Origin: Candidatus Micrarchaeota archaeon
Lineage (GTDB): Archaea; Micrarchaeota; Micrarchaeia; Norongarragalinales; UBA97
Assembly: GCA_016217775.1 (NCBI GenBank)
Contig: JACRGG010000036.1
Location: 1-24,237, forward strand
Direction: 5' to 3'
DNA: 24,237 nt
Numbering within the stretch: position 1 is the stretch's first letter; each line of letters opens with the position of its first letter. The position numbers were made by a program, and so were the translations under genes. Below, one piece after another: positions 1 through 24,237 of this stretch. The notes beneath the pieces are model-generated. The model made no database searches. It was not told the DNA's origin and was given only the letters and a program-made list of their open reading frames with translations.

Positions 1-814
1 AAATGAACCTATTTTTCCCATAAACTCCCACCTTCTTGATTATCCCAAAATCAGCGAGGTTATTCAAGTACTGCTGGATGATGCTCGGGTCGTCCTTCTT
101 AATGATGTTCCTGGAGAAAAGATAGCTTGATATTTCGCCCGAAACAACGTGGCCGTTCGCAACCGCCCTCAATATCGCCTCGTAAGCCGCGGAAATGCTT
201 CTCTCCTCCTCTAAGAAAATCTCGCCTACGAGCGCCGGAACCGTGCGGATAGAGCCAAGCAGGACTTTGGCGAAAACTTCCCGCGGCGAGAGCATCGGTT
301 CCAAAAAATCAACTGCAAGCGGCTCGCGGGCAAGAACCGCCAATTCCAGCAAGTCCCGCCTTCCCGTATGCATGGGTTTAAGCGCCTTGGCCGCATCAGC
401 TATGCTAATCAACCCTATTTTAGCCTCGCTAAAAAACCCGAGGAGCGCCGAGCGGCTTGAGAAAAGCCTTCTAGACAGGAACAGGGTTGACGATACTATT
501 ATTAGCTTCCCCTGTTTTTTGTGCGCGTGAAGCGAGTCGAAAAAATCATCCCCAAGCCGGTGGAACTCGTCCACCACTACCCTCTTTCCCTGCGAAAGCC
601 CGCTTTTGAGAAGCTCTAGGAATGCCTCGTACCCTATGGTCCTGCCGTCCTTGACCGAAATGATGCTCCTGTCCCGCTTGACAAAGAAAAAATCATCGTA
701 TTTCACAAAGTTCTCTATTAGGAAAGACTTGCCTGTTTTGCGCCTCCCGTATACTAAAACCCATTTTCCCCCAGATCCCACCAGGCTGCTTTCAGCCGGC
801 CTTTCTATAATCAC
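1..814 (-). CDS. Archaeal ATP-binding protein (ATPase_2/AAA-like P-loop ATPase), truncated by the window edge
   Basis: Absent from the ORF track because it runs off the left end. Manual translation from GTG 814 (in-frame ATG also at 832): MIIERPAESSLVGSGGKWVLVYGRRKTGKSFLIENF...VVVDEFHRLG..., with Walker A GRRKTGKS and Walker B VVDEF. The frame is open to position 2. A TTATATA box at about 838-845 on the minus strand fits the 814 start. Confidence 0.85.
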   Translation of the reverse strand, partial: MIIERPAESSLVGSGGKWVLVYGRRKTGKSFLIENFVKYDDFFFVKRDRSIISVKDGRTIGYEAFLELLKSGLSQGKRVVVDEFHRLGDDFFDSLHAHKKQGKLIIVSSTLFLSRRLFSSRSALLGFFSEAKIGLISIADAAKALKPMHTGRRDLLELAVLAREPLAVDFLEPMLSPREVFAKVLLGSIRTVPALVGEIFLEEERSISAAYEAILRAVANGHVVSGEISSYLFSRNIIKKDDPSIIQQYLNNLADFGIIKKVGVYGKNRFI

Positions 815-1023
815 GGTAAGTATAACCAGCATTATAGTATATAATCCTTTCTTTATCCGGCTTGCTTGTGCCTATTGCTATCAATGCCCGACTCGGATGT
901 TTTTCAGCCCATCTGGCGCTTTCTTCCAAGAAAAAAGTTCTACCAAAAGTTAATAACTGGTTTTTTCCCCACGACAACTGCATAAAATAACGCAGAGCAG
1001 GCGCGAGGGGGCGGGAAATCAAT

Positions 1024-1410
1024 TTGGCGGAACTAGAGTTCAAGCAAATACTATTGGCGTCAAGCGTGCTCGCGCTCTTCCTCCTCTACGCCCTGCCAAA
1101 AACCGGTTCGGCAAGCCTTCTTCCAATCGAGTTGGCAAACGCGAGCGCGTATTTGAACCAAAACGTTTTCGCGCAGGGAAAACTAACCGCGATTAAGGCA
1201 AACTCCAATCCGGCAAGCCCAAACTCCGCCTTAGCCACTGGGTTGTTGTGCGCGCAGAAAGCCTGCCTGAAAACCGTCTTCACAAAAAACGTCAACCCGG
1301 CGCTGCTGCCGAAGAAAGGCGCGTGGCTAAAAGCTCGGGGGAAAATAAGCGCGTACGGCGATTCAATCGCGCTGTACGTTTACTCAAGCGCCGACTACGA
1401 GGCGAGCTGA
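1024..1410 (+). CDS. Membrane-anchored/exported OB-fold protein (putative nucleic-acid binding)
   Basis: N-terminal hydrophobic segment ILLASSVLALFLLYAL, then an OB-fold-like strand pattern: NVFAQGKLTAI...GAWLKARGKISAYGDSIALYV. TTG start is uncertain. Confidence 0.65.
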   Translation: MAELEFKQILLASSVLALFLLYALPKTGSASLLPIELANASAYLNQNVFAQGKLTAIKANSNPASPNSALATGLLCAQKACLKTVFTKNVNPALLPKKGAWLKARGKISAYGDSIALYVYSSADYEAS

Positions 1411-1434
1411 TCCTTGGACGGGGCGAGCTAAGGT

Positions 1435-2604
1435 TTGCTAGCCGAGTTTCTCCAAGGGCTGTTGCTTGGCGCAACGGGATTAATCCCGTTCTTCCACACC
1501 AACCTGGCGATAGAATTGTTCAAGCCAAGCGGGTTTTTTTTCGTAACCGTCGCGTCCCTATCATTCTCGCATTTGGTTTTCGAGTCAATCCCCTCGATTT
1601 TTCTCTTCACTCCGACCGACTCCCAGCCAATCAGCGCAATTCCGGCGCAATCCCTGGCAAGGCAGGGAAAAGCGCTTTACTCCCTCAAGCTAGTCCTCGC
1701 CGCCCTATTCGCGTCCGCGCTTTTTTCAATCCTCTTACTCCCGTTCTTCTCGATTTTACTCCCCCCAATTTTCAACGCCGTGCGGCCGTTTACCGGCATC
1801 GCGTTAATCGCAGTAATTGCGGCAGTCTTCTTCCAAGAGTGGAAGTCGAACTCATTGCTAAAATTCGCGGCATTGTTTTCCCTCTCCGGCCTGCTTGGAA
1901 AAATCGTCTTCGACACTCCGCTCTCCAACCCTCTCTTCCCCCTGTTAACCGGATTGTTCGCCGTGCCGGTATTGCTTGAATCAATTTTCTCAAGTCACAA
2001 CCAAAAACCAGCCGCCAAGGACCAAGACGATTCCTTCCCGAAAATTTCCTTCCCGCTGATTTTCGCGGGCGTGCTCCTCGGCGCGCTATCCGGTTTGCTT
2101 CCGGCGCTTAGCCCGTCTATGATAGCAAGCGTTGCTTACTTGTTTTTCTCCAGCCAGCCGGCTACCTTCCTCACGCTTTCAACCTCGATAATCTGCTCGA
2201 AGCTATTCTACGATTTTTTCTACTCGATTTTTTTGCACAAGGCGCGCTCCGCCCCCGCGGCGCTGCTTGCAGGCGCGAATCTAACCAGCCGAGACTTCCT
2301 CCTCCTTGAAGTAACCGCGGTCGCCGCAATAGCCGCAAGCGCGCTATTGCTGCTTTTGTCCGCAAGAAAACTATTGCTGTTCTTCAACCGCATCGGCGAA
2401 AAAGTTTTTTCAGCATCCATACTCGCGTTGATCCTATTTTGGCTTTATTATTCGCAAGGCGCGCCGGGCTTGTTCGCTTTAACCGCGTGCGCGCTAGTAG
2501 GCCTGCTGCCGGGGCAATACGGGGTGAAAAAAAGCGCTTGCACCGGCGCGCTAATCCTCCCCACAATCGCGTATTTTATTCCGGCAATCCCCTATTTTAT
2601 GTAG
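1435..2604 (+). CDS. TctA/DUF112-family polytopic membrane protein (archaeal tripartite tricarboxylate transporter permease-like)
   Basis: 389 aa, hydrophobic throughout (roughly 10 or more TM segments). Family-like motifs GATGLIPFFHTN, FESIPSIFLFTP, LFPLLTGLFAVP, GALSGLLPALSPS; the half-repeat GLIP/GLLP pattern is typical of TctA/AbrB-like folds. Confidence 0.75.
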   Translation: MLAEFLQGLLLGATGLIPFFHTNLAIELFKPSGFFFVTVASLSFSHLVFESIPSIFLFTPTDSQPISAIPAQSLARQGKALYSLKLVLAALFASALFSILLLPFFSILLPPIFNAVRPFTGIALIAVIAAVFFQEWKSNSLLKFAALFSLSGLLGKIVFDTPLSNPLFPLLTGLFAVPVLLESIFSSHNQKPAAKDQDDSFPKISFPLIFAGVLLGALSGLLPALSPSMIASVAYLFFSSQPATFLTLSTSIICSKLFYDFFYSIFLHKARSAPAALLAGANLTSRDFLLLEVTAVAAIAASALLLLLSARKLLLFFNRIGEKVFSASILALILFWLYYSQGAPGLFALTACALVGLLPGQYGVKKSACTGALILPTIAYFIPAIPYFM

Positions 2605-2636
2605 CCTTAAAAAACTGGGGTTGCGTAATCCCTTTT

Positions 2637-3053
2637 ATGAAAAAAGCCCAGTTTTCCGTCGAAGCGGTCCTAGTCTTTTCCGCGCTCACCGTGTCAATAA
2701 TATTCCTCGCGAATTACGCCTCGTCGTACGCGAAAACAAGCGAGTCGGTATCACTCTCCGCTTACGAGAAGACGATTTTGGAAAACGCGGCGGTGCTCTC
2801 CGACGCCGCGTGCGCGAGGGGCGAGAAGCTCTCGTTTCCAATCCAATGCATTAGCGGCCAAAATGGCGGGGGGCAAACAATTTACCTCTCCGGTCAGCCG
2901 GGCAACAAGCTGGTAGTCGCGTCAAGCGACTTGGAGAAAAACTTTTCCATAACAACCAACTGCGCCGTCACGGGGACAATCCCGTTAAGCTGCCAAAGCT
3001 TTGCGTGCTTCAACGCGCAAGGCGGTTCAGTATTATTGCAGGAAGGCTGTTGA
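2637..3053 (+). CDS. Class III signal-peptide (type IV pilin-like) protein 1
   Basis: Start reassigned to ATG 2637; the upstream part of the track ORF overlaps the previous gene. N-terminus MKKA/QFSVEAVLVFSALTVSIIFLA has basic residues, a G/A cleavage site, Q+1, E+5 and a hydrophobic helix. Six Cys. CTTAAA box at 2606-2611. Confidence 0.8.
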   Translation: MKKAQFSVEAVLVFSALTVSIIFLANYASSYAKTSESVSLSAYEKTILENAAVLSDAACARGEKLSFPIQCISGQNGGGQTIYLSGQPGNKLVVASSDLEKNFSITTNCAVTGTIPLSCQSFACFNAQGGSVLLQEGC

Positions 3054-3090
3054 CTGACAAAATATGATTAAAGAAAAAGGTTTTTTGCCG

Positions 3091-3438
3091 ATGAAAACGT
3101 TTTTTGGAAGAAAGCGCGGGCAGCTGCTCTCCGCGGACGCGGTAATAGCGCTGCTAATCGCGTTTGCAGCCATCGGAGTGCTCGCCAACGCATTGGATTC
3201 GACTTCGCGCGCCGCAACCGGCTTTAGCCAGTACAATCCAAGCGCGTTCGCGGCGGAATCGCTTGTCAACGGCGAATCAGTTGACTTAAGCGGCAAGTGC
3301 TTCAAGTACTCGAATGGAACAAGCACGTGCGCGTCGTTTTTTTGCCCCGTTGGCTCGCCTAACACTTTCGTCTCAAAACGATTGGCGGCCTGCCTTACGA
3401 GCGGCTACTGCCTGTTGGAGGTGCGCTCGTGCGCCTGA
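3091..3438 (+). CDS. Class III signal-peptide (pilin-like) protein 2
   Basis: MKTFFGRKRG/QLLSADAVIALLIAFAAIGVLA; six Cys; NGT sequon. Alternative ATG at 3064. Confidence 0.75.
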   Translation: MKTFFGRKRGQLLSADAVIALLIAFAAIGVLANALDSTSRAATGFSQYNPSAFAAESLVNGESVDLSGKCFKYSNGTSTCASFFCPVGSPNTFVSKRLAACLTSGYCLLEVRSCA

Positions 3439-3839
3439 AGGGATTCGCATTGACTGCCGACGCGCTCGTCGCCATAGCAGCCGCGTTTTTAATAATCGGA
3501 GCCGCGGCGACTGTCTCGAATTACCAAAACACCCTCCTGCAGGAACTGCCCCTGCACGCGCTAGCCCGCGATTACCCCGAGCTGAACTACTATTCCCTCC
3601 AGCCGATTACCCCGCTTGCATTCAATCAGCTCACCGGGTTTTCAATAACTCAAGCCGCGCCAACGCCAAGCCCGGCTAGCCCAAAAAATTATTACTCCGC
3701 GTCATTAAGCCAGCCTAGTCCCGCGTGCCCGGCTTGCTCGGACGACGGCTTGAGCATCAGCTGCTCTTCCAGCCAATTATCCTGCTTTGGTTCCTTCGAC
3801 ACGCAAATAAGCGTCAAGCGGGTTTGGGTGAGCAAATGA
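3429..3839 (+). CDS. Class III signal-peptide (pilin-like) protein 3
   Basis: MRLKG/FALTADALVAIAAAFLIIGAAA; four Cys; GTG start overlaps the previous gene by 10 nt. Confidence 0.72.
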   Translation: MRLKGFALTADALVAIAAAFLIIGAAATVSNYQNTLLQELPLHALARDYPELNYYSLQPITPLAFNQLTGFSITQAAPTPSPASPKNYYSASLSQPSPACPACSDDGLSISCSSSQLSCFGSFDTQISVKRVWVSK

Positions 3840-4813
3840 TTTTACGCCAACGAATGAACAAAGGGTTTTTCTCGCCAATCATAATAGCGCTTGCAACAAT
3901 CACCGCGCTCGCGCTGCTCTCAACGGTATTCTCTGCGTCAAACTCGAACAACGCGCTGTTAACGGCAGTAGAGTCGCAGAAAGTCGCCGACAAGGCGGCC
4001 GACTACTCGAACGCCTTGGACTACGCGTTAATGGAATCCTTGCTTGACTCCGCGTACTCAATACGCGGGTGCGCGCCAACGCCAGGCGATTACTGCGCGC
4101 TTTCTCAAACCAAATTCGGCGATTACTCTGCCGCGCTCTCGCAGCAGCTCTCGGCGGACAGCGTTAACGCTAGCACGGGGGTAATCTCGTACCCGCCCTG
4201 CTCGGACTTTAAGGCAAGCGAGAACCTCGGGTTTTCCGAGTCAATCTCCTTCGCCTATTCCGCAAATCCCCAAGTCTACTCGACGCTCGCGTCGAAGGCA
4301 ATTCCAAAAAACCCGTCTGTCATCGCAAGCGCGTTCAACAACCCCAACTCGTTTGGATTCGTCTTCCGCGATTCCAGCCAGCAAAACTTTTTGCAAACAG
4401 GGCAAGGCGCTACTATCTCAAACCCGGCTTTAAGCCCCTTGCTTGACCCAAGCACGGCAACCGAGGTAATTCTGCCGGCAAGCCCGGATCCGTACTCGTT
4501 TGTCGTCGATATGACTGGAACGTCCGCGTTGCGTGAAATAAACGCCGTAGTTTCCTTCCACAACGCCCAAGCGGGCTCGAACCAGAGGGTAACAAACTTG
4601 GTTGTTGAAGCATCGCAAGATAATTCCGTTTTCCAAATTGTTGTTCCCTCAACAAGCAACCCTCCTGGCGTGTCGGTATTTACTTTCCCACCCGTAACCG
4701 CGCGTTACCTTAAGTTCACTTACTCGAAAGTCGTCGGCAGCCCCACTGGAGCCGGCGTGACTAAAATCGGGGCATTCACTTCGCTGAAAGCCTACTTCGC
4801 CTCCTGCACGTGA
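3836..4813 (+). CDS. Large pilin-like protein/adhesin with a C-terminal discoidin (F5/8 type C)-like beta-sandwich
   Basis: The ATGA overlap with the previous stop fixes the start at 3836 (or 3854). N-terminus MNKG/FFSPIIIALATITALALL. The C-terminal third has FVVDMTG...LVVEASQDNSVFQ...TFPPVTARYLKF, typical of discoidin/galactose-binding-like domains. Four Cys. Confidence 0.72.
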   Translation: MILRQRMNKGFFSPIIIALATITALALLSTVFSASNSNNALLTAVESQKVADKAADYSNALDYALMESLLDSAYSIRGCAPTPGDYCALSQTKFGDYSAALSQQLSADSVNASTGVISYPPCSDFKASENLGFSESISFAYSANPQVYSTLASKAIPKNPSVIASAFNNPNSFGFVFRDSSQQNFLQTGQGATISNPALSPLLDPSTATEVILPASPDPYSFVVDMTGTSALREINAVVSFHNAQAGSNQRVTNLVVEASQDNSVFQIVVPSTSNPPGVSVFTFPPVTARYLKFTYSKVVGSPTGAGVTKIGAFTSLKAYFASCT

Positions 4814-4973
4814 TAATGCAATTAATTTGCGGGCCAAACAACCGCCTGCCCTATTGATTATTACACTACCGATTCGTAGGGATTTTATACCCAACTAGTT
4901 ATCTAATAACACTAGAAAAAAACGCTTAAAACCGGCTTAAACAATCAAGCAGTGTTTTCTAGGCTGGAATTGA

Positions 4974-5579
4974 ATGGTCTTGCTTAAGCGCGTCGCGCTT
5001 ATAGTCGTAGTCATCCTAGCAATAGCAATCGCGTACTCGTTCACCTCTAAAGCGCAGTCGGTTGCAACCGCCGCGGACGCAAAGGCGATAGTCTTGGAAG
5101 ACCTCAAGTCCGACCCCCTCTTCTCCGCCAACGGGTTGTACAGCGTTTATTCAATAGAGTACCTCAACTCGAGCGGCCAGTGGGAGGTCAAGACGAAAAT
5201 TACGTTAAGCCCGCACTCGGCGTGCCCGCAAGTCTACCTGCGCGACTACAAGCTTTTGCCGATAAGCCCTAGCTTAAACAAGCAAGTCGTGAAAGACTGC
5301 ACCGCCAACACCCCCCTAGCGCTCCCCGAAGAGGCGATAATCGCGTCCAAGGACTTGATTCAAGTCAAGGCACTCTCATCCCCGCAAGCCTGCGGCTACT
5401 CCCTCCCGCTAAACCCTGTTGACGCCGCCGAGTACTGCCCCTTTGCCGACTACGCGCAATTAAGGCAATTCGCCGACTCGCTGCAATCCAACGCGCGCTT
5501 TGTAACAGAGTGGCGCTCTAACCAAACAATACTGCGCATCGCACTAGACGAAAACGCGAACGTATTGTCAGTGCAGTAA
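4974..5579 (+). CDS. Membrane-anchored extracellular hypothetical protein
   Basis: N-terminal KR plus hydrophobic anchor VALIVVVILAIAIAYSF; four Cys; NSS and NQT sequons. The C-terminal RIALDENANVL is reminiscent of PepSY-like ends (weak). CTTAAA boxes at 4925 and 4936. Confidence 0.7.
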   Translation: MVLLKRVALIVVVILAIAIAYSFTSKAQSVATAADAKAIVLEDLKSDPLFSANGLYSVYSIEYLNSSGQWEVKTKITLSPHSACPQVYLRDYKLLPISPSLNKQVVKDCTANTPLALPEEAIIASKDLIQVKALSSPQACGYSLPLNPVDAAEYCPFADYAQLRQFADSLQSNARFVTEWRSNQTILRIALDENANVLSVQ

Positions 5580-5643
5580 TTAGGCTTAAAAAAACAAAAT
5601 CAGAAAAACTGGTTTTTTTATTTTCTTTTCCCTTTAATCCCTT

Positions 5644-5844
5644 TCAAGAAAACACTATCATTAGCCCGACTAGGAGCAAAAACACCGCCAATAGCCCCAA
5701 GCCCCCGAAAAGCATTGCCGCAACCATCGACACTAAACTCGAAACAAAATGCGGGTTGGACTGGTAAAACCCGAAGTAGTACACTACCGCAAACAACCCA
5801 AGGCCCACTAGCAGGCTGACTATCCCCGACTTGACTAGCTTCAT
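5644..5844 (-). CDS. Small two-TM membrane protein
   Basis: 66 aa with an ATG start and two hydrophobic helices. It fills the gap between a convergent gene and the divergent pelota gene. Confidence 0.7.
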   Translation of the reverse strand: MKLVKSGIVSLLVGLGLFAVVYYFGFYQSNPHFVSSLVSMVAAMLFGGLGLLAVFLLLVGLMIVFS

Positions 5845-5927
5845 AATAACTTTGTTAGCCGCGCTTTGCTTTTATTCATTGCCGTTGATAACAATTTACG
5901 GGCAGATTACCTGGGGAGAAACACAAT

Positions 5928-6974
5928 ATGCGCTATTCATTCGACCGCAAGAGCGGCTTGCTGAAAATCTGGCCGCAGTCAAGCGAAGACCTGTGGCACC
6001 TCCAAAAAGTGCTCTGCCCAAACGACGTTGTGAGCGGGCACTCCACGCGCCGCTTCAAGGCCGAGCGCGGCAACGAGCGGGGGGACAGCGGGGAGAAAAA
6101 ACACGTTTTCCTGACAATCAAATTATCCAACGTCGAGTTCTCCGAGAACGCGAACAAGCTGCGCTTAACCGGAAAAATACTGTCGGGAACCCCCGAGGAA
6201 TTCGTCTCGGTAGGCGAGCACCACACCATAGACATTGAAGTCGGCGCTCAAGTAGCAGTTCAAAAAACCCCGTCCGCGTACGAAAAATACGTGCTGGAGT
6301 CCGCCGCCAAAAAATCCAAGAAGCCAAAAGCCCTAATCGTCGCGGTGGAAGAAAAAACCGCGGCGTTCTACGAATTGTCCGCGCTCGGATTGAAAAAACT
6401 CTTCGAGCTAGAAAATTCGGCTAGCAAGCGCGACAAGGAATCGTTCGACGAGCTTGAAAAAAAATTCAATTCCCAGCTATTAACTGCAATCGGGGAGAAA
6501 AATCCGCCCGCCATCGCGTTGATAGGCCCCGGGTTTGCAAAAGACGCGTTCAAGAGATTCGCTCAAAACCAAAACCCCGCGCTTTCCAAAAAAATGTTTC
6601 TAGAGCACGCGCACGGCGTCCTCCCCTCCGACGTGAACCACTTGCTCAAAACCGGCCTGCTTGAAAAAATGCTCGGCGAGCAGCAGTACGCAACCCAATT
6701 GGCGGAATTGGAGGAGTTCAAGAAATCAATCGGGAGAAACGACGGGCTGTACGCGTACGGGTTTGCGGACGTGAAAAAAGCGGTGGAGCTTGCGGCCGCG
6801 GACAAAATCCTGGTCCTCGACGAATTAATGCGCAAGGACGATAAAACCCAGCGCCTCCTCGAGCTTGCGGAAAAAACCAAGGCGGCACTCGTTGTAATGG
6901 AGTCGGACAACGATGCGGGAAAGCAGTTCGCCGGCTTTCAAATCGCGTGCAGGCTAAGGTACAAAATCAATTAA
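5928..6974 (+). CDS. pelA: Pelota/Dom34 mRNA surveillance and ribosome rescue factor
   Basis: N-terminal LKIWPQSSEDLWHL...GHSTRR...KLRLTGKI...GEHHTIDI, middle eRF1-like domain with GPGFAK, C-terminal YGFADVKKAVELAAADKILVLD. Confidence 0.95.
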   Translation: MRYSFDRKSGLLKIWPQSSEDLWHLQKVLCPNDVVSGHSTRRFKAERGNERGDSGEKKHVFLTIKLSNVEFSENANKLRLTGKILSGTPEEFVSVGEHHTIDIEVGAQVAVQKTPSAYEKYVLESAAKKSKKPKALIVAVEEKTAAFYELSALGLKKLFELENSASKRDKESFDELEKKFNSQLLTAIGEKNPPAIALIGPGFAKDAFKRFAQNQNPALSKKMFLEHAHGVLPSDVNHLLKTGLLEKMLGEQQYATQLAELEEFKKSIGRNDGLYAYGFADVKKAVELAAADKILVLDELMRKDDKTQRLLELAEKTKAALVVMESDNDAGKQFAGFQIACRLRYKIN

Positions 6975-7082
6975 TCGTTTTTTTCCCGCCGCGCGTTTTA
7001 AAAAAAAATTTACGGGTTATTCGGGCAAGCCCCGTTTTCTAAGCAAGACAAGAGGATGAAGAACGCCTCACCAAGTTAGGAA

Positions 7083-7202
7083 TTACCTCCATAGGGTTGT
7101 CTTCGTCTCTCGTACCACTATCTCACTTTTTAGGACAGCCCTGCCCTTCCAACCCGCCAATTTTCCGATTTTTTTTATCCTGTCGGATTTTATTTTCCCC
7201 AA
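7083..7202 (-). CDS. Candidate 39-aa basic small ORF (unverified)
   Basis: TTG 7202 to TAA 7083 gives MGKIKSDRIKKIGKLAGWKGRAVLKSEIVVRETKTTLWR. GGAGG lies 4 nt upstream and a TTTATATA box is at about 7234-7242 on the minus strand. Confidence 0.25.
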   Translation of the reverse strand: MGKIKSDRIKKIGKLAGWKGRAVLKSEIVVRETKTTLWR

Positions 7203-7326
7203 ACCGCCTCCGTGAATTATTTACGCTATGGAATTATATAAACGTTTTGTTTTTCAGCCAGTGTAGTTAATTCTCAAGTATTTTGCATAGATTTAAACAA
7301 AACCATTTATATATACTGTTTATCTA

Positions 7327-8052
7327 ATGTATTGCGGGTTGAATGAATTGTCTAAGGGAATATCAAGTGCAGTAAGGGTCTTGCTTGACGACGTGCCGTT
7401 TTTGAACCTTGGCGTGGACAAGGAGATAATCAACTACTCCGGCCTCGCGCGGATGCTCATTCCCAGAATCGAGTCGCAAGTCGGGTTCAAGGTCGGCGAG
7501 CACGCGGTGATTGCGGCAATCCGCCGCGAGATGAAAAAAACCCACGAGGAGTCCCCCAGTTTTCTTTCCTTAATCGCCCACGCCGCGATTTTCGTGCACA
7601 CGGGAATGTTCCGGATTGACTTGCAGAGGAATTCCCCGCAGCTAAGCGAGAAGCTGTGCGAATTGGAGAAGACGACCAACCAGGAGAAGGGCGAGCGGTT
7701 TTACCAAATCCAGCGCCGCACTGAAATCTCGGTCATCGCGCACAGGCGGTTTTTGGCGCAAATACTCAAGCTCATAGACAAGAAGGACGTGCAGAAAATC
7801 ACGGATAATCTGGCGATGATTTCAATCAAGGTCCCGCCGGATTTAATCGAGGTGCCGGGCGAGTTTTATTACTTCACAGGATTGTTCGCAAGGCGCAACA
7901 TTTCAATCTACGGGCTCATCCGCACGTTCAACTGGATTTCGTTTCTCGTAAGCGAGAGCCAAGCGCCGTTGGCGTACAAAAGAATCATATCCGCGCTCGA
8001 GCAAGTCAAGCAATTCAATTCCGTTATGGAAAAAACCAGCAAGCAAAAATAA
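7327..8052 (+). CDS. ACT-domain-containing protein with a helical N-terminal domain (putative amino-acid-sensing regulator)
   Basis: N-terminal GVDKEIINYSGLARML...HAVIAAIRR and C-terminal ACT-like IEVPGEFYYFTGLFARRNISIYGLIRTFNWISFLVSE. No kinase motifs seen. The true start may be a later TTG (7339 or 7348). Confidence 0.7.
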   Translation: MYCGLNELSKGISSAVRVLLDDVPFLNLGVDKEIINYSGLARMLIPRIESQVGFKVGEHAVIAAIRREMKKTHEESPSFLSLIAHAAIFVHTGMFRIDLQRNSPQLSEKLCELEKTTNQEKGERFYQIQRRTEISVIAHRRFLAQILKLIDKKDVQKITDNLAMISIKVPPDLIEVPGEFYYFTGLFARRNISIYGLIRTFNWISFLVSESQAPLAYKRIISALEQVKQFNSVMEKTSKQK

Positions 8053-8131
8053 GCAAGGCAATAGCCCGTAAAGCAAAAATAACTTAAACACTCCTGGCTA
8101 ATAAAATCACTATTCTCGAGGATTATTTTTT

Positions 8132-9559
8132 ATGGAACAAAAGCAAGTGGAGAAGCCGGCGCATTCGGGGCAGTCGGCGCAGTCCGGCCAGTCCGAGTCG
8201 GTAATCGGCCTCGAAGTCCACGTGCAGTTGGATGCGCAAAGCAAATTGTTCTGCCGATGCTCGACCGATTATAGGAACAACGCGCCGAATCATAACGTGT
8301 GCGTAACGTGCACGTCGCACCCGGGAGCAAAGCCGTGGGGGGTGAACGAGTCCGCCATCAAAAACGTCGTTAAAATCGCCCTCGCGCTAGGCTGCAAGCT
8401 TAAAGTAGGCGAGCCTATCTTCATACAGAGAAAACACTACTTCTACCCCGACTTGGCATCCGGCTACCAGCGTACTTCAAAGCCGTTTGCAACAGGCGGG
8501 GAATTACTCGGCGTGGGCATCACAGAAGTGCACTTGGAGGAGGACCCCGGGAATTACGAGTTGAAAAAAGGCTTGGTTGACTTTAACCGCTCGGGAATCC
8601 CGCTCATTGAGATAGTCACCGACCCCGATATGACTACGCCAAGCCAAGCGCGAGAGTTCTTGGAGGAAATCTCGGCAATCCTAGATTACCTCAATGCGGT
8701 AAGCAGCGAACCTGGCTCGATGCGAGTCGACGCCAATTTTTCGATTCGCGGCCACCCGCGCGCCGAGGTAAAAAACATCAATTCGTTCAAAGGGGTTTAC
8801 ACCGCGCTGACGTTCGAGCACTCGAGGCATTTGAATATGATTAAGAACAACCTCCCGCTGTTTTTGGAAACAAGGCATTTTGACGAAGCCAAGGGCTCCA
8901 CCATAACCCTGCGCCGCAAGGAAACGGTTGACGACTACCGTTATTTTCCCGACCCCGACGTTCCGCCGATAGTCTTGACGAAAGAGTTCATTGACGCGGT
9001 TAGAAAAGAATTGCCTGAGCTCCCAAGAGAAAAGCGCGAGCGGTTCGTCAAATCCTACAAGATTTTGCCAGAAGAGGCTTTCGCGATTTGCCTGGAGAAA
9101 TTACTTGCCGACGCTTTCGAAAAAGTCGGCAAGAAGATAAAGCCGCAACTTGCCGCGGGGTTTTTCCGCGGAGTGCTGCGAAAGCAGTTGAACTACCGCA
9201 CGCTATCGTTTAGGGACTCGCAGTTGACTCCCGATGTTTTGGTTGAATTGCTGTCATTGGTTGAAGGCAATCAAGTTACAGAGAAGGTGGGAGAGCAGTT
9301 GCTGATTGCAGTGTTGGAAAAGAAAGCGTCTTCGCCTAAAAAATTCGCGCAAGAACACGGCTTGATTGGCGTTGCGGACAAAAGCGAGCTCGAGCCGATT
9401 GTGGACAAGGTGATTGCCGTCAATCCCAAGCCTGTGAAAGACTTTTTAGCGGGCGAAGGGAAGGCGCTTCATTTTCTTGCGGGAATCGTAATGAAGCAAA
9501 CCCACGGCAAGGCCGACCCGGCTCAAGTCCAGGCAATGCTGAAAAAGAAAATCAAGTAG
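8132..9559 (+). CDS. gatB: Aspartyl/glutamyl-tRNA(Asn/Gln) amidotransferase subunit B
   Basis: VIGLEVHVQL, RKHYFYPDL, EVHLEEDPG, VDFNRSGIPLIEIVT, MRVDANFS, RRKETVDDYRYFPDPD, and a C-terminal Yqey-like domain. Confidence 0.96.
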   Translation: MEQKQVEKPAHSGQSAQSGQSESVIGLEVHVQLDAQSKLFCRCSTDYRNNAPNHNVCVTCTSHPGAKPWGVNESAIKNVVKIALALGCKLKVGEPIFIQRKHYFYPDLASGYQRTSKPFATGGELLGVGITEVHLEEDPGNYELKKGLVDFNRSGIPLIEIVTDPDMTTPSQAREFLEEISAILDYLNAVSSEPGSMRVDANFSIRGHPRAEVKNINSFKGVYTALTFEHSRHLNMIKNNLPLFLETRHFDEAKGSTITLRRKETVDDYRYFPDPDVPPIVLTKEFIDAVRKELPELPREKRERFVKSYKILPEEAFAICLEKLLADAFEKVGKKIKPQLAAGFFRGVLRKQLNYRTLSFRDSQLTPDVLVELLSLVEGNQVTEKVGEQLLIAVLEKKASSPKKFAQEHGLIGVADKSELEPIVDKVIAVNPKPVKDFLAGEGKALHFLAGIVMKQTHGKADPAQVQAMLKKKIK

Positions 9560-9636
9560 TTATTGTTTGCTTGTTTTTTGCCTATTGCTTATTCTCTACC
9601 AATACCCTTAAATATATCTTTGTTATCTTTGTTATC

Positions 9637-9906
9637 ATGGTTGACGTGTTTATCCGCAATGTTGACGAAAAAATCTACCAAAGGTTTAAATCCCGCGCCG
9701 CGCAGGAGGGACTTGGCTTGGGCGAGGCTTTCGGCCAAATAGTCGAGAAGGGCACTTTCGAGAAGAAAGGCGCTGCCGGCTGGCTGGCCCTTCCTAAATT
9801 AAAGCTTGGAAAATATGCGAGCAGGAAAATTGATGAAATAGTCGGGGAAGAGATGCTGGATGATTATAATAGATACAAGCGTTCTGGTAGCAAGCGTAAA
9901 CGCTGA
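9637..9906 (+). CDS. vapB: Antitoxin, FitA/VapB-like ribbon-helix-helix
   Basis: Start reassigned to ATG 9637: MVDVFIRNVDEKIYQRFKSRAAQEG matches the FitA-like RHH pattern. It lies directly upstream of and overlaps a PIN gene. CTTAAA box at 9607-9612. Confidence 0.75.
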   Translation: MVDVFIRNVDEKIYQRFKSRAAQEGLGLGEAFGQIVEKGTFEKKGAAGWLALPKLKLGKYASRKIDEIVGEEMLDDYNRYKRSGSKRKR

Positions 9907-10228
9907 TGAGGACGACTATGAAGAGGCTGTAGGGAAGCTAAATGCCGCCACCTCGTCTGGAGAATCCCAATTCATTACTTACGGGGTATTAGTGGAGCTG
10001 GCTGGCGTATTGTCTAGAAAAAACGGCAAGGAGTTTGCCGCAGAATATGTTCAAAAAGTTTTTGAAAACTTCAGTATCCTGCCTGCATCCGACATCGGCC
10101 AAACAATCGAGTTTTTTCAATCAAGCTATAGAAAACTCAGCCTAGTGGACTGCGAGGTAATCCTCGCCTCAAGGCAACACGCAGCCAGCGTATTATCGTT
10201 GGACAAAGAACTGCTTAAGGCGCTTTAA
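9860..10228 (+). CDS. vapC: PIN-domain ribonuclease toxin (VapC-like)
   Basis: IIIDTSVLVA, VLVELAGVL, LSLVDCEVI and LSLDKEL supply the acidic PIN active-site residues; 122 aa. Confidence 0.9.
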   Translation: MIIIDTSVLVASVNADEDDYEEAVGKLNAATSSGESQFITYGVLVELAGVLSRKNGKEFAAEYVQKVFENFSILPASDIGQTIEFFQSSYRKLSLVDCEVILASRQHAASVLSLDKELLKAL

Positions 10229-10757
10229 CTCTCGTTTTTTTCCTGCTTAATTCGATTCCTTTTTCCAGCCTTTTAATCCACTCTCTTATTGGAACTGCAG
10301 TTCGTATGGGCGACCCGACTTTTTCGAGCTGTTTTTTTCTCCGTTCATTTGGGCTTATGCCCGTGCTCGCGTGCGTTATTCCAAAACGCGGGTTTCTTAA
10401 AAAGTGCTTGAGGCACTCTCGCTCAAGAAAATAGCCCAGTCCGGGCAAGAACCTCTTCTCCCTGGGCAGCCAGGATAAGTTTCCCTTTGGACGATATATG
10501 ACGCTGCTGGCAATATGACCGTCGTAAACAATGTAGTTTATCAATCCGTTCATTACCTGTTTTTCACCATCGCCAAATAATTGCCTTATTTCCTCGGCGA
10601 ATTTCTCCGGAACCCTTTTTGTCCCAACCAGCGAAAGCCCAACATTGTCTTCCTGAATTTTTTTTTCAAAAAACTGTTTTCTTCCAGTAAAGAGCGTAAA
10701 CGCGTGGCTATTGTTTCCGGCAGCGTGGTAAACCCCGAAATGCAGTGCCGGCTTCAT
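10215..10757 (-). CDS. Hypothetical protein (orphan; weak GNAT-like segment)
   Basis: 180-aa ORF with an ATG start and AGGTGA RBS 7 nt upstream. LPGLGYFLERECLKHF loosely resembles GNAT motif A. Confidence 0.7.
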   Translation of the reverse strand: MKPALHFGVYHAAGNNSHAFTLFTGRKQFFEKKIQEDNVGLSLVGTKRVPEKFAEEIRQLFGDGEKQVMNGLINYIVYDGHIASSVIYRPKGNLSWLPREKRFLPGLGYFLERECLKHFLRNPRFGITHASTGISPNERRKKQLEKVGSPIRTAVPIREWIKRLEKGIELSRKKTRVKAP

Positions 10758-10764
10758 TTCTTTT

Positions 10765-11398
10765 TCACCTACTTTTTGTCATTTTTCTAGCTAGAATAAA
10801 CACTTTGTTGTAATTGAACTCGTTTTTTCTTGGCGGTCGCTTGGTTGCCTTGATTATCTTAAAGCCGCGGTTTCTTAGTTTTTCTTTAAGCTCGCGTATT
10901 GTAAAAAAGTCTAGGAAAATCTTTTTTCCAGGCAAAAAGGGTTCTTCAACAAACTTTTCTCCAACTCCCTCCTGGGTTGAAATAAGGACCACTCCGTTTT
11001 TTGAAAGCAGTTTGCTGAATTTATCCAGTATTTTGTCCACTTGGTTTTTTTGGAACGTGAATCAGCGAGTAGAACGCGATTATTCCATCAAAACTTTGGC
11101 TTGGAAAACTGATTTTTCGAATATCTTTGACCAAAAACTTTCATTTTGGGTGCGTTTTTTTGGCGACTTTAATCATTTCTTTTGACAAGTCAATTCCAAC
11201 GTATTTTGCCTTGCTTTTTTCAAACCAGTCAAAGTAATCGCAGTTTCCGCATCCTACGTCCAATACCCTTTTCTTTTTTGCAAGCAGCTTGATGAATTGC
11301 TTCACTAAATTAGCTTCCTTTGGCTTTGGTTTAAACGACTCCGCATATTTTGATGCAATCTTGTCGTAAATTCCAACTGCCTGCATTGACTTATCCAT
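10765..11398 (-). pseudogene. Class I SAM-dependent methyltransferase, interrupted by an in-frame TGA and a +1 frameshift
   Basis: Motif I VLDVGCGNC, then VGIDLSKEM. TGA at 11141-11143 (codon 86). The same frame continues KFLVKDIRKISFPSQSFDGIIAFYSLIHVPK, then one extra A in an A7 run (11045-11051) shifts to QVDKILDKFSKLLSKNGVVLIS. The span is 634 nt = 211 codons + 1. Confidence 0.85.
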
Positions 11399-11402
11399 TA
11401 GT

Positions 11403-12446
11403 TCACCTAAACGGCCTGTTGTTTCGCCTTAAAGTCAAGTTCGCGCTCGGCAACCGCGAGAACAACTCGTGGCAAGCGAACTCCATTTCCTTCGGGTCCA
11501 AAGTCGCCCGCAAGTCCGCCTCGATTAAAACCGCGGGGTAGCCGTAAGCGCGGTGAGTCTTAGAGAGCGAGTAAACCAAATTAATTCCAGCCTCGCTTTG
11601 TTCCTGGCCCACGTTTAGAAAATCTATCCGCAATGGCCGATCGAACTCTACTGCGCGAATGTACGTGGTATTGATTTTCCCGCCCCACTCCCCCAAGTCC
11701 TTTACCGCCAGCTCGCTTTGCGAGTATTTCAAAAAACTCGTCCGCTCGCCGACTTTCAATAAATGCGCGAGGAAGCTCGAGTCGTTCGAGTAATTCAATG
11801 CGCGAAAGAATTCTTTCTCCAACTCCGCGTTTTCCTTCAAGTTCTCCAAAAAATTTCTTCCCTTGGAATCCTTGATTACTCCCGCGAGAAAACAATTTTG
11901 TTTCGCGCACGAATCGTACAATTGCTTGAACTTAGCGATTACCCGCTCGTAAGTGTCGTAAAGCGAGCTTTCCTTGTTCGGCTTGTCCGCCGGGTGCGGC
12001 ACTATGCTCCCGTCGAGGAACAACGCGTTTGGAGAAAACTTTTCCACGCAATCAATCGCGCAATCCAACTCGCTTTCAACGCGTGTGAGGTTCTTGAACC
12101 AATTAAACTCGTGGGACGCTAAAGCGTGCATATTCTTTATTTGCGGCTGCGGAAACGCGCTCGGGTAATACTCGTGCTTTTCTTTTTTCCCCGCCTTGTA
12201 ATCAAAGCAAGCCCCCGCGCTTCTAACCAGCAATAAGTCAACAAAGTGGAGTTCCTCGCCTAAAATCCCGCCGTCAACAGCGCAAACCCTTCCCTCAACT
12301 TTTACTTCAGTAAGCAAGTTCACGATTTTCTGCTCGAGAAAGCTTCTTGAAACGGTTTGAACCCCGCGCGCCTTGGCCGCGGCTTGGCTGCGCTGCGCCT
12401 CGAGGGACTTTAATTCCTCGATGACTTTGTCAAAGCTTTGGTCCAT
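11403..12446 (-). CDS. nurA: DNA double-strand break repair nuclease NurA
   Basis: CAVDGG, LFLDGSI, GVIKDSKGR and GYPAVLIEADLRA motifs. Start placed at ATG 12446 (MDQSFDK) rather than TTG 12488. Confidence 0.9.
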   Translation of the reverse strand: MDQSFDKVIEELKSLEAQRSQAAAKARGVQTVSRSFLEQKIVNLLTEVKVEGRVCAVDGGILGEELHFVDLLLVRSAGACFDYKAGKKEKHEYYPSAFPQPQIKNMHALASHEFNWFKNLTRVESELDCAIDCVEKFSPNALFLDGSIVPHPADKPNKESSLYDTYERVIAKFKQLYDSCAKQNCFLAGVIKDSKGRNFLENLKENAELEKEFFRALNYSNDSSFLAHLLKVGERTSFLKYSQSELAVKDLGEWGGKINTTYIRAVEFDRPLRIDFLNVGQEQSEAGINLVYSLSKTHRAYGYPAVLIEADLRATLDPKEMEFACHELFSRLPSANLTLRRNNRPFR

Positions 12447-12470
12447 CAAGGTAGAACAAGTGAGACTTGG

Positions 12471-12478
12471 TTTATAAA
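12471..12478. promoter_or_regulatory. Palindromic TATA box TTTATAAA, potentially shared by the divergent nurA and pth2 genes
   Basis: The 8-mer is its own reverse complement and lies 25 nt from the nurA ATG and 40 nt from the pth2 ATG, within a 71-nt intergenic gap. Confidence 0.6.
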
Positions 12479-12517
12479 TTCTCGTCAAGTATTAATCCAT
12501 TAGAGGTTTCTCCGTTT

Positions 12518-12865
12518 ATGAAGCAAGTGATAGTCTTAAGAAAAGACTTGGATATGGGCAAAGGAAAGCTAGTCGCGCAAGGCGCTCACGCGAGCATCGA
12601 GTCGTTTCTCCAAGCGTTCCAGAAAAAACAGGATTGGGTAGCCGAGTGGTTCTTCCAAGGCCAAACCAAGGTCTGCCTGAAAGTAGACAATGAAAAAGAA
12701 CTCTTTTCTGTGTTCAGCGCCGCGCAGAAAAAAAAGCTTCCCTGCTCGTTGATTCACGACGCGGGCAGGACTCAAATCAAGGCGGGAAGCGCAACCGCAG
12801 TTGCAATCGGCCCAGCGCCAGACGACAAAATCGATGAAATAACTGGAAAACTAAAATTGTTGTAA
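12518..12865 (+). CDS. pth2: Peptidyl-tRNA hydrolase Pth2
   Basis: MKQVIVLRKDLDMGKGKLVAQGAHA, IHDAGRTQI and TAVAIGP. Start reassigned to ATG 12518. Confidence 0.96.
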   Translation: MKQVIVLRKDLDMGKGKLVAQGAHASIESFLQAFQKKQDWVAEWFFQGQTKVCLKVDNEKELFSVFSAAQKKKLPCSLIHDAGRTQIKAGSATAVAIGPAPDDKIDEITGKLKLL

Positions 12866-12897
12866 AAACCTTTTCTCAATTGCAATAATTACTTCAC

Positions 12898-13809
12898 TTA
12901 ACTCAGCCACTTGTCGTATTTCTTGTCTTCGCCTTTAACGATTTGAAAAAACTTTTCTTGAAGCTTCTTTGTTATTGGCCCGCGCTTGCCGCTTCCAATA
13001 ATTTTCTTGTCAACAGAGCGGATTGGAGTGACTTCAGCCGCCGTTCCGGTGAAAAACAATTCGTCGGCATCAAACAATTCATCGCGCTCAATCGGCCGCT
13101 CAACCACTTTAATCCCAAACTCCTTAGCGATTTGAATAATGCTGTCTCGGGTTATTCCCTTTAAGATTCCCTCCCCAACGCTTGGAGTAACCAACTCGCT
13201 GTTTTTCACCAAGAAAATGTTTTCCCCCGGGCCTTCAGCAACCCGCCCCTCAATATTAAGCATAATAGCTTCGTCAAAGCCGTTGTTGACCGCATCCAAT
13301 TTTCCCAAAATCGAGTTCGCGTAATTCCCAGAGCACTTGGCTTGCATTGGGAGAGTGCTTGAGTGAATCCTCCTCCACTTGGAAATCTTCGCGTTGATTC
13401 CCTTCTCGAGTCCCTCTTCCCCCAAGTAAGTCCCCCAAGGCCAGCAAGCAATCAGCGCTTCTACTTTAGCTCCTTTAGGGTTTAATCCCATATGGCCGTA
13501 GCCGTAGAAAACAAGCGGGCGGATGTAGCACGCGTCAACCTTGTTTTCCTTAATCAACTCAAGCGTTGCGGCCTCAAATTCCTTGGCAGTGTACGGAGAA
13601 GGGATTTCGTAGGACTCGCAGCTTTTAATCAACCGCGCCATATGCTCCTGCAAGCGAAACACCGCGGGGCCTTTGCTCGTCTTGTAGCACCGTATTCCCT
13701 CGAAAACGCCGCTCCCGTAGTGAAGCGAGTGGTTTAGCGCGTGGATTGTAGCGTCCTTCCACGCAACGTTTTTTCCGTTGAACCAAATGAACTTAGTTTC
13801 GCTAATCAA
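12898..13809 (-). CDS. ilvE: Branched-chain amino acid aminotransferase (PLP fold type IV)
   Basis: LHYGSGVFEGIRCY, AKCSGNY (PLP lysine), EGPGENIF, ILKGITR and FFTGTAAEVTPI. TTG start with a G-rich RBS upstream. Confidence 0.95.
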   Translation of the reverse strand: MISETKFIWFNGKNVAWKDATIHALNHSLHYGSGVFEGIRCYKTSKGPAVFRLQEHMARLIKSCESYEIPSPYTAKEFEAATLELIKENKVDACYIRPLVFYGYGHMGLNPKGAKVEALIACWPWGTYLGEEGLEKGINAKISKWRRIHSSTLPMQAKCSGNYANSILGKLDAVNNGFDEAIMLNIEGRVAEGPGENIFLVKNSELVTPSVGEGILKGITRDSIIQIAKEFGIKVVERPIERDELFDADELFFTGTAAEVTPIRSVDKKIIGSGKRGPITKKLQEKFFQIVKGEDKKYDKWLS

Positions 13810-13898
13810 GTCAATCCCCCTTCGCTGTTGCCGCGCGCAGGAAAGTATTGTTATAGAATGGGATTATTAATTAAGGTTTTTCAATAACTTGTTTAACT

Positions 13899-16490
13899 AT
13901 GATTTCATCGTTGCGCCTCACGCGATTCAAGTCCCACGAGCTAACGCAGCTAAGCTTCTCAAAGGGAACTAATTTGCTCATCGGCCCGATGGGCGCGGGC
14001 AAGAGTTCGGTGATGGACGCGATTTGCTTCGCTCTCTACGGGACTTTCCCGGCGCTGAAAAGCCACAAGATTACCCTCGACGAAGTCATTACCGCAAGGC
14101 CGGTAAAGCAAAACGACGCGAAAGTCCAGCTTAATTTCGCGTACAACGGCGGAAACTACCTAGTCGAGCGCTCGATTAAGGACGGCGCTGTCGAAGCGTA
14201 CTTCCACCGCGACTCAAAACTATTGGAGGGGCCCAACACGACTAAAGTCACCGGGGAAGTAGAGCGATTGCTCGGAGTCGACTACGATTTGTTCACGCGC
14301 GCGATTTACAGCGAGCAAAACAAGCTTGACTACTTCATTACGATGGGAAAAGGCGAGCGCAAGAAAATCCTCGACGAACTCCTTGGAATTGACCGCTTCG
14401 AGCAAGCCCGCTCGAGTGCCGGAACCCTAGTCTCGCGGTTGCGCGACGCGAAGAAGGAAGCCGCCGCGTTCTTGGACGCGAGCGACGAGAAAAACGTCTT
14501 GGAACAGTCGGCTTGCCTTTCAAAAGACGTTGCGCAGTTAACATCTCAAATCGCGTCATTCGACAAGTCATTCTCGCAGCTGTCCGCGCAGTCAACTCAA
14601 TTGCTTGAAAAAAAATCATTGCTTGAGAAAAAAAGCGCCGCGCATTCCAATCTTGAAAAAAAACTTGCGTCGGCAACCTCTGTTTTGGAGAGCTTGAAGA
14701 GCCAAGCGTCGCAAATCCAGCTGCAAGCGGCTCAAGTGGCGCAAACTGTTTCCAAACAAGGGCTAGCCGAGCAAAAAAAGAGCGTGGAGCAGAAAATAAC
14801 GCAATTGCGCTACGCTCAAACCGCGTTGGCGGAGTATTTAGCGAAGAAAACCTTGCTGGAGAGGGAACTTGAGGCGTTAAACAAAGCCATCGGCCAGTAC
14901 TCTCACTTGGCGGGCAAGGCAAAGCCCGACTTGGCGTCTAAAAAAACGGCGTTGCGCGAGGAGGAAAAGCAGTTCACCCAAAAAGAATCGCTGGCCAAAT
15001 CACTCGAGGAGAAAATCAGGCAGGCGAAGCTCTCGTCCGCCAAGCTAATCTTATTGCAGAAAGACGAGGAGGGCATCTTGCAGAAACTCGAGTTGACCGC
15101 CGCGCAGTTATCAAAGTTCGATGGCGTCGGGCAGAAAAAAGACGCGGTCAAGGACTTGCTTTCGTCATTGAAAGAGCGCGAGAAGCAAATTAACGACTCG
15201 ATTACCCACTTGTCAAGCGACACTACGTTGTGCCCGGTGTGCAGCACCGCGCTTACCGACGAGCACAAGGCGCGCATTGGCGGGGAGAAAAAGGACGCGC
15301 TCGGCAAAATCGCGGGCGAAAAGCAGTTGCTTGAGTCTCAACTCTCGCAATTAGCGGCGCAACTCGAGCAAAAGACTTTCCTTGACGCTGCAAAAACCGC
15401 GTTGGAGCAAAAGCTTGCGGTGATTGCGGAGAAAAAACCTCTTTTCGCGGCAGTCGAGCCTGTTCACGTTCTTGAAAAACAGTTTTCCGACGAGAAAATA
15501 ATTCTTTCAACCGCCGAAAAGCACAAGGCGGAATTGCTTGCGTCCCTCGAGTCGGACGAGCGGCTTTCAAGCGAGTTAGTAAAGCTTCAGTCAATCGAGG
15601 AGCAAAAGCAGAAGCTCGCCGGGCAACTGCATTACTTGGGGGAAAAGCCGAGTTTCGACCAGAAAACATTGGATGAATTAAGCGAGAAGCAAATCCAGTT
15701 ATCTAAGGCAAGCGAGTTTTTCGCCATACAAGAAAAAATCGAGGAAGTAACGCTGGGGCGAAATTCTGTTGAGCGCGAACTCGCCTCTCTCTCGTTTAAC
15801 AAAACTGATTTGGAGAACGCGACCGCGCAGTATCATTCTGCTGAAAAACAGTTAGTCGCAGTTTCCGGCGAGAAGAAAAGCGCGTCCGCGTTGCTTGCGG
15901 ACAAGTCGACTAGCTTGGAGAAGCTAGCGGTTAAGCAAAAAACTATTGAGGAAAAAAAGAGGCAATTCTCCGCCCTCGAGAAAAAAATCGAGTCCGTGCT
16001 CGTGTTTCAAAACTGCCTGCTGGAAACCCAGGCCCAATTGCGGACGGACTTGTGCACTGCGGTGAACCAGGCGATGTCAACAATTTGGCCCACTATCTAC
16101 CCTTACGGCGACTTTACTTCATTGAAATTAACTCCGTCCGCAACCGATTACTCCCTCGAGCTTCTAGCGGGAAAAGAGTGGACTCCAATCGAGCAGGCGT
16201 CGGGGGGAGAGAAGACTTGCGCGTCGCTTGCCTTGCGAATCGCGTTCGCGATGGTATTAACGCCAAGCTTAAGCTGGATAGTGCTTGACGAGCCCACGCA
16301 TAACCTCGACGCGCAGGCGGTGAACCGCTTGATTCGAATGTTGCACTTGGACTTGCCGTCGATAATCGGCCAGATATTCATTATCACCCACGACGAGCAG
16401 TTAAAGGAGGGAGCGAGCGGGAAGCTCTATAAAGTCGAGCGAGACAAGGACTCGTTCGAAAAGTCGGTTGTTGAAGAACTCGCGTTGTGA
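13899..16490 (+). CDS. rad50: Rad50 (SMC-like DSB repair ATPase)
   Basis: Walker A GPMGAGKSS, Q-loop YSEQN, long coiled coils with a central CPVC zinc hook, signature SGGE, Walker B/D-loop VLDEPTHNLD and H-loop ITHD. Confidence 0.93.
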   Translation: MISSLRLTRFKSHELTQLSFSKGTNLLIGPMGAGKSSVMDAICFALYGTFPALKSHKITLDEVITARPVKQNDAKVQLNFAYNGGNYLVERSIKDGAVEAYFHRDSKLLEGPNTTKVTGEVERLLGVDYDLFTRAIYSEQNKLDYFITMGKGERKKILDELLGIDRFEQARSSAGTLVSRLRDAKKEAAAFLDASDEKNVLEQSACLSKDVAQLTSQIASFDKSFSQLSAQSTQLLEKKSLLEKKSAAHSNLEKKLASATSVLESLKSQASQIQLQAAQVAQTVSKQGLAEQKKSVEQKITQLRYAQTALAEYLAKKTLLERELEALNKAIGQYSHLAGKAKPDLASKKTALREEEKQFTQKESLAKSLEEKIRQAKLSSAKLILLQKDEEGILQKLELTAAQLSKFDGVGQKKDAVKDLLSSLKEREKQINDSITHLSSDTTLCPVCSTALTDEHKARIGGEKKDALGKIAGEKQLLESQLSQLAAQLEQKTFLDAAKTALEQKLAVIAEKKPLFAAVEPVHVLEKQFSDEKIILSTAEKHKAELLASLESDERLSSELVKLQSIEEQKQKLAGQLHYLGEKPSFDQKTLDELSEKQIQLSKASEFFAIQEKIEEVTLGRNSVERELASLSFNKTDLENATAQYHSAEKQLVAVSGEKKSASALLADKSTSLEKLAVKQKTIEEKKRQFSALEKKIESVLVFQNCLLETQAQLRTDLCTAVNQAMSTIWPTIYPYGDFTSLKLTPSATDYSLELLAGKEWTPIEQASGGEKTCASLALRIAFAMVLTPSLSWIVLDEPTHNLDAQAVNRLIRMLHLDLPSIIGQIFIITHDEQLKEGASGKLYKVERDKDSFEKSVVEELAL

Positions 16491-16493
16491 GAG

Positions 16494-17207
16494 ATGCCTA
16501 AAATGATTGGAAACAAAAATTTTTCACTGGAGTTTCTAAACCGCGTTTTCGCCAACAAGCCCGGGTTTAGCGTAATCCCGTATCGACGGTATTCCTCGCC
16601 CAAAGAGTTTCGAAAAAACCACTTTCCGCCAAACACGCCGCGGCTATTGATTAGGACTAACTTGGACTTGCCTTTCGTGTCCCCTCGAGTTTACGATCAG
16701 CTTCCACGAACCGATTCCACACTCGAGGCGGCGCAAGCGGACTTGATGGGTTTGAATGAGGAATGGCTTAATCGAGTGCACAAACACGAGTCGCTGCAGT
16801 CCGTGGGCGCGCCAATAGAGTTTATCGTCCACCCGACTCGAAAAAGAGAGGATTTCTTGCTTAAGGGAAGCATTCTCTACCTGCCGGGCTTGCGCCAAAC
16901 GCAAGTTATAGTATTTGACAAGAGTATGTCTCCTAATTCAGGAACGTACGACAGCGAGCAAATGCAGATTACCCATAGGGCAAAAATCCTGAAGTACCTT
17001 TCTTCAATCGGAGTTCCCAAAAACCACGCCGAGAACATCCACGCACGGCTTTTGACTGCATTCAAGGAACTAAAATCGAGGGGATTAAAAGAGAATTTCT
17101 TGCAGGAAAAAAGGTATTTCAACGCAAGGTTTACTTTCCTAAAGTCGGAGTTGAAAAAACGCCCTCAAGACGCAAAACTAGAGTTTTACGACTTTCAGTA
17201 CTCCTAA
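16494..17207 (+). CDS. Hypothetical protein (orphan)
   Basis: 237-aa ORF starting 3 nt after the rad50 stop and ending flush with the convergent cca stop (TAATTA). No recognised family. Confidence 0.7.
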   Translation: MPKMIGNKNFSLEFLNRVFANKPGFSVIPYRRYSSPKEFRKNHFPPNTPRLLIRTNLDLPFVSPRVYDQLPRTDSTLEAAQADLMGLNEEWLNRVHKHESLQSVGAPIEFIVHPTRKREDFLLKGSILYLPGLRQTQVIVFDKSMSPNSGTYDSEQMQITHRAKILKYLSSIGVPKNHAENIHARLLTAFKELKSRGLKENFLQEKRYFNARFTFLKSELKKRPQDAKLEFYDFQYS

Positions 17208-18587
17208 TTACTTCCAAAAGCTTTCTTTCCTAGTCAGGTAGTTCTGCAAAAACGCGTTGTTGCCCCCGTCGAGAAGCTGCTGGTTTTCGAGGAGCTTGGC
17301 TTTGCTTAATTCTTTTTCAAACCTCGAGCCGACCGACACGCTGTTCTTGGAGCCAATCATTTCCGCGATTGCCTGCGAAACGTCGCTGTTCGAGCAAATC
17401 GTCTCTACAACCACTCGGTCCTCCGCGACGTACGGCCCGCGAATCGCGTCGCTTTTATGCGCGGCAACGAATTTCTTGACGCTAGTCCACTGCCACGCCG
17501 GGGGACCAACGATTTTCTGCATCAAGTGCTTGTGCTTCGAGTGGAACTCAAACATTAGCAGGCACGAATTCTCGCCGACGAACTCCTGGCAGTCGATAAT
17601 CGGGTAGCCGAGCATCCTGCAATTCGCTTTAATCGAGTGAAGAGTCTTTCGCAACTGCGGCACTAGAATGTCGGAAACAACGTCCTTTGGCTTGGCAAAA
17701 GAAATTCCAAGGAGGAAAGTGTCGCGCTGCGAGAGCTTTTTTTGAAGCGCGTGCTTGTCCAGCTTTTCTTCCCTCGGGTTTTCAAAAAATTTTTTCGAAG
17801 GGTTCTCCAAAAAAGATTTCGCCAACGCAATGAACTTGCAAAAGCTAGTCAGCGATACCGACGCGGCGGCGTTGCGCCGCTTGTCAATCGCGTCAACCAA
17901 AATAAGGGGGGAGGAAAACTCTTTCGCCAAGTCATCGCCCGTGTGGTGCGCCTCGACGTCAACGATTACTTGCGGCTTCCACGAACTCGCGGCAACAAGC
18001 AATCCAAGCAGGCTTCGGTAGTTTAAAATCAAGTACTCGCAGACTATTCCCGAGAACCCGCCGACATTGACTTCCGCCCCGTAAACCCCGCTTACCTTAA
18101 GCAGTTTTTTTAAGAGCCTCACGTCGCGCTTTTGGTGCGCGTTAAGCCTTTTCTGCAAGTAATCCATATGCAATGGCGAGCGGTCAACCGCGGACTTGAT
18201 GTCCTGGTGCGGCGCGGTCTTAAAGCACGGGATTACCTCGACTTTAAACCCGCCGATTTGCGCCTGCAGGTAAGGGTGCTGGGCGTAATGCATTTCCCAC
18301 TTTCCGGCAACGCTGCGCTTGACCGCGTCAATCGTCCGCTTTACAATTAATTCCTCGTCCAACTCGCGGGGGTAGCTGACGAACAAGTCGATGTCGCGGT
18401 CGTTTCGCAGCCCGGTGTCGCGCGCCGCGCTTCCAACCCAGAAAATGTCCGCGCCTTTTCCGACTTGCGCGATTATCTTCCCCGCGATTTTAGCGGCGAA
18501 CTCTTTTTCCTCCTCGGCTTCCGCTCGCGTGGGGCTGATTTGCGCAGCCGCGTGGATGAAAATCTTTTCGTAAACACCGTCGTCCAT
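17208..18587 (-). CDS. cca: CCA-adding enzyme (archaeal class I tRNA nucleotidyltransferase)
   Basis: GSAARDTGLRNDRDIDLF nucleotidyltransferase signature, YAQHPY, SAVDRSPLH, GGFSGIVCEYL and DAIDKRRNAAAS. TTTAAA box at 18613-18618. Confidence 0.95.
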   Translation of the reverse strand: MDDGVYEKIFIHAAAQISPTRAEAEEEKEFAAKIAGKIIAQVGKGADIFWVGSAARDTGLRNDRDIDLFVSYPRELDEELIVKRTIDAVKRSVAGKWEMHYAQHPYLQAQIGGFKVEVIPCFKTAPHQDIKSAVDRSPLHMDYLQKRLNAHQKRDVRLLKKLLKVSGVYGAEVNVGGFSGIVCEYLILNYRSLLGLLVAASSWKPQVIVDVEAHHTGDDLAKEFSSPLILVDAIDKRRNAAASVSLTSFCKFIALAKSFLENPSKKFFENPREEKLDKHALQKKLSQRDTFLLGISFAKPKDVVSDILVPQLRKTLHSIKANCRMLGYPIIDCQEFVGENSCLLMFEFHSKHKHLMQKIVGPPAWQWTSVKKFVAAHKSDAIRGPYVAEDRVVVETICSNSDVSQAIAEMIGSKNSVSVGSRFEKELSKAKLLENQQLLDGGNNAFLQNYLTRKESFWK

Positions 18588-18643
18588 ACTACCTCAAATA
18601 AGCTGGGCTTTCTTTAAAATCATAGCTTAATTCGGTTTTTTCT

Positions 18644-18837
18644 TTTTCCGTTAACGCTTTTTCAGCATTGTGAGGAAAAGGGTTAGTGTGCCATTTTCCG
18701 TTAACGCTTTTTCAGCATTGTGAGGAAAAGGGTTAGTGTGCCATTTTCCGTTAACGCTTTTCGAGCAAAGCGAGGAAAAGGGTTAGTGTGCCATTTTCCG
18801 TTAACGCTTTTCGAGCAAAGCGAGGAAAAGGGTTAGT
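18644..18837. repeat. Non-coding tandem array of 4 x 50 bp units (last copy 44 bp), variants ordered A-A-B-B
   Basis: Units start at 18644, 18694, 18744 and 18794. A = TTTTCCGTTAACGCTTTTTCAGCATTGTGAGGAAAAGGGTTAGTGTGCCA; B = TTTTCCGTTAACGCTTTTCGAGCAAAGCGAGGAAAAGGGTTAGTGTGCCA. The five differences lie within an 11-nt central block. Confidence 0.97.
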
Positions 18838-18866
18838 TTATTTAAGCGCCTTTAAGTTGTTTTTAT

Positions 18867-20294
18867 ATGCCCGCGCAATTAAAGCACGCTTACCCCTTAA
18901 GCGATTACGCCTACTCGCCAAACGAGCTTACGGAGAGCGAGAGGAAGGAGTTTGCGGCGCTTAAGGACTTTTTCTTGAGGAAGAAAACAGTTTCAGACAT
19001 TTCCGCGGCGATTCCCGACTCCGCTAGGCAAAAGGCGTTGTTGGACTTGCAGCACGAGCTCTCGTTAAACGCGCCGAACACCCCGCTTGCAACCGACGAC
19101 AAGAAGCGCTTTGAGCAAAGCCTCTCGCAAATAAGCTCTAGCACTAAAGTCGCGAAGGCGGTCTTGGACGACTTGTACGGCTACCGCGTGATACAGCCTT
19201 TAATGGACGACGAGGGGCTTGAGGAAATAATGGTTAACGGCCTAGAGCCGATTCTAGTCTACCACCGCCAACTGGGGTTTTGCAAGACGAACCTGTTTTT
19301 CCAAAACGACTTGGAGTTAAGCAAGTTCACCGCCCAGCTCACTCCAATCGGCGGCAAGCAGCTTGAGGACATTAAGATGGCTGACGGCAGCCGGTGCAAC
19401 ATAGTCTTTCCTCCAAGCAGTTTGCAGACGACGGTTACGATAAGAAAATTCAAGAAACAGCCTTTCAGCATCCTCGACTTGATTAAAAACCAGACGATTA
19501 CCCTAGACTTGGCGGCGTTTCTATGGGCGGCAATGGATGGAATGCTGTTGTACCCGATGAACATCCTCGTAGTTGGCGGGACGGCGAGCGGGAAGACGAC
19601 TACGCTAAACGCGTTAAGCACTTTCATCCCCCCAAACGAGCGCATCATAACGATTGAGGACAGCCTCGAGTTGAGTTTCCTCAACCGCCAAAACTGGGTG
19701 AGGCTCGAGGCGAAGAAAAGCTCGCTTGAGGAACTCGTGAAAAACTCGCTTCGAATGCGCCCCGACCGTTTAGTGGTTGGCGAAGTGCGCGGGTCGGAGG
19801 CTGAAATGCTTTTCACCGCGATGAACGTGGGGCACCGCGGAGTGCTCGGCACCCTCCACGCGAATTCAGACCGCGATGCGATAACAAGGCTTGAAAACGC
19901 GCCGATGAACGTGCCGCGCGCGCTGATTCCCCTAGTCGACATTATTCTAGTCCAGCACCGCATTTTGGACAGGCGAAAGGGATTAGTCAAGCGCGTGACT
20001 CAAGTGAGCGAAGTATCGCGCATTGAGGACAAGATTGCGCTCAACGAGATTTACTCGTTTGACATTACCGCAGACTCGCTAAACCGCACTGCGCTCCCCT
20101 CGCAAACCCGCGAGAAGCTCGCCAAGGCCATCACCATCCCGCAATCCGAGGTTGACGCCGAGATTGGAAAGCGCCGCGAGTTATTGTCTTATATGCTCGA
20201 GAAGGGAATCACCAGCCCGCAGCACGTGAACTTATTTATGGAAAAATACTACGCGGAAGTAACCCCAAAGCCGGTGCAGCGCGACTCGGATTAA
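18867..20294 (+). CDS. Type IV pilus/secretion ATPase (CpaF/TadA/VirB11 family)
   Basis: LEEIMVNG, TVTIRKF, Walker A GGTASGKTT, ITIEDSLEL, LRMRPDRLVVGEVRG and His box GHRGVLGTLHAN. Confidence 0.93.
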   Translation: MPAQLKHAYPLSDYAYSPNELTESERKEFAALKDFFLRKKTVSDISAAIPDSARQKALLDLQHELSLNAPNTPLATDDKKRFEQSLSQISSSTKVAKAVLDDLYGYRVIQPLMDDEGLEEIMVNGLEPILVYHRQLGFCKTNLFFQNDLELSKFTAQLTPIGGKQLEDIKMADGSRCNIVFPPSSLQTTVTIRKFKKQPFSILDLIKNQTITLDLAAFLWAAMDGMLLYPMNILVVGGTASGKTTTLNALSTFIPPNERIITIEDSLELSFLNRQNWVRLEAKKSSLEELVKNSLRMRPDRLVVGEVRGSEAEMLFTAMNVGHRGVLGTLHANSDRDAITRLENAPMNVPRALIPLVDIILVQHRILDRRKGLVKRVTQVSEVSRIEDKIALNEIYSFDITADSLNRTALPSQTREKLAKAITIPQSEVDAEIGKRRELLSYMLEKGITSPQHVNLFMEKYYAEVTPKPVQRDSD

Positions 20295-20404
20295 ATCCTA
20301 TGGCGGCTGCTTTGGATTGTTTGCCTCGGGAATTCCTAGAAAATGCCTTCGTTGGAAAGCCTTAAAACCAGCGCGTATTATTATCTTTCCTTAGTGGCAT
20401 TACG

Positions 20405-21253
20405 ATGAAAAAAACCGTTTTAACCGCATTTTTTCTAGCCCTTGCCTTCACCGCATTGGGCTCAAGCTCGTACATTAAAATAACCGACCCCGTTTTCGCG
20501 CAAATAAATTCGGGCGCTGCCGCCTCCGATTCCATAAGCTTAGGCGTTGCCGGCCCGGGGCAAACACTGGAGTTAACCGCCGGCACTGACACGGGGGAGC
20601 AAAGCGCGAACTTGTCGACCGAGGGGAAAATCGCGAATTGGAATGTTCTTAGGATAATCCCCTCTTCACTTCCAAGCGGGTGGATGAATGAAGACAGCCA
20701 GGAATTCTCCTCGCCGATGAAAGCGCGCGTGATAATCCCGAAGAACGCCGCTGACGGCGAGTACTCGTTCACCGTGCAGGCGGTGGACAACTACGAGGGA
20801 GTCGCACCGCTGTCGTTTAAGGCCAAGGCTATCGTCTCAAAAGACGTCTTTGACTTTCGCCTCTCGTCCGACCCGGTTAAAGTCGCGGTAGGCCAAAAAG
20901 CTGTTTACTCGTTCGAGCTGTTCAACAAGGGCTCCGCGAGCGACGTGTTCGAGTTGAGCACGATTGGATTGCCCGAGCAGTATTCCGTGAAGAAAACCGT
21001 TTTCGTCCCAAAGGCGAGCAAGGCAACCGAATCAATAGAGCTAAGCTTCCGCGAGCCGAAGGAATACCCCGTGACGTTTAGCGCGGTTTCCCTATCCGGC
21101 CCCGCAATCAACGGCGTTCAGAAGGCAACATTGTTCGTCGGCAGCGACTTTGTTTCAGAAGCCAAGGCTGCCGGGCGCGGAGTGCTGTTGTTCCCAAGCG
21201 CGGAAAACGCCTTGTACTCAATCATTTCGTTTTTAGCCAACTTGCTGTTCTAA
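20405..21253 (+). CDS. Secreted/cell-surface protein with Ig-like (NEW3/CARDB-like) domains
   Basis: Signal peptide MKKTVLTAFFLALAFTALGSSS, beta-rich repeats (GEYSFTVQA; FELFNKGSASDVFELSTIGLP) and a hydrophobic C-terminus ALYSIISFLANLLF. Confidence 0.7.
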   Translation: MKKTVLTAFFLALAFTALGSSSYIKITDPVFAQINSGAAASDSISLGVAGPGQTLELTAGTDTGEQSANLSTEGKIANWNVLRIIPSSLPSGWMNEDSQEFSSPMKARVIIPKNAADGEYSFTVQAVDNYEGVAPLSFKAKAIVSKDVFDFRLSSDPVKVAVGQKAVYSFELFNKGSASDVFELSTIGLPEQYSVKKTVFVPKASKATESIELSFREPKEYPVTFSAVSLSGPAINGVQKATLFVGSDFVSEAKAAGRGVLLFPSAENALYSIISFLANLLF

Positions 21254-21382
21254 ACTCACAACCCAAAAGCGATTTCGTGCATTTATATTGTTTAATTTCC
21301 TTCCTTTCCCTAAGCAAGATTATCTGCGCTAGTGGCGCAATAAAATCAATGGTGCAATAAAATTACTGGAGCAAAAATACAA

Positions 21383-22960
21383 ATGGTTTCAACTGGCGAA
21401 GCGGAGTTAACTAAGCAATTCGCGCGCGACTTGTTCAAGGCAATAGGCGAAGGGCTGGAGAGGAAAAAACTCGATTCGTTCAAGCGCGCGGCGTGCGCGA
21501 GGCTTCATTTGCCCAACGCGCCGAAAAACCACGTGCTGCTGCACTTCGCGCCTAAAAACAAGAGGGAGCTCTACAAAAGCGTGTTGATGAAAACCCCGAT
21601 GCGTAGTTCCTCCGGGGTGAGCGTGGTTGCGGTGATGCCAAAGTACTTCCACTGCTATGGATTATGCACTTACTGCCCGACTAGCTCCATCGCGCCGAAA
21701 AGCTACACTGGATACGAGCCCGCCGCCCTGCGCGCGCGCCACAATGATTTCAACGCGTTTGCCCAAGTCCGCTCGAGGCTAAAACAGTTTATTGAAAACG
21801 GCCACACGCCCTCCAAGTGCGAGCTAATCGTGATGGGCGGAACTTTCAACGCATTCGCGCCTAAATACCAAAACGAGTTTGTCAAGGACTGCTTTGACGC
21901 GTTCAACGCGAAAAAAAGCGCGACCCTGGCGCAGGCGCAAAAACTCAACGAGAAATCAAAGCACCGCGTAATCGGCCTGACGTTTGAAACGCGCCCCGAT
22001 TGGGCGGGCAGAAAGCAAGTAAGCGCCTTATTGGACTTTGGCGCGACGCGAATAGAGCTGGGCGTCCAGACTCTCGACGATGCGGTGCAAAAAAAGACCA
22101 AGCGCGGCCACGGGTTGAAGGAAACAATCGACGCGACGAAAAACGTGAAGGACGCGTTCTTGAAAGTCGGCTACCACGTGATGCCCGGGCTTTACTCAAC
22201 GCCGGGAAAAGACGCTTTAATGGCGAAAAAGCTTTTTTCAAACCCCAATTTGCGCCCGGATATGCTGAAAATCTACCCCGCGCTGGTGATTGCGGGAACG
22301 GCGTTGTTTGATGAATGGCGGCTAGGGTAATTTACTCCTTATTCGACTCAAGAAGCGGCGCTGGCAATAGCGGGAATGAAGAAATTCGTTCCGCCGTACT
22401 GCCGCATAATGCGCGTCGACCGCGACATTCCAACCCACCAGATTTCAGGCGGGGTGAAAAACCTTAATTTGCGCGAGCTCGTGCAAAAAGAATGCGCGAA
22501 TACGGGAATCGTCTGCCAGTGCATCCGCTGCCGCGAAATCGGGCTGAACGAAGTCAAAAACGGGCGAAAGCTAGACTGGGCTTCGCTGCGCCTGGAGACG
22601 ATAAAGTACGGCGCGAGCGGGGGAAAAGAGTTTTTCATCCAGCTAGTCGACGATGCCAACTTGCTCGCGGGATTTTGCAGGCTGCGCTTTCCCCGCGAAA
22701 CGTACAGGCCGGAGTTGGATTCCACGACCGCGGGCGTGCGCGAGCTGCGCGTTTTCGGCACTCAAGTGCCGGTGGATGAGAAAATCGAGAAAGCAGCGCA
22801 GCACAAGGGGCTTGGGAAAAAATTATTGGCGAAAGCAGAGGAAATCGCGGGCGAAAACGGGTTTGAAAAACTCGCCGTCACATCGGGGGTGGGCGCGCGC
22901 GAGTACTACAAAAAACTAGGGTTTAAGCAAACGGGCGCTTACGTCGTAAAACGCCTGTAA
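21383..22960 (+). pseudogene. elp3: Elp3 tRNA U34 acetyltransferase (radical SAM + GNAT), interrupted by one in-frame TAA at codon 316
   Basis: RSSSGVSVVAVM, CYGLCTYC, KCELIVMGGTF, ETRPD, RIELGVQ and PDMLKIYP, then TAA 22328-22330. The same frame resumes FTPYSTQEA...RIMRVDRDIP...CQCIRCREIG...VRELRVFG...QHKGLGKKLL. The read-through product would be 525 aa. Confidence 0.88.
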
Positions 22961-23081
22961 AACCGGTTTAAAAACTCGTTGTTTTCCCCCTTGTTTTTCC
23001 AGTTGTTTTCAAGCCGTTTGCTAGTGTTTAAAAGCTTTCAAAAACAAAGTTTTTCAACAAGGTTTTTAGAGGTAGAATTTT

Positions 23082-23522
23082 ATGGCCGAGGAAGAAAAAA
23101 ACGCCCCGATTAACGCGGAAAACCCAGCTGCGGCTGCGGGCGCCGAGGAAGGCGAGGACGAGGACGACGAGAGCGAGTACCTGCCGTTTCCAAACGCGCG
23201 CGTAGTGAAGATAATCAAGCAGAGCCTGACCAACGAGCACCAATTAAAGCGCGACGTGAAAATAGGCGCGAACGTGCTGCTTGGGGACATATTATCCGAC
23301 ATTGCCAAGTCAATGAACGACGAGGAGTACTTCACGCTCTCAATCGAGCATTTTAACAAGGCGGCCAAGAAATACCGCGACATTGCGTTAAACCAAAAGA
23401 GAATCGTGAAAATAAAGAAGATTCTTGAGAAGCAGCGCGCGGAAATCGACGAGCAAATCGCCCAGCTGGAACTCGACCTAGTCGAGCAGGAAGGCTCGGG
23501 AAGGCTGCCTCCGACAAGATAA
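23082..23522 (+). CDS. Histone-fold protein (NF-YB/HMf-like) with an acidic N-tail and C-terminal coiled coil
   Basis: LPFPNARVVKIIK resembles the histone-fold alpha1 start (LPxAxxxRIIK); a long alpha2 follows (RDVKIGANVLLGDILSDIAKSM). Residues 22-32 are EEGEDEDDESE, and the C-terminus has heptad-like IKKILEKQRAEIDEQIAQLELDL. Confidence 0.7.
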   Translation: MAEEEKNAPINAENPAAAAGAEEGEDEDDESEYLPFPNARVVKIIKQSLTNEHQLKRDVKIGANVLLGDILSDIAKSMNDEEYFTLSIEHFNKAAKKYRDIALNQKRIVKIKKILEKQRAEIDEQIAQLELDLVEQEGSGRLPPTR

Positions 23523-23543
23523 TTCGAGTCCCCGGCATTAAAT

Positions 23544-23594
23544 CTTTATTTTTAATTTATTTTTTTGTTTTTATTTTTTTAATTTGTTTTTTTT
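23544..23594 (+). terminator. T-rich tract, putative archaeal intrinsic terminator
   Basis: About 50 nt of almost pure T runs directly after the histone-fold gene stop. Confidence 0.5.
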
Positions 23595-23619
23595 GAAAAC
23601 CCGTTTGGTGAAAATCCTT

Positions 23620-24237
23620 TTGGAAGAACCGTCCCCGCAACAACCCGTTCAACAACCTGCGGCGCAACATCCAATTCAACAACCAGCGCAGGCTCAAGGC
23701 GGGCAATCGGCTGTTTTTGGCTTGAAGGCCAAGGCCCGGCAGGCCCTCGTCGACTTGCGCGCGACAAGCTCTGAAAACCGCGCGCGCATTGACTCGCTGA
23801 AAAAACTTTTTTCAACCGCGAACACAGAGAAGCTCGCGCGGGAAGAGGCGAACAAGGGGGCGGCTGCGCTGCGCGGGCAGAAAACCGAGTTAACCGCGCA
23901 AGCAATTTCATTGAAGAAGGAGCTCAAGTCGCTTAACGATTCGGTGAAAAAAGCGACTGGGGGTAAGTTGGTTGGCTCCGCGGACGAGTTAATGCAGAAA
24001 CTAGAGCACCTGGAGTGGCAGCAGCAGACTTGCGCGAGCCTGGGGAAGGAAAGGGAGCTTTCAAAGCAAATCAAGGCGTTGGAAAAGGACTTGCCTGCCG
24101 CGAAGAAATTCAAGGAATTGCGCGCGCAGATAAGAAAAAAGCGCGAGGAGTTGGAGCCGGTGGAGAAGCGACTCGACGAGGTTTTCGGGAAACTGCGCGC
24201 CTTCACTGCCGACGGGAAGAAGCACCACGAGAACCTC
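23620..24237 (+). CDS. Archaeal coiled-coil protein (COG1340-like), truncated by the window edge
   Basis: Absent from the ORF track. The + frame is open from 23593 to the end. TTG 23620 has GGTGA 8 nt upstream, giving MEEPSPQQPVQQPAAQHPIQQPAQ...KLEHLEWQQQTCASLGKERELSKQIKALEK. The LEWxQQT...KERELxxxI segment resembles this family. Confidence 0.7.
   Translation, partial: MEEPSPQQPVQQPAAQHPIQQPAQAQGGQSAVFGLKAKARQALVDLRATSSENRARIDSLKKLFSTANTEKLAREEANKGAAALRGQKTELTAQAISLKKELKSLNDSVKKATGGKLVGSADELMQKLEHLEWQQQTCASLGKERELSKQIKALEKDLPAAKKFKELRAQIRKKREELEPVEKRLDEVFGKLRAFTADGKKHHENL

Follow-up and report, generated by a model that had tools for sequence, protein, structure and literature searches.

How DNA is moved across the membrane of archaeal cells is an open question, because archaea lack ComEC. 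One genetic study (PMC10133366) points to a pair consisting of an OB-fold protein and a TctA-like protein. In Methanococcus maripaludis JJ, the genes MMJJ_13020 (OB fold, one helix) and MMJJ_13030 (TctA-like, 11 helices) adjoin; in-frame deletion of either abolishes transformation, and both deletions were complemented (PMC10133366). The TctA-like homologue of Methanoculleus thermophilus is likewise essential, natural transformation of M. maripaludis also needs type IV-like pili, and Fonseca et al. (2023, PMC10133366) propose that the TctA-like protein is the DNA transporter so far missing in archaea. The idea of DNA uptake by such proteins is thus already published. The window, the whole stretch of 24,237 nucleotides from a Candidatus Micrarchaeota archaeon that was analysed here, has genes for an OB-fold protein and a TctA-like protein beside four that encode pilin-like proteins, and raises the question of whether these form a competence-like machine or are neighbours by chance. 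The new element is that, in a DPANN archaeon, the OB/TctA-like pair is tied to pilins at the level of the operon.

Gene layout and predicted proteins

The earlier note described six co-directional, tightly spaced genes, encoding a membrane-anchored OB-fold protein, a TctA/DUF112-like protein and four class III signal-peptide proteins. This description holds: g1–g6 are all present at 1024–4813, on the plus strand and closely spaced. The OB-fold gene g1 (1024–1410) and the TctA-like gene g2 (1435–2604) are separated by 24 nt. The four pilin-like genes are g3 (2637–3053), with its start ATG at 2637 rather than 2634; g4 (3064–3438), with an alternative ATG at 3091; g5 (3429–3839), which overlaps g4 by 10 nt; and g6 (3836–4813), whose start overlaps the g5 stop within ATGA and which has an alternative ATG at 3854. 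The cluster should be extended to g7 (4974–5579, plus strand), which encodes a 201-aa protein with an N-terminal membrane anchor and closes the unit.

The 128-aa g1 protein has one N-terminal membrane helix (residues ~6–23) and an OB-fold domain with a conserved Cys pair. Its own window copy has no match in Pfam; it fits a 20-member family alignment in which C76, C81 and G106 are invariant, and 14 of these members match PF01336 (best E 2.5e-10). Weak matches to DUF4131 (PF13567) occur in half of the family (10/20, best E 0.002) and not in the window copy. Structural comparison of 1024–1410, as the earlier note had proposed, gave a concordant picture: the AlphaFold2 model (mean pLDDT 76.9) resembles, by Foldseek, the anticodon-binding OB domains of AsnRS, AspRS and LysRS, with further matches to Stn1, ExoVII and PriB. 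Family matches to PF01336 and the predicted model together assign g1 to the OB fold. The net charge of the OB domain ranges from −7 to +6 across the family (window copy +6, pI 9.5), so that no basic DNA-binding face stands out as conserved in this comparison; the positive-inside rule singles out no side of the membrane for the OB domain.

The g2 product, a 389-aa polytopic membrane protein, is a short archaeal TctA-like (DUF112) form encoded by a single-copy gene. It matches Pfam TctA (PF01970) with E 5e-26 over profile positions 7–421 of 423, and its wider family comprises 2499 cluster representatives. Over its full length it can be aligned with the Thermococcus kodakarensis DUF112 protein (28% identity, E 7e-33, end to end; profile–profile probability 100%), a species named as a carrier of the TctA-like family in PMC10133366. 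The AlphaFold2 model (pLDDT 91) finds as its top structural match barley Yellow stripe 1 (YS1, OPT family; PDB 7wsr), with 250 residues aligned at an rmsd of 4.8 Å and 9% identity; its Z of 12.1 is still too low to be relied on for helical bundles. The next match, well behind, has Z 6.7, TRAP and INDY carriers give Z about 5, and a Foldseek search with the same model found nothing. The likeness to oligopeptide transporters may serve as a fold lead and not as a family assignment. TctA is a carrier family, and the g2 model resembles carriers and no known polymer channel, which speaks against a DNA channel.

Each of the four proteins g3–g6 begins with a basic residue and G/A, followed by a family-conserved motif (QxSxE, QLFSxD, FxFTxDA and FFS, respectively) and a hydrophobic helix. 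These features of class III signal peptides are kept in orthologues of up to 15 genomes. In the window the motifs read MKKA|QFSVE in g3 (QxSxE type), RKRG|QLLSAD in g4, MRLKG|FALTADAL in g5 and NKG|FFS in g6; the wider family motifs are K/R-G-Q-L-F-S-x-D for g4 and K/R-G-F-x-F-T-x-D-A-L for g5. The g3 motif is kept in orthologues of 15 genomes, always directly downstream of the TctA-like gene. Up to an E of 1, no pilin model of Pfam or NCBIfam matches any of g3–g6. Curated pilin models often miss divergent pilins.

The C-terminal part of g6 (~4493–4729) matches F5_F8_type_C, a discoidin domain of sugar-binding type (Pfam E 5.4e-7; 30.2 bits, cut-off 28.2). This domain invites a different reading of the locus, in which the pilins and g6 attach a symbiont to a host or surface, and the OB protein and permease import an oligosaccharide, oligopeptide or small solute in place of DNA. 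The YS1 match of g2 can be cited in its favour. OB folds bind oligosaccharides too, and Micrarchaeota have small genomes and are known to depend on hosts. However, the N-terminal family of g6 is conserved whereas the discoidin domain is peculiar to this genome: at 185–225 aa, the orthologues in relatives leave no room for it. In addition, the g1 family matches the nucleic-acid-binding PF01336 and not the sugar-binding OB families, the pair is common in free-living archaea too, and loss of DNA uptake is the only experimental phenotype of the pair (PMC10133366). A module for host contact and nutrition is quite improbable.

Conservation of the gene order across archaea

The conservation of this arrangement bears directly on chance adjacency. 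Each of the 15 informative same-order genomes, drawn from five GTDB families, has g3–g6 in unchanged order after the TctA-like gene, at protein identities of 25–40%. The linkage of OB, permease and pilin genes is not due to chance, because the order is conserved at such low identity. Among 201 genomes of the phylum (genomes searched, 0.7–1.6 Mb), 49 have a strong match to the g1 OB family, and every one of them also has the TctA-like gene. The OB gene ends within ~250 nt upstream of the TctA-like gene and on the same strand in 45 of the 49; three others lie 0.6–1.6 kb upstream of it, and one stands alone at a contig end. The two GTDB families without a TctA-like gene gave no strong OB-family match. 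The OB partner is also missing from the large GTDB family f16, where 36/37 genomes have the TctA-like gene; this, like its absence in Methanobacteria, counts against the main reading. The last gene of the cluster is also conserved (tblastn E down to 1e-21): g7 follows g6 in 10/11 long same-order loci, and comes after the TctA-like gene in five genomes from other orders, where the pilin genes are missing. Its Atlas matches are uncharacterised archaeal clusters only, with a weak PepSY lead (0.75).

These results dispose almost entirely of the reading that g2 is an ordinary citrate-type (tricarboxylate) transporter subunit lying next to pilins by chance. The protein does score above the Pfam TctA threshold, and its relatives are annotated as tripartite tricarboxylate transporter permeases in public databases. 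However, in this genome (72% complete) TctC (PF03401) has no match, and TctB (PF07331) is matched only below threshold (15.9 bits, cut-off 29.1), by part of a T2SSF-like frame that lies on a different contig; both are absent from the locus in 32/32 relatives examined. The length of g2 also fits the short archaeal form, for which up to 11 helices have been described against up to 12 in bacterial TctA (Fonseca et al., PMC10133366). Compared with the TctABC system for citrate uptake in Salmonella, g2 shares the Pfam family of TctA, but is shorter and has an OB-fold partner and pilin neighbours. The conserved linkage brings the chance reading close to refutation, and the permease has the short archaeal DUF112 form, in agreement with the earlier note, which had seen no tctB/tctC partner in the window.

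In the informative same-order relatives, two QxSxE pilins lie upstream in the same operon, together with a prepilin peptidase of family A24 that has the C-terminal domain typical of archaea (Peptidase_A24, E 3.4e-11). Here, the peptidase and major pilins are on a separate contig (C66), which counts against the main reading. The genome holds two Peptidase_A24 genes (contigs C5 and C66), T2SSF on four contigs and T2SSE in the window, so that the required prepilin peptidase, assembly ATPase and platform protein are all present. The PilB/FlaI-type secretion ATPase at 18867–20294 (plus strand; Pfam T2SSE, E 3.9e-37) lies 14 kb downstream of the cluster, outside the contiguous unit, and is a possible motor of the pilus.

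Beyond Micrarchaeota, the pair occurs with a 4-nt overlap in a Nanoarchaeota-labelled archaeon. In Thermococcales an N-anchored protein of ~390 aa, weakly similar to the OB family, overlaps the start of the DUF112 gene in 30/30 loci. In Methanobacteria this OB partner is absent beside the DUF112 gene, which lies 1–4 kb upstream of a T2SSE ATPase gene in 19/20 loci, with a T2SSF platform gene next in 17 of the 19. This adjacency is a second, independent pilus link. The gene-neighbourhood check suggested in the earlier note shows a linkage that is conserved across genomes.

The same linkage could mean that the OB-fold and TctA-like proteins build, anchor or operate a type IV-like pilus, and that the loss of transformation in the methanogen mutants is indirect. 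The position of the Micrarchaeota pair, between prepilin peptidase/major pilins and minor-pilin-like genes, agrees with such a role, as does the adjacency to ATPase and platform genes in Methanobacteria; a text search of PMC10133366 found neither piliation nor electron microscopy mentioned for the two mutants. On the other hand, the pair occurs with no pilus gene nearby in other orders of the class, in Thermococcales and in the Nanoarchaeota-labelled archaeon, no described type IV filament system is known to include a TctA-like component, which is also absent from the text of the two archaeal pilus surveys searched, and an OB fold of nucleic-acid type is no obvious pilus part. A purely accessory role in the pilus is accordingly unlikely.

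Comparison with known systems

The closest known system is the M. maripaludis pair. In both cases, a small single-helix OB-fold gene directly precedes an adjacent gene for a TctA-family membrane protein, in the same order. M. maripaludis is likewise an archaeon without ComEC, TctB and TctC, and its type IV-like pili take part in the same process. Unlike in Micrarchaeota, its pilus genes epd and eppA are elsewhere (locus tags 08xxx and 10xxx, against 13020/13030), whereas the Micrarchaeota pair directly precedes four pilin-like genes and has peptidase and major pilins upstream in relatives. From family, size, copy number and layout we infer that g1 and g2 are equivalent to the Methanococcus genes; the full-length alignment of g2 with the T. 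kodakarensis protein lends this indirect support.

The similarity to bacterial ComEC and competence (type IV) pili is more general: a pilus, a membrane OB-fold element and a polytopic membrane protein occur in both. The ComEC N-terminal region, a helix plus OB domain (DUF4131), is the one weakly matched by half of the g1 family, and the analogy for g1 is correspondingly weak. Unlike in ComEC, the OB domain and permease of Micrarchaeota are separate proteins, and the membrane protein belongs to the unrelated TctA family. The genome has no match to the Competence domain PF03772 at E 0.01 and no metallo-beta-lactamase nuclease domain; a staphylococcal-type nuclease was also not found in this 72% complete genome, which weighs somewhat against DNA uptake.

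In Methanococcus, the class III signal peptides of Epd pili, which are of EppA type, have QxSxE after the cleavage site. Similarly, K/R-G/A-Q-x-S-x-E-F and then a hydrophobic helix occur in g3 and in both pilins encoded upstream in relatives, whose operon also includes the A24 prepilin peptidase. Unlike the Epd pilins, g4–g6 bear motifs of their own, and the signal peptides of g3–g6 are predicted.

A proposed route for nucleic acids

With folds, families, conserved gene order and co-occurrence established here, g1 and g2 are probably, on balance, the Micrarchaeota counterparts of the M. maripaludis natural-transformation pair, and form one envelope module with g3–g6 and probably g7. The competence-like machine that had been suggested, of pilus, OB-fold receptor and transporter, gains support from the conserved linkage and from the M. 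maripaludis genetics (PMC10133366). It would work as follows. The prepilin peptidase would process the major pilins to give a type IV-like pilus, on which g3–g6 may act as a priming or tip set, and the pilus would capture extracellular DNA. The nucleic acid would be received at the membrane by the anchored OB domain of g1, provided that this domain faces outwards and binds DNA, and g2 would carry it across, whole or in fragments; DNA is thus the putative transported substrate. A small-genome archaeon would thereby be supplied with nucleotides as well as genes.

A bolder proposal, possible but tentative, is that this Micrarchaeota order holds in one operon the complete envelope equipment for importing DNA independently of ComEC: a prepilin peptidase with major pilins, a small membrane protein, the OB-fold receptor, the TctA-like translocator, the four minor pilins and g7. 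In DPANN archaea with reduced genomes it would serve to scavenge nucleic acids. A second mover of oligo- or polynucleotides would then have evolved independently in the TctA-like fold, which is possibly related to that of oligopeptide transporters.

The comparative result adds independent support to the view that the pair works with type IV-like pili. In Micrarchaeota the pair is physically linked to genes for pilins and a prepilin peptidase, and in Methanobacteria the DUF112 gene is linked to those for the pilus ATPase and platform protein. With this, the candidate system also covers DPANN archaea, in which a small genome hints at reliance on nucleotides from outside. The operon form suggests which pilin-like proteins are candidate partners of the transporter, and provides a concrete gene set for how DPANN archaea may obtain nucleic acids and exchange genes.

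Gene content of the cluster and its surroundings

The window is contig C123 of the genome, and those relatives of its proteins that carry names are Candidatus Micrarchaeota. Seven co-directional genes (g1 to g7) occupy positions 1024-5579 of the window, all on the plus strand. The first six, which the earlier note had read as a tightly spaced, co-directional group at 1024-4813, are present in just that arrangement, with spacings of −10 to +32 nt; 160 nt precede g7. They encode an OB-fold protein (g1, 1024-1410), a short TctA-like (DUF112) protein (g2, 1435-2604) and four pilin-like proteins, namely g3 (2637-3053), g4 (3064-3438), g5 (3429-3839) and g6 (3836-4813). Each of the four has a short basic N-terminus, then G/A, a family-specific motif (QxSxE in g3, QLFSxD in g4, FxFTxDAL in g5, FFS in g6) and a hydrophobic helix. 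These signal motifs are kept in the orthologous proteins of up to 15 genomes, which bears out the description of the four as class III signal-peptide proteins; curated pilin models in Pfam and NCBIfam gave no match to g3-g6.

In this genome only, g6 also has an F5/8 type C (discoidin) domain at its C-terminal end (4493-4729, E 5.4e-7); the orthologues in relatives, at 185-225 aa, have no room for one. The protein thus looks like a pilin-like protein with an acquired sugar-binding-type head, perhaps serving host or surface contact. The last gene, g7 (4974-5579), encodes a protein of about 200 aa with a plain N-terminal anchor and nothing more; its Atlas matches are confined to uncharacterised archaeal clusters, plus a weak PepSY lead (0.75).

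The cluster is flanked upstream by a divergent AAA-type ATPase gene; housekeeping genes (Pelota, GatB-type, NurA, Rad50, CCA-adding enzyme) lie downstream, as does a PilB/FlaI-type ATPase gene (18867-20294, plus strand). No platform gene follows this ATPase (18867-21253); the product of the next gene, 282 aa long and without a Pfam match, combines a signal peptide with a hydrophobic anchor at the C-terminus. Elsewhere in the window, an Elp3-like gene (radical SAM and GNAT acetyltransferase) occupies two consecutive open frames (21383-22330 and 22376-22960), with the Radical_SAM_C domain divided between them; the gene could be truly split, or a frameshift or an error in sequencing could account for this. 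A ribbon-helix-helix antitoxin-like gene overlapping a PIN-domain gene (9571-10228) is a likely toxin-antitoxin pair.

Properties of the OB-fold and TctA-like proteins

The window copy of g1 is divergent: it has no match in Pfam or NCBIfam, and jackhmmer searches started from it alone returned no matches, so that a family profile (A1, 20 members) was required. The genes directly 5' of the TctA-like gene in relatives form one family with g1, characterised by an N-terminal hydrophobic helix and by invariant C76, C81 and G106 in the family alignment. Scanned singly, 14 of the 20 members match PF01336, a nucleic-acid-binding OB fold (best E 2.5e-10), and 10 match DUF4131, the N-terminal helix and OB region of ComEC, weakly (best E 0.002). 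An AlphaFold2 model of g1 based on the family alignment (mean pLDDT 76.9) has a single helix that leads into a five-stranded barrel. In the PDB it best matches the anticodon-binding OB domains of AsnRS, AspRS and LysRS, with Stn1, ExoVII and PriB ranking next. The family's PF01336 matches and the modelled helix and barrel agree with the earlier reading of g1 as a membrane-anchored OB-fold protein. C76 and C81 flank a hairpin, an arrangement that would suit a putative extracellular disulfide; the flanking charges are ambiguous as to orientation, favouring neither side. Family members differ in the net charge of the OB domain, which varies between −7 and +6; in the window copy it is +6 (pI 9.5).

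The g2 protein, the product of the sole TctA-like gene in this genome, matches nearly the full Pfam TctA profile at E 5e-26. Over its full length it can be aligned with the Thermococcus kodakarensis DUF112 protein, at 28% identity (E 7e-33), and the two family profiles match over 385 columns with a profile-profile probability of 100%. Searching 1.84 billion representatives with a profile gave 2499 family members; the best 150 of these are all 331-418 aa long, and the named cluster representatives are DPANN archaea in 10 of 10 cases. The structure model is of high quality (pLDDT 91, pTM 0.90). Foldseek found no match to it in the PDB, nor did PDB sequences searched with a profile yield anything useful. 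An exhaustive structural aligner ranked barley YS1 (Yellow stripe 1, oligopeptide-transporter family) first, with 250 residues aligned at Z 12.1; far lower scores (Z about 5) went to TRAP and INDY carriers. As a lead only, the modelled similarity to YS1 hints at a fold relationship between TctA and the oligopeptide transporters.

The genome (861 kb, 72% complete) has no match to TctC and only a sub-threshold match to TctB, in line with the earlier note, which saw no tctB/tctC partner in the window; neither a ComEC Competence domain nor a staphylococcal-type nuclease was found, and because the genome is incomplete all four absences are provisional.

Linkage within and beyond the phylum

A TctA-like gene is present, nearly always singly, in 98 of the 201 genomes of the phylum that were searched; two GTDB families gave none (0/56 and 0/35). 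At E up to 1e-8, the OB family profile has 49 strong matches in these 201 genomes, all in genomes carrying the TctA-like gene. On the same strand as that gene, 45 of them end no more than about 250 nt upstream; three more lie 0.6-1.6 kb upstream, and one stands alone at a contig end. Weaker matches are OB domains in aminoacyl-tRNA synthetase-sized frames. The tallies include two unpublished genomes (G029 and G198) solely as weak cross-matches, and no specific claim uses either. In one GTDB family of the phylum (f16), 36 of 37 genomes have the TctA-like gene without an A1-type OB partner.

Loci from the same order were compared across 16 genomes in five GTDB families, 15 of them with downstream DNA available. 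In all 15, homologues of g3, g4, g5 and g6 follow the TctA-like gene in the same order and on the same strand, as far as the contigs reach, and g7 comes next in 10 of 11 long loci. With pilins after the TctA-like gene in 15/15 loci and the OB gene upstream of it in 48/49, the linkage is conserved across genomes. Upstream, the order in these relatives is a prepilin peptidase (Peptidase_A24 E 3.4e-11, Arc_PepC E 1.7e-6), two QxSxE pilins, a multi-helix membrane protein of 170-175 aa, and then the OB and TctA-like genes. The membrane protein (L032-L041, e.g. L033 6103-6627) lacks a Pfam match, and tblastn did not find it in the window's genome. YdjM/DUF457 was rejected as a third partner: this genome gave no match to it either, and the membrane protein does not match YdjM.

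The window's genome has its orthologues of the peptidase and the two pilins on another contig (C66, 2319-461, minus strand), where an unrelated gene comes after the pilins; what the window contains is therefore the second half of the ancestral operon alone. The remaining orders of the class have no pilins at the locus and keep the OB and TctA-like pair, with g7 in five genomes. As g7 is retained beside the pair in these orders (loci L047, L048, L017 and L042), the gene is a candidate third core partner.

Outside the phylum, a Nanoarchaeota-labelled archaeon encodes a PF01336 protein of 116 aa that has a helix at its N-terminus; the gene for it overlaps the TctA-like gene by 4 nt. In Thermococcales, an N-anchored protein of about 385-400 aa overlaps the DUF112 start at 30 of 30 loci; it has many N-x-S/T sites and weak, repeated matches to the OB profile. 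At one Thermococcus locus (L052, 3067-6116), a KaiC/RadA-like ATPase gene (PF06745) lies directly 5' of these two genes. Many Thermococcales genomes (G250-G310) also have, at a separate locus, a second, longer TctA-family paralogue, whose open frames measure 445-540 aa and match the short-form profile at E about 1e-43.

Methanobacteria carry the DUF112 gene in 117 of 121 genomes. With 5 kb flanks, a T2SSE ATPase gene is found 1-4 kb downstream of it on the same strand at 19 of 20 loci, which count as one further lineage and not nineteen because the genomes are kin; the lower figure obtained with 1.5 kb flanks (3/30) is an artefact of their shortness. Usually one gene intervenes (L111 7090-10995; L112 2901-8211; L143-L161), and a T2SSF platform gene follows T2SSE in 17 of the 19. 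No A1-type OB gene was found beside DUF112 in the Methanobacteria loci examined.

A proposed DPANN counterpart of the Methanococcus pair

Fonseca et al. (2023; PMC10133366) screened transposon mutants of Methanococcus maripaludis for lost natural transformation, and recovered pilus genes together with the adjacent MMJJ_13020 (OB fold, one helix) and MMJJ_13030 (TctA-like, 11 helices). In-frame deletion of either gene abolished transformation and could be complemented, and the TctA-like homologue of Methanoculleus thermophilus is likewise essential (PMC10133366). The authors proposed the TctA-like protein as the archaeal DNA transporter and noted its presence in T. kodakarensis, Pyrococcus furiosus and Methanothermobacter (PMC10133366). 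In a text search of that paper, neither piliation nor electron microscopy of the two mutants turned up. Two surveys that cover type IV filament systems in archaea name neither a TctA-like nor an OB-fold component, and the term TctA-like was not found in the other literature searched.

The idea of an archaeal competence-like machine, put forward in the earlier note, agrees with this genetically supported proposal. That g2 is a plain carboxylate transporter placed beside pilins by chance, a reading already disfavoured there, is very unlikely. Likened to the Methanococcus pair by family and layout, the window's pair is a new DPANN member of the OB-fold/TctA-like system. What the comparison adds is that the pair is physically linked to pilus genes in two unrelated lineages. 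Such linkage is what a pilus-coupled uptake route would show, but equally what the main rival would show, namely that the pair acts in pilus function itself.
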